From: the human T2T-CHM13v2.0 reference genome, Homo sapiens
DNA: 64,000 bases
Strand: one strand, 5' to 3'
Assembly (NCBI RefSeq): GCF_009914755.1
Contig: NC_060930.1
In this document: piece by piece, positions 1 through 64,000 of the stretch
Layout: each line of letters starts with the position of its first letter
Numbering within the stretch: the stretch's first letter is position 1
The notes under the pieces: model-generated
The model's input: the letters and a program-made list of their open reading frames with translations, nothing else
What the model was told of the DNA's origin: nothing
Database searches by the model: none
Translations under genes and position numbers: made by a program

Positions 1-493
1 ACGTGCAGTTAGCATGATAACTGAAGCTTCCTGAATTTGTGGTGCTTATATTCTGAGGGAGCCAGACAGGCAACAAACAAACCAACTGCCTGCCTGGGAT
101 ACTCCTTGTCAAACTTTCACAAGTCTTTGTCCCTCACTTTGCTCTGGTCTTTGCTCCAATGTCACCTTTCAGAGGTCTTCCGTGGATACTCCATCTCAAA
201 TAGCTCTTTCTCTTTATATTGCTGGATGTTTCTTCCTTGAACTTACTGCATTCAAGATGACATTTGTGTATTGCTTCATCTATATCCCCTAATAGAATGT
301 AAGCTTCATGAAGCCAGCGACTTTGAATCTCCAAGTCCTGAAGCAGCGTCTTTCACCTAGAACAGAGCTCTTCCCAAGCATGTTAAGACATAAAAATAAT
401 AGCAACTTAGCTAGGCAAATTATTCTTAGAGCAAATATTAATAATATATAAGAAGCCTCTGATACATATTAGCTTCTGTAGCTGCTTCTATCA

Positions 494-598
494 TTGTAGC
501 TACTCAGGAAACGGAGGCAAGATAATTGCTTGAGCCCAGGAGTTTAAGACCAACCTGGGCAACATAACAAGACCCTGTCTAAAAAGAAAAAAAAGAAG
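494..598 (+). mobile_element. Alu monomer fragment (FLAM-like)
   Basis: tgtagctactcagga...ttgcttgagcccaggagtttaagaccaacctgggcaacata...gaccctgtct followed by an A tail. Confidence 0.8.
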
Positions 599-871
599 AG
601 ACAATTTGAGTAAAAGTTGTTCCGCCCAAAATTAATAAATAAATAGATTACTTGAAATATAAAACTTCATTCATCATTGACATGCTAAGCCTATTTTTAA
701 GGGTATATTATATCTTGAGAAACTAGATAGTAGCAGTATGAAGCCATGACAAAGAGAAACTAATTATTTCATCTTCAGATCATTCCTTAAACTTCACACA
801 TTTGTATATGTTTCATATGTCCCACTTTATAAATAAATAAATGAACATATATTGTGGATGTGTGTTAAAAG

Positions 872-3645
872 ATTTTTTTTTTAGTTTTTAAAAAAATAGA
901 TTCAGGGGTTCCATGTGCACATATATTACATGAATATATTGCATAATTGTGAGATTTGGGCTTCTAGTGTACTCAACACTCAAATAGTGAACATTATACC
1001 CAATAGGTAATTTTTCAATCATACCCACCCTCCCATACTCTCCCAGTGTTGATTATTTTTGGAGTCCCAGTGTTGATTATTTCCATCATTATGTCCATCT
1101 GTACCCACCGTTTAGCTCTCACTTATAAGTGAAAACATGCAGTATTAAATTTTCTGAGTTATTTCACTTAGATTAACGCCCCCCAGCTCCAATCATCTTG
1201 CTGTAAAAGACATGACTTCATTCTTTTTCATGGCTGCATGGTATTCCATGGTGTATATATACCACATTTTTTTTCAATCCAGTCATCCACTGATAGGCAC
1301 TTAGGTTAATCCCATGACTTTGCTATTGCGAACAGTACTGAAATAAACATGCAAGTGCAGATGTCTTTTTTACATGACGACTTCTGTTCATTTGGGAAGG
1401 TACACAGTAACGCGATTGCTGAGTCAAACAGTAATTATATTTTTAGTTTTTTGAGAAATCTCCATACTGTTTTCCATAGAGGTTGTACTTATTTACATTT
1501 TCAAAAACAGTGAATAAGTGCTTCCCTTCAAGTCCTTCCCAACATCTGTTGTTTTTAGACTTTTTAATGATAGCTATTCTGACTGGTGTAAAATGGTATC
1601 TTATTGTGGTCTTAATTTGCATTTCTCTGATGATTGCTGATGTTGAGCATTTTTTTCTATGTGTGTTGATCATTTGTGTATCTTCTTTTGAGAAATGTCT
1701 GCTCACATCCTTTGTCCACTTTTTAATGGTATTATTTGTGCTTTTTCTTGTGCAGTTGTTTGAGTTTCTTGTAGACTCTGGATATTATTTCTTTGCCAGA
1801 TGCACAGTTTGGAAATAGTTTTTTCTCCTTCTGTAGGTTGTTTGTTTACTCTGTTGATTATTTCTTTTTGCTGTGCAGAACCTTTTAGTTTAATTAAGTC
1901 CCATTTGTCTATTTTTGTTTTTGTGCGTTTGCTTTTAAGGTCTTATATGCAAATTCTTTGCTGAGGCCAAAGTCCAGTTGAGTTTTCCCTAGGCTTTCCT
2001 AGACTTTTAAAATGACTTTTATAGTTTCAGGTCTTACATTTAAATTTTTAATTCATTTTGAGTTAGTTTTTGTATATGGTGAGAGATAGAGGCCCAGCTT
2101 CATTTTTCTGCATATGGCTGTCCAATTTTCCCAGCACCATTTATTGAACAGAGTGTCCTTTCCCCATTGTTTATTTTTGTTGACTGGGTCAAAGACCAGG
2201 TGGTTGTAGGTGTGTGGCTTTATTTCTGGGCTCTCTATCATGTTCATTAATCTATGTGTCTATTTCTGTATCAGTGTCATGCTGTTTTGCTTACTATACC
2301 CTTGTAGTATAATTTAAAGCCAATTAATGTGATGCTTCCAGCTTTCTTCTTTTTTTTGGCTATTTGGGCTCAATTTTGGTTTCCTATGAATTTTAGGATT
2401 GTTTTTCTAATTCTGTGAAAAATGACATTGGTAATTTGACAGGAATTGCATTGAATCTGTAGATTGTTTTTGGGCAGTATAAAATTTTAGTGATAATGAT
2501 TTTCCCAATTCGTGAGCCTGGGATGTTTTTTCCATTCGTTTCTTTCATCAGGGTTATGTAGTTCTCCTTGTAGAGACCTTTATGTGTATTCATAGTTGTT
2601 TTTTTTTGTAGCTATTGTAAATGTGACTGTGCTCTTGTCTTGGTTTTCAGCTTGAATGTTATTGGTGTATAGAAATGCTGATTTTAGTACATTGATTTGT
2701 CTCCTGCAACTTTACTGAAGTCGTCGATCAATTCTAAAAGTCTTTTGCCGGAGTCTTCAGGATTTTCTAGGTATCATATTATGTCATCAGAAAACAGAGA
2801 TAATTTAACTTCCTTTTTTCCAATATGGATGCTTTTTATTTATTTCTCTTCTCTAATTGCTCTGGCTAGGACTTACAGTTCTATGTTGAATAGGATTGGT
2901 AAGAGTGGGCATCCTTGTCTTGTTGTAGATCTTAGGAGGAATGCTTTCAACTTGTTTTCATTCATTATAATGTTGGCTATGGGTTTGTTATATGAGGATA
3001 TGTTTCTTCAGTGCCTGGTTTGTTGAGGGTTTTCATCAGGGAGGGATGCTGAATTATATCTAATGCTTATTCTGCATCTATTAAGATAGTCATATGGTTT
3101 TTGTTTTTCATTTTGTTTGTGTGGTGAACCATATGTATTGATTTGCATATGTTGAACTATCCTTGCATCCCTGGAATAAAACCCACTCGATCTTGATGGT
3201 GATGTATTATCTTTTTGATGTGCTGTTGGATTCGGTTTGCCAGTATTTTGTTGAGGATTTTTGCATTTTGCTCATCAGGGATATTGACCTGTAGTTTTCT
3301 TCTTTTGTTTTGTCTTCGACTGATTTTGTGTAAGAGTGATACTGGTTTCATAGAATGAGTTAGGGAGGAATCCCTCTTCCTTGACTTTTTGGAATAGTTT
3401 TAGTAAGATTGGTATCAGCTGTTCTTTGTACATCTGGTAAAATTCAGTTGTAAATCCGCCTTGTCCTGGGCTTTTTTGTTGTTGTTCGGAGTTTTTAAAT
3501 TATTGATTCAATATAATTACTTGGTATTGGTCTTTCCATAATCTATTTCTTCCTGCCTCAAACTTGGGAGGTTGTATGTTTCTAGGAATCTATTCATTTC
3601 TTTTAGGTGTTCTAGTTTGTACACATAGAGATGTTAACAGTAGTC
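872..3645 (-). mobile_element. 5'-truncated old L1 (L1PB-like), degenerate ORF2 3' part and 3' UTR
   Basis: ORF fragments 1443-1706, 2053-2247, 2393-2593 and 3157-3351 are L1 ORF2p pieces ([40 protein letters not shown]). T-rich tail near 872. Confidence 0.92.
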
Positions 3646-4739
3646 ATAGTAGTTTTAAATATAGATATTTAAAATCTGATATTTAGAAATCATTATGCTG
3701 TGGTAATAATATATATATTTAAATTATCTATGTATGCATCTAAAAATCTCAGAAATATATAATGAAGTTATCATATAGCTTGATATCACTAGATATTTAT
3801 ATTTTAAAATGTCTCTGTTAAAATTCTTGTAACCTATGTTATCATAAATTTTTCTCCTGCTGTAATTACTGTATGTGAAAAATTCAAAGCTTAAATGGAA
3901 CAGTTTCGGGAAAAAAGTAAATATTCTTTCCCAAATTGCAGGGTTTGTTTTGTGTATGTTATTGAAATCCATCTGCTTGTACTAAAGTTAAAACCAAGTA
4001 GATTTCTAGGGACACATTGCTCAGAATAAATAGCCAACCTTTGTTTGTCTGTCTGGTGATACATTGGACTTGTGCTAACGAATGTGTGTTACCAAAAATG
4101 CTCAATAATGGCTCATTCTCAGCCATGACCCAACATCAGACATCTTGTAGATGCTATTGAAATACTAGCATTGCCAAATGAAACTGATACCCAGAAACAA
4201 CAAAAAAGATTAGATTTTGTTCTACTTTATGAGACAAACCAGTCATGAAATCTGTAAAACAATACAGCTCCAGAACTGATGGAATCTGGCCAGGATTTAA
4301 TAAAAAAAAATATATACATATGGTTAGAAATGTTCCAGCTAAATTATTTGCAAATTCCTGGGTGAAAAGCAATTTCTACAGACGTTGAGATGAGCCAAGT
4401 AAGCACTAATACCAAAGAAAAATAAACCAGCCAAGGAATGTTCTTCTTACCCACCAATATTCTTAGGACCCAGTCCAACGTATTGGCTGACATTTTGGCT
4501 CACAGATAAGAAGGTTATTTAATGGTGTGAATCGAAGAGTAGATTCCCATTCAAAAGGATAACATTATTAATAATTTTATTGCATGCCATACATCTCAAT
4601 CATTGCAGGGGACAAAAAGACACAGATATTTCATTAGATGTTAGGAAGGAATTTATTAAATTAATTGCCATGTACATTTTACATTTAGTAAAATGTCGAA
4701 TAGCAAGTAAATCTTTTCAAAAGAGTAAAATATAACTCT

Positions 4740-5550
4740 CAAGGACAAAACCTAACATCAGTACTCACTATCTCCAATTTGTCTCTTCCCATTCTTTTTT
4801 GAACCTACTCCAATAAATATTTCACCTCACTATTCTGCAAGAGCTGGTGCTGTCAAGGGTCCATTGATTTATTCCCAATCCTCATCTTATTTGACTCATA
4901 AGTGACGTTTGACAGAGTTGATCCCTCCTTCCTATAGAAACACCCCCCTTTTTCCATCTTCTAGAACAACACTCTCTTCTGGCTTTCTTCCTACCCTCAG
5001 GAGCTGTCCCTCTTTGCTCTACAGTGGTGGCTCCCCTTCCTCTACCTGCACCCTGTAGTGTCCCTGGATTGTCTAGCCCATGTCTCTGTCTGCACTCATT
5101 CCTGATTATCTCATTCAGTTTCCGGGCTTTACTTGTCATCTATGTGCTGATACCTTCCAAACTTAAATTCTAGCCTCAGCCTCTTCCCTAGACTCCAGGT
5201 CCACTTATCAAACTATTTCTTGTCACCTTCATATGGATATCTACTAGCCCCTGCAAAGTTGTATTCTCCTAATAGAAATTGATTTCTACCTAGCTCCAAA
5301 CTGATGCCTCTTCCAGTTCAGTTTTCGCCATCTGTTAATGGAGACTTTCTTTTTTTCCAGTTGTTCAGTCCTGACCTCAAACACTGTTTACTGTTCTGCC
5401 TCTTTAACTCACAATCTATTTCCAATCAGTATAAATTATGTTGTCTCTACCTTCAGCATGTATCTATAATCTAATTCTTCTCACCAAATCCACTATTACA
5501 ACCTACTTCAATCTACTTCATCTCCCTCCTAGATGATACTTGTTTCATTG
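4740..5550. mobile_element. Probable L2 remnant (continues ~6045-6270)
   Basis: Typical pyrimidine-rich L2 motifs (ctagactccagg...ccacttatc, ctctaccttca...tctaattcttctcacc). Boundaries approximate. Confidence 0.6.
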
Positions 5551-5555
5551 CCCTG

Positions 5556-6045
5556 CAGTATAGGATGTAACAAGAGTGAGACCAATGTCAAAAGTCAGGT
5601 AAGCAGTACCCAGATAAGTGCATGCTTTGAGGTTGCTGAGAGCAGAAAACACATACACTAGGCTGAAGTGGTGCAGTGTTTACTCACAGCAAGAGAAAAG
5701 AGCACGCACAACCCAGCCCCTTGCAATGAGTTGGCTCTGCATGGCTAGTGGATCAATTTCCAGCTGACATGGCAGTGTGGCTGAATGCACCCTACTTCAT
5801 GCAGCAGAAAAAGGGCCCCACCCCTTGCCTTGCAGGGTGGGGAATACAGAAAGTTGGGGGCATGTGTGAGAGCCACTGGCTAACAAGTTCCAAGGAAGTT
5901 TTGCATGTGCACTCTACAGAGGGAACAGAGACATACTGGCTGTGCTGTGAGTTTGTTGCACATAATGCAATTTCTTTGCTTGCCAGCATGTTCTGCACAG
6001 AGCACAAGGTTGTTAAAAAACACACTGGAGGTGTCAGACTGTGCT
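5556..6045. mobile_element. Possible old LTR inserted into the L2
   Basis: GC-richer ~490-bp block starting TGT that interrupts L2-like sequence. Family not identified. Confidence 0.4.
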
Positions 6046-6589
6046 TGGATCCTTTCCTCACAAAATTCTTGACTTGCTCATCTCCTTGATTCTCTTCTCC
6101 AAAGAGCAGCTGAGTAGCCCGAAAACACAGTACATCGGACCACACTTCTCTGTTCAACCCTCCAGTGCCTCACTATCTCGCTCAAAATAAAAGCCACAGC
6201 TGTTACAATGGTCCGGAAAGTTCTACTTACAGTTCACTCACAGTAGCCAGGTAGGTGATTTGCCATGATTGCTCAGGCAGGGGCCACGTACCCATCCCTG
6301 TGGCTAGTTGCATGGAGTTTTTGAATTGGTAGACTAGCACAATCACAGTATGAACAGTGATCAGTTACCCAAAGGAGGGGCTGTGAGCAATGAGAAAACA
6401 AAAACTATTTGTCCACTATCACATATTTTATCAGGTGGGCAGGATGTAATGCCTATATCTATTTGACCTTTGGCAAAACCATATGAATAATAATGACCAA
6501 CATAATATCAGATTCAGTTAGGCTTTGAGATGCTTGGTTCATGGGTTCTTAGTATGGTATTAAACTGAGTATATACCTCGTAATTTGAT

Positions 6590-6912
6590 TACAGCAACAT
6601 GGAGAAGCTGGAGGCCATTATCCTGAGTTAACTAATGCAGGAACAGAAAACTGGATGCTGCATATTCTCACTTGCAAGTGGAAGCTAAACATTGAGCACA
6701 TGTGGACACAAAAGGAGAACAAGAGGCCTCAGGGGCCTTCCTGAGGGTGGAGGGTGGGAGGAGGATAAGGGTTGAAAGACTTCCTATTGGCTACTATGCC
6801 CACTACCTAAGTGACAAAATCACACCCCAAAACCGAGAAACATGCAATTTACCTATGTAATAAATAAGCACATGTGCCCCCGAACCTAAAATAAAAGTTG
6901 AAAAATAAAAAA
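6590..6912 (+). mobile_element. L1 3' end fragment (older L1PA/L1PB)
   Basis: gcaacatggagaagctggaggccattatcc...gagggtggagggtgggaggagg...gaacctaaaataaaagttg followed by an A-rich tail. Confidence 0.85.
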
Positions 6913-9394
6913 CTAAACTAAACTATTTAAGTAGTTATATACAAGTGGGCCATGCCTGGACCAATAAAATAAGTACTTCAAAAGCCAAAGATCATGAATA
7001 ATCCAAATCTGTGTACCTAAGTTTCAAATAACAAAATTAAATCTAAAAGTGTAAATAAATAGAGCCTTATTCTTAGATGCCAACTTAAAGCACATGCACT
7101 GCAGGGGTGGCTACTTGTCTGAAAGTGAGAGTAGTTTAGCCAAGTGGATAAGGCAATTGAACAGTGGGTAGGCAACTGACAAATATTTAACATGGCAGGA
7201 TATCACCAAGTGTTCCTCACTAGGGAAATTGGACCATTTGTGGACAAAAGGTGGAGCATGCTAAAACTGGGTTTCTCTTGCTATGGCTTTTGTCTTTCTC
7301 TGTCCCAGGCCTAGGTATACTCTGAGCCACCATGCCTACACTCACTGCCATCTCCCTGTGAAAGGCTGCTCAAGCGAAGACTCTACATAATGAGCCACAT
7401 GTACACCTGTGCCTGTGAACTCAATGTCTTACCTTTTGAGCTTGAATCATACACATTATTTGCAGTTGTAGAGTGAATGTCCATACCATCTTAAATTAAG
7501 TCTAAGAATATTCACAAGAATATGGGACAGCAAATTTTTCAGATATGGGTTTCTTCCTATGACAGTAAAAATCATAAAAACACATGCACACATATGACTA
7601 GATTTACATTTTGATATATATGATTGACTAGAATGTATCGCACTTCCGAAACTAGTATAGACATTAAGAGGAATCTGCAAAATGTTTAAAATTAGAAGAT
7701 CCACTCTTCTGATTCTCTATTGTTTAGTATAAATTTGCTCTATGGTAATCTTTACAATCAAGCCTTACAGCATTTTTTCTCATGTGATGATAATTTAATG
7801 GGAACATAAAATGGACACTGAACAAGAACAGAACTGTCATTACTCCTGCTACTCTTTGCTACTTGTACCACTGTAGAGAGGTCAAAACTGTTGGTAACCG
7901 AGAGACATTTAAATACCTATGAGTCTGCCAAACTCAATCCTAGTATCTGAAATTCACCAGAAATTAAACAATTCTTACTTATGTCTTTTCATTATTTGTG
8001 ATACCATTGTTTATAATAAGGAATTTCACTAACTGCCTAGAATTAGACAATTTAATGTCAAAGGCCAGATGCAAAAAACTGTGATACTGAACCATAAGAA
8101 TCAGAGCCCAAACCGGTACTCAGGAGCAAGACTAGAGTACTGGAATGCCTAATCAAGCAGAAGAACATAAAGACTATGGTCACATAAACAAGGCTTTCTT
8201 AACTGTCTGACTTCCTAGGAGGGTAGCATAGTTTACCACCCCACCCTGCTGGCTTGGCCAACACAGCTTGTTAAGACCAGATCAGCGGAAGTGTCACACC
8301 TGCCTCATGAGATTAGGAAAACAAAAACAAAAAAACACTCTTGCCTTGATGAGAAAGTGTTTTTGTTCCCCATATAAGGAAGACATGGTCTGAATTCAGG
8401 CATTGATAGTTGGTACAGATTAATATAAAAGTGGGGAAAAGGGACGTAATATTTTCATATCCTGTATGTGTGGAAAGATAAATTTGAATCTGCCATGAGG
8501 AAACTGACCACAGCAAACTGAGCCCATAGCTGTTATGAGAGAATAACCCTCTTATATGTAAGTCTGCCCTTGGATTCCTCCTCTGGCTCTTTGCTGACAA
8601 TTACTTGCTAAGTATAGCAGTAAGAGCTGTGTGACAGGAGAGTGCCTGAGATATCAGGCTACTATATAACCTTGCCCCAGTCTCATGACTGCTAAAGAGC
8701 TCTTGTTGAACTTGTCTGTTTGAAAGGAAAAAAAAGCACTATGGAACCGATATGTATACCCAGAATTCACATCAAAGCTGACACATCAGATACACATTCA
8801 AACTACTATGCTGTAGTGTGATGATAATTATTCTGACTGTTGGTATCATTGTGTTCACACTATTACCCAGAAAAATTGCACCTTGAGATTGTTGTGTTGA
8901 TTCAGATTTGAATCTATTCGTGTCTAGAGCATAAAGCGATACCAAAATAATTTCAAAATCCTTCCTCAGTAGAAGATATAATATCAAACACATCTCTAAA
9001 GCAAGATTGAACTAAGGCATAGTTTAGTTACCCTGGAAGAAAGAACTTAAGTTAAACTTGGGGTTTTTTCACTAGCAAGTTTTTGTGGAAGTTATTTAAT
9101 TTCTCAGTCTGCATTTCTGTTAATGTTAATAACAAGGACATTAGACACAAAACAATAGATTAGGTATCAGTTTCATTCTTCTAACAAGGTGTTGGAAAAG
9201 ACTGAAGGTTCTCTCTTAGGGTTTTTAGACTTTGTGAATATGATATGTTGATACTATTATTTGTGCAATACAAATGTAAAAATGTCAGTTATTAGACATA
9301 TTGTTGGAGGAAAAATTGGGGAAATATTTTGAAATCTTCATGTAGAAAAAATTGGAATGTTAGATATATTAGCAAACATAGAGATCATCTAATT

Positions 9395-9580
9395 TAGTGG
9401 TTCTCAAAGTGTAGTCCCTACAAGCAACATAGCATCACTTGGGAACCTGTTAGACATATAAATTCCTCCACCCAGCCTCAAACCCAGTGAAGCAGAAGCT
9501 CTGGGTGTGAAGTCTAGCAGTCTGTGCTTTAACAAGCCCTTCTGGTGATTGTGATGCCCACTAGAATTTGAAATCTACTG
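9395..9580. mobile_element. MER5A-like hAT-Charlie DNA transposon
   Basis: agtggttctcaaagtgt...agcatcacttgggaac...ctgtgctttaacaagccct...tttgaaatctactg, with terminal inverted similarity. Confidence 0.8.
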
Positions 9581-9728
9581 ACCAAATTCAAGGTCTTCAC
9601 TTGACAATGAGGAAACTAGCCTCAGAGGTCACCACATTCCTGATTTGGGTACTGAGATAAGATTAAAAACAAAGTCTCTTTTGTTAGTGTTATTTATTCA
9701 TTTTGCCCCTAAGCAATTCCTTAAATTA

Positions 9729-11421
<1,693 letters not shown>

Positions 11422-12631
11422 AGAACTTAGAGGTGTGACAAGCCTGCAGGGTGGAGATAGAGAGGTGGAGCCACAGCTTCAGAACCACGTGTTTCTGACT
11501 GCGGGCTTGAATCATTATCAGATAACCTTACAGACCCAGGTATTACAGTGCAACTTTAGGACACTAATAAAATAAATTTTAGGTGTATGTAATTCAGGAC
11601 TGCAAAATTACTATAGTCTTTCTATTCTCCAACATTTGTTTTTTAAGTTGCATGGAGTTTTCCTCATATTTTATGCCATTTATACTCTTTTTTATAAACA
11701 GCATAAAGTGTCATGGCTCCCAGCACCTGAAAACTAGATTTAGGAGATTTTTATAGCACATGTTGAGAAGATAGTTTTTTTAAATTGATTATTCACTATT
11801 CCAAATTTTTAAGTATTGTCTATTAAATTTTACTGATGTATTTCTTTCAATATCTTAAAACTATTTTTTTTAAATTGGAGAACTGCATTATACTAATAAC
11901 ATCCCTTTATTTTTTTTTTTGATTGGAAGCTATTTTAAAAAATTAAACTTGTCACTAGAAAAACCTGAAATAAAAATCATATTGAATACAAGTATTTCTT
12001 CATCTACACATTTTGTATTTTTAGCTCTTTAATGGATAATGTAAGACATTCACATTTTATGGTTCTGGGAAGCTTTATGAGAAGATTCTAGAAATATATA
12101 CTTGTATTTCTCTCCTGCTCAGATGCGAGAACATTTAGAACCAGGAAGGCAGAAATAAGCAAACAATTTAGTTAATGTGGTATGCAGGTAAGAGTGTGGT
12201 GTTTCAGAGTCAAATATAGCCACTAAGGATGTGTGACCTTGTACTCAACTGCTCTAGAACTTGGCTTTCTCATCTGTGGACTGCGAATATCTGCCTCACA
12301 GAGATATCATGATATATAAAAAGAAGGTATATATTGAGTCTAGAAGTTAAACTCCTCTACAGATGGCTATGATGTAATAATGTCATCAGTAAATATCCAT
12401 CTAAGTTTAGCTATTACCTTTATATATTTCTTTATTTTCTTATCAAAAGACTTTATAACTCTTGTGTTTCTAATGTGTGGATTTGTTCATGTATGTTTGT
12501 ATTTCCTGCACCCTTAACTATCCTAGCATCCTCTCTGGATTGGAGATAGTGGGATAGTTCTTATCCCTGTAATTCAGTTTATGTTCATCAATAGTTCTGA
12601 TATGGGTTTCTTTTCTTTTCTTTCTTTCTCT

Positions 12632-12783
12632 CCACTATGCTTGGCTAATTTTTTAAATTTTTTCGTAGATACAGGGTCTTGCTATGTTGGCCAGGCTAGT
12701 CTTGAACTTCTGGCCTCAAAAGATTCTCCCACCTCAGCCTCCCAAAGTGCTGAGATTACAGGCATGAGCCACTATGATCGGCC
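12632..12783 (-). mobile_element. Partial AluJ/FLAM (left monomer)
   Basis: gtagatacagggtcttgctatgttggccaggct...cctcagcctcccaaagtgctgagattacaggcatgagccac. Confidence 0.85.
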
Positions 12784-13554
12784 CTAATACAGCTTTTCAA
12801 TCTGTACCAAAAAGTAGTGTACTGTTTTTAAAGGGTAACTCCTCTTAGAATTTATAGACAGTTAGCTTATTAGATATTTCATCTAAAAATATGCAATTTC
12901 TGTCTGCAATTATGAAATGACAATAATTTACAAAAGGAACTGCTGAGTTTTAGGCATTGCCTTAACACATCAGAGCACATATCACCTTGTCAATATAGTT
13001 ACTAGAAAACTCTCAAGGCTGCTTGGGTTAATTATTTAAAGAATGTCCTTCAAAGGAAGCAGTTATGGGTTATGCCATTTGAGTTTGATGTGCTAAAGAG
13101 CCTGGCCCCTAATACTAGTGTGATTTTCAGATAATAAGAGGGTAAAGAAGGGATATGAAGTATATACTGCAAATGGGCAATAAATATTCTCCTTCTATTT
13201 AATGCATACGCTCAGATTATTTTTAAGAAAGAAAGCTTCACTAATTCATATCCAGATAGTTAACTCCAATAGAGTATTCAGTCTGAAAAATGTTTATGGG
13301 TCTATTCTAAAAATATTTTGGATTTTGTTAGTTGTCATCCCAAATCATATAAAAAGTAAGACTGCATGTGGTGACACCTAGTATTTGGTTAACAATAAAA
13401 TAAAATCAATATGCATTCATGTTCCTAAATATCTGGATAACAGATCTCATTGGCCAATAAAGAGTGGCCAGTACAAGTTTTAAAACTTTTCTTCAAGATA
13501 TTTAAAAGTTACATACCCAGCCATGGTCTGGTGTTAGTTTCATTACAATATATT

Positions 13555-13760
13555 AAATATGGATTCTGGAAATGATCTACCTTGGTTTGAATCCTGGATG
13601 CCAGTTTATTCTTTGTGTAATCTGGGCAAATCATTTACCTTCTCTAATTCTATTACCACATTTAGAAATTGAGTTCACAATAATCTTCACCTTATTTAGT
13701 TTTAGAGTACATAATTGAAATAATTCACATACCAGATTTAGCATATTCCTGGCAAAATGT
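13555..13760. mobile_element. MIR
   Basis: MIR core-like tggtttgaatcctgg...tgtgtaatctgggcaaatcatttaccttctct. Confidence 0.65.
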
Positions 13761-14776
13761 TGTGATTCTGTTTATGTTTATCAATAACAGTATTATGACT
13801 AACACAGATTAACTCATTATTTTTACTATTGCACGTTTAAATATATTTGAAAATAATGTTTAGTTATTACTAGTTAAACGAAGGAAATCAGATAAGATCT
13901 AGAGCACCTGATACATTCAATAAATTAAGCCTACAATATTGATTATATATATCCAAGGAATAATTCTACCGTTTAAACATCTAACATTATATATGTAAAG
14001 CATCTAACATTAAGATGTTAGAATGTTATAAAAAACCAATTTCAGTACTATGAAGTCTCTGGAAATAACTATTTTTTGTTTCACTTTTAGCCCATGTAAA
14101 ATGGACCTAAACGTATTTATTTACCTCACTACTGTCCATAAAAATTGAACTTTATAACTTTTTAAAATATTTTGTCTTGTAAAGATGTTATAAAGTGCTA
14201 TTACTGTATGTTAGAAAATCACCATTTATTTATAAGTCTTGCTGAAGCTCTATAGTCAAAAATACTTTCCATGAAGAAGCAAAATCATGAGTACTATTAA
14301 GGAGTTAAATTGGTGCGCTCATATAGAATCACTTAGAATTCTGAAATAATACCATTTGGAAAAGTAAAAAAAGTCTTAGCCTTTAGTATTCTACATAGTA
14401 TAAAGTGACCCACATGAATCTTTTACTAAGCCTAAGGATATATTCAGGTTACCCCAAAACAATTTTATGTCAATGATAAACATGTCTCTGTTGATGCAGA
14501 GGGATGATCTCAACTTCCCATTTCTTGACTAAGGAAGATTAACATAATCAAGATGAAGAGTCTTTCTCAAACACTTCCTCATTGTAGACATGTCTACAGT
14601 TTTATAAAAAATATGAGACAGAGGCAACTGTTTCATTTTTCCTGAGGTTAGGAGGAGTGGGAGTAGAAAAGAGATTTGCAAGCAATTATCATTTATAAAA
14701 TTTTCTTTAAGTGAGAAAAGAGCTGGAAGAGTGTTATTTAGTTCTGTCCTAAAGCCTGTAAACCATAGTCCAAATC

Positions 14777-14950
14777 AATGGCTTCCAAACTTTGCTACAC
14801 AATAAAATCACCTGAGTTTTAAAAAATCCTAATGTGCAGGTTGTACCACAGACCAATTGTAACACAATGCTCATTGTGGTAGCGAGACATGCATATTTTT
14901 TGAAGGCCCTTATTTGATTCTAACGTGCATCAAATTTGAGACTCATCAGT
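14777..14950. mobile_element. MER5A1-like DNA transposon
   Basis: caatggcttccaaactttgctacacaataaaatcacctg...gattctaacgtgcatcaaatttgaga. Confidence 0.65.
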
Positions 14951-17789
14951 ATAAGTGTTAGGTTGCAGATTTGAGTCCTAGACTCAGCTCTTTCTCTTCT
15001 TGTTTATAATATCAATTCACAAACTAAAGATTTTTATACTAAAGAAAACGTTTAGGTGAAATCATTTGTGGTTGGCTGCTTTCAATGATATCTAGCTTTT
15101 GAAGAAGTAATAACAAAGGAAAGTTGGAAATAATAATAATAATTAAAAGGATACTAGTATTTGGCAAGATTTCAAACTTTGTAAACAACGTGATCAGGGC
15201 TAATACAGAGGGTGTGGGGTGCTAGTATTTATAGGGCCGGCAAGATAATTAGAGTGAGTAGTCTTAGATTGCTCCTAAGAAAAGTAGGTTCTACATTGAT
15301 AGTCATATAAAATATTTAACTTATAGTTTATTAAGCAAAGGAAACATTGTTTTGAAACCTAAATATGAAAGGTATTCTACTTAGAATTCTTTGAAGTAAA
15401 ATTATTTCTTGTTTTAACTTCCAAGGTCTCTCAAGGTTTTTGACAAACGATTTCCAATCTGCTGATGGTGTGAGAAAGTGCTAGTTCTCATAGGAACTTT
15501 GACCAACCGTGCTTCTATTTATTTGTACAGACCGATAAGAAATTTGCAAGTGATTCTTCATAGTGCCATCAAAATTTTTTGAGGTAAAGATGGAAATTGT
15601 ACCTCTCTCAAGATGATCTTAGGTTATTTAATACTAAGTTATTTGCTATGTCATTATTTTTGTTTATTTAAAGGCCAACTTTTCTTCCTTTTTTTCTTTA
15701 AGATCCCTGTAAGTAAATTAGTGGGGACTTTATCTGAGAAGTAGGTAAGACACTAAAAGTTTTAAAAAACAATTATTTCAAGCAAGCCTCACCTACTGCC
15801 CTCCAAGTGAAAGAAATAAATTAGAAAATACCCAGCAGTAAAGTCTTGAAAAATCAGTGAAAATACTTCTGAATATGGTGAAACTCATAATTGGAATTGG
15901 AATTTTACAATATAGAAGTCATGAAAACACTTAGTTTCAAATTCCTCAATAAAACAGAGAAGTCCAGCTAACAGAAGTTGAAGGACAACTTTTAAGCTTT
16001 CACAATATTTCAAATGTGGATTTTGCCTGGTACATTAACTCGGCTAGGATTTTAAGTTCAATGACTGACTGTTATCTATTTAATAACTAGAGGTTTACAG
16101 GCTCATATTTTAAAACACTCACATAAGGATGGGGGTATATATACTTTCTTGACTTGCTTTTTGTTACTTAAACTTTTTGCTTAGTTATTCAAATAGTTAT
16201 CTTTTATATGCTGAACTATGCATGAAGGCAAGATACTATTTCCTACCAGTGACACAATATGGAATGCATATGAAGATAAAGTAGAGGAAGATTGTGCTTT
16301 TCTATAATTTTCAAGATTCTCTCTATAACTATTTAGAAAATAGGAAAGAAATGGGCTTTGTAAACCTGTGCAGTTTTAGACAGGCAGATTCTTGGTATAC
16401 TTTCCTAAAAACTAGTTTCTCATGGGTCATGATAGTGAAAGGAAAAGGCATTTGGGCAAAAGAATAAATTAAGTTGTAAAAATGGTAACTAGGTATCTCT
16501 CTTTCTTTGGCTTATATATCTTCATTATTAAATTACACCGAGTTTGAGACACAAACTATTGTCTCATTCACACTATCTGAGGTATTGAATTGCATTATGA
16601 TTACAAATGCCAGGGCATCATATATGTTCACAAACACCCCATTTAATGAACTTTTTCCTGTAGATGTGTGTTGTGGGGGGTGTATTACATCAACTCTTAG
16701 CCCATTTTTGATTATTCTACTAATTTTACCCCTGCTTCAACAACTAAATGGCTTCTTATCTCTTTTTTCTTTTTTTTTTTACTTTTTTTTTCTACTTAGA
16801 TTTAGTATATTTGTAATGTTAGCTAAGTTTTAGAATAACTTACTGTTAATTCTGAGTGATGCTAATTTTTAAAATTAAATCTTAAGAAATTTGACATTCA
16901 AATTATATTCTGGGTTTGGAGGCCATTGGTGGAGACAGAAGGCTTTGTTTCTTAGATGTGTTGATAATAAAGGACAGTGGCTGCATCATACCCTGGCTGC
17001 TCCTTACTAATAAGGCATTTTGGGGTAGGTATAGACTGAAAAAAATTTCAGCTTCCTTGGACAGAAGAGACTAGCTGGGGTTTCTGTGTACAGTGTGAAG
17101 ATATAGTCACTACTACACTTGTCTTTGTTGTGAGGATTTCTGTCCTTGGAAACAGATCCTGGTAGACCAAGGAAAAGGCGTACTCTATACCTCTGTGTGT
17201 CCTGTCAATCCCTTCGTTTGGTCAAGGAAAGTAAACATTTTGTTTTATTAGTAGAGAGTATGCTATATCTATTTTTTTTTTCTTCTTAAAGCAGCAGTTT
17301 GAAGAGGTACTTTAGCCCAATTAGGCTGATGATGATACAGATTCAAAATGTTTGAGAGGTAGCCTCAAAGTCACATTTATTGAGTGGTCAAGTTTTCACT
17401 TAAGCAAAATGTGTCTTACTCTAATAAATGTGCAGTCGTTGTAGGGGATTTAAGAAATCCATAGTTCACATCTGTGCACCAAGATAGTACATAAGCAGGC
17501 TTTCTTCCCTTTTCCTAGAATCTATGCTTTGCTCTGGAAATCTGCATATTCAGGTACATAGCCTTCTTTTTTCAAAAGTTCTCTAAAAGCTGTTTTCTGG
17601 GTTCCCTACATTTTCTCTCATTTATTCCTCCATAATCATAGGACTCTGAGGCCTAGTAAAATGCTTGACATTTAAGTTGCTCACAGTGATTCTATTTGAA
17701 TGCTTATAATGAAGCATATCTTTAGATAGGCTGCTGCCCTCTTAACTTACAAATACTGAGGAATCTTTAGTGACAGAGCTTAATGATTA

Positions 17790-17970
17790 AAATAATTATA
17801 GTCAGGCACTCTTCCAAGGCTTTACATATGTTAATTAGTTTATTTCTATCAGCACCTTATGAAATGGATACTATTTACCATTCTCATTTTACAAACGAGA
17901 AAACGAGGCAAAAATGTGATTAACTAGTCTAAGGTCACACCACCAGTAATTGGTGAACTGGGATTTGAAA
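17790..17970. mobile_element. MIR
   Basis: ccattctcattttacaaacgagaaaacgaggc...aaggtcacac...ctgggatttgaa. Confidence 0.75.
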
Positions 17971-20900
17971 GTAGAAACAAAAGAGTTTCACACCTTCTTT
18001 ACAGACAAACATTACTAACCTTTCCCTCTAGACAAGCTCAAGTATTTGTAAATGTCTAGCTTGCTCAAACTGTCACCATCTGACTGAGAATAGAAGAGAC
18101 TTCAGTGTCATATCTTGGAATCCCATGAAGGTAACAATTTTACACGTCTACTTTTGAAGTTAAAACAAGGACTAACACATCTACAATTTTAGACATCTAA
18201 TTTTGAAATTAAAACAAGGACTACCCTCGCTTTTGCCAACAGATTTTCTAAAGTTAAATTGAGAAAAGATTCCGATAACTTGATAAATGAAGAGAAGATG
18301 TTTAAGAACCAGAATTGCAAGCTCTTTAGGAACCAGCAAAATGCAAATCAAGACACAATATGCCATATATTGTCAGAAATTATATGGATCTACACATAAT
18401 AGTAGTTACAACTTTATTGTCAAAGATGGAGGAACTACCAAGCAAGTCAAAGAGTTTAATAACCCTGAGATGTATTTCTTTAATGTCAATAGTATTTATA
18501 TGCTTATTTATTCAGTTGCAATAGTTTTGAAATGGTTAGTTTCAAAGCATTGATATTTATGCATATGCATACATTTTCCTATTTGTGTGAAATACATTAA
18601 AATTAAAAAATCTTTTTTCTTTTAAATGCAGTGAGCCACCTGAAAATCCAGAGTAACAAGAAAAGTCTCAAAAATATCAGTCACCTTACATGATTCAAAT
18701 CATCTGAGACCTGGAGAGAAGGGTCAGAACAGACCTGCCATGGTTGAATCTGATGTGATTATTTACATCCAAGTTAGAAATCTCTAAAATTATATGGAGT
18801 CTAAAAACAATATTGACCAAACCTCAGGCACGTTGCTTCAACTCTAGTTGTTCTGCTCTAGTCCTGTGGCTGATGTTTCAAGATGAGCAAACCACTGATA
18901 ATAACTTACCTAACACATCTGTGCAGTGCTAAACCAAACAAGCATAATTAGATATGCATATAAACAAGATTAAAATAGAGAAATCAAAATTTACCATACC
19001 CTGGAGCACTAGTAAATAAGCAAACATCACTTATTCATGCAGAAAATGCAGTTGTTAAATCCAGGCAGCTTACACAAGTACTGAGTAACACCCACCTCCT
19101 GTAACCTAGAGGCCACCACACAGAATTCATCATGGCCAAGAAACTCCAGGTAGGCTGTAAGGGTAGATAAATGGTATGAAGTTCGAAGGATAGAGAACAT
19201 GACTCTAGTGTTTATGGGATTAAGAGACCTTGCAGATTACGTGTAAGATCTCTAGAAGCTATAGAAGCCTCAAAGAACAATCTTGAACACGGAGCCTGTG
19301 CTTGAGTGGAAGCCATTGAAGGAAAAGCAAAACAGTGGCTAGAGGGAAATTCTTGGACTACATAACATCCAAGTCATGAAGGTTGAGAAGCCACAAGTAA
19401 ATTAGAAAATACCATCCTAGATACCAAGAAAATATACCAAAATCATTACAAATAAGAAGCATCAATATCTTTTCTTACATACATATACTGGGATTTATCA
19501 GGCTAAACTGAAACATATAAGAAGGCATTTTGCGAAGATATCTTTTCTCCAAAGAGATAAAATCATCTTAATGTTATTTTTAATTTGCTTTATATTATTT
19601 TAAGTGCTGCTGTCTAATTTCATGCAGTTTTCTTAAATTCACTGGAGAAAAATAAGTCAAGACAGGTATCTCCAATCTGATGGATGAAGAAACTGAGTTT
19701 TATAGTTAAATTGTTTCCTGCAATGTCAAGGAATCAGTAAATGGTTGAGCCAGGACTAACACATCCACTGTTGAAGTCCTCTAATTTTGAAACCGTTTAA
19801 CTTTCTTTTTCTGTCTTGATTGTATTTAGGCTAATTGTGGAGATTCTTCTTTCATATCAAATTTATATGAATTTATGCATGATGATAGTTATAACTAATA
19901 GTCAAAATTGAGATAGTATTAAGTAAGTGAAAGATATTACATTTCAGTTGCACTTATGTATTATATGTTTAGCCTCAAAGGCAGCTACATAATTGTTTAT
20001 TCAGTCAAAATCATTGATTATGTATCTACCATGTGTAAAGCAGTATTTATTCAGCCTATACACAGTGCTAAGTAAGCATATAAAACTGAAGATTCCTTAT
20101 AATAACTCCATGGCCATAGCTCATGCAGAAAGACTCTCTGCAATAATATAATGGAAAGTTAACTCTTTATATAAAACAAGCAAGTAGGAAACATGAAGAT
20201 CTATTTACTCCTAAATGGTACTAAAATTATGTCAATAAATGCAATTACTAGGAACAGATTTTGGTTCTTATCATTAGCACATTGAATGTATAAAGACAGT
20301 AGATGCACACCTCTTTGGCCGTCTTTCCAAATACATGGCAGATAGGAGTGTCTGCTGCTGCTTTGGGAGCAGAGAATCAGGGTAGACTGAGAATTATAGC
20401 AGCACATGTTGAGTAGGAATTGTGTGCTTTTCCTCAAATTTAACCGTTTTTTTGTTCAGTAGAATGTTCCAAATATAAGAATTGTTTTAGTGGTAATTAC
20501 ATATTCTTGCATTAGGGGATAGGAATAGAAACCATCCTAGCCGTTAATTCTGCGTTGGGCACTGTGTTGAGCTCAGTATATACTAAAAAGAGTAAAGTAC
20601 ATTTGCTTATCCCCTTCAGATAACTCGTAATTACAAATAAATATAAAAGAACTATGCTGCAGGAGACACCAGTAGTTCAGTCCAGCAGAAGCATGGGTAA
20701 GAGAGGAGAAGGGTTGAAGATCATGCATGGGCAGGGTCCCAATTGCTGATGCTATATTACATAATTGAGTGTGACTTTCTGATTTGTGAGTGGCCACCAA
20801 AATCTTTTAAACTAGGCAATAGCGTGATCAGATATGTGTTAGAGAATTTACTCAGGAAGTCATAAGTAAAAAGGATTAGATAGAGGTAGAGAAACAGATT

Positions 20901-22467
20901 CGGAGGATGTGACATTAATCTAGGTGAGAGATGATGAAAACCTAATTTAGGTCAGTGGCTGTGGAATGGTGATAGATTCAAGGGATACTGAAGAGCCAAA
21001 ATCAGCTGGATGTGGGGAACAATTGTTTATGGCCAGATTAATGAAGTTTGACCCTCTGTGTACTGATTTGAGAGATGTGATTAATGATGATTAAGAAACA
21101 AAACAAAACACAACACAACAAAAACTGAATAAAGGATAAAGAAGAGGTTTGGAACAAAAACATAATTTAAATTCTAAAATTCATTTGTGAGTTAGTTGTT
21201 CAGAATTCACAGCAATGAATTTATAAATGTTTGCTAAAGAGATAGAAATGCAGACAAAAATACTACCCAAAGCAATAAGAGCTAACATGTATTTCCTCAC
21301 TCAATATTGTTATAAATACTTTCTGAGTATCAATTAACAAATTTAACAACTCTTAAAGTAAGTAGTATTTTTGCCCATTTTACAGACAAGAGAAAGGATA
21401 TGGAGAAATAAAATCATTTTCCCTGTGTTACAAATGTAGTAACAAGAATAAATCCTACACCGTCTGGCTTCAAACCTTCTTCAATCACCCCACCACCCGA
21501 TGCTACCTTTTTCATGATATAAATGCTAAGTAGACTTACAGGCTGGCCAACAACATTCTGTTTTATTATATTTTTACTTAACTATAGAATTACTGATATC
21601 TTGAGTTTGGGAGATAGAATGAGGGCTTTTTTTTCATTATGGAAGAAAAAAATATTTGTCTTCATCTTGTCTAAATTTTAAAGTGGTCAAAATCACATTT
21701 CACATACCTTTGCATATTGCTGTTTCTTCAAAAACTTTCTTACCATGTGTCTCCCTCATCAAATGAGATATTGGTAAATAATCCTTCATTGTTTCTCTCA
21801 TCAAGTCCAATTTCCTCCACTTGATATCAAATTATTTGATCTGGCCTTACTATTTGCAGCCATTGATGCCGCCTATTCTTTTTCAAGATCTGGAAGGTGC
21901 TGCTATGTGGTACACCCTGGTCTTGTTTACTAATCAGCTTATTCCACCCTCCTTTCTCTCACAGGTTCACACCTCTGCTCCTCCTCTCAGCCCCTCAGGG
22001 CGTTCCTGCTTCCCCAGTCCATCACAGAAGCATCCATCCATGCTCTGAAATTAGTTTTCTCCCTCAACACCCGTTTTCCTACCACCTTTCCTGCACTTTG
22101 TGCATCCTTCAGAGCACCTGATTCTTGCTACCTTTTAAGAAGAAAACAATTTGAATTAATTTACACTTCAAGGATTCTAAAATATTTATAGAGTGTCTAC
22201 TGAGTGCCAGAAACTGCTAAGTCCCTAAGGACATAAAACAAAGATTTCCATTTGGCTTCTGCCCTCCAAGAGCACTTGATCTAGTTGGAGAGACACACAC
22301 AAATAATCTGACAGAACAAGGTAAGATAATAGCAGCAGCAGCAGTGTAAGCAAAGCGCCAAAGAGAATTAATTCTGGGTTCCTAGCGTTAGTGAAGACTT
22401 GCAGGAAATAACTTTTGAGTTATATCTTGGAGAGGGGAATTTCTCTCATTTAGAAATGTGGGAGGGA

Positions 22468-22801
<334 letters not shown>

Positions 22802-22918
22802 AGAAATGTGGGGGGGAATGTGAAGCTGGAGAGCAAAAGAATGGGAACATGGAAGTATAGCCTGTTTCCAATTTAGAATAGTTTCACTTATGATTTGTGG
22901 AGTTGACCATGGTGTGAA

Positions 22919-22981
22919 ATTCAGTAGAGGCCATACTGTGCATTCAGTAGAGGCCATACTGTGCATTCAGTAGAGGCCATA
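22919..22981. repeat. Perfect 23-bp tandem repeat, 2.7 copies
   Basis: Unit ATTCAGTAGAGGCCATACTGTGC at 22919 and 22942, partial copy at 22965. Confidence 0.92.
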
Positions 22982-23059
22982 ACCTCATAGTTTAATCAAA
23001 ACATTAGATTGTCAATCTAATTATAGAAGCCCACTACTTCTTATTTACCTAAATTCTAA

Positions 23060-23230
23060 GGAGCTCCTCCACTTAGGATGAGACTACGTCCTGATAACCC
23101 CATATTAAGTGAAGAAACTAAGTTGGGGACCCTCTGCTGTGTTGCTGGCATCAAATACACTTTCCACTTAGAATATTTTCAACTTACAATAGGTTTATGG
23201 GGAGGTAACCCCTTCATAAGTCAAGGAGCG
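23060..23230. mobile_element. TcMar-Tigger derived MITE (MER47-like)
   Basis: Terminal inverted repeats gctcctccacttagga / tcataagtcaaggagc, with internal cgtcctgataacccc-type motif. Confidence 0.6.
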
Positions 23231-26047
23231 TATAATCTATTGATCTGATCCAGAAACAGTCAGTAGTTAACTTAATCTGTATTTCAGACACCATTACCTT
23301 AACCTTCATCTCCACCATATCCTTTTTTTCTGGCCAAAATTGCTGATAGCTTTGTGGTGCCTCTTCTATTAAACTCAATTTCTCCTACTTGACTTTCAAG
23401 ATTTGATGTAATTCATCTCTGCCTTTTCTATACAAATTTCTATACAATATTACTTAATCCTCTTCAAAATATGAAGGATTGTATTTAATGTTTGCGGGTC
23501 TTGTTTTGTAAGCAGAGTAGAAGATATTTAATTGCACCTTGTTCTGCTGGCTCCACAACTAACCTAACCGAACAGGGACTCCTTTATTATGAGAGAAGCC
23601 ATCACAATAATAGCAGTAACTCAAGCATTAACCCACATTCATTTCTCAGGTAAAACTAAGCATGACTGTTTTCAGTGTCAGGTTCCTGTAGTTCCTGTTA
23701 AGTTGGGTCCTGGTGAACTCATATGGAGCTCAGTGTGTAACTGGTGAGGATCTAAGTGAAAACAAAGAATTACAATGCAGATCTCCAGCCCAGCAGATCT
23801 CTGAAAACACTCTTGCAAATGTTAGGAATGAAGAAAGGCATGGGTGTCTGTCATCTGGGAGGAATACATTTTAGTCTCATATTCTGTCTGTTTTTTAATG
23901 TAAATAGTGCATATTTCTAGCAAATTGACAGAAGAATATCAAGTTAAACTCAGAAATTTCTGTTGTAATTTGCTGTGGAGTCTGTGCTATCAGTGTAATA
24001 AGCATCTGCAAATTCATGTTACATTTTAAAGGTGTTCTTAAATTGTTTGCTTCATTTCTATGAAGTTTTAAAAATCCTATGATTTATTTCAACATGTTCT
24101 GCATATGCAGCTTAACATTTTCTATTCGTTTTCCTATTGTTTGTTGTCTAGTCATTCATTTTATTTAGTTTCAGTTATGTGAAATGGTGAGACTAAAACC
24201 ATGCTACTTAAAACAAATTTGCTCATTTTTTTCCTCTGAGCATCTTCAAGTAAGATCTATGATTAACTGCACATTGAAAAACATATTGTACCTTCTTTAG
24301 TTATATATAAAATCTACAAATATACCTAATTTGAATTTCAAGAGGGAGATAAAAATAATCTTCAGCAGTAGATAACTAGGACATTTAAACTAATGAAATA
24401 CAAGGTGCAGGTTATATCCGATGGAGCTTTATTTGCCATTAATGGAGGTTTAGAATAGACAACACCTCACTTGTTATTGCTGCCAAATTATCAAATTTAG
24501 AAATTCCTACTACTGTTACCTATCTACAAAATAGTTGGCTAGTGCATCACTACTTACTAAACTTTGTGCAATAGGTCCAATTAAATTGGATCAATTAATT
24601 ACATTTATTTTAACCTCAAGGTCAATCAGAAGAGGACTTTTATTGTTTTAATTACAGATTTAATTACATCCAATTATTGAACTTGAAAAAAAATCCACCC
24701 CCTTACAGCACTTAACTCTAATGAAGTTCGCAGAAGCATTCCTGTTGAAATATTTTATTCTCCTGCCCACATTCTTTAAGCTATGCTGAGATGCACTAGA
24801 CAGAAGAGTAAGAACAGCTGGTAGGAGTGTGTGGGATACTGCAGGGACACCAACACAAGGCCAAGAGGATGCTGCTCCACAGCTTGAAAATTTGCCAGTC
24901 ACCATGTTATCTTTATCATTTTACTATCTGGAGTTACAGTTTTTGCATTTAGGATTTAGATAATCTCTTTGATTTGTGTGTTTCTTTCAGTAGCTTTCTT
25001 CAAAATTGACATTGACTTTTCATTGCAGCTAACAATATACAACGAAGGGTAAAAGTAGGAGATAAGTGCTTCAATGAAAACATTGTTACTGATGATTACC
25101 GTAAATGTTTAAATATAATTTTTATTTAGTTATGGAACTTGTGTATTTTAATAATGGCTTATGATAGTGTATTTTTGTACCAGTTATAAATCTAATATTT
25201 TGGAGATAATTTTATAATTTCCGGGATCTCCCTCAGTGTTCCAGGATATATAATTATCACTGTATAAAATTAAGAAGAATGTTGGTTTATGTCTTGCATC
25301 TTTGAGCAGCATTTTGTTAATATGTATATCAGAAATGGGCAGGGACAGGCCAGGATATCAAGATTATCTTTGAATTTCAGTTTAGTGTAGCATGAGCCTC
25401 ATCACTACAAGTATGATAGCTAGCAATAGCGCCTCATCTGACATTTGCCTATTATTCTCATTTTTGGGGGGAATTTAAGAGGGTGATGTTTTAAAATAGG
25501 GAGTGCTTAGTATTCATCATTTCAGGTGCAAGTTAGAATGTCACTGAGTCACTTTCTATGTCAAACAACTCAATCATTCAACCAGATTTATCACTTTTTC
25601 CTTTTGTTTTGGATTTAACGTTTGCATGATCTAGTAACCTGAATGAAAAAAAAATCTAAGTTCATTTATTTTATCAAATGTTTAAAATATATGTGAACGT
25701 CCAACGACAAAATATTTCCTCTCTCATGCAAATATTGTTGTTAGTATCATGCAGTAGTTTCAGGAAGGAGCAAGAAAGATTATAACTGTTTGGCAGTATG
25801 GCTCTTTGAAGACATAATCTTGTTATTCTGTAATAATTAGAGTGGAATTAGGTTAGTGTGCAAGAGAACAAAAGGAAGTAATGGATATTCATTTTTCTTC
25901 GTATTCTGATTGGTCCACTCAACTATTTCAATAAAACTTTATCTCTTCTTGTAATATTGTATAGGAAAACAAAGAACATGTAAGGGATATAAAGGAATCC
26001 ACCAATGATTGGAGACAGGATTTTCTTTACATTGTCTAATAGACTTG

Positions 26048-26053
26048 TTTATT
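26048..26053 (-). terminator. Probable distal poly(A) signal of EPHA7
   Basis: TTTATT on the + strand. Other AATAAA hexamers at 26275-26280, 27076-27081, 28599-28604, 29081-29086 and 29197-29202 are alternative candidates. Confidence 0.6.
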
Positions 26054-26939
26054 ATTTTAAGCTGGTAAAAAGAGACTTATGATTCATGTTGAAGAAAGAG
26101 TTATTTGTGCTTGATACATTGAAGACACTGTTCAAAAGCAGTTTGTCCTTATAAAAGGATGACCCCTGTAGTATTTCTTAGGCAAGGAGGGACAAATTCA
26201 ACCAACGAAAAGCACATCTCGCCCCGAGTTCCCCATGATTTCTCCACATATAGCAAAAAAATACACATCAGTAATTTATTTGAACATGCACATCAGTGAG
26301 TAGCATAGTTCTAGGCTACTCAAGAAACAAAAGGGAGAATATCAGCATTACCTAAATAAAAAAGAGAGGTGAATCACACCATTTTAATTGTCTTAAAAAC
26401 ACAGATAAGAAGAGCAATTAAAATATAGTCCTAAACAGTACTAGCTAATGTAGATTACATAAGTATACAATATGATTCAACTAATAGTGCTCTGACAAGC
26501 ATAAACCACCAGTTCTAGTAAACAAGGACCAGATCAATTGCTGAGAAAATGTTAGATTCAAATGTAGAACAAGTTACTTTTATTTCAGTACTGAATGCAA
26601 AACACAGGTCAAGTGTGAGGACAGTGTTCTAAAAAAGGTGGCTCTATTAAAGCAAGGAGGCCATTTCCTTTTGCATTTTTATAATTTTGGAATTCTATTT
26701 TTGACGTTCACTTTCTCTACTTTTCCTCCCCTGAGCACTAATTTATTTAAAAAAAAAGATTTCAAGGTGCAAGTTGTACATTCTTATCGTTATACCATCT
26801 CATCTCTTTCTGGAAGAGAGTATTACAATCAGCATTACAATGTTAATTCTTTTTCTCTTAATATTTGTTTCACATACATGTATTTCGAAATCATAATGTT
26901 GATTAGGAAAAGAAACTTACAAACGAGATAGTGATGTAA

Positions 26940-27001
26940 TCATACACTTCCTATTGTGCTGTGTGTCTTTCCCATCCCTTCTCCCCTTTCCCTGTAAAGA
27001 G
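26940..27001 (-). CDS. EPHA7: T2-type alternative terminal coding segment embedded in the 3' UTR
   Basis: ttttttacag|CT CTT TAC AGG GAA AGG GGA GAA GGG ATG GGA AAG ACA CAC AGC ACA ATA GGA AGT GTA TGA. With exon 9 it gives SLYRERGEGMGKTHSTIGSV*, homologous to the recalled rodent T2 tail. Use in human is not demonstrated here. Confidence 0.6.
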
Positions 27002-29426
27002 CTGTAAAAAATTTAAGGCAGATGAGGTATATTGCTGAAGGAAAAAGTTATTTTTGAAAAAAACTCAAAAAAACTTTTATTCTGCCCTTCTACTCAAGAA
27101 AGACTACTCAACTATAAATCTAGTGCTAGAAAAAAGCAGGAAAGACACCGTTTGCATGTACCATACTATGTCTTCTATTTCTAGAATGGCTTTTGTTAAT
27201 TTAATTTTAATAGAAAAAATAAGCACCTTAAGCTATGAACAAGAAAAGAACTTCATTATTAGTGAGTCTAGAATCCAAAAGGAATTAAGAACACTCACTC
27301 AAACTCTTTCACTCATTCTCACAAAGGCCAATGCTACTGATTAGAATTGTAAAGTGCTGGACTTAGTATAAACACTTGTACACACTGCAGACACTGAAAA
27401 ATAACCCTCAAGCACATTGTGTTATAGTTCCAAAAATATATTTACAGTCTATTACAAAGATTACAAATGGAAGTGTCTAGGTGACTGTATTATGCTAATT
27501 AAAATTATTTTTACAGATTACTTTTCCTTAGGGACAAAAAACATTTTAGTGAAATTAAAATGATTTTTCTAGTCAATCAAAAAATAAATTAAAATATCAA
27601 ATAACACTGTACAGTGATTTAAAACCAAAAAAAAAGGGTGGGGAGGGGTTTGGGAAGCAATCCATTTGAGTTTTTCTATAGCCGTCTTTGGTCCTAAATG
27701 TGGGAAAACACATTATGTAGCACTGAAAATACCTGTTCTTTTGTGATGCTCTGCAAGTAAAATAGAAAAATATAGTGCATTTTCAATGTATTCAGAGCCC
27801 ACTACAGAGAAATGTGTGTACAAAACAAGACAGTATAAATAAAATTTACAAGTTTTACAAAGGAACATTTACAGATTTTGTTTCTGTTATTTGTTTGTTT
27901 GTTTGTGGATGCCCACATTATCAAACAAGACCAATTATGACCGATCCCTGGGATCTTTCTCTATTAAAATCATTATAAACAGCCCAATTCTCTTTGGAAG
28001 TACAACAGTTCAATTCTGGGGTAGTTCATGATTTTCATAAGTTTTGAAAGCATTAATCACAATATGTATACATTCCTGCAATATCTATAAAGACACATTT
28101 AATTATTGCTTATGAAATTCTAACACAGTAATCAAATAATATGGTTTAATAAATAAAGCTTTAAAAACAAGCCAGATCCTTCACCTCTTCCTTCTAGGGT
28201 AAAGAGTCCTTTCATTTAACAAGTTTCTTGCATCAGTGTTCACAAACAAAAGACTTTTTGTTTTGTTTTGTTTTGAACTGCAATGGTGATATTCTGTGCA
28301 GCAAATTTGTGTTTAAATGGTGAAAATTGTGAACTGCCCCTTTATCATGCTTCAGAGTTATAATATAAAACAATTATTTCCTTTCATGTTTGGACTGCAT
28401 TCAACAGAAGAGGATATAAAATATATGTCAACTATTTATCCTAAATTTCCTAATGTCACGAGAATGAAAAAATCTTGATGTGCTCAGATTAATTTTTAGA
28501 TAACACTGGATAGTTCTGCTTTCAGAGACTTGCCTTCACCAACATTCTTCAGATGAAGTGCCTCATTTGTTTATATACTCATAAACCTAAACTTCGAGTT
28601 TATTAAATTCTTTCTAGTAAAATCACTCTATAAACAATCTGTTAAAAGTGCCTTATAGTATGTATGGATCATTATTGCTTTTTTCATTGAAAAGATAGTG
28701 TGTTGTCTGATCTTTACAAAAAAATTCTTTTTAAAAAATATCAGAGCTCTTGGCAACTTGCATTTTCTTGACTACCTGCCAATTAGCAAACAATATCAAA
28801 ACAGCACTGATTAAACAGAATAAAATGGCACAAAAAGGATACCAATGTTCTAACAGAGATGTATCTTCAATCATGCTATTTCTTTTGAAATTTGAGATTC
28901 TTTCAAAGGTACCCAGTGTAGTAATGTTACAGATTTAACACTAAAAAGGTCCAAAGCTATAAACAGCTTTCTAAAACAAAGTCCTTATGAAGAATAAACA
29001 CAAATGATTTTAAAAAGGAATAGTCTGAAATCACATATTTAAGGAAAATATTTCATTAATTTTAACAATAAGATCATGATTTTATTTGACAAATATATTC
29101 TTTCTTAAATTCTTTATGTACATTTTAAAAAGTCTATAAGACAAAAAGGAGGTTAGAGAGCTCAAGGTGTTTGGATGTTTTTCAGGTAGTACTTTGTTTA
29201 TTGTCACTGCTATTTTCCTGGCCACCGATGGTGGATCCTAAATTCCCTTTTTATATATTCTGGTGGCACTTAGGAGTTCAAGTCTATAGGTGCTTCTTAA
29301 ATCTTCTCTTCACTGTTGGAAGGACCCAGGACATCACTTGTCTTCTAGCAGCATTCTATGCATATACTGAAGGCCAGTACTGTTCTCTTGCAGTCTGTAA
29401 TCTCCCTTAAAAGGGAGAAATGCATA

Positions 29427-29541
29427 TCACACTTGAATGCCAGTTCCATGTAAATGTAGCATTTGTGCTCTCATAGTCTGAATGCTGCTCATGATTTTCT
29501 TTTGATGACCAACCAGTGTGATCCCTAAACTCATCACATCC
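29427..29541 (-). CDS. EPHA7: EPHA7 exon 17 coding part (115 bp), end of SAM domain and PDZ-binding motif
   Basis: tttcag|GGATGTGATG...ATTCAAGTGTGA. Translates (E)DVMSLGITLVGHQKKIMSSIQTMRAQMLHLHGTGIQV*. Confidence 0.97.
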
Positions 29542-30959
29542 CTGAAAAAGACAAATGCACTTTTTATTAGGTACCTTACAAAGAATAAATGTGGCACTAA
29601 ACTGTCATCAACTGTTTAATTAAATACGTTATCTTAGCCAAATAGATCTTATCTTAGTGTTCTTGGGTATTATGATCACACCCCTGCAGCAGATCAGAAT
29701 TGTAAAACCTACATCAACATTCTCCTTTGTAAAAACCTAACTGCTCAGGTTCTCAATTTACTCTCAATTCACTTTTAAAGTGATTTGAAATTTTACATAA
29801 GAAATTATTAAAGTCTTAAAACTATTATTAACTTAAGGAAAGGTTAGGAAATGTTATTTGAAATGTTGTATTCTTGAACCTAATAGGGATTTAGAAATTT
29901 CTAACTGGAAAAAGCTTGATAAAGGATAATGAAAACAGTTTGTGGGATCTAGTAGAAAAATTGGAACTCATCAATGACCATGTAAGTTTTTATACTGGAT
30001 TCAATTAACGTGTGGTAATTCTGAGCATATTATTGGTTATCTACTTATTTCAGTGAGTTCAATCATTTCATTATATGTTATAAAAACTATCTTTTAAAAT
30101 GTACATCTAAATTTAATAGCTTAAATTTGAATTAAGAATTGGATCTGTGTTTTGCCTTTCCTAATAGCCAGATACAATGAGCTGATGTCTTTACAAGCAG
30201 CTAAAATATTGCAAAACTATAGCACCGTAGTTTTTCATGGCAGTGACTGAGAAACATGGGTTTTCAGGGGTACAGATTGCTTTGGGGACCCAAGTGTAAA
30301 AATGCCCACATAGTGACTGGAAGAAAACTGAACAAAATAGCATGCACACACTTAAACCCATGTACGTGACATTTCCTGGCATATACCAGAAAATAATATT
30401 TGATTGCTGGTCTTCATCTCATTGGAAAAACGATGACAGTACAATATAGGATCCCACAAATGGAACCTTGATTATTGTTTTCCATTTTCAAGCACATTGA
30501 CTGAGAGGAACTATGTCACCCATGAAAGTCATGCTGCAGCCAAGTCAACTGAGGTTCAGAGATTTTTAGATTGTCCAGGAACCCATAATTAGTGATGGAG
30601 CCAGACAGGAAAAGTGAGTTCTTTTAACTTCAAGTTCATAGAAATTTCAAAAGTTGCTTTATCAGGTCATTTTTTTCAGGTTAAAAAAAAAAGAATTGAT
30701 CATACATCTTCCAAAAAGTAAGTTGAACTCTTACTTTTAAGCTATGGTTAACTGAATTAAGCTTCTTTTGATCTCTTCAGAAATAATCATATTGGACGTT
30801 CTAATGCATTTCAGCATTGAGTATAAAGTTTTGAAATTATTTAAGTTCAACACAAACATGGTGAAAGAAATCCTCCTTTGCAATGGAGAAAGTTTCCCCA
30901 GTGAATAGGAATCTAAATAATACAGAAGTTAACTACAGAGGAAGCCTCACTGGATGGTG

Positions 30960-31170
30960 TTTAGAACACCAGCTATGGAGCCAAATTAGTTATTACTTAC
31001 TAGTTAACTTGGCTTAGGGGAAATATTTAAATTTTCTGAACTTTAGCCTTGTTGGCAACAACATAGGTATGAAACTATAGACTTCATACAATTATTGTTG
31101 TGAAGGTTAAAAGGGTAATATGTTTAAAGGTCTATTTAGTATAATGCCTGGTACGCAGTAAGAACTTGTT
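30960..31170. mobile_element. MIR in intron 16
   Basis: attgttgtgaaggttaaa...aatatgtttaaa...aatgcctggtacgcagtaag. Confidence 0.6.
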
Positions 31171-31298
31171 AAAGAAGTATTTTTTTTATCTTGATTTTGG
31201 GATTCAAATTCTTTTAATATAAAGAAGATAACCTAATGTATAAAGTGTAGATTGTACCTAATAAATCCTTAAATACAATTTTAAGAGTTTAAGCTTAC

Positions 31299-31454
31299 TC
31301 AATAGTCATCCTGGCTACTGATTCAAGGGAATTGTAGCCAGCTGCCGTGAAATTATCTTTATATCTTTCCATCTTAATAGCTTGTAGCCATTCTCCAACT
31401 GAACAAAAGGTAGTGAAATCAGGAGTGTTTTGATCCAGAAGAGGGCTTATTGGC
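31299..31454 (-). CDS. EPHA7: EPHA7 exon 16 (156 bp), SAM domain
   Basis: tctag|GCCAATAAG...ACTATTGA|gtaagc. Translates (R)[51 protein letters not shown](E). Confidence 0.97.
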
Positions 31455-32032
31455 CTAGATAAAAATGAAACAGAAAAGCGAACATTATCCTGAAATACCA
31501 AAGAAAGAATGTTTTGGCCCATATAAAATTAAGGTATAAAGAACAAAATTAGATGTTTTAATTGGTGTACATAATAAAAAATACATCGATATGCTAATAA
31601 AAACCTAAAGCATCCAGGAGGCCAGTAACTACAAACTCCTAAATTTACATTTTATTTAGATATGATGACCACCCAGTTTTGTCTTCCATATGTTTTTAAA
31701 AGTACAGCCAACAATATTTGGAATCAGTAAATAATTGTTCATTTGCTTTTCCAAAAGTAATTGGGAGTAAATGATGCACATATGGCTGTGTTCTAACCTG
31801 TTCAGGCCACGAGGGTGCTGTAGAGATATTGTGCATCTCCTTTGCTGATGGCATTCTTGTGAATGCCTGGGGAGTTAGAACACCTCCACAGGTGCCTAAC
31901 TTACTACCAATGTAAACCAGAGCATCAATCTTACCTGGCGTCTGAGGCTGAATAACTATTAACATGCATTACAATCAAGCAAGCCAAATGCAAAGGATGA
32001 ATGGACTCTTTTTAATGAGTACACCTCTTTAA

Positions 32033-32350
<318 letters not shown>

Positions 32351-32792
32351 TGAATTTCTCTTATAAACTTTAACATCATTGAATCATTTATTAAATGACT
32401 TGAAGCAAAACAGTTAAATAGATACTATGCATATAACAAAAAACAAGGACAACAGTAATAAAAACCCATGTAATAATAATAATATTGGTCTGAAAATATG
32501 AACTGCTGCTATCTTATCACAAAAATCCAGTTTATAAAGTTTCTTTTATAAAAGCAGCTAGTGATACTTGTAAGTTTAAAAAATGCAATAACTAATAGAT
32601 TCTTTTCAAACACTAATTAAGGTAAGCCTAACTGAAAAGAAAAAAATAAACTTCAGTAAATGCAATACATTTAATATGAGTTTATACGTCAACACAAAAG
32701 TCAATTTGCCATTGTGGTGGGGTGGAGGAGATAAATGGTTTATGTTACTATTGTAATTTCTCCCAGATTCCATTCCCTTAGGCATTTCTTAC

Positions 32793-32986
32793 CTACTACA
32801 AGTTCCCAGGGGAGTTTTCAGACTATTTGGGTTTCGAATCATTTTGTCTAGAATTCCAACTATCTGTTCAAATTTTGGCCTTTCAGCACGCTCCTTTTGC
32901 CAACAATCCAACATTAGCTGGTGAAGGCCAGCTGGGCAGTCCATGGGTGCTGGTAAACGATAACCTTCTTCTATTGCTTTTATAAC
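32793..32986 (-). CDS. EPHA7: EPHA7 exon 15 (194 bp), kinase C-lobe end
   Basis: attag|GTTATAAAA...TGTAGTAG|gtaaga. Translates [64 protein letters not shown](R). Confidence 0.97.
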
Positions 32987-33700
32987 CTAATAGCCAAAAG
33001 GACATTACAAATATTACTGATTTAGGTTCAATTATAATAAACCAAATTTCCCGGTAGGCAAAATGATTTATCCAGAGAAGAATGAGGCACAATGCTTCAC
33101 AAAAGACTTACTTTTTTCCCAAAATTTCCATGAATATTAAGCATGTTATTAAGGAGTGCGTGAAGTGCAGGATATGATGACATTTCCTAGTTAATTCAGC
33201 AATAGGGAACAGCAATTAAGTTCATCCAGGGTACAATAGATGGAAATAGTTTTAACATCATCCCAGAGGCTTTCAAAAGGGAACATGTTATGGAACTATC
33301 TTACTTGTATATCTTTGTGAGTATCCATATGTGCCCATACATTTAATAATTCTGCAAGTTGTAAAAGGAATTTGAGTTACCCAGAATGAGCCAAAATGAT
33401 TCACTTTTAAACAGGGTAGCAAAATAATATGAATGTACTATGACAGAAAATATTACCAAGCACATGAGTCTTTTAAATAATATGAAGCTTATTGTTAGTG
33501 TTATAAGACAGTAGTTGTAAGACAGGAGCGAGGTTGTACTGGTTTATGAGTGGCGACTGCATCCCTTCCCTACTCCAAGTTCCCTTACCTTACACTGGCA
33601 GATTGAAATCAGCGTGGGGGAAGGGTTACAGCAGGAAATAGGGAAAGGGTACAAATCAGGGCTTTCCCAGAGAGCTGGTTTTTATTATTATTTTTTTATC

Positions 33701-33814
33701 AGCATACCACTGCCTATCTAATAGGCATATCTAATATTATATCTAATAGCCTAATATATCTAATAGCATACCACTGCCTAATAGGCATATCTAATATTAT
33801 ATCCAATAGCCTAA
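33701..33814. repeat. Local tandem duplication (~64-bp period)
   Basis: agcataccactgccta...ataggcatatctaatattatatc(t/c)aatagcctaa occurs twice. Confidence 0.8.
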
Positions 33815-34715
33815 AAAACTGTTTATATGAAGCTTTGAATGTTAGTGAAAAATAGGCCCCTATAAACATTTGTATGTAGCAATCAGAAAAATTATCATTC
33901 AGACTTGGGTTTTTTATTTATATGAAAGGCAAAAATAGATCTTAAAAACCTGAAAATGTTCCAAATCTGAGCAGCAAAGGGAAGAGAACAAGAAGACAAA
34001 CAGCAGAAATAAGAAGGGATCGGAGAACACTAAAATAGCATTCGAGGGGGAAGAACAAATCCTTTGACACTGACTGATATAATGGTAGAAATGTAACAAA
34101 AAATGACCCTCTGAGGAAAAAAAAATCTTTGAATTTTCAAAGAAAATAAGGCCAAAAGTAGGCAAACAAAAAGCTGGCTTTAAGAAATGTTGATGGTCTT
34201 AATATTTTTAGGGAAACACATCCTTAAGATGCATGCTGACATTCAAAAATAGCACCTTAAAATATAAAAGGTTGTAGGATAGGATGTAATGAGTACAGTA
34301 CTTGGCATCAACAATATTTGAAAAAAAATTCTTTTGTATAAGGGAAAAAAGTATACTTTTTTCTTTAAGAAAAATCTCTAACTCTAAAGTTTAAAAAGTA
34401 AATAGATGGACTTAGTTATAGTAATTTTTGAAAATTTATATAAGTATAAAATTTAAGACCAAACTCTCTCCTAATCACTAGGTTGTATTTCTATCAGTTT
34501 ATTAAACTTTTCATCTGAATTGTCCATAGGTACCTCCCCTGTATATATTTAAAATTGAATTTATCACCTCTCTTCCCAATCCTTTACTATTTCAACTAAC
34601 GGCACATCCAGTCCCAGTCAGAAAGCTGAAAACTGTCCCAGGTTCTTTCATTCTCCCTCTCTCTCTTTTTAAAAACAAACAAACAAACAAACAAACAAAC
34701 AACAACAACAAAAAA

Positions 34716-34824
34716 CGGAGTCTTGCTCTGTATCCAGGCTCTGTCATCCAGGAGTGCAGTGGCACGATCACAGCTCACTGCAGCCTTGAACTCCAGGGCC
34801 TCACATCCTGATCCTCCTGCCTCA
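34716..34824 (-). mobile_element. Partial AluJ right arm, adjacent to a (CAAA)n/(CAA)n microsatellite at 34671-34715
   Basis: cggagtcttgctctg...ggagtgcagtggcacgatcacagctcactgcagccttgaactcc. Confidence 0.8.
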
Positions 34825-37529
34825 CATCCTCTTATATACACAATTAGTCACCACTTTCTGATGATTTTCTACTTCCCAAATACAATATATGCTCAAATAC
34901 TAGAAAAAGTATTTTTCCATATCTATATCTACATTTATATATCTCTCTCTATATATACATATCCCTGAAGTGATGGAGTGATTATCTCATAGTTAAGTCT
35001 TTACAAAGTTTCACACTGAGGTGTTTCTTTAAGTATTTTATTTTGAACAACAATTATGGAGAAAACACCTTGGCCTTAAGTGACCTTAATCAGTGTTGGT
35101 ACTAAATGCAATGGAGGTCATATGACAGAACTTAAAAATTTCCTTTTATGATCCCGTAATTACAAATGTTGCATATCACTGTAAATATTCCTCTAAAATA
35201 TCCCTTTTAAAAGCTATACATCAAACAAATACATACAAATGGTAACTCTGCAAGGATCACAAATATATAAGTACAGGAGAAATTATATTTTTTAAAAAAC
35301 ATTTTAAATGCTAAGAATTTCAGTGGTTTTGCAAAACATTCCAGTAATAGCACTGTACTTGGATTCAAAAATGCTATGTTAAAAAATGTGAATAAAAGTA
35401 AAAGTAATTTACTTTTAGAAAGTTGGGTTAAGTGATTTAAATAGCAGATCAAGCTGGGAATAAATAAACTAATAACTTCTGAAATTTTATATATTCAAAA
35501 TGACCACACAATAAGCAATTGGGGGTATTTTTTTCATTGGAAAATGAGCGGCTTTTTGTCTTTGAGGCTGCTTCTATTTAAACACATACAGTCTATTTCT
35601 GATTTGACATGACTGCATTCTAATGCTCATAACATTAATTCAGTCCCCATTATTTCCCACCACCTCCTAACCTATTTCCCTGCTTATAGCTTATCTTCAG
35701 GTGTCCTGAAAGGAACAATGTAAGTCGAGTGATCTTTCCTTTTTTCTTTCCCTCCAAATAATGTTTTAAAATGTAAATCTAAATCTTATCATGCCCTCTT
35801 GACATAATACTTTTCAATAGCACTTCAAGCTTTCAGAATAACACTTAAAATTATTGATTCTTTAGCTTTCAACACAATATATTCTTAAGTTTTTGTAGCA
35901 CTGAACATAGGACCATTAAATGATTATTAGAAAAATAAGTTAATGAACCTCTGTAGTTGTCCTACTGCATTACAGAAATTTAATGATTCCTTTTGTTATT
36001 GTAGAGAAACAACACTGATCTCACTTCAAAGTGAAACTCCTAGCTATATTCAAAGATATAATGGTTTATACATTTTTAAAGGAATAACAACAAGATATAA
36101 CATTTAAAATAAGAGATATTGGGACTTTAATAATCTCATTAATAGTCACATCCCTATGGACATGAACACTTAAGGTACTTGCTGGGAACTCTTCGACCTT
36201 ATAGAGCAGTTTGGCATAATCCAAGATACACCCTTTGAAACAAAACCAGCCAATAGGAGCTAATTGAGGCAAAAACTGAACTTTGAGGTTCTGCAGTTTT
36301 CATTTATTAGCCTAGCAGTAAAACAATTTTCTTGTTAAATATGCAACTAATAATCATTGTTAATATTTATTAAGTGCTTATTATATGATTGGCATGGTTT
36401 TAAACTTGAATTATCTTATTTGATTCTTACAAAAACCTTATTAGGTTTAAGTATCATTATTATACTGATTCTAGAGATAAAGAATGTGTGGCGCACAGGA
36501 AAAAAAAGAGAGGGCCAGTCAGTATCAGGTAGCTGTTAGTAGAAAAGACAGAATTTGACGTAGGCCACAGACCAGAGCCTGTGCTGTTAAGAATGGCATT
36601 ATTTTTCCAATGAAAAAATAGGTACATTCTTCATATAGTTAGATATTCTTGGAAAAACAATGCACAGAGGTAAGATAGCTGGCCCTCCACTTCTTAGAGG
36701 ATTATGTAATTGGTTCACTGAATTCATCTGAAACATATTCTTGTGAAATTACTAGAAACTCCTTGTATTTGCCTTAGTATTCTAATAAAATTCATTCATA
36801 ACCAATTCTATATCTAAATAGTTCCCAGAGGAACCAGAAGTGATTTGGGTAAATGTAATTTTAAAAAAGATCTCTGGGACACAACAGGGACCACTTCTTT
36901 GGCAAATGCTGTAAAGCAATACTTAGAAATAAAAACAAAAGTTACTTACTGAGAAGTGTTTCCATATTATTACAGTATGACCATTGTAATTAAGAGAAAA
37001 AGGAACACAGTAAGACCCCATTAACGAGCCTGTAATAACTCAAAATGGCATATGACATGATTGGCTTCTGTCCTCTGCTCAATACTCATTTTCTATTTCA
37101 TTAACCTCACAATAACATGACCCACATTTTATGCAATTAAATATGTTGGACTTCACTTATGAGATTTTGGCAAAGTTTTACATAAAACAACATCATAATT
37201 TTGCTTCTATATTAACATGAAAAAATATAAAGTCATAAATCAGTGATGACTTTTAAAAGGAAAATGAGGTCTCACAATTTAGCTGAGAATACATTTACTT
37301 ATGAATATATTATATTTTCCAAGCCCTTAAATGACTTTTCTTATATGGCTTTAAGGAATTATCTTTATGTCTCATATCTTTAAAAAAGCTTAAATTTTTT
37401 AACATCCTAATATCTACCTACTAGGAAAATTAACAATTTACTGGCCTAGTTTTATATAAGAAAAAAATACTTTCTTACGTTATTTTTTTAAAAATACTTT
37501 TTTCTTATGTTAACTATTAGGATACTTAA

Positions 37530-37649
37530 TTTACTATATAGATTTTATTCTTTTTATGCTAGTAGTATTTTTTCTTATATTACAATACATTAAAATACTA
37601 ATGTAAGAAAAATACTGCTAGAAGAAAAAAATAAAATCTATATAGTAAA
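37530..37649. repeat. Long imperfect inverted repeat (~52-bp arms, 16-nt loop) in intron 14
   Basis: TTTACTATATAGATTTTATT..CTAGTAGTATTTTTTCTTATATTA pairs with TAATGTAAGAAAAATACTGCTAG..AATAAAATCTATATAGTAAA. Confidence 0.88.
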
Positions 37650-40638
37650 AAACTTCAAAATTTCATAATTTGAGGGTAAAAATTTGATTTGGATGAATCA
37701 AGATATAAAATTCAGTTAAAAGATGGCTGCTGTGAAAACCAAAAGGATATTTTCAATTTCCACAATATTTCTTATATTTGACTACATTTACATACATGAA
37801 GATTTTTCTTTGAAAAGTCATTAATGGAAAGAGCTAAATGTTTGCAGATTTTTTAGAAGAATGAAAGTTGGAAATTTATTTGGAAAGCTCAACCTCTTGG
37901 TTTTAATTGCAAGTAACTGAATCCGACTGTTTCCATTGTAGTTAAAACTTAAGAAAATAATAGACACATAAAAATACAAATGAGTGCCCATTCAAGGGTT
38001 AACTAATGGATAACCTATTTGAGTATGAGTCTGGTCATGTATAGGTATATTAGTTTTCCCTAGGTTTTTCTTGTTCATTGCCTTGTCCAGAGTTACACAA
38101 ACTGTTCAGATAGTCCAGAACTTTCTCACTCATTAGCTTCTTCTACACCACCCTTTTGTGTCTCTTCAGGTTACAAAAACCTCACCTTATCCAGCATTCA
38201 GCCTGGAACTGTGTGGACTTGCTTAGAAATGTAACCATCACTGTACATCTTGTTTTCTTGTGTCTTGTAAAAAATCTTTTAAAATCTGAGGCATTTAAAA
38301 TTTGAGGGCTTTCTAAAATCCCTGACAAATTCCTAGCAACTAAATTTTAATAATGTAGAGTTAATTGGTTCACTTGATAAATCCATCTAGGCTAATTAAA
38401 AGACAATGAATACATCTGAAAATCTGAGGAAGGCAACCTTCCCAGAAAAAAAATAATATATTCACACATACACAGCAGTTTCCACATGTATCAGGGGTTC
38501 ACAGGGGTTCATAGATCTAAGTCTCTCCATGAACTCCTACCACAGATTCCTAGAAAAAAGCTTTTATCTAGAAAATTTTATCCCAGAATGGAAATCATTA
38601 TCCTAAATTATCTAATTTTTCTCCATTTGCATATTGAAAATTAAACATATAATTGTTCAAATAGCACTCTACTGACATAATTATAAAATAATGAATATTA
38701 TCTAATAAGAAGAATATGAATATCAATTTCACTGTACAAACTGACCTATCTAGGTAATCTCTCACTGCTAAACAAACCTGTGACCAAATTTATTAATTAT
38801 TTTAGACCTTCTAAATAAAAAAATTAAAGAATGTGCCAAATATTTTAGGTTAAAACTAAACTGCACAATAGACATAATTATGTCATTTGACTAATAAAAT
38901 ATTAATCCTTGGTATAGTAAGGCTATATTCATAATGTTCATTTTTAAGAAAAACAAAAAACAATACTTAACACATTTTAAAATTTAAAATTGGAGATATT
39001 AATTTTTTTCTTCTTAACCATTTCCATTATTTGTTTTTGGAAGTTAAGTGAACTCTGAATTTGTCAGTCCTGTCAGTCCCTTTATGTTTGAATCCAATAC
39101 AGAAGGAAGGTGTCAAAAGAAATGAAACTCCATGGAGTGTCTAGGGAATGTAAATATTTCTCTTTCTCTGCCCTAAGGATTTGTTTGTCCAAATTTTGAC
39201 AGTCCATGAAATCTTTGACACTGAGACCTGTCAAATATTAACAACTTTGCCTCTGCCAAACAGACTCATCATTTAGACTTTTATCTTTGAAAAACAAAAA
39301 CAAAACAAAAAGCAAATGAAAAAGTTTTATGTCATCATCCAATTCAAAATATCAATAGATATAACTGATTTATAACCTTCCTCTTTTCAGACTGTGGACT
39401 TCTCAGTTAATGAAAAAATTTGTAGGGCAAGTATCAAAAATAACCTTATCAACAACATATAAAACAGTCTAATTGTAGTTGTCTAAAAATCACTACTGTA
39501 AGTTTTAAGACCCAATGTAGATTTTCCTTAAACACTACTTATTTTTTTGACTCCACACTCCAAGAATTTGCATTAGTATCATTTCCAGACTCCTCTGAAA
39601 ACTCCTTCATCAATTTGTCCAAACCTACATCTTCATTTCTAATTACCACAAGTGTACTACATCTCTGTTATAGAAAAGTGAGTCCATTTGATTGGTCTTC
39701 ATACACCTCTAAACCTTAACTTCTCAACTTTCCAGTGTGCTTCCTTAGAGAATTGGCTCATCAGCTCTGAACCAAGGTATCCACCAGATTTTTAGTACAA
39801 TCCTGGATATCTTCCTAGATTTCATACTGGCTCTACATTTATCTAATTTTCACTCATATTTCAATAGGTTGAACTATAAGTGCTCTTGGCCTACAAAATG
39901 GCCATTTTAACAAACTCAACCTAATAAAAGCAACTTTTTTTTTGCACTTTTGCTATATTGTTTTATAAGTGGTCTCTTGGTGTGAGATGTATACACGCTC
40001 ACATGGACTACCATCAGTTTCTTTTCTCAACGGAAAACAGTATGTTTTATGTTTTAGCATGTCCTCATGGCAACAGGGTATGTACATTTAGTAAATATAC
40101 TTTTAAAAGGAATTTCCAAAGATATTCTTATTGTGATTACATTCTAAAATATCACTATGAAACATTTACTAATATTGATCATAAAATCTAGATTGTCCCA
40201 TGAAACTAAAACTTAAACCAATCAACAGTAGATAATTTAAAGAATTTTCTTAGAACACTAAAAGAAAAAGATAAGCTTCAAAGACAAAACAAAGCACAAC
40301 CAAACTTCCTTCCCTCCTCTTCACAAATGATTCTTTTACTCATGTGATGCTCCCACTCCAGCTGTGCAAGTGTGGAAACATTATCTTTATTAAGGAGGAA
40401 ATATCATTAGTAAGCTTCTATTTTGTGTCCATAGAATTTATATTATAAAAAGAGAAAGTGATTATTCAAAATGAAAGCTAAAATAATAAAATTAGTAGAA
40501 CCACTAATTTATGGTAATTAGTGTGGTAGTAATTGTGGAAAACTGTATTTTTATAATTATTTAAAAGTGTTCTTAATGAGCCTTTACCTACATGTTCCAG
40601 TAATACTGGCTATTAATGTATTCAATCCTTTTTGTTTA

Positions 40639-40809
<171 letters not shown>

Positions 40810-41016
40810 TTATAAAAAGAAATGAACATTTTAAATATGTATAATAACTGATATATTATTTATGGCAATACCATAAATACATATGTGCATTTTTGGTTGG
40901 TAGTTCAGCAGCATCAGGTCTACCCATCTTGAATCTCTATGCGTATTTAAAGTTATTTATCTGATTTTTAGAATACCATTACAAGTTTCATCATTTCAAG
41001 TTTACAAGGCAACTCA

Positions 41017-41390
<374 letters not shown>

Positions 41391-41839
41391 AAAGACAAAC
41401 TAGGCAAAGTTACTATGAAAATGAAATAAAATATGGATAATTTAAATAAATTCTCACATATTTTCTTTTTTTCTAATCTTACAAAAGTTATAAGGATTAG
41501 CATAGTTAATATTCCTTTAAATCTTTATTTAAAATGTGATTACAGTTTTCTACAAATATGAGTGCTAGTAGCTAGATGTTTTTGTACGTAACTATATTCT
41601 ATGACTCTCCCAATATAGGGCAGTCATGTTATCAACACTTTCCTTCTTAGTCTATATATATATTGTACAAACAATGATTCTTCCAGAAAAACAAAAAACA
41701 AAAAACAAAAAAAGCAACCTCAAAATGCTTAGCTCAATTTGCTTCATTTCTCCTGTTTAGTTTTACATTATTAGGTCCTGCTTTCATGGTAGAAAAATCT
41801 TAAGAATATGAAGAAGTGCAGTAAATGACTTTTTCTTAC

Positions 41840-42049
41840 AGTAGTTGTATAGACAGCTTCTGGATCATCCTCTATAACTCGGGACAGGCCAAAATCTGAC
41901 ACTTTACAAACGAGATTGCTGTTGACAAGAATATTGCGAGCTGCAAGGTCCCTGTGAACATATCCCATATCAGCCAAATATCTCATTCCAGCAGCAATTC
42001 CTCTCAGCATTCCTACTAACTGAATGACTGTAAATTGCCCATCATGTTT
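41840..42049 (-). CDS. EPHA7: EPHA7 exon 13 (210 bp), catalytic loop [11 protein letters not shown], activation loop
   Basis: ctgcag|AAACATGAT...ACAACTACT|gtaaga. Translates [70 protein letters not shown]. Confidence 0.97.
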
Positions 42050-43473
42050 CTGCAGGAAGACAAAAATAAAAGCCCAGTTAACTGCATACTTTAAAAGGGA
42101 CAAAAATCACCATGAAAAATATCTGCGTGCTAGCAATTTGCTATTGTATAATAGGAATTGTTAATTTTTTATATAATATGGATACCTGTGGAAAAAAATA
42201 ACATGCTTATTTAGCTGACAGCCAAATAAGATAATTTTGGTAATCATTTAGTTATTTATACTAATTTGATATTTTAAAATGAACTAATAACAGTTTGAGT
42301 TTGCACAAGTCCAAAAGTATATGCTAATTTTTAAGTTTGGAAATAGAGTATCTAAAAAATTACCCCCAATAGCTAAGTGTTTTCCCCACATGCCAAAAAG
42401 TCTAAATAATATAAAAGTATATAAAGAAATTAATATACATATAATAAGGTTTATTTTCCTCTAAATGCTAAAAAAGAGCAACGGGGGAAATATTTGAGTC
42501 AAAATGAAGAGAAACTAAAATGTAGAAAGTAATTGTAGTGGCCACTTTGTTTCCATTTCATTTTTTCTTAGTTTTGCTACTGATAGGAGCATTACTTGTA
42601 ACAAGGATTCTCTAGGACAGATGTACTAGCAAATGGGATTGAGAACTGTTTGCAACCAGACTGGCCACTTCCAACCCATTTTAACCAAAAAATTACTCCA
42701 GCTGAATATAAACATGCTGGATGAAGTATGCTAGTCTGAGTTGATTAATTTTCTAGTTGATACTTTTATCATGATGATGCAGCAATAAAAGTTTCTCTAA
42801 ATCCTATGACTGTTTATACGCCTGAGTTAAATATGATTCTAGATCATATTAAATAACTTTGCATGTTCTCTTTTTCTTTAGATTATTTTTTCTTTGCCAT
42901 TTGGAAAAATGTTCACATGTTAATATTCTTAGTTAAAAAGCCTCTGAGAATAAAAATATCTATGTTTATATATTCTGGATTTATATGTCATTTACAAATA
43001 AACCACATACCATTAATTTGAAAAATAATGTTAATAGTCATACATTTTATGCTTGGTGTTCACCTAACAATAAAATAGAAATGGTTCTACAGAGCAGAGT
43101 TGTGATCATAGTGTCAACACAGAATGGTTATCTCACCTTTTAGTCTTTTCCATATTATCTCTATATTTCATTTACAATTGTATATACTGTTTTATAACAT
43201 GAATTCAAATTACAGGGCTTCGGGCATCCTCCATACCTCAGGTAATAATATTAATGGAAATAACTTCTTGACCACATTGTATTACTTCAATGCTCAAAAT
43301 ATTCTAGTTTAATCTAGTCTTGAACTCTGATTATTAATCTGATTTTCAAAGACAATCTTCTAACCTCTTACTATTTTACAAGGCTCTCATTTTACATTGC
43401 AAAAAAAGTTCATAAAATTATATTGGTAGCAAGCATAGTATATTTAGAATAAGTGGATCACTTTGGTACTTAC

Positions 43474-43535
43474 CCTGAGAAATGCATCTAGGGCTCCATT
43501 TTCCATGAACTCTATTACTATCATGACTGGTTTCC
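43474..43535 (-). CDS. EPHA7: EPHA7 exon 12 (62 bp), kinase hinge
   Basis: ttttag|GGAAACCAG...CTCAGG|gtaagt. Translates (G)KPVMIVIEFMENGALDAFLR. Confidence 0.96.
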
Positions 43536-44110
43536 CTAAAATTAAAAAAAAAAAGTTTCAGGAGTCGTAACCTGAGCTGGAGGGTCATTTCCTTTCTCAT
43601 CCCCCAATAAAACACATGGTGTTCTTTTGAAAGAGTGAGTGTGAGAAGTATGAGCATTTCTTTTATTGTTGCTGCTAAGCTCAAAAAGTCATTATATGTC
43701 TGCTTGGAAGATGGTCATGATTCATAAAATTAAACCATATAAATAAAAGTCACTGTGTTCTTCTGACTCCTGCTTTGTGAGTAAAACTCAGAGAAAATTA
43801 CACTTTATGTAAAATGTAAAGACTATATTGCATAATTATTATGTCTCTTGAAGAGAAATAAAAACATTTATCAGTCATTCCATCTATCAGAGTTATTCTT
43901 CAACTCTAATCTTGCATTCATTTTTTTTCTGCTTTCTTTTCCCTTGAGGTGATAACATAAAGGAAGAATTTTTTGATTAGTTACATACCAAGAAAACACA
44001 TTCATTTAGACTGTGCAACATATTTCATAATTTGTTTTATTGTGTACATAATAATACTAATTTCTGACACTCAGTCTTTTTGATAAAATAAAGATATAAC
44101 CAATATCTAC

Positions 44111-44296
44111 CTCTTGTAACAACCCCTTCCAAATGGACAACATTTGGGTGGTCAAACTGCCCCATGATGCTTGCTTCACACAAAAAGTCTCTCCTTTGTT
44201 TTTCTGTGTAACCAACTTTCAGGGTTTTTATGGCTACTGCAACATCTCTTTTCCCTGGAAGTTTCAAACGGCCACTGCAGACTTCACCGAATTCTC
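44111..44296 (-). CDS. EPHA7: EPHA7 exon 11 (186 bp), kinase N-lobe (G-loop, VAIK lysine)
   Basis: acttcag|GAGAATTC...ACAAGAG|gtagat. Translates [62 protein letters not shown]. Confidence 0.97.
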
Positions 44297-45369
44297 CTGA
44301 AGTAACAGAACAAGCAGGCATATTTTAGTTTCTAAATATTGTAATTTTCTTTTAAGAGTAAATGCGTTGAATTATTTTTCTTTAACTTTTAGTAAATTAT
44401 TTGAAAGCATTTTAAAATATTTTCAAAAATACTTGGTAAAGCCCTGTGAGTTACATTGAATACATTCCCATATATAGGGGAGTCTATTTCCTAGACACAA
44501 AAGTTGTTTATGAAAATAATGGCATAAATGAAATTAAAACTTGAAGATACAGTTCAGAGCTCTTTCATAGAAGTTACGCTTTCCTAAACTGTCTGTTAAA
44601 CAGGCTACTATTTTTCAATTGAATTAACCAACACTCAGGGTCAACATTTAGATTTGAATTATGCTATTATATATTATATATTTAAAAATTTTTTTATATA
44701 TATTATATTAGTATATTACCTAGACTACCTACTAAAGCATGAGGACACATCAGCAAATTCTAAACATTGCTATTCCTTTTAATTTTGAGAAGAAAATATT
44801 TATTAAATATTTAAAATCTGGAATTTATATGCACTATGTCTACTGGATTTAAAGGAATTAGAATCAGAAATGTATAATTAGTATAAAAATACATACATAT
44901 AGAAAATATTCCCTTTAATTCATACACATTAATTTTCTACATGAATTTAAAGTACAATGGCTAATACCTACAAATACAAGAGAAAAGATAAAAATGAAAG
45001 TTTTGTAAGAAGACAGTAAATCAAGTAAAAGGAAATGTGCAGCAAAATTCTGGAAATTTCTGACCTTTTAAAAATACAAATTCATTTCTTAAATGACAGG
45101 CCAGAGCTATTATAAAGTAGCTTGTAGTAGAACAATATCTTAAAAATCCAACAGAAAACCAAAAATATATGGATTCTTTGTGCCACATGCTAGTTTTTCA
45201 CATTTTTTCATAAGATTTCATAAACAAGTACAGCCTCACTGCTTCCAACAGTTCAGGTAAATGCAAAAGTTCTATACTTGAGGGATAATTATTTGCCTGT
45301 CATTATGATGTATGACTTTCGATCTTGGCTAAATGGAACAGCTGAACGAGGAAGCTACAATAGCCTTAC

Positions 45370-45495
45370 CTGCACCAATCACACGCTCAATTTTAATACA
45401 GGAGGCATCTAGCTCCTTGGCGAATTGATGGACAGCTCTATTTGGGTCCTCATAGGTTTCAGGGTCAATGTAGGTTTTGGTGCCTGGAAATTTAA
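45370..45495 (-). CDS. EPHA7: EPHA7 exon 10 (126 bp), juxtamembrane tyrosines and start of kinase; alternative acceptor starts at 45483
   Basis: cattacag|TTAAATTTCCAGGC...GGTGCAG|gtaagg. Translates (F)[41 protein letters not shown]. Confidence 0.96.
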
Positions 45496-46697
45496 CTGTA
45501 ATGATGTAAGAAAGCATGACTGTGATGAAGCAAAGCACTTATTGTGCAGTCAGCCCAGGAATTTCATTATGCAGAGTGCTCCTTGGAACAGTGAACTTGC
45601 TTCCACATCACCTGATTCACAGCAGTTTTAACAGACTACTTCAGTCTGCTGGCGTATAGGTATTATCTGCAAGCTTCTATAGGTAACATAGGATCCAGCT
45701 CATAGGTTACTAACTGAATTGCTTTTCCAGTAAATCAACAAAAGACATTCACCAAAATTTCTGACATGCCTATCAGACTGGAGGTTTAATTAAATTCACT
45801 GCTATCATGGCATAGTTCAAGCCATATTAAGGTTTGTAATGGACTTGGAAACACATTTGTAAATCTACCAGTCAGTCAATCAATCAAATTAATACACTGG
45901 GAAAAGAAGACATTTCATTTACAGGTAGCCTACTACACTGACAGCAATATTAAAAACATTTAGACATCTTACTTATTCTTTTGATTTATTTTTTTAAAGA
46001 CCAACCACCGTTGATATATACATAAAATTAATACAAGATGTGAGGGACTTCTATCACAGAATCAAAGAGATATCTTCTAAAGACAGTTTCATCTTCACCT
46101 TCAAGGGCAATAGAGGCCAGATATACAAAATGCAGAGTAAAGTTAGAAAATTTACAATATTCCTGGGATCTGTTAACCAAGTATGACAGCGATTTGAAAG
46201 AGGAATGGTTTATATGAACTTTCAATTATAAGGCTCTGGAAGATCTTAACTGCTGAGGAGGTAGCCAATATGCCTCACAAAAGGTAGTCAAAATGCAAAC
46301 AACATAGAATAATCTTAAAAGTTAAAATCTTCTTAAAATGCACCCAGAAGCATGCAGGTAACAGATAATACTATGTCAACTTTAAATAAAATTCAATTAC
46401 AATAATGTATTCCAAATCTATTTGGTAAAAGACAAAGATAAGATAGATAGGCATATATTTGGTTATATTAATGCAATAAAAATTACACTATATCCTCAAA
46501 AAAACTTTATTGTTTTAACAAAGCCACTGAACAATCTTTTCATCAAATCTTACTATTTGGAGAACAATATATTTCTTTATATATTACACTGCAGCCTAAC
46601 TGTGCTTATGTCATCACATTAAAACTATATTTTAAAAGTAAACACATAACAAAAAGAAGCAAAATGTATAAAGGAAAATGGGATTTAAAAATCTTGA

Positions 46698-46703
46698 TTT
46701 ATT
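46698..46703 (-). terminator. Candidate intronic poly(A) signal for the T1-type exon (second AATAAA at 46506-46511)
   Basis: TTTATT on the + strand (AATAAA on the transcript), 58 nt after the T1 stop codon. Confidence 0.5.
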
Positions 46704-46760
46704 CTGCTGTAGTTGATTGTTTATCCAAAATTGATTGTCTTAAACAATTATTGTTGCAGT

Positions 46761-46795
46761 TTATAAAACTGACAGATGCTCATTTGTTACTAAAG
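46761..46795 (-). CDS. EPHA7: Alternative terminal exon (T1-type kinase-less isoform), coding part
   Basis: cttcag|CT TTA GTA ACA AAT GAG CAT CTG TCA GTT TTA TAA. In frame with the exon 9 phase-1 donor it gives SLVTNEHLSVL*, the rodent EphA7-T1 tail as I recall it. It has a long pyrimidine tract upstream and AATAAA downstream. Confidence 0.85.
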
Positions 46796-49700
46796 CTGAA
46801 GATGAAAAAAAAAACAACACGAGAAGAAAAGAGAGAGGGGATAGAAGGAGAAAAGAGAGAAGAAGGAGTATAGGGAAAAGGGGAAGAGAAAAAGAGAGAA
46901 GGGAAGAAAACAATAGGTTAACCTCCTAGATTGGCAGGCAGATGGAGAATGAGCCATCTTCTCCCTTTTTATTCTCTCTTTCTTTCATTTTTTTAAAATT
47001 TTGTTTTGATAAGGGAGCTAGATTGGAGGTAACCTTCTGCATCTCAAACGGTCTCTGATGGTTCTTTATTCAAGCTGTCATAAAACATTTTGACAGACCA
47101 GAGCTTTTTTTGGCATAAAAACATGAAATACTGCCCAGCTTGGATTTGAAGACATTGTTAGAAGAAATGGTAGGAGGAAACAAAATGTAAATTCGAATTG
47201 CTTCACTAAATTCCTCCATTGTGTTTATATCTTTAAATGTAGCACTTGGGGCCATGAAAAGTTGAGGGTGCCTGATACAAATGACTGGACATTCTATTAA
47301 ATTCAGTGCTCTAAAAGCTAGTTAAATGGTTGCTTTCAAGTTTCTGTAAAAATTCAATCTGGTGTTCTAGCACCTGGGAAAATTGTCCATGTACTAAATA
47401 GAGGAATAAAAAGACAGCAACTTGTAAACAGCTGGTTACCACAGTATTATACTTTCTATATTAAGTAATCATAAAATCAAATAAAATACCTGGTTTTAAT
47501 CAAATGACAAGAAAACATATCCTTGGAAAAAGGGTGACTCAAAATATTAAGAATTTACCAGGATAGGATATGTTAAGTGCACTTTTTTCATTATTCATTT
47601 AAAAATGAATGTTTTAAAATAAGGAAAATACTGACATTATTTCTGAATATTCTGGTTTATCCCAACTTGAGTATGAACTTTTGTATTTTAAAATATTATT
47701 TTGATTTCTCATGAAATTTCAATATCTTAAAACCACCATTGCTAGTTTTCTCTAATGATGAAAACTTTATATACAGCAAGTTTATCTTGTCTATATTAGC
47801 AAGTAAGGCATGCAACTATATATTTTCTAATTACAAACTGGATGTGAAATGTGAAAAAAGTGAATGGCATAAAAATATTAAAACTGACTGATGACAATTA
47901 AGCATAAGGCTATACAACAAATTTTGGATAAGCCATGTTTCAACTGACCTTCTGCATTAACCTGCAAGTTAAAAGTAAATAAACTGGTGTATGTGATCAC
48001 TGGGGGATATTTCAAATATGCTCAATAAATAAAAGAAAAGTGAAATACTGATTATGGTAATATTAAATAATTGTGCCATTAAATTGTTCACATATGGGCA
48101 GGACCAGGGATTTCAGGAACTACAGTCTTATATTACTCTTCTATATACATTCTACACTAGAAATAAAATTTAGGCATTCAAGTTTTGATCTGCTCCTTCC
48201 TGTCTGGGGAAGTGTTAAAAATATTCTCACATGTTATTAAATAGAAACAAAAAAAGGTAACCTCCACTTTTTTCTCTATTTCCTCTAGCTATAAACTACC
48301 TATGGTTCTCTCTTCACTGAGGCTTGTCGCAGGAAAATTAATGCCAGATTAGCAAAAGGAAGTTCTGACATTGGGGGCATATCAAATAATCCCAAGTGGG
48401 GTATAGAAACACACATATTCAGTCATATTCAGGGGTATATTAAGTTTTTTGAGGCTTACCCCATATACAGTTTGGGATACTTTTTTTAGGGGAAAGAATA
48501 CATGATTATATACATAAATTTGCTACAGCACTCCCAGGGCCTAAAAAAGGCCTGTGAAAGTAAGAGGCCTTGAATATTAAACTTTATAATAAAGCCACTT
48601 CCGGGCATACATTTAACTTCAATTTGTAGTAAATTGTACTACCCCACATGCCCTTCCTATCATCAGAGGTTGAGATTCAAGAGAATTTCTTATTCAATTT
48701 GGATTTGTGTTACATAAAAGCACTTCTGTTTTGAAAACTAAAGGTAACTGTTGGTTCAAAAATACAAACACATTGAGAAAATTTAGGAATGATAAGAGCA
48801 TTTACAATTTGTGTATTTAAACCACACATTGTCATTTGAGCTTTTTTATTAAAAAAAAAGTATCACAAAGAAAATCTAAAATGTATTAGAAATTCTTGAT
48901 GGAGGCTTTGATATTCTTATGACTTTAGGATGGGTATAGGACAGTATCTTCACAGATATTGACATAAGAATCTAATAAATAACACAACAAAAGATACAAT
49001 TCTTACATCTTATGTCATGGGAAATTTATCTACACATGAGAACATTTGCCAAAGATTATGGGTACTACAAAATAATAATAAAATTGGTTTTTAATATTCT
49101 TAAGGATTAAAAATGGGGAAAATAGGTAAAGGTAAGAACATCATCAACTATCATAACTGAAGTAATTTGGTTGTTAGGTTTTGATTTTGCCTACATAAAG
49201 TAATAACAGTTACTCTCAGTGATCTCATTTTCACATGCCATCTTGTTTCATTGCAACAAGAATAAGATTAATGCAGATAGGCATCTATTTTATTTGGGTC
49301 CCTAAGCTTTCTTCTAAATATGATTTCTAAAATGAACTTTTAAGAATAAGCTAACTCAAATCCATAGGAAAACATCAGAAGTATGAATCTTATTATTATA
49401 CTATTTATGTCCTATGAAATATCTATCAATGATAGGTAATTTATAGTAGCTGAAGAGAAAGAGGCTCCTTAATTTAGCCTTTTGTGGTAGCATCACTCAT
49501 TGGATTAAAAAAGGGCCTATCTTTGTAACCTGACATGACATTCCTTAGCTAGAGAAGGGGCACATGCAACCTTTAATGTATTATTATTAGGATGGTAAGA
49601 AACACTTGGGCAAAGTTTGCAAAATGAAACATTGTGATGTAAAAGCAGCTGAATATCCTGCAATTATATGACATTTCTGAACATATTTTATTTTTTCAAA

Positions 49701-49875
49701 TTCACATCACATGATTTTAATTCTAAACATCTGATTCAAATGCTTTAAAGCAACATTTTGAGCTCATGGTATAATTTCAAGCATGATGCATGAGGACTTT
49801 GTTAATGCCAATGCTAATAACCAGATTTTTCTGTTAATAGGGGTACATCATAATAAAGAAAAGCCAAACACTTAC

Positions 49876-49931
49876 AATGAAAGTAAAGCTCTTCATCGCC
49901 TTCTTGGTCAGCTTTGCTATAACCACAGTGC
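49876..49931 (-). CDS. EPHA7: EPHA7 exon 9 (56 bp), proximal juxtamembrane; its donor is the branch point for full-length/T1/T2 choice
   Basis: ttcttcaag|GCACTGTGG...TTTCATT|gtaagt. Translates (R)HCGYSKADQEGDEELYFH plus 1 nt (phase 1). Confidence 0.95.
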
Positions 49932-50609
49932 CTTGAAGAAAGCAAATTTGTGACAATCTCAGTCATTTTACTTTATATATTTACTATTCAGTACAATGTA
50001 CCTTAGTTACTCAACAACTTACTAGAGTTAAATTTACTGTTCATAGTTATGAATCCATTTAGTAATAATATAGCGATTCACGATTAAAATTGCAAAGAAA
50101 ACAAACTTTTTGTGTGAGAAAATGTAAAAGGAACATTTTAAAAAATACATTTAGATTGAATACACAAAATTCAGTATGATTTGAATCCACAAGGTTCAAT
50201 TTACAAAAATATTCATGAGTCACAAATAGTCACAGGTGAATGTTTACTTATATTTCTTTCTGGAAAAGAAAAACTTTTTAAATGGTGTCCACAAACATTT
50301 AATAGCTAAAAGAGTAAACATTTCCCCAGGTATATTCTATATTTATTATGAAAACTTAACTCTGAAAATAAGCAAAAATATTCACCCAATAAAAACTGCA
50401 ATACTCATTCTCTTTAAATGAAAGGCAGTGATCAAACTCATATTCCATTTTGATCTTGAAGGAATGACACATTATTGACCTTTAATGTTTTATATCAAAG
50501 AATGTTTGCATTTACTATTTAAAATTTTATTACACTAAGTAATAGGCTGACATAATTCTTAAAAAACAATACATTTTATGTTAGAGATTAGAACAACTTT
50601 GTGTTCTAC

Positions 50610-50718
50610 CTTCTCCCAATGATGAAGCCAAAGACCATGAACACCAAAATGATGGTCCCAGCTACAGCAACCACAGCAATGATAATAACAGGATTCTGTT
50701 CACTGGAGACAGCTGTAG
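50610..50718 (-). CDS. EPHA7: EPHA7 exon 8 (109 bp), transmembrane helix
   Basis: tttacag|CTACAGCTG...GGGAGAAG|gtagaa. Translates (A)TAVSSEQNPVIIIAVVAVAGTIILVFMVFGFIIGR(R). Confidence 0.96.
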
Positions 50719-52929
50719 CTGTAAACAGAGGAAATAGGCTCAGAAATACTTGACACCATGCAAGAACTTGAAAGGTTAAATAAAATTAGAGTTATCTTTT
50801 CTATTTAATTCTTTATAATTTTAAATAACTGCATTATATTGTAACAAAGTAAATTTAAATAAATGTTTATTTCTGCCTTTTAAAGAACTTGTAAGGACAA
50901 TACTTTCACATATTTTCCATTTATCAGCTACAAAAGAACGTATAAATGCCTTATTGAATGATTATATTCCTGCTTAGTTGTTGAAAGCTTAGTTATAAAT
51001 CAAGAGATAGACACATCTGATCTGCATGTGCTATTAAATCCCTATTGTTCCTCAGCAAGGCATTTGATTTTGATCCCTTTGTGTCTTGTTTTTTGGTATG
51101 TGAAATCAGAACCAAAATACATACCTCATGTATTTTTGAAGTACCTTAACACACATTAAATGCTTTATCTCTCATATCATCAATTAAAATGGAAAGCATC
51201 ATGTAATCATAAACATCATAAATTTATAGTCCACTATAATTCAGGAAAAAGATGAGCCACATTGTCTGTGTTAATTTTCATGAAGTATGAGTAAACACAT
51301 TTCATATTTTAAGATTACAAAGTAGCTAGCCTATTTTAGAAAAAGCAAACTTTCTGCAAGTGCTTTAAAAAACACTATCATTACCTAACTGCAAACCCTT
51401 CCTATACAATACTAAATAATTCTTCTATGCTCATTAAGGCAAACCTGGCTGAACTTTTCTGACAGTCTCTTTGGGAAGAAGTACATGTTTGCATGTCTTT
51501 TAAAACACCTTCTGATATAGAATTTTTGCACTTATCACTTCCATTTTTCCAAACTAGTGAAGTTTTATTTATATGATGATTCACAATTGTCATATTTTCC
51601 CAGAGTTTCATATTTTCAGTAGCAATACAGACTTTATAAAATCATCAAGGACATATGAAACAATGAAAATGAATATTCCAATAAATGATCCAGTTGCAAA
51701 TATCATAAAATACATAATGTCAAACTAATATAATTTGCTATCTCTGAAACAATCAAGGGCTGCAATCTTTAATTTAAGGCAGGATGGGAAATACCATTCC
51801 TTCTTGTTGATGGCAAGGGACTAGATCTCTAGAGAAGTAATTCATATGAAGGCAAAACATATCTTGCCACAATAGGAAGTATAAAGTTTTTTTCAGATTG
51901 GCCTTTCTCTAGTTTGTCTGTCTCCTTTTGACAACTTATCTCTTAATTTTGTATACCTATGCTAACAAGAGATAGCTCCTGTGTTGAAAAACAGGAAAAA
52001 TCGCTCTGGTCTAATAGATACTTTCTGAACAAAGAAGATTATACACATTCTCTAATTTATCACCTGCTGAATTGCTCCCTGAGGGAACTTAAAAAGGTTA
52101 AAAAAACAGAAGAAGAAAACAACTTTCAAATACTAATTTCTGAATTACAGCCTATTATCACACAACAGAGAAAAGATGACTTCAAGTCTTTTAAAAATTT
52201 GCTTATTTTTTGTTTTTAGTCTGTTTTTTAATGTACATTTTAAGAAAGAAAAAGAATGGAGTAGTTCCAGTCATGAGGAAGAAAAAATTATGTACATATG
52301 TTATGAAATTCTTTCCATTCAACCGATGTGTCCCATGGGCCTAATTCTCTGCTTGTCTTAGGCTCAGTTTTTCCCTTAGCTTCAGAAAGAGAACTCTAAT
52401 GAGAAAAATGAACTCAGGTGAATGATGAATCAGAATTTGTGCATATTTATTTATACATTTTTGTATATTGTCAGGGTCGTACTTTAATCTTTCCATAGTT
52501 GACATTATGGTTAATATTTTCATCTATTTCAGGGCAATACATATTAAAAGTAATTTGCTAAGGCTATAAACAGAATGTCATGGTTTAAAAACTCGAAACA
52601 GTAGATAGGATACTGCACAGAAGGGGATTTTAGGATGTATGTGCAATGGAAGAGACTGTCAAATTTCTCTTTACAAACAGTGCTCAAGTGACTTCTTTTA
52701 GGCTGCATCTTACCTTCTGACCTGCTTTCTGGCACAGCAAGTCACTGCTCCCTGACATGGTGATATCACTGGACCATGCATTCCACCACTGCTTAATTGT
52801 GTGGCCAGAATCTGTGTACCTGTCCCTGTCTTTCACTGAACTTTTAATAAAGATCATGAACTGTGTGTTTCTGTGCCTCCTTAATTCTTAGCATAGTACC
52901 TTATGCTGACTCACTGGTTCACAAAGAGT

Positions 52930-53260
52930 AGTCTGGAAAACTCTGAGAGTCCTCAAGAACTTTTCATAGAGTCTGCAAGTTCAAAGTCATTTTCATATAA
53001 TATGAAGATGTTATTTGACTTTTTTACTCTCACTTGCTTATGAATGCAGTTAAGATTTTCAGAAGGTATATGACATGATAATACTATGACTCTGATGGCT
53101 AATAAAATGTTTGTGTGTTCTTGTGTTTTTAAAGTTTCCATTTTAATTTCTAATTTGGTGAATATTAATTGATATAACCAATATAAAACATTTTTTGATA
53201 TCCCCAACATTTTTTAATAGTAAAAGGGCTCCTGGGATGGAAAATTTTGAGAAAGGCTGT
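52930..53260. mobile_element. Probable hAT-Charlie DNA transposon remnant
   Basis: Ends in gatatccccaacattttttaatagtaaaagggctcctgg...tttgagaaaggctg, resembling a Charlie1-type terminus. Confidence 0.5.
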
Positions 53261-55492
53261 GTTTAATAACAGCTGACACTTAAGACTTTCCATGATAGGG
53301 GCTCTCCTTGACATTTTGTATATTTAACTTAAACCTCAGAATGTTTTGTGAATTGAGTACTACTATACTAGAAATTAGGGTACAGAGACCCAGCTCATCC
53401 AAACTCCTATAACCGGACATGGCAGAGCAGAGAGATTTGAAACCAGGCAGCTCTCTACTGATACTGATTGATATTAATAATTCACTCTATGTTGATCAGT
53501 GTGAAGTATTCATTTATTGCTAGTTTACTGAGTGCCTTCTGTGCCTGAAACCATAGTAGGCACTGGCAAGACAACAGTAAGAAAAAGACATATGGATTCT
53601 TCTTTCATCAACTTGACATTCCAGTAGGAGAGAATATATTGATAGTAAAAATCACTAAATTCTAATGCAAAAATCCATTCTTAACATACATTTCATGTGA
53701 TCTTTCAGGTTCCACTACTTTAATCTCTGAGTCTTGGTTACTTCTTTTTTAAATAATAAAAATGATATCTATGAATCTCAGCACACATTAAATGATAGTT
53801 TGGTTTAATATTCTCAATTTACAAAGTCAGGAAAAGGCATAAATTCATCTTGAAACTTTTGAAATCTAAAAGTGTTTTTAAATAATAAGGAATGGTTGGG
53901 TAAATGTGAGATAACTGACATTTTAAGTTTAAACTATTTATTAAAAGATGAAAAACATAATTTGAAGTATCTTATTATATCTGAATTTACAGGGTGATAT
54001 TATGATATAGATCTGAGTTGAAAATTACTAGAGCACATTTTAACACTAACCACTCAAATGTTTAAATGTTGAAATCTTAACTTAAAATGCTTTAATGTTT
54101 TGGGGGACACTAAACTTTGATATGCTGATTCTTGATCTTATATAATCTATTTAAAAAGAATAATCATGAATAATGGTATTAAGTTTACCACATCAAATTA
54201 TGTAGCAAATTTTTAAACTGATGCCTTTATGTTTACAACTCTATGTGAATGATTTATATGTCAAAATGATTTCAGCATACGTTTTTATTATTTGTGGCTA
54301 TAAGAGTTACAGATTTATTTTAAAGTGTAACAAAATATGTGGAAGAATAATACTGCTAGCAAACTTTACAAACATTAGTTAATGCAAAGGATATTTATCA
54401 ATTTACTCCACCTTTTGAAGATCTATACAATTCTTCCTTTAAAGCCAAAATAATTCTTTAATCAAAATATTAATTTAATTTGTTTAAATATTTTTAATTG
54501 AGAAAAGTCATATAATATTTTCCAACTTAATTTTGATTAGAATTTTGGAGGAAGGCTGGATTGGCAAGGAGAAGAGATAACACCTGGGTAAACCATGTGC
54601 CTGAGCAGTAACATCAGGAGGAATCAAAACTCCAAAATATAGAAACATGTACTGAGACATCAGCTCTGTTGAGGAGCAACAGCAGTGGTATTCAGGGTGT
54701 TCTGAACTTGGACTCTGACAGCAAATGGGGACATCCATCCCAAGATATATCTGCTTACTTCTTATACACTATATATACACATGCATTTTTACTATAATCT
54801 TGTTGCATTGTAAAACATAAAATGATAAAGGGGCTTCAAAGATACTGGTTATATTCTATTTTTAAGATGAGTGGTCATAGGGATATTCATTTAATTATCT
54901 CCCTTATATTTCATATCTACTTTAAATAGATTCCTTAGTATGCATGAAATATTCCATAACAAAAATGAAAAATGTCAAAAACAAAAATAAAAACAAGTTC
55001 TAAGACCTTCCTGAACTCTAATTTTTGAAATCATTGCTAAAGGGCAATTCACTTAAATTAATACAGGTTCTTAGATACCATCTTTCTCTTGTCCACCTCA
55101 CTACACATTCTGGCTTCATTTGTGGGTTTCTGTGAAGTAGCTGCTTTGATGGACACACTTAGAATAAGATTGTTTCGAGGTCGACAAACACATCTTGTGT
55201 CAATACACAAATTGAATCAGTCCTGCTTCTGTTTCTAATTTCACCTTTTTCAAAAAATAAATCTTGTATGCGTTAAAGAAACTAATTTAAATCACAAGGT
55301 TCTAAAATTGCTAAACAAAACAGCAAATGTTAAATTATTATGAACTTTTACAAAGTACATTTATATGTACATATATATTTATTTGTATATGTAAAAATTA
55401 TGATGGTGCAAATGATCACCTCAATATTGAAAAAAATATTAATATATGCTAGAGTTATTGAGAGTAGGAATCCAAACCAAAGGCATAATTAC

Positions 55493-55676
55493 CTTCAAAC
55501 ATTTTACCTGTAGCTTCCTCTAGTGTAGCAACATCAAGTCTGGGACTGTAATTTCCATAACCAGCAGCAGTAAAAGCCCGAATCTGGAAAACATACACTG
55601 TTCCTGGTTTCAGATTATTAATGGAGGCTGAAGTAGACTTGGTTTTTACTGTTGAGTAGGTCCGTTCCCTTTGATC
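55493..55676 (-). CDS. EPHA7: EPHA7 exon 7 (184 bp), FN3 repeat 2; alternative donor ends the exon at 55508
   Basis: ctag|GATCAAAGG...TTTGAAG|gtaatt. Translates DQRERTYSTVKTKSTSASINNLKPGTVYVFQIRAFTAAGYGNYSPRLDVATLEEATGKMFE. Confidence 0.96.
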
Positions 55677-58313
55677 CTAGAAACAATATTTAGAGGAAAT
55701 ATTTAATTGTGATTGCAACCAGACAATTTGACAGCCAACTGTTTCAATTTAATTCAATTTGCTCCATTGTTTTTATAGAGGCTACATTGTACTTTGTGGA
55801 ATATTATAAAGTTAAATCACTTCTAAGGTAATATAAAATGAAAATGTGAAACACATGCCTTTGTTATATATATTTAGGGCGAAATAATTTAGTTAAAACA
55901 TTTATGGTGTTTTTAGCTTTCGCAGAAGTAATATGTGACAAGAACTATTTAGCCATAATATAATAAAATATCCTATTGGTCAAACAGTGGGTACACCTGT
56001 ACAATCTACAGTTTAGTAGAGGTCATCAAATCATAATGTAGTTCTCTTAAGTTTTTTCTGAAAGTTATTCAGCAAGAAAAAAAGCCAGATGCTAAAAATC
56101 CAGAAAGTTATTAAATCAAGAAATTCAGATAACACTACTACTATACTGACATACCAATTTTTTTAAAACAACCCTGAATTTCTCACAGAATAAACCACTT
56201 CTGCAAAACAGTTTAATGAAATATTTTTAAAGTAAAATTATAAATATTAAAGTTTAAACATATATGATTTATGGTTTGAAAATATTTTAAACATGATTTA
56301 TTTCATTTTGTTCATATTTCAGATATAAAAGCTAATGCAAATTTACTAAAATCAATTATATGCTTATTAACAATTTTTATCCTATCATTATCAAACATAT
56401 TTTATGTGCATATATAGTAAGATTAAGAAGGGAATAAATGTAAAAACTCAAGCATATAAAAACTCCATCAAAACAATATTTAAATAAATAAAAATTTAAA
56501 TCTTCCTTGATATGATTCTCACAAGCTATTTATGAATAAAAGTTGTAAAAATTATACTTCATAATATACAATATTAGAGAGTTCTTATTTGGTGTATAAT
56601 AAATACATGTGTTCAACTTTATCTGGCAATGAAATTCTTCATTGAAATCTTAAAATGTCAATCAAGTTGTTTGATTTGACTTCACAGTGAGATTTGCAAA
56701 AGTGTAAATAAATATATACTTAAGCTTGATTCACTCAAACTGATCTGTGATTGTCCTCATTATAATCATTTATAAAAATGATAGTTTGTATTACATGTAT
56801 TTATCTCAAACGAAAGACCTAGGCATAACTCAGGTGACACAAACATCACGCATGCGTGCATATACATTACAATATAATACAATACAATATTATTATTGTC
56901 TTTTAGTTGCCTAATATGCAAATTTAGTGAATGTAGATTTCTGTAAGGCCAAAAAATGATTTGAACATATTTATTCTAGAGAAAATATTTGCAAAATATT
57001 TCAGATTTATATTGTAAGAAACTTTACTCTTACCACCTATGTGTTTCATTGCTTTTGAAATTGGATGCAATTTAAGCAGAGAATATAACTGTTAGCTCTC
57101 ATGGGAAAACAGATATACCAAAACCAGCATTAAAAACAATAATCCCCTCTAAAACACATTTGTTGGGACGATAAATGAAGCATATAAAATGCAACCTTAG
57201 CCATGAAGTCATGAATTCATAATGTAAGTAACAAGCAAAAATATTTTAAACTTAATCTGAACATTAAAACAAAATCATATTTTAAACTAATTTTTCTTTA
57301 AAAAAACAAAGGTATCTATTGCCAATGTACTATATACATTTCAATTTATTTAATCATGTCCATTCATCCCCAAAGTTTTCTCAAAGCTTTAAGCTCCTAT
57401 TTTCTAATTCTATTGTCTAAACAGTTAAAATGGTTATGTGTATTATAGCACTTCAGGTAACTCAGGTAAGCCAAAAATAGTAACACTTATTACTGTTACT
57501 GTTGGTAATAGCAATGGTTTCCACGTTTCAAACCTTGCACTGAGTCTGTCTGTGAGGTGGGGTTTTAAATCACGATCTGTGAACATGGCTCACATAAACA
57601 TTTTCTCTCTCTTTCCAAATGAAACAGAAATAAATATACTCATATACTCAGATGTATCGCTAGTTACTAAAATTTAGTCATTATAGGTGGATTAAAAAGG
57701 CAGCACTTGGGTGCTAAAAAGCCATAATATTTTTCCTGGAAGGAGAGGTGTAAATAAGTCCCATACATGATTATTAAAACATATATAAAATAAATTTCAG
57801 GAGGAATTTAAAGGAGTGAAATAACATCATCTGATTTGTAAGTCTGAAGAACTACATATTTATTATACAAAATATTCTTATTATTTCAAATTATTAAATT
57901 ATTTGAGGTCATTATCATCACTGAAACCACATAAATTAAACAAACCATTAAGGTCCCAAACAGACATACTAAAGAAAATATTTTTCAAAATGCATTGGGC
58001 TGTGTGGTTTCTGTGGTACTAAAATATCCTACATCTAATTACTACAATATCAGAAATTGAATAAATAAATAAATATATATGCTACAAATGGGATACTTTC
58101 ATTTGTGTAACACAGAAACTTAATACACAGAAATCACATTTATAATGATAAGCCAGAGATTCACAGAGATGGTTATTATAAATGGCTAAAATTAACTACG
58201 AAGTTTGAAGTAGCTCCAAATTGTTGGCATAATGACCAACTTTAGTCTACAATACAGTAGGATGACATGAGACACACAGCACATTGTACATTTCAGTTGC
58301 TCTTAGCACTTAC

Positions 58314-58438
58314 TTTCTCGTAATACTTGATTTCATATTCTGTGATGACTCCATTGGGATGCTCTGGTTCCTGCCAGGAAAGCTCGACACTCCGCTGCAG
58401 TACTCTCTCCTTCATTACTCCGCTCACTTGCGAGGGAG
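58314..58438 (-). CDS. EPHA7: EPHA7 exon 6 (125 bp), start of second fibronectin type III repeat
   Basis: Reverse complement: ccaaacag|CTCCCTCGCAA...TACGAGAAA|gtaagt. Translates (A)PSQVSGVMKERVLQRSVELSWQEPEHPNGVITEYEIKYYEK. Upstream exons lie beyond the window. Confidence 0.96.
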
Positions 58439-61128
58439 CTGTTTGGACAAGATGTGTCAATAAACAATGAGAAAATTCACTGGATGCCTCAAATCAAATG
58501 TCACAACTGATCAGTCCCATGCTGTGCCAGTTTCATTAAGGTAAAAGAAAGCACCTTTTCATAGCTCACAATTCAGAAGCTAATGAATATTCAAACAGGA
58601 CCTTATTACTGTTCATAAACCTTAATAGAAATTTAAATTAAAGTGCAAACAGCAGAAGATAGCATTGTTCAAGTTAGTGAAAAATGGAAATGATGGGGCT
58701 GAGAATGACAATTAAGCAAATGAATGCTAATTAAGGCTAGAAAATATGATTTCAGATTAATCTCCAGTGATAAACTAAGTCCAAATATTTATTTCACATG
58801 CAACAGCAATACACTTTTTAAAAGAAAAAATAATTTAATATGATGCAAGAAAAAGTGTATGAAATGGCTACTTTGATCTTCAATTAAAGGAATCATATTT
58901 TTAAAAATGTTTCCATGTTTCACTTGGTGTGTGTATACTCCCAAAGAATTCCAAACAACTTTGGAAAACATTTTTAGACTTTATTAGGTCAAGATGCAAG
59001 AAAATGCAAAGGCTGCCTGCTACTTAAATTATGTGCATGAACACACATACATACACATGGACTCTTGCATGTGTAATTTATACCTACGTAACCTAGGCTT
59101 CAAGCTTTGAAAGGAGCAATTCAAAGCTACAATCTTGCTTTCTCTTTCTATATAGATAATAATATGCTTAGAGTTCTTTCATTCTAATTAGTGACATATA
59201 CTCTTTTTGGTAGCTAAGTCTGTGGAATGTAGCAAACTAATTTGCTCGTCTAATTTGCTCAGTGATGATTAACTAGTTGTCTACTCTGTCTAAATGAGTA
59301 GCTGCACTGGCTTGGCTGAATTTCAGTGGGGTCATTATGTTTCATGTACCACGCTCTATCTCATTCTGTAAAATATTTTCAGGCTATTAATTTAATTTTC
59401 AGATGTCTGAAACTGTTAATAATCCTGCTGACAGAAAAGCAATTATATGGGACCAAGCCGTTTAAGCAACCTTCCGATGTTTATCCCTTTGGCTTTATTT
59501 TGTTTCTTCTACTTAATATTTTCTTGTATCAATGTCTAAAAACCACATTTTTCACTTCTTTCTGGCTTGGCGATTTTGAAGGAAGGACATGGAAGATACA
59601 TGACTCTCATTTCCTCCCAGATTACTAACAAAAGCGTAACGAGGGCAGTTTAAGTGGGACAACTTTCCCTTGAAGGAGATGTAGCTGAAGTACTCAACAA
59701 ACTGTGTTTACAGTCTAAATGCATTTCTGATATATTTTCAATGAAGCTAATTTCTAGTAAGAAATCTTATTTTTGTCACAACTTTTGAAACCTGAACATA
59801 TACAGTAAACAATAACTTATCTCTAAAGTGACACATCTCTGTACCCAGAACCTGCTTAGCATAACTCAGTAGACTGCAACGTTCAAGAGGCTGCTTCCTT
59901 AGGCCATGGCCTTAGGAATCCAACTCCAACTAATTGTGACATGAGACTCTACTTGACAAATAATCTCTAGTAGCATAACTTACTTAACAAAATCATTCCA
60001 AAAAATTTACATTTTAACTAGTAAAAACAATAGACTGCAGCACAGGTGAGAATACTGCAATGGTTAACATACTGAGTTACCCAGGAGTTGCTGGTCTCTG
60101 ATCAGAGTTTACCATTTATGTGTGCCATTTGAAAATAAGTTAGCTAGAAATAGGTTAGAGAGCTCGTATGTGTAAATCTCTAGGTTTCTTTCAAATAACA
60201 CCAATAGCCTACTGTGATTTTCAGTATAAGTCAAACACTAAGACATGTTGCTTGGTTTCTATCCCTAACTATCACTTTGCTTGGTATGATAAAAGAGGCA
60301 GGAGACTCTGAATTCTTCAGGTTATGGAAAAGATTTGGGTTATAAATCTACCCTATTTAGTTTCTGATACATTGAAACAAGATCTAAATATAAAATGAGA
60401 TGATTTTTGCAAGTTATACACTAAAATTACATTCATTATTTCCATCCTGGAAAATAATTTTTACCAATAAAATTATAGCAATTGGGAACTGAAAAAGAAA
60501 AGCTGCTAAAAATACTTCAAATATATAATATTTTGAAACTCATATCACAGTGCTGACAGTGAAATATGCTGCAACGTATTTTCCCTTTTGCACAGGATCC
60601 ATATCTGTAAGTGAATATACTCCTGAATTCTTCTATATTTCTTTCTTTTTTTCTTGTATCCCTTGCTGATACTATATCAAGTCACACATTTTAAGAGGGT
60701 CAGAAACGGAAGCACTAGCACATGGCCCTTGAGAATGGATAAACTGCATGATAGGAAAAATCTCTCTCTGTCTAATGTCCTTCAAATACAACATTTGGTA
60801 CAGGAAACGTGATTATATTTTCCCTGAGCTTCAGTATCTTAGGTATAAAGGATACACAACTCACAGGATATACAGCTTATAAACAAAAACATCTCTAGCC
60901 TAGTTATATTCTAACAAGGTAATTATTTTCAGATAAAGTTATATGTTAAAGTAAAATTAAAGTGGCATAAGGTATGTTAATCTTAAAACACAATGATTTC
61001 TATGGTCAATATATTTGATTTACTAAATTAACGTTATTGTAACAATCTCACTAAAAATGTGCTCACTCTTACACCAAAATATTCAATTAACTACAATCTA
61101 AAGTTCATTTCTGAAAAGAAAATAACAG

Positions 61129-61192
61129 TATACAAATGAATTATACAAATGAAATATACAAGTGACAATATACAAATGAATATACAAATGAA
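61129..61192. repeat. Degenerate tandem repeat of TATACAAATGAA
   Basis: About 5 imperfect copies are visible. Confidence 0.75.
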
Positions 61193-62069
61193 TTAAATGC
61201 TTCAAGAACCAATTTGGTGTTATAACATTTAAATTATAATTTTCATAATTATCAAAATGAAATTAGACATGTTGTAATTGGAATTATGTGAAGATAATAA
61301 ATAGTAACCAACAACAATAAAGTTCCGAATTGAAAGATGTAGGAGAAAACAAATACTGTATATAACAGAGCTTTTTGAACATAAATTTTTAGTAGGTTTT
61401 CTAACAAATAATTAACAGATTCATTTTCACTAGAGTTTCTAGAAGTATTCAAAAATAAAAATTAAATTCAACTGAAAAAACAGATGGAACTTCCTTTGCC
61501 CTTAAAGATCTTCAAGTCTTATCAGGGATATAAGATATAACAAATAAATAAAATATAAAACAGACTAAGCCATGAAGCAAATTATTAATCATATTTGGAA
61601 TCTTCACAAATGACAATGACAGAAGACCTTAGGAAATTCAAAATTTGTTTCCAGAGTTCAAAGTGGTAAATCTCAACAGCATAAAAACAAAATTGATAAA
61701 TTTGATGAAAGAGTAAAGCAAAAGTCTAATGACAGGCACAAAAGTAAATTTGTGGAATGGGTTTGTTAGTATAAGGCTTTAAATTGAAAAATAATCAGTA
61801 ACAAGAATGGTGGGTTTATGTACAGACCTGAACCAATCAGCATTTTTACAGATTTTGAGCTTCAAGCACTCATATGTGATCTTTGATCTTAATCAATTTC
61901 CAACTAAAATTCAATTACAAAACACGTATTTAAATTACAGAATGGAATTTATTCATAAGGTCTATGTACTGCCTCCCTCTACCCCCTGCCAACAGGTTAA
62001 GCTTAACTATTTGTAAAGGAAAATTTCTTAGCATGAAGTAGGGAAAAAGACAATTTTAAAGCACAGCAA

Positions 62070-62646
62070 AGTAGGCAGAGTGACCCCACGAAGATGTCTA
62101 TACCCTAATCTCTGAAACATGTAAATATGTAAATTCCATGGCCAAAAGAGTACTGTAAATATAATTAAGGTTACAGACGTTAAAATAAAGAGATTATCCT
62201 GGATTCTTCCCAGTGGGCACTATCTAGTCATACGAGCCCTTAAGAGCAAACAGAGATGCTGTAGAAGTCAGAGAAATTTCAACTGTGGGAGGAACCAACT
62301 TGCCATTGTTGGAGGGGACCTCAGAGAAACATGCAAAGATACAAGGGCAGCTTTTAGGATCAGACTGGCCCTGATTGACCAGTACAGAAATCAATAATTC
62401 AGTCCTATCAGAGCAAAGAATTTGAATTCTTCCAACAACAGGAATGAGCTTGGAAGTGGATCTTCCCCAGAGTTTTCAAGTAAGAGCCAAGACCAGCCGA
62501 TAACTTGATTTCAGCCTGTGAGGCTGGTAGTTGAACCTTGCTGTGCCCAGACTTGTGACCCACAGAACTGTGAGATAATAAATGAGTGTTTTAAATTGTT
62601 CACTGTTTGTGGTAATCTGTTATGGCAGCAATAGAAAATGAATACA
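62070..62646 (+). mobile_element. MLT1 (ERVL-MaLR) solo LTR in intron 5
   Basis: aagatgtctataccctaatctctgaaac...gagattatcctggatt...cagaactgtgagataataaatgagtgttt...gttatggcagcaatagaaaatgaatac. Confidence 0.85.
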
Positions 62647-64000
62647 TATAGTAAAAAAAGCAGACCTACTGAAATTTTTATGAAATTATGAAAACAGGCT
62701 AGTGATTGCATATTTAAATAACGTGATATTAAATTGTATGTTGAAATAGCATGGAATCAAGGAATATTGACCTTGATTAAGACCCAAAACACAATGTTTC
62801 ACAGAAAAGAACTTAACCAAGATAATGAATTTCACTTTGGATTTAAAAAGTCATTTATTTATACCATTCATTTTTTCTACATTTACATGTTTCTAACTGA
62901 ATTTAAACAAAGAATGGATGGAAAAATATACCTGTATTTTTCAACAGTACAATGAGGTAAGATGGGTCAACAAGCATGAAATGATCTTTCAGCAAATATA
63001 TCAAGTTTTTAAATCCACTGAAATTTGTTAGATATCCATTAGGTAAATACAAAAAGGAAAAATAAAGATATCTCTGGAATACAGTCAAGGGAAAACCTGC
63101 TAATAGTAGAATGATGCTCTTTCATGGAACGCTTTTCCTATTGTACGTTATCAGCAAGAAATTCATTTTTAGCAATCCTTGAAATAACAAATGCGTGTGT
63201 TACTATGAGCTTAGTATTTTAAAATATACAACTTTTAGCTTTCTCACTCTTCCCCACAGGTGTTCATCTTTGTACTATAGGAAAAACACATAAAAATACA
63301 TACAAATTTGCTTAAATAATGAAATACTTGGCCATAATTATACATGCAGTGCAGTGTATCATGTAACACAGCAATTCTATTTCTAGAGTATGTAGATATA
63401 CATAAAAAATGCTAAACACATAATTTCACAACATTTCAATTTCTTGGCTTTGGAAAAACAGGGTGGCTAATAATATTAAGAATGATACATATGCAATTTT
63501 AGCTAAAAAAATAAGTACAGGAACTAAGGGTAATTGAACCTGTAGCAATTATGAGCTATTCTTTTGTGATAGACGTCTGTCAAATTATCTTTGGCTGGAG
63601 AGAAGCATGATCTGTAGTTAAAACCAACATAAATTTTCATTCTATAATAAGTATTTGAAAAAATCGGTGGAAGAGAAATGATGTTTTTTCAAAATTAAAT
63701 TATGTTATTTGCATTGCTATCTACTTAACATACCAATTAGGATAATGATTTTCAAAATGTAAAATATACAATATAGTAAGATATATAACAGAATGAATTT
63801 CTAAATAAATTCAAGAAACAGTTACTAAAAAGACAATTTGACTAAGAAATAAGGTTTGAAAGTTCTGGAAAAAAATATGATGTTGAGCTGAAAAAGTAGG
63901 AAAATAAAAGCATCCTGCATAGTGGCCCCAGTCAGGTATACATGTGAGTTAAATCAATATATCTTCAGTAGAGTAATAAAATACCTAATAAGAACTACAA

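What the first reader, a model, noticed from the sequence alone, without database searches (positions are those of the whole stretch)
26917..27045. Hidden T2 terminal coding exon inside the full-length 3' UTR, with an apparent 2-nt frameshift
Seen: 2.4 kb into the 3' UTR is an acceptor (CCTCATCTGCCTTAAATTTTTTACAG|C, exon start 27001). In frame with the phase-1 exon 9 donor (49876) it reads SLYRERGEGMGKTHSTIGSV* (stop 26940-26942). Removing one CA unit from AAGACACACAGC gives SLYRERGEGMGKTQHNRKCMITSLSRL* (stop 26917-26919). That aligns residue for residue with the rodent EphA7-T2 tail as I recall it (SLYRERGDGMEKTQHNKKWMIASCSRL). Inference: this UTR segment is dual-use. A ~22.9-kb jump over exons 10-17 would give a kinase-less membrane receptor sharing the distal poly(A) site, with a different 20-aa tail in this lineage. 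The ORF track does not show it.
Basis: partly seen in the sequence, partly recalled or inferred. Interest (0 to 1): 0.8.

Follow-up and report, generated by a model that had tools for sequence, protein, structure and literature searches.

The report
Possible hidden EPHA7 truncated-receptor exon
Inside the long 3' untranslated region of human EPHA7 lies a plausible splice acceptor followed by a short open frame that could give a kinase-less membrane receptor, but I could confirm neither its match to the mouse "T2" form nor its use in human tissue.

Summary
Exon 9 ends ...ELYFH plus one base. An AG acceptor puts an exon start at 27001. In phase it reads S + LYRERGEGMGKTHSTIGSV, stop 26940-26942. 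The frame offset by two bases reads ...TQHNRKCMITSLSRL, stop 26917-26919. The two frames meet at ACACAC, 26966-26961.

Acceptor and ORF alone are not beyond chance: the acceptor ranks 40 of 211 AGs in the UTR on a crude matrix, and 32 of 211 AGs give tails of 20 aa or more. In favour, a yUnAy branch candidate lies 21 nt upstream with no AG between. The 45 nt after the site are the most purine-rich stretch of the UTR and hold its only sense-strand G-quadruplex motif.

The match to rodent EphA7-T2 rests on recall only; no tool or held paper gave that sequence. RefSeq lists no such junction.

Best reading (0.45): human counterpart of the mouse T2 last exon, splice-competent and rarely used, with a lineage-specific tail. 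Rivals: an unused relic, or an unrelated UTR element. Interest is modest.

The parts
49876..49931 (-). EPHA7 exon 9: ends ...ELYFH plus one T (phase 1), followed by a gtaagt donor. This is the proposed donor of the long jump.
   Evidence: hub table
27002..27045 (-). Candidate 3' splice site region: pyrimidine-rich tract interrupted by AAA, then AG at 27003-27002. Branch candidate CTCAT with A at 27023, 21 nt upstream, and no AG in between.
26940..27001 (-). In-phase reading after exon 9: S (T+CT) then LYRERGEGMGKTHSTIGSV, stop at 26940-26942. This is a 20-aa private tail; the product would be 599 + 20 = 619 aa.
26961..26966 (-). ACACAC dinucleotide run where frame A and frame B meet. One CA fewer would join them.
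26917..26961 (-). Second-frame remainder QHNRKCMITSLSRL plus stop 26917-26919. It is not read in human if the 27001 acceptor is used.
26971..26992 (-). GGGAAAGGGGAGAAGGGATGGG: a purine-rich, four-G-run element 10 nt after the acceptor. It could be a splicing enhancer, a G-quadruplex motif or a G-rich auxiliary element.
27034..27036 (-). Competing upstream AG (exon start 27034) with a better pyrimidine tract. It is in the same frame and would give S + IYLICLKFFTA + the same ending (31 aa).
26991..26993 (-). Competing downstream AG (exon start 26991). It would give a third tail, WKGEKGWERHTAQ.
26048..26053 (-). Distal AATAAA near the annotated gene end (26021). The proposed isoform would share this poly(A) signal.
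   Evidence: hub table
27076..27081 (-). AATAAA about 40-75 nt upstream of the candidate acceptors, followed by U-rich tracts. It is one of 13 such hexamers in the UTR, so weak on its own.

Best explanation
The segment is the human counterpart of the alternative last coding exon of the mouse kinase-less EphA7 isoform T2, and it lies inside what is 3' UTR for the full-length mRNA.

Proposed mechanism (inferred):
1. In a minority of transcripts the exon 9 donor (49876) stays unspliced until the polymerase reaches the last exon.
2. It then pairs with the AG at 27003-27002, skipping exons 10-17.
3. The message ends at the same distal poly(A) site. Its stop codon sits in the last exon, so it should escape nonsense-mediated decay.

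The protein would be 619 aa: ectodomain, transmembrane helix, juxtamembrane stub to ELYFH, then a 20-aa private tail. It would have no juxtamembrane tyrosines, kinase, SAM domain or PDZ-binding end. It would therefore act as a tethered decoy, as published for the mouse truncated forms.

The human tail changes frame after 13 residues because of the length of an (AC)n run. This suggests that the truncation matters, not the tail sequence.

Shown: the sequence anatomy. Inferred: orthology with T2, use of the site in human, and function.
For: - Phase-1 donor and in-phase 20-codon frame ending in a stop.
- A second frame that stays open for 14 more codons from exactly the ACACAC run. This is the pattern a dinucleotide slip in a former 27-codon exon would leave.
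- Branch candidate 21 nt upstream, with the 27003-27002 AG as the first AG after it.
- The 45 nt after the site are the most purine-rich 45-mer of the UTR: 3 of 3,360 windows reach that value, all overlapping this spot, against 0.066% of the 64-kb window.
- The acceptor score (-0.04) lies within the range of real exons of this gene: exon 10 scores -0.58 and exon 7 scores -0.81.
- The exon 9 donor already feeds several truncating last exons. RefSeq 45969-46795 gives S + LVTNEHLSVL. RefSeq 48829-48971 gives Y + SYVNICEDTVLYPS. A macaque model's tail maps to 49710-49763.
- The segment is single-copy in the human genome and is not a copy of the T1 exon or intron 9.
- Mouse T1 and T2 are described as truncated, membrane-bound and kinase-less (passages of PMC5295425, and PMC7173967). 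Tethered Epha7 forms suppress full-length phosphorylation (passage of PMC1431701).
Against: - I could not obtain that sequence from any tool or held paper.
- The hub's RefSeq table (13 transcripts) has no exon edge at 27001, 27034 or 26991.
- On my crude matrix the acceptor is ordinary: 87th percentile of AGs in the window and rank 40 of 211 in the UTR. Two better AGs lie 33 nt upstream and 10 nt downstream.
- 32 of 211 UTR AGs give tails of 20 aa or more.
- Eight constitutive acceptors and at least two annotated alternative last exons lie between donor and site, so any use should be rare.
- 0 of 120 EphA7-like cluster representatives contain YRERG or TQHN. This is weak, because no representative ending in the T1 tail was listed either, so truncated forms are probably folded into larger clusters.
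- The frame change itself argues against constraint on the tail.
- The G-rich element has other possible roles.
Confidence: 0.45

Rival explanations
1. Relic. The segment descends from the same exon as mouse T2 but is no longer, or never was, spliced in human. The frame change is neutral decay, and the sequence persists only because it is part of a conserved 3' UTR.
For: - No RefSeq model among 13 uses the site (hub table).
- The acceptor is middling and flanked by stronger AGs.
- The frame shifts after 13 codons.
- Annotated last exons much nearer to the donor already supply kinase-less forms.
Against: - The branch candidate, first-AG rule and purine-rich stretch are all intact.
- A stop still follows within 20 codons, so a truncated receptor would still be made.
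- Absence from RefSeq is weak evidence for a rare brain or embryo isoform.
Confidence: 0.25
2. Unrelated UTR element. The AG and short ORF are chance, the recalled mouse match is wrong or was shaped by the human sequence, and the G-rich/purine-rich tract works at the RNA level. It could be an RNA G-quadruplex or protein-binding site, or a G-rich auxiliary element downstream of an internal poly(A) site (AATAAA 27081-27076).
For: - Canonical four-G-run motif at 26992-26971. It is the only one on the sense strand within the gene part of the window. Block shuffles give a mean of 0.015 per strand.
- Its best pairing partner in the last exon is a C-rich tract at about 27661-27632: -30.2 kcal/mol against a mean of -8.3, sd 4.5, over 666 windows.
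- AATAAA plus U-rich tracts lie just upstream.
- Alternative poly(A) sites are reported for the mouse EphA7 3' UTR (passage of PMC2474680).
- ORF and acceptor alone are within chance.
Against: - 13 poly(A)-type hexamers occur in this AT-rich UTR, so one nearby means little.
- I saw no TGTA upstream of it on reading.
- Rfam gives no match in 25800-29700 at E up to 1.
- This reading does not explain why two frames stay open and meet at the dinucleotide run.
That looks more like real data than invention (inference).
Confidence: 0.2
3. The region is spliced from exon 9, but at a neighbouring AG. Exon start 27034 stays in the same frame and gives an 11-residue longer tail with a hydrophobic stretch. 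Exon start 26991 gives a third frame with a 13-aa tail.
For: - Both score higher than 27001 on the crude matrix: 5.89 and 3.85 against -0.04.
- The frame from 27034 is open (ORF 26940..27047).
Against: - No yUnAy branch candidate was found 11-47 nt upstream of 27034.
- For 26991 an AG lies between each branch candidate and the site.
- The matrix is crude and recalled.
Confidence: 0.1

Closest known systems
Mouse EphA7-T2 (MDK1-T2), truncated kinase-less isoform (Ciossek et al. 1995, Holmberg et al. 2000; both known to me only through citations in PMC5295425 and PMC7173967 and from recall)
   Same: Would branch after the same juxtamembrane exon, keep the ectodomain and transmembrane helix, lose the kinase, and end in a short private tail.
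   Different: Identity of the tail was not tested here. Human use is unshown. I found no printed statement of where the T2 exon lies in the gene.
EPHA7-T1, RefSeq alternative last exon 45969-46795
   Same: Same donor, same phase, same first residue S, short tail (S + LVTNEHLSVL), and own stop.
   Different: T1 lies in intron 9, 3.1 kb from the donor, with a strong acceptor (5.48) and its own poly(A) signals. The candidate lies 22.9 kb away inside the last exon. There is no sequence similarity between them.
VEGF-A 'xxxb' isoforms: distal acceptor inside the terminal exon
   Same: A splice acceptor inside what is otherwise 3' UTR creates a different short C-terminus.
   Different: There only the last intron's acceptor moves by tens of bases. 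Here eight exons would be skipped.
TrkB-T1 (NTRK2) tethered decoy receptor (cited in PMC7717530, and PMC1431701)
   Same: Kinase-less membrane receptor made by an alternative last exon, with dominant-negative action.
   Different: It is a different gene family, and its last exon is intronic rather than nested in the full-length UTR.

Membership tests
EphA7-T2 isoform (orthologue of mouse MDK1-T2) | Private C-terminal tail matches the published mouse T2 tail | not testable with these tools
   - No held paper prints it.
- The original papers are not held.
- Tail queries were too short or held a stop.
- 0 of 120 database representatives carry it.
EphA7-T2 isoform (orthologue of mouse MDK1-T2) | mRNA joins the exon ending ...ELYFH to this exon | not testable with these tools
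   No transcript data were on hand. The phases are compatible. No RefSeq model has the junction (hub table).
EphA7-T2 isoform (orthologue of mouse MDK1-T2) | Keeps the transmembrane segment and lacks the kinase, SAM and PDZ-binding end | tested here: met
   - ELYFH ends at residue 599 of a 998-aa EphA7.
- The transmembrane stretch precedes it (P0003).
- The stop comes 20 codons after the junction.
Alternative last exon giving a tethered decoy receptor | Acceptor with branch point and pyrimidine tract | tested here: inconclusive
   A branch candidate and first AG are present, but the matrix score is ordinary, rank 40 of 211, and stronger AGs lie nearby. No MaxEnt-type model was available.
Alternative last exon giving a tethered decoy receptor | In-frame stop and a poly(A) signal downstream | tested here: met
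   Stop at 26940-26942. AATAAA at 26747, 26584, 26280 and 26053.
RNA G-quadruplex motif | Four runs of three or more G with loops of 1-7 nt on the RNA strand | tested here: met
   GGGAAAGGGGAGAAGGGATGGG at 26992-26971. Folding in the cell was not testable.
Internal poly(A) site | Hexamer plus downstream U/GU-rich and G-rich elements, and observed cleavage | tested here: inconclusive
   The hexamer at 27081-27076 and U-rich tracts are present, but 13 such hexamers occur in the UTR and no 3'-end data were on hand.

The most novel reading that the evidence does not exclude
Human, or primate, EPHA7 makes a membrane-anchored kinase-less receptor from a coding exon hidden 2.4 kb inside the full-length mRNA's 3' UTR. 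A dinucleotide-repeat slip has given it a lineage-specific 20-aa tail. The G-quadruplex/purine-rich element just after the acceptor, and its C-rich partner 640 nt upstream, would gate the choice between reading this stretch as UTR or as exon.
Probability: 0.2. Interest if true: 0.6.

Novelty: new member of a known kind. Interest (0 to 1): 0.35.

Why it matters
Truncated EphA7 forms are reported to switch cell contact from repulsion to adhesion and to damp full-length signalling in mouse neural tube and cortex. If human tissue uses a further truncating exon that no RefSeq model shows, several things follow. Isoform-specific probes, UTR reporters and variant interpretation in the EPHA7 3' UTR would need to take it into account. 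UTR variants at the acceptor or in the ACACAC run could change a protein. It would also be a clear case of one stretch serving as UTR in one message and as coding exon in another. If it is only a relic, it is an ordinary footnote to a gene with many truncating last exons.

Tried and rejected
- **Literature for the T2 tail or its genomic place.** 'EphA7-T2' gave 0 papers. 'MDK1-T2/MDK1-T1/SLYRERG' gave 0. Accessions recalled by me gave 0. The wider searches found only papers that name T1 and T2 without sequence or map.
- **Papers and supplements not available.** Ciossek 1995, Holmberg 2000 and Holmberg 2005 are not held. The primer list of PMC5295425 is in a PDF that cannot be read, and its one readable spreadsheet has no primers. 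These supplements may bear on where mouse T2 and the mouse poly(A) sites lie.
- **eLife 2020 'V3' primers.** They looked like a T2 probe but match the 12-nt alternative acceptor at 45483 exactly, so they say nothing about T2.
- **Protein database.** The 35-aa frame was below the 40-aa minimum. I did not read it through with a changed code. A search with exon 7 (61 aa) for longer proteins listed 120 representatives. None ends in the T1 tail and none carries a T2-type tail, so truncated isoforms seem to be folded into larger clusters and the blank is uninformative.
- **Other checks.** Rfam gave no match. Duplication from T1 or intron 9 gave only matches of 17 nt or less.

Full report
**What is in the sequence**

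On the minus strand, exon 9 of EPHA7 (49876-49931) translates HCGYSKADQEGDEELYFH. It leaves a single T before a gtaagt donor. In the last exon (26021-29541, hub table), 2,425 nt after the full-length coding end, the sequence reads ...cctcatctgccttaaattttttacag|ctctttacagggaaagggg..., which puts a possible exon start at 27001.

With the carried T, the junction codon is TCT (S). From 26999 the frame reads LYRERGEGMGKTHSTIGSV and stops at 26940-26942 (ORF 26940..27047). The frame that starts at 27000 reads SLQGKGRRDGKDTQHNRKCMITSLSRL and stops at 26917-26919 (ORF 26917..27012).

The first frame has codons AAG ACA CAC AGC and the second has GAC ACA CAG CAC AAT. One CA fewer in ACACAC (26966-26961) would therefore join the first 13 residues of one frame to the last 14 of the other. 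The implied intron is 22,874 nt.

**Is it more than chance?**

Taken alone, no.

- I scored all AGs with a simple position matrix. Its frequencies are recalled, so it is crude, and no MaxEnt model was at hand.
- The 27001 site scores -0.04. That is the 87th percentile of AGs in the window and rank 40 of 211 in the UTR.
- It lies within the range of real exons of this gene: exon 10 scores -0.58 and exon 7 scores -0.81. It does not stand out from background.
- Two neighbours score higher. Exon start 27034 (5.89) stays in the same frame and gives an 11-residue longer tail. Exon start 26991 (3.85) gives a third frame, WKGEKGWERHTAQ.
- 32 of 211 UTR AGs give phase-1 tails of 20 aa or more.

- A yUnAy branch candidate (CTCAT, A at 27023) lies 21 nt upstream, and the 27003-27002 AG is the first AG after it. 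No such candidate was found for 27034. For 26991 an AG intervenes.
- The 45 nt after the site are the most purine-rich 45-mer of the 3.4-kb UTR. Three of 3,360 windows reach that value, all at this spot, against 0.066% of the whole window.

The same stretch is a canonical four-G-run motif, GGGAAAGGGGAGAAGGGATGGG (26992-26971). It is the only one on the sense strand within the gene part of the window. Block shuffles give 0.015 per strand.

**Surroundings**

The exon 9 donor is a hub for truncating choices.

- RefSeq's alternative exon 45969-46795 gives S + LVTNEHLSVL. This is the T1 form that mouse workers probe. The T1 reverse primer of PMC7173967 matches it by eye with one mismatch.
- RefSeq's 48829-48971 gives Y + SYVNICEDTVLYPS.
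- A macaque database fragment (P0003) ends in yet another tail, which maps to human 49710-49763.
- Read-through of the donor gives CKCLA....

Exon 10's own acceptor is weak on my matrix, which fits this leakiness. The candidate segment is single-copy in the human genome. It shares nothing with intron 9 or the T1 exon beyond matches of 17 nt or less. It has no Rfam match and is not in the hub's list of masked repeats.

**Related sequences and print**

I could not obtain the mouse T2 sequence.

- Full-text searches for the isoform names, the peptide and recalled accessions found nothing.
- Wider searches found papers of which I read passages only. PMC5295425 says T1 and T2 are truncated mRNAs lacking the intracellular domain. 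PMC7173967 says there are two truncated proteins, T1 and T2, lacking the kinase. PMC7717530 treats FL and T1 only. PMC1431701 lists tethered Epha7 forms as known decoys. PMC2474680 reports alternative poly(A) sites in the mouse EphA7 3' UTR and says truncated isoforms were left out of its study.
- None of the passages I read says where the T2 exon lies or mentions a human T2.
- The original papers are not held.
- Primer lists and tables in supplements could not be read.
- The 'V3' primers of PMC7173967 hit the 12-nt alternative acceptor at 45483, not T2.
- In the protein database the tail frames were too short or held a stop. A search with exon 7 returned 120 representatives. None ends in the T1 tail and none has a T2-type tail, so truncated isoforms seem to be hidden in larger clusters and the blank says little.

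I give it about three chances in four. The two-frame pattern is what such an alignment predicts. This weighing is inference, not a test.

**How it most likely works**

My best reading (0.45) is that this is the human counterpart of the mouse T2 last exon and is still splice-competent. In rare transcripts the exon 9 donor waits until the last exon is made and then joins the 27003-27002 AG. The purine-rich stretch acts as an enhancer, and the message ends at the distal poly(A) site (AATAAA 26053-26048).

The product would be 619 aa, since ELYFH ends at residue 599. It would have the ectodomain, the membrane helix, a short stub and a 20-aa tail. It would lack the juxtamembrane tyrosines, kinase, SAM domain and PDZ-binding end, and so would be a tethered decoy like T1. 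All steps after the anatomy are inferred.

Evidence against:
- No RefSeq model uses the site.
- The acceptor is ordinary and has competitors.
- Eight constitutive acceptors and at least two alternative last exons come first.
- The frame change shows that the tail is not constrained.

**Rivals**

- An orthologous but unused relic (0.25).
- A chance acceptor and ORF on a UTR element that works as RNA (0.2). This could be a G-quadruplex or protein-binding site. It could also be a G-rich auxiliary element of an internal poly(A) site at AATAAA 27081-27076, although 13 such hexamers occur in this UTR.
- Splicing at 27034 or 26991 instead (0.1).

The G-rich element's best pairing partner in the last exon is a C-rich tract about 640 nt upstream: -30.2 kcal/mol against a mean of -8.3, sd 4.5, over 666 windows. 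That could serve either reading.

**Comparison and verdict**

The kind is well known: alternative last exons that make kinase-less tethered receptors, such as EphA7-T1/T2 and TrkB-T1. A distal acceptor inside a last exon also has a precedent in VEGF-A 'b' forms (recalled). If real, this is a new human member of that kind, with two twists: it is nested in the full-length UTR, and its tail is shifted by a repeat slip.

Membership in 'T2' was met only for domain content. Tail identity and junction use were not testable here. Interest is modest (0.35) and would rise if junction reads exist.

Noticed in passing
window 26971-26992 and about 27632-27661 (minus strand): The only sense-strand G-quadruplex motif within the gene part of the window sits 10 nt after the candidate acceptor. 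A C-rich tract (CCCAAACCCCTCCCCACCC in the mRNA) 640 nt upstream is its best duplex partner in the whole last exon: -30.2 kcal/mol, next unrelated window -19.9.
   Followed up: partly
window 49710-49763 (minus strand), intron 9: A macaque database fragment (P0003, 168 aa) ends ...ELYFH plus an 18-aa tail. That tail maps here in human at 83% identity, about 110 nt after exon 9. The hub's RefSeq table lists no human exon here. I did not check whether the human acceptor and frame are intact.
   Followed up: partly
window 45472-45483 (minus strand), exon 10: The 'EphA7V3' forward primer of PMC7173967, which that paper appears to use for its third EphA7 variant (its discussion names FL, T1 and T2), spans exon 9 to the 12-nt alternative acceptor at 45483. 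It therefore detects the small in-frame variant, not T2.
   Followed up: yes
window 45495, 46795, 48971 (minus strand): On the crude matrix the constitutive exon 10 acceptor is weak (-0.58), the T1 acceptor is strong (5.48) and the 48971 acceptor is very weak (-3.1). This fits leaky choice after exon 9.
   Followed up: no
window 27076-27081 (minus strand): AATAAA followed by long U runs lies 40-75 nt upstream of the candidate acceptors. PMC2474680 reports alternative poly(A) sites in the mouse EphA7 3' UTR without giving positions in the text I could read.
   Followed up: partly
window 49862-49875 (minus strand): Read-through of the exon 9 donor stays open (…ELYFH CKCLA…). A frog database model (P0051) ends in such a read-through tail, so intron-retention forms may add to the truncated set.
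   Followed up: no

What the first reader, a model, noticed from the sequence alone, without database searches (positions are those of the whole stretch)
46506..46797. Intact T1 (kinase-less, dominant-negative type) terminal exon in intron 9
Seen: acceptor UUCAG|, then 35 coding nt giving SLVTNEHLSVL* in frame with exon 9, and AATAAA at 46698-46703 and 46506-46511. Recalled knowledge: mouse EphA7-T1 has this same tail and converts ephrin-A5 repulsion to adhesion during neural tube closure. Inference: identity of the peptide implies purifying selection and a functional human isoform. The -SVL terminus fits a class I PDZ-binding motif (S-x-L), so T1 would swap rather than lose its PDZ ligand.
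Basis: partly seen in the sequence, partly recalled or inferred. Interest (0 to 1): 0.7.

Follow-up and report, generated by a model that had tools for sequence, protein, structure and literature searches.

The report
Known kinase-less EPHA7 T1 terminal exon
This is the already annotated alternative last exon of human EPHA7 that makes the short, kinase-less "T1" receptor long known from mouse, so the sequence reading is right but the finding is ordinary, and its suggested new docking motif remains an untested guess.

Summary
On the minus strand an acceptor (ttcag|) opens an exon at 46795. Read in phase 1 after exon 9 (49876-49931), it gives SLVTNEHLSVL, then TAA at 46763-46761, 35 nt in all. 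AATAAA sits at both stated places.

This is not new. RefSeq already lists an alternative exon 45969-46795 with exactly this acceptor. Mouse EphA7-T1 is published as a 610-aa protein with a unique 11-aa tail (PMC7717530). The human form also comes to 599+11 = 610 aa.

Published mouse primers map here. They match 26 of 27 nt over VTNEHLSVL (the one change is synonymous), 24 of 27 nt from the stop codon, and 22 of 24 nt some 440 nt into the 3'UTR.

Three corrections:
- The tail is no better conserved than the neighbouring UTR (Fisher p=0.66), so peptide identity does not prove selection on the protein.
- The -SVL "class I PDZ" fit is weak. Eleven of 130 chance tails in this intron match it, and a published T1 tagged with myc at its extreme C-terminus is still active.

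One new detail: the acceptor has an exceptional 120-nt CU tract and a distant branch point, which suggests regulated (PTB-type) use.

The parts
49876..49931 (-). EPHA7 exon 9. It encodes the juxtamembrane residues ...HCGYSKADQEGDEELYFH plus the first base of the next codon. Its donor is ATT|GTAAGT, and both the full-length and the T1 transcripts use it.
   Evidence: hub annotation (NM_004440.4).
46796..46920 (-). CU-rich polypyrimidine tract ahead of the T1 acceptor, with the acceptor AG at 46797-46796. The only adenines upstream of the AG are at -8, -47, -74 and -76, so the branch point is probably 47 nt or more away.
   Evidence: The 100 nt upstream are 93% pyrimidine, against 47-67% at the 14 other acceptors in the window. 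It holds 19 TCTT/TCTCT/CTCTCT motifs, against a mean of 1.1, and 0 of 2555 sampled 125-nt windows reach 19. NCBI masks 46795-46914 as low complexity.
46761..46795 (-). Coding part of the T1 terminal exon. These 35 nt complete codon 600 and encode SLVTNEHLSVL, followed by TAA at 46763-46761.
   Evidence: Mouse primers match 26 of 27 nt and 21 of 22 nt, and the single difference is CAT/CAC, both His.
45969..46795 (-). The whole alternative last exon (827 nt, 29% GC). It comprises 35 nt of coding sequence and a 792-nt 3'UTR. It is single-copy in the genome.
   Evidence: Hub RefSeq table ('exons of other transcripts 45969-46795'). One search found only the self-match in G000. Searches show 24 of 27 and 22 of 24 identity between mouse UTR primers and the human sequence.
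45985..45990 (-). AATAAA lying 16 nt upstream of the annotated exon end (45969).
   Evidence: hub table.
46698..46703 (-). AATAAA, a possible proximal poly(A) signal with U-rich sequence downstream. Its use is unverified.
46506..46511 (-). AATAAA, a possible middle poly(A) signal followed by GTTTTTTTGAGG. Its use is unverified.

Best explanation
Window 45969-46795 (minus strand) is the alternative last exon of human EPHA7 that produces the membrane-tethered, kinase-less T1 isoform (610 aa).

How the transcript arises: after exon 9, the spliceosome either joins to exon 10 (45495), which gives the full-length receptor, or to the T1 acceptor at 46795. The T1 transcript is then cleaved and polyadenylated inside intron 9. 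The annotated site is 45969, after AATAAA 45990-45985.

What the protein keeps and loses: it keeps the ephrin-binding ectodomain, the transmembrane helix and 40-odd cytoplasmic residues. It replaces everything from residue 600 onward with SLVTNEHLSVL. The lost parts are the juxtamembrane tyrosines, the kinase domain at 633-888, the SAM domain at 921-985 and the -GIQV end.

What it does, as shown in mouse: it binds ephrin-A5, associates with full-length EphA7, lowers its phosphorylation, and shifts the outcome from repulsion towards adhesion or spine formation. That the human isoform does the same is inferred.

Regulation (inferred from sequence only): the exceptional CU tract with a distant branch point makes the T1 acceptor a likely target of PTB-type repressors. 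That would fit the postnatal rise of T1 in mouse cortex.

No sequence-specific role of the 11-residue tail has been shown.
For: - Exact acceptor, phase, tail and stop.
- A RefSeq alternative exon with identical 5' boundary (hub table).
- H599 + 11 = 610 aa, which equals the published mouse T1 length and its 'unique 11 aa C-terminus' (PMC7717530).
- Mouse T1 cloning and PCR primers map uniquely here: 26 of 27, 24 of 27, 22 of 24 and 21 of 22 nt. Zero matches are expected by chance.
- In the 998-aa orthologue P0007, Pfam places the kinase domain at 633-888 and the SAM domain at 921-985, both beyond the junction. P0007 differs from the human window-encoded part at 1 of 556 residues.
- The stop lies in a terminal exon, so no nonsense-mediated decay is expected (inference).
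- Mouse function comes from the abstract and passages of PMC7717530. Secondary accounts of Holmberg 2000 are in PMC2292196, PMC1431701, PMC3742426 and PMC7173967.
- CU-tract statistics.
Against: - No human expression data could be consulted here. There was no junction read, 3'-end or protein evidence, so the human isoform rests on the RefSeq model and on conservation with mouse.
- One of four mouse T1-specific primers (a qPCR primer) has no match within 3 mismatches and no convincing local alignment.
- No 610-aa T1-type protein appeared as a cluster representative among the 120 listed relatives (145 hits, 293 candidates). Conservation beyond mouse is therefore untested. Such isoforms may be hidden inside the 2113-member full-length cluster.
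- One paper notes that in vivo evidence for the adhesion model 'remains elusive' (PMC3907003).
- The PTB idea has no support beyond sequence. Epha7 was not found in the held supplement of PMC3896118 (1 file) or in 12 of 15 supplements of PMC5989265.
Confidence: 0.9

Rival explanations
1. The T1 tail is itself a functional class I PDZ ligand (H-L-S-V-L-COOH). On this view T1 swaps the full-length receptor's -GIQV ligand for a different scaffold partner rather than losing PDZ coupling. It is compatible with the main explanation and is an extra claim on top of it.
For: - The last three residues fit [S/T]-x-[L/V/I]-COOH.
- Nine tail residues, including SVL, and the stop are identical in mouse.
- The tail ends a cytoplasmic segment of some 40 residues beyond the membrane helix, judged by eye from the translation. 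That is long enough to reach a PDZ pocket (inference).
- A secondary account reports different subcellular distributions of truncated and full-length EphA7 in adult mouse brain (PMC2292196 passage citing Ciossek 1999).
- S-x-L ends are recalled as typical of Shank/NHERF-type PDZ ligands. This comes from memory and was not checked here.
Against: - The pattern is cheap. Eleven of 130 tails created by chance AGs in the same intron end [ST]-x-[LVI].
- The tail is no more conserved than the flanking UTR (1 of 27 against 5 of 51 differences, p=0.66).
- T1-myc, with the tag inserted between L610 and the stop, still shows every activity reported for T1.
- PMC7717530 describes T1 as lacking the PDZ-binding domain. 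Its 3 mentions of 'PDZ' include none that assigns one to T1, in the 12 of 24 passages shown.
- No paper proposing a T1 PDZ ligand surfaced in the searches.
Confidence: 0.15
2. The 11 residues carry no sequence-specific protein function. On this view the exon only supplies an early stop and a 3' end. Its conservation reflects RNA-level constraints (splice enhancers, poly(A) choice, 3'UTR regulation).
For: - Coding and UTR samples are about equally conserved between mouse and human.
- C-terminal tagging does not abolish T1 activities.
- Dominant-negative action needs only the ectodomain and membrane anchor. The tethered-decoy logic is laid out in PMC1431701.
Against: - The only coding difference from mouse is synonymous and none is non-synonymous, but with n=1 this carries no weight.
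- TrkB-T1, the closest analogue, is recalled to signal through its own short tail. This is recalled and was not checked.
Confidence: 0.35
3. In human the exon is a rarely used or vestigial model exon. On this view it is annotation noise or a low-level intronic polyadenylation product, with no physiological T1 protein.
For:
- The searches found no paper on human EPHA7-T1 as such. The human truncated-form literature seen concerns a secreted form (PMC2292196).
Against: - The acceptor, frame, stop and poly(A) signal are all intact.
- The acceptor has the strongest pyrimidine tract of the 15 examined.
- Sampled identity to the functional mouse exon is near 90% or higher.
- RefSeq carries the exon.
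- UniProt lists several human EPHA7 isoforms (PMC9917031 table). I could not verify which of them is T1.
Confidence: 0.06

Closest known systems
Mouse EphA7-T1 (MDK1-T1 / truncated Ehk-3)
   Same: - Same junction after exon 9 and the same 610-aa length.
- Same tail where checked (VTNEHLSVL plus TAA).
- Conserved 3'UTR stretches.
- Lacks the kinase domain, the SAM domain and the -GIQV end.
   Different: - The human 3'UTR model is 792 nt. The mouse T1-specific probe region spans 1190 nt of NM_001122889.1.
- There is one synonymous change in His606.
- Human expression and function were not examined here.
- The first two tail residues (S, L) are not covered by any mouse primer seen.
TrkB-T1 (truncated NTRK2) and other tethered decoy receptor kinases made from alternative last exons
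   Same: - Same architecture: ectodomain, transmembrane segment and a short unique tail from an intronic terminal exon.
- Same dominant-negative action on the full-length kinase. PMC1431701 lists Epha7 and Ntrk2 together as known tethered forms.
- PMC7717530 cites the TrkB-T1 literature as a parallel.
   Different: - It is an unrelated gene with an unrelated tail sequence.
- TrkB-T1's own signalling through its tail is recalled, not checked.
- No such signalling is known for EphA7-T1.
Secreted EPHA7 (EPHA7-TR/soluble form of lymphocytes and lymphoma)
   Same: It is also a kinase-less EPHA7 product that retains ligand binding (PMC2292196 passage; PMC1431701 table).
   Different: - It lacks the transmembrane segment.
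- It arises from a different, more upstream truncation, not from this exon.
- The 553-aa bat cluster representative P0005 (176 members) ends before the membrane helix and looks like this type.
Class I PDZ-binding C-termini ([S/T]-x-hydrophobic-COOH)
   Same: HLSVL-COOH fits the three-residue pattern.
   Different: - No binding is shown.
- The pattern occurs in 11 of 130 chance tails here.
- The full-length end -GIQV has Ile at -2. I recall that as class II-like, and it was not tested.

Membership tests
EphA7-T1 isoform (kinase-less tethered EphA7) | Splice from the exon 9 donor into an alternative terminal exon inside intron 9 | tested here: met
   The donor is ATT|GTAAGT at 49876, and the acceptor is CAG| with its first base at 46795. 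The RefSeq alternative exon 45969-46795 has the same boundary (hub table).
EphA7-T1 isoform (kinase-less tethered EphA7) | Unique 11-residue C-terminus and a total length of 610 aa | tested here: met
   The tail is SLVTNEHLSVL*. H599 + 11 = 610. PMC7717530 states 610 aa and 11 unique residues.
EphA7-T1 isoform (kinase-less tethered EphA7) | Tail sequence identical to mouse T1 | tested here: met
   Nine of 11 residues (VTNEHLSVL) and the TAA stop were read from mouse myc-insertion primers and mapped at 26 of 27 and 24 of 27 nt. The first two residues (S, L) are not covered by any mouse sequence seen.
EphA7-T1 isoform (kinase-less tethered EphA7) | Retains the ectodomain and transmembrane segment; lacks the kinase domain, the SAM domain and the C-terminal -GIQV | tested here: met
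   In P0007, Pfam places fn3 at 452-530, EphA2_TM at 560-630, the kinase domain at 633-888 and SAM at 921-985. The junction falls after residue 599. The full-length end -TGIQV* is in the window.
EphA7-T1 isoform (kinase-less tethered EphA7) | Expressed in human tissue | not testable with these tools
   No human RNA-seq, 3'-end or proteomic data were available. Only the RefSeq model is known.
EphA7-T1 isoform (kinase-less tethered EphA7) | Dominant-negative effect on full-length EphA7 phosphorylation; repulsion-to-adhesion shift | not testable with these tools
   There is mouse and cell-culture literature only (PMC7717530 abstract and passages; secondary accounts of Holmberg 2000).
Alternative last exon with intronic polyadenylation | AAUAAA 10-30 nt upstream of the transcript end, with U/GU-rich sequence downstream | tested here: met
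AATAAA at 45990-45985 lies 16 nt before the annotated end at 45969, with 12 GT/TG dinucleotides in the next 60 nt.
Class I PDZ-binding motif | C-terminal [S/T]-x-hydrophobic-COOH | tested here: met
   The tail ends ...H-L-S-V-L*.
Class I PDZ-binding motif | Pattern present beyond chance, or under protein-level selection | tested here: inconclusive
   Eleven of 130 chance tails in intron 9 match the pattern. Divergence from mouse is 1 of 27 nt in coding sequence against 5 of 51 nt in the UTR, p=0.66.
Class I PDZ-binding motif | Physical binding to a PDZ domain that needs the free carboxyl end | not testable with these tools
   No human PDZ sequences could be used in the complex predictor. Indirectly, C-terminally myc-tagged T1 keeps its reported activities.

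The most novel reading that the evidence does not exclude
The conserved HLSVL-COOH end of T1 is a real class I (S-x-L type) PDZ ligand. It would couple the kinase-less receptor to a different postsynaptic scaffold than the -GIQV end of the full-length form. That would contribute to the distinct soma and proximal-dendrite localisation of T1. Alongside this, use of the exon would be timed by PTB-type repressors bound to the 120-nt CU tract, which sits in front of an acceptor with a distant branch point. Neither idea was found in print in the searches made.
Probability: 0.12. Interest if true: 0.45.

Novelty: already known. Interest (0 to 1): 0.13.

Why it matters
EPHA7 isoform balance decides whether ephrin-A5 contact repels or adheres. 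In mouse this bears on neural-tube closure and on dendrite and spine development. EPHA7 haploinsufficiency has also been linked to a human neurodevelopmental disorder (reference cited in PMC11541728).

Confirming that the human T1 exon is intact adds nothing to current annotation. Three practical points do come out of the check:
- C-terminal tags on T1 would mask any PDZ ligand, so existing constructs cannot test that idea.
- The annotated poly(A) site is the distal one.
- The acceptor's extreme CU tract gives a concrete handle for asking what switches neurons from full-length EphA7 to T1.

Tried and rejected
1. T1 orthologues beyond mouse. A protein search with the exon 7 peptide (P0001, 'longer' lengths) gave 145 hits from 293 candidates, of which 120 were listed. 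None was a 610-aa T1-type representative. The short ones fetched are soluble forms (P0005, P0066, P0078), a partial model (P0058), a read-through of the exon 9 donor (P0051), a kinase-containing fragment (P0028), and a macaque fragment with a different tail (P0003). Conservation beyond mouse therefore stays untested. A second search was judged unproductive and not run.

2. A hairpin involving the CU tract. An Rfam E-value scan of 45800-47100 gave 7 weak hits to plant miRNA families at 46835-47001, with a best score of 28.8 bits against a gathering score of 64. Folding 46780-47060 gave -47.1 kcal/mol against -47.8 +/- 4.2 in shuffles, z = 0.18. I rejected it as low-complexity GA/CU complementarity.

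3. The exon as a repeat. Only the self-match was found in the genome, so this was rejected.

4. Literature links to intronic polyadenylation or splicing regulators. 'EPHA7' plus 'intronic polyadenylation' gave 0 papers. Among the 15 papers listed, none contained Epha7. The supplement look-ups found no Epha7, and 3 of 15 files of PMC5989265 were not searched.

5. The tail peptide as a text string gave 0 papers.

7. The mouse primer TAAGGACC... has no match in the window. Two eLife primers also have no genomic match and probably span exon junctions.

8. A complex prediction of the tail with a PDZ domain was not attempted.
Full report
**What is there.** On the minus strand, the gene's strand, the sequence around the stated place reads ...GTGTTGTTTTTTTTTTCATCTTCAG|CTTTAGTAACAAATGAGCATCTGTCAGTTTTATAA. 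The AG is at 46797-46796 and the first exon base is 46795.

Exon 9 of EPHA7 (49876-49931) ends ...TAC TTT CAT T followed by GTAAGT. The next exon is therefore entered in phase 1.

I joined the annotated coding exons by coordinates in a script. This gave one open frame ending ...HLHGTGIQV* for the full-length form. With 45969-46795 placed after exon 9, it gave ...GRRHCGYSKADQEGDEELYFH-SLVTNEHLSVL*. The stop is TAA at 46763-46761, and 35 nt of the exon are used, stop included.

AATAAA occurs on the minus strand at 46703-46698 and 46511-46506, as stated, and also at 45990-45985.

- Of the 246 AG dinucleotides in intron 9, 33% give a tail of at least 11 residues in this phase.
- AATAAA is common in this AT-rich window. 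There are 209 copies on both strands, against 166 +/- 12 in shuffles. That gives about 1.35 expected per 827 nt of one strand, against 3 seen.

Three other things make the exon real.
- RefSeq lists an alternative exon 45969-46795 with exactly this 5' boundary (hub table).
- Published mouse T1 sequences map here uniquely (see below).
- The acceptor is extraordinary. The 100 nt upstream are 93% pyrimidine, against 47-67% at the 14 other acceptors in the window.
- The tract also carries 19 TCTT/TCTCT/CTCTCT motifs, against a mean of 1.1 per 125 nt. None of 2555 sampled windows reaches 19.
- The only adenines upstream of the AG are at -8, -47, -74 and -76, so the branch point is probably distant.

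The exon is single-copy in the genome.

**Comparison with the known mouse isoform.** Leonard et al. [quoted passage not shown] I read the outline and abstract, 12 of 24 matching passages, and sections 12, 19 and 28 in full.

In the 998-aa orthologue P0007, the His of ...LYFH is residue 599, so the human T1 form is also 610 aa. P0007 differs from the human window-encoded part at 1 of 556 residues.

Their primers for inserting a myc tag give the mouse sequence on either side of the T1 stop codon.
- The part covering VTNEHLSVL matches the window at 26 of 27 nt (46764-46790). The single difference is CAT/CAC, both His.
- The part starting at TAA matches at 24 of 27 nt (46737-46763).
- One of their T1 qPCR primers matches at 22 of 24 nt at 46334-46357, about 440 nt into the 3'UTR.
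- The other T1 qPCR primer has no match.
- A T1 ('V2') primer from Arnold et al. 2020 (PMC7173967, passages) matches at 21 of 22 nt.

Pfam places the kinase domain at 633-888 and the SAM domain at 921-985. T1 therefore lacks both. It also lacks the juxtamembrane [10 protein letters not shown] stretch and the -GIQV end.

**How it works.** Shown in mouse, and read here only as abstract and passages: T1 reaches the membrane, binds ephrin-A5, co-precipitates with full-length EphA7, lowers its phosphorylation, rises postnatally in cortex and increases spine density.

Earlier work is known to me only through citing papers. It found that truncated EphA7 suppresses full-length phosphorylation and turns repulsion from ephrin-A5 cells into adhesion (Holmberg 2000). 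The original cloning was by Ciossek 1995 and Valenzuela 1995. One paper cautions that in vivo evidence for the adhesion model is still lacking (PMC3907003).

Inferred for human: the same tethered-decoy mechanism. The stop lies in a terminal exon, so the mRNA should escape nonsense-mediated decay.

Inferred from sequence alone: the choice between the T1 acceptor and exon 10 is a regulated competition. Exon 10 lies only 474 nt beyond the T1 poly(A) site. The CU tract and distant branch point are the sort of arrangement that PTB proteins repress. I found no literature support for this.

1. The annotated 3' end is 45969, which is 16 nt after the third AATAAA, not the two listed. The mouse primer match at 46334-46357 lies downstream of both listed hexamers. 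At least in mouse, the amplified transcripts read through the equivalent region. The two proximal hexamers may still be minor sites, since both have U-rich sequence downstream.
2. 'Identity implies purifying selection' is not established. The coding stretch differs from mouse at 1 of 27 nt and the sampled UTR stretches at 5 of 51 nt (Fisher p=0.66). One synonymous change has no statistical weight.
3. The PDZ idea rests on a three-residue pattern that 11 of 130 chance tails in the same intron also satisfy.
4. The T1-myc construct used for all functional assays in PMC7717530 has the tag inserted directly between L610 and the stop (mapped). That would block a carboxy-terminal ligand, yet the construct is active. 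This does not exclude a PDZ role in localisation at native levels. It does show that the known activities do not need one.

**Relatives.** The protein search with the exon 7 peptide gave 145 hits from 293 candidates, of which 120 were listed. It returned EPHA7 from sharks to primates but no 610-aa T1-type representative. At 90% clustering such isoforms are probably folded into the 2113-member full-length cluster. Conservation beyond mouse is therefore untested, not refuted.

**Novelty and score.** The exon, the isoform and its mechanism are known and annotated. The report confirms a correct reading and trims its inferences. The PDZ and PTB ideas are the only new elements. Both are speculative, and neither appeared in the searches. 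Interest is low.

Noticed in passing
window 48829-48971 (minus strand): A second alternative terminal exon lies in intron 9 and is listed among RefSeq 'other transcripts'. Its acceptor is TTATTAG|A, and AATAAA at 48850-48845 sits 16 nt before its end. In phase 1 after exon 9 it would give a different kinase-less tail, YSYVNICEDTVLYPS*, with TAA at 48927-48925. I did not establish whether this is the human counterpart of mouse 'T2'.
   Followed up: partly
window about 49751 (minus strand), 125 nt past the exon 9 donor: A macaque UniRef fragment (P0003, 168 aa) ends ...LYFH-SQIVALKHLNKMFRIKIM, which is a third kind of tail. The human intron encodes a similar ...NVALKHLNQMFRIKIM* in one frame. 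No human exon is annotated there.
   Followed up: partly
window 45472-45483 (minus strand), alternative acceptor of exon 10: The 3' half of the 'EphA7V3' forward primer of PMC7173967 matches the alternative exon 10 acceptor at 45483 exactly. That acceptor is 12 nt shorter and changes FKFPG to C. The primer therefore seems to target a kinase-containing 4-aa-shorter variant rather than a truncated T2, although the paper's text speaks of two truncated isoforms. The matching reverse primer has no genomic match in the window.
   Followed up: partly
window 46957-46995 (minus strand): A purine-rich stretch (GAAAGAAAGAGAGAAUAAAAAGGGAGAAGAUGG) lies just upstream of the CU tract. It explains the weak Rfam hits to plant miRNA hairpin families (best 28.8 bits against a gathering score of 64). 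The fold is no better than shuffles (z = 0.18).
   Followed up: yes
window 45969-45975 (minus strand): The annotated cleavage site lies within ATAA|GTAAGA, a sequence resembling a 5' splice site. Whether U1 binding there affects poly(A) site use is unknown.
   Followed up: no
protein P0051 (Ranitomeya imitator model): This frog gene model ends ...LYFH-CKCFLYFGNPL..., which is what reading through the exon 9 donor into the intron gives. The human intron would read CKCLAFLYYDVP. It is probably an automated-model artefact.
   Followed up: no
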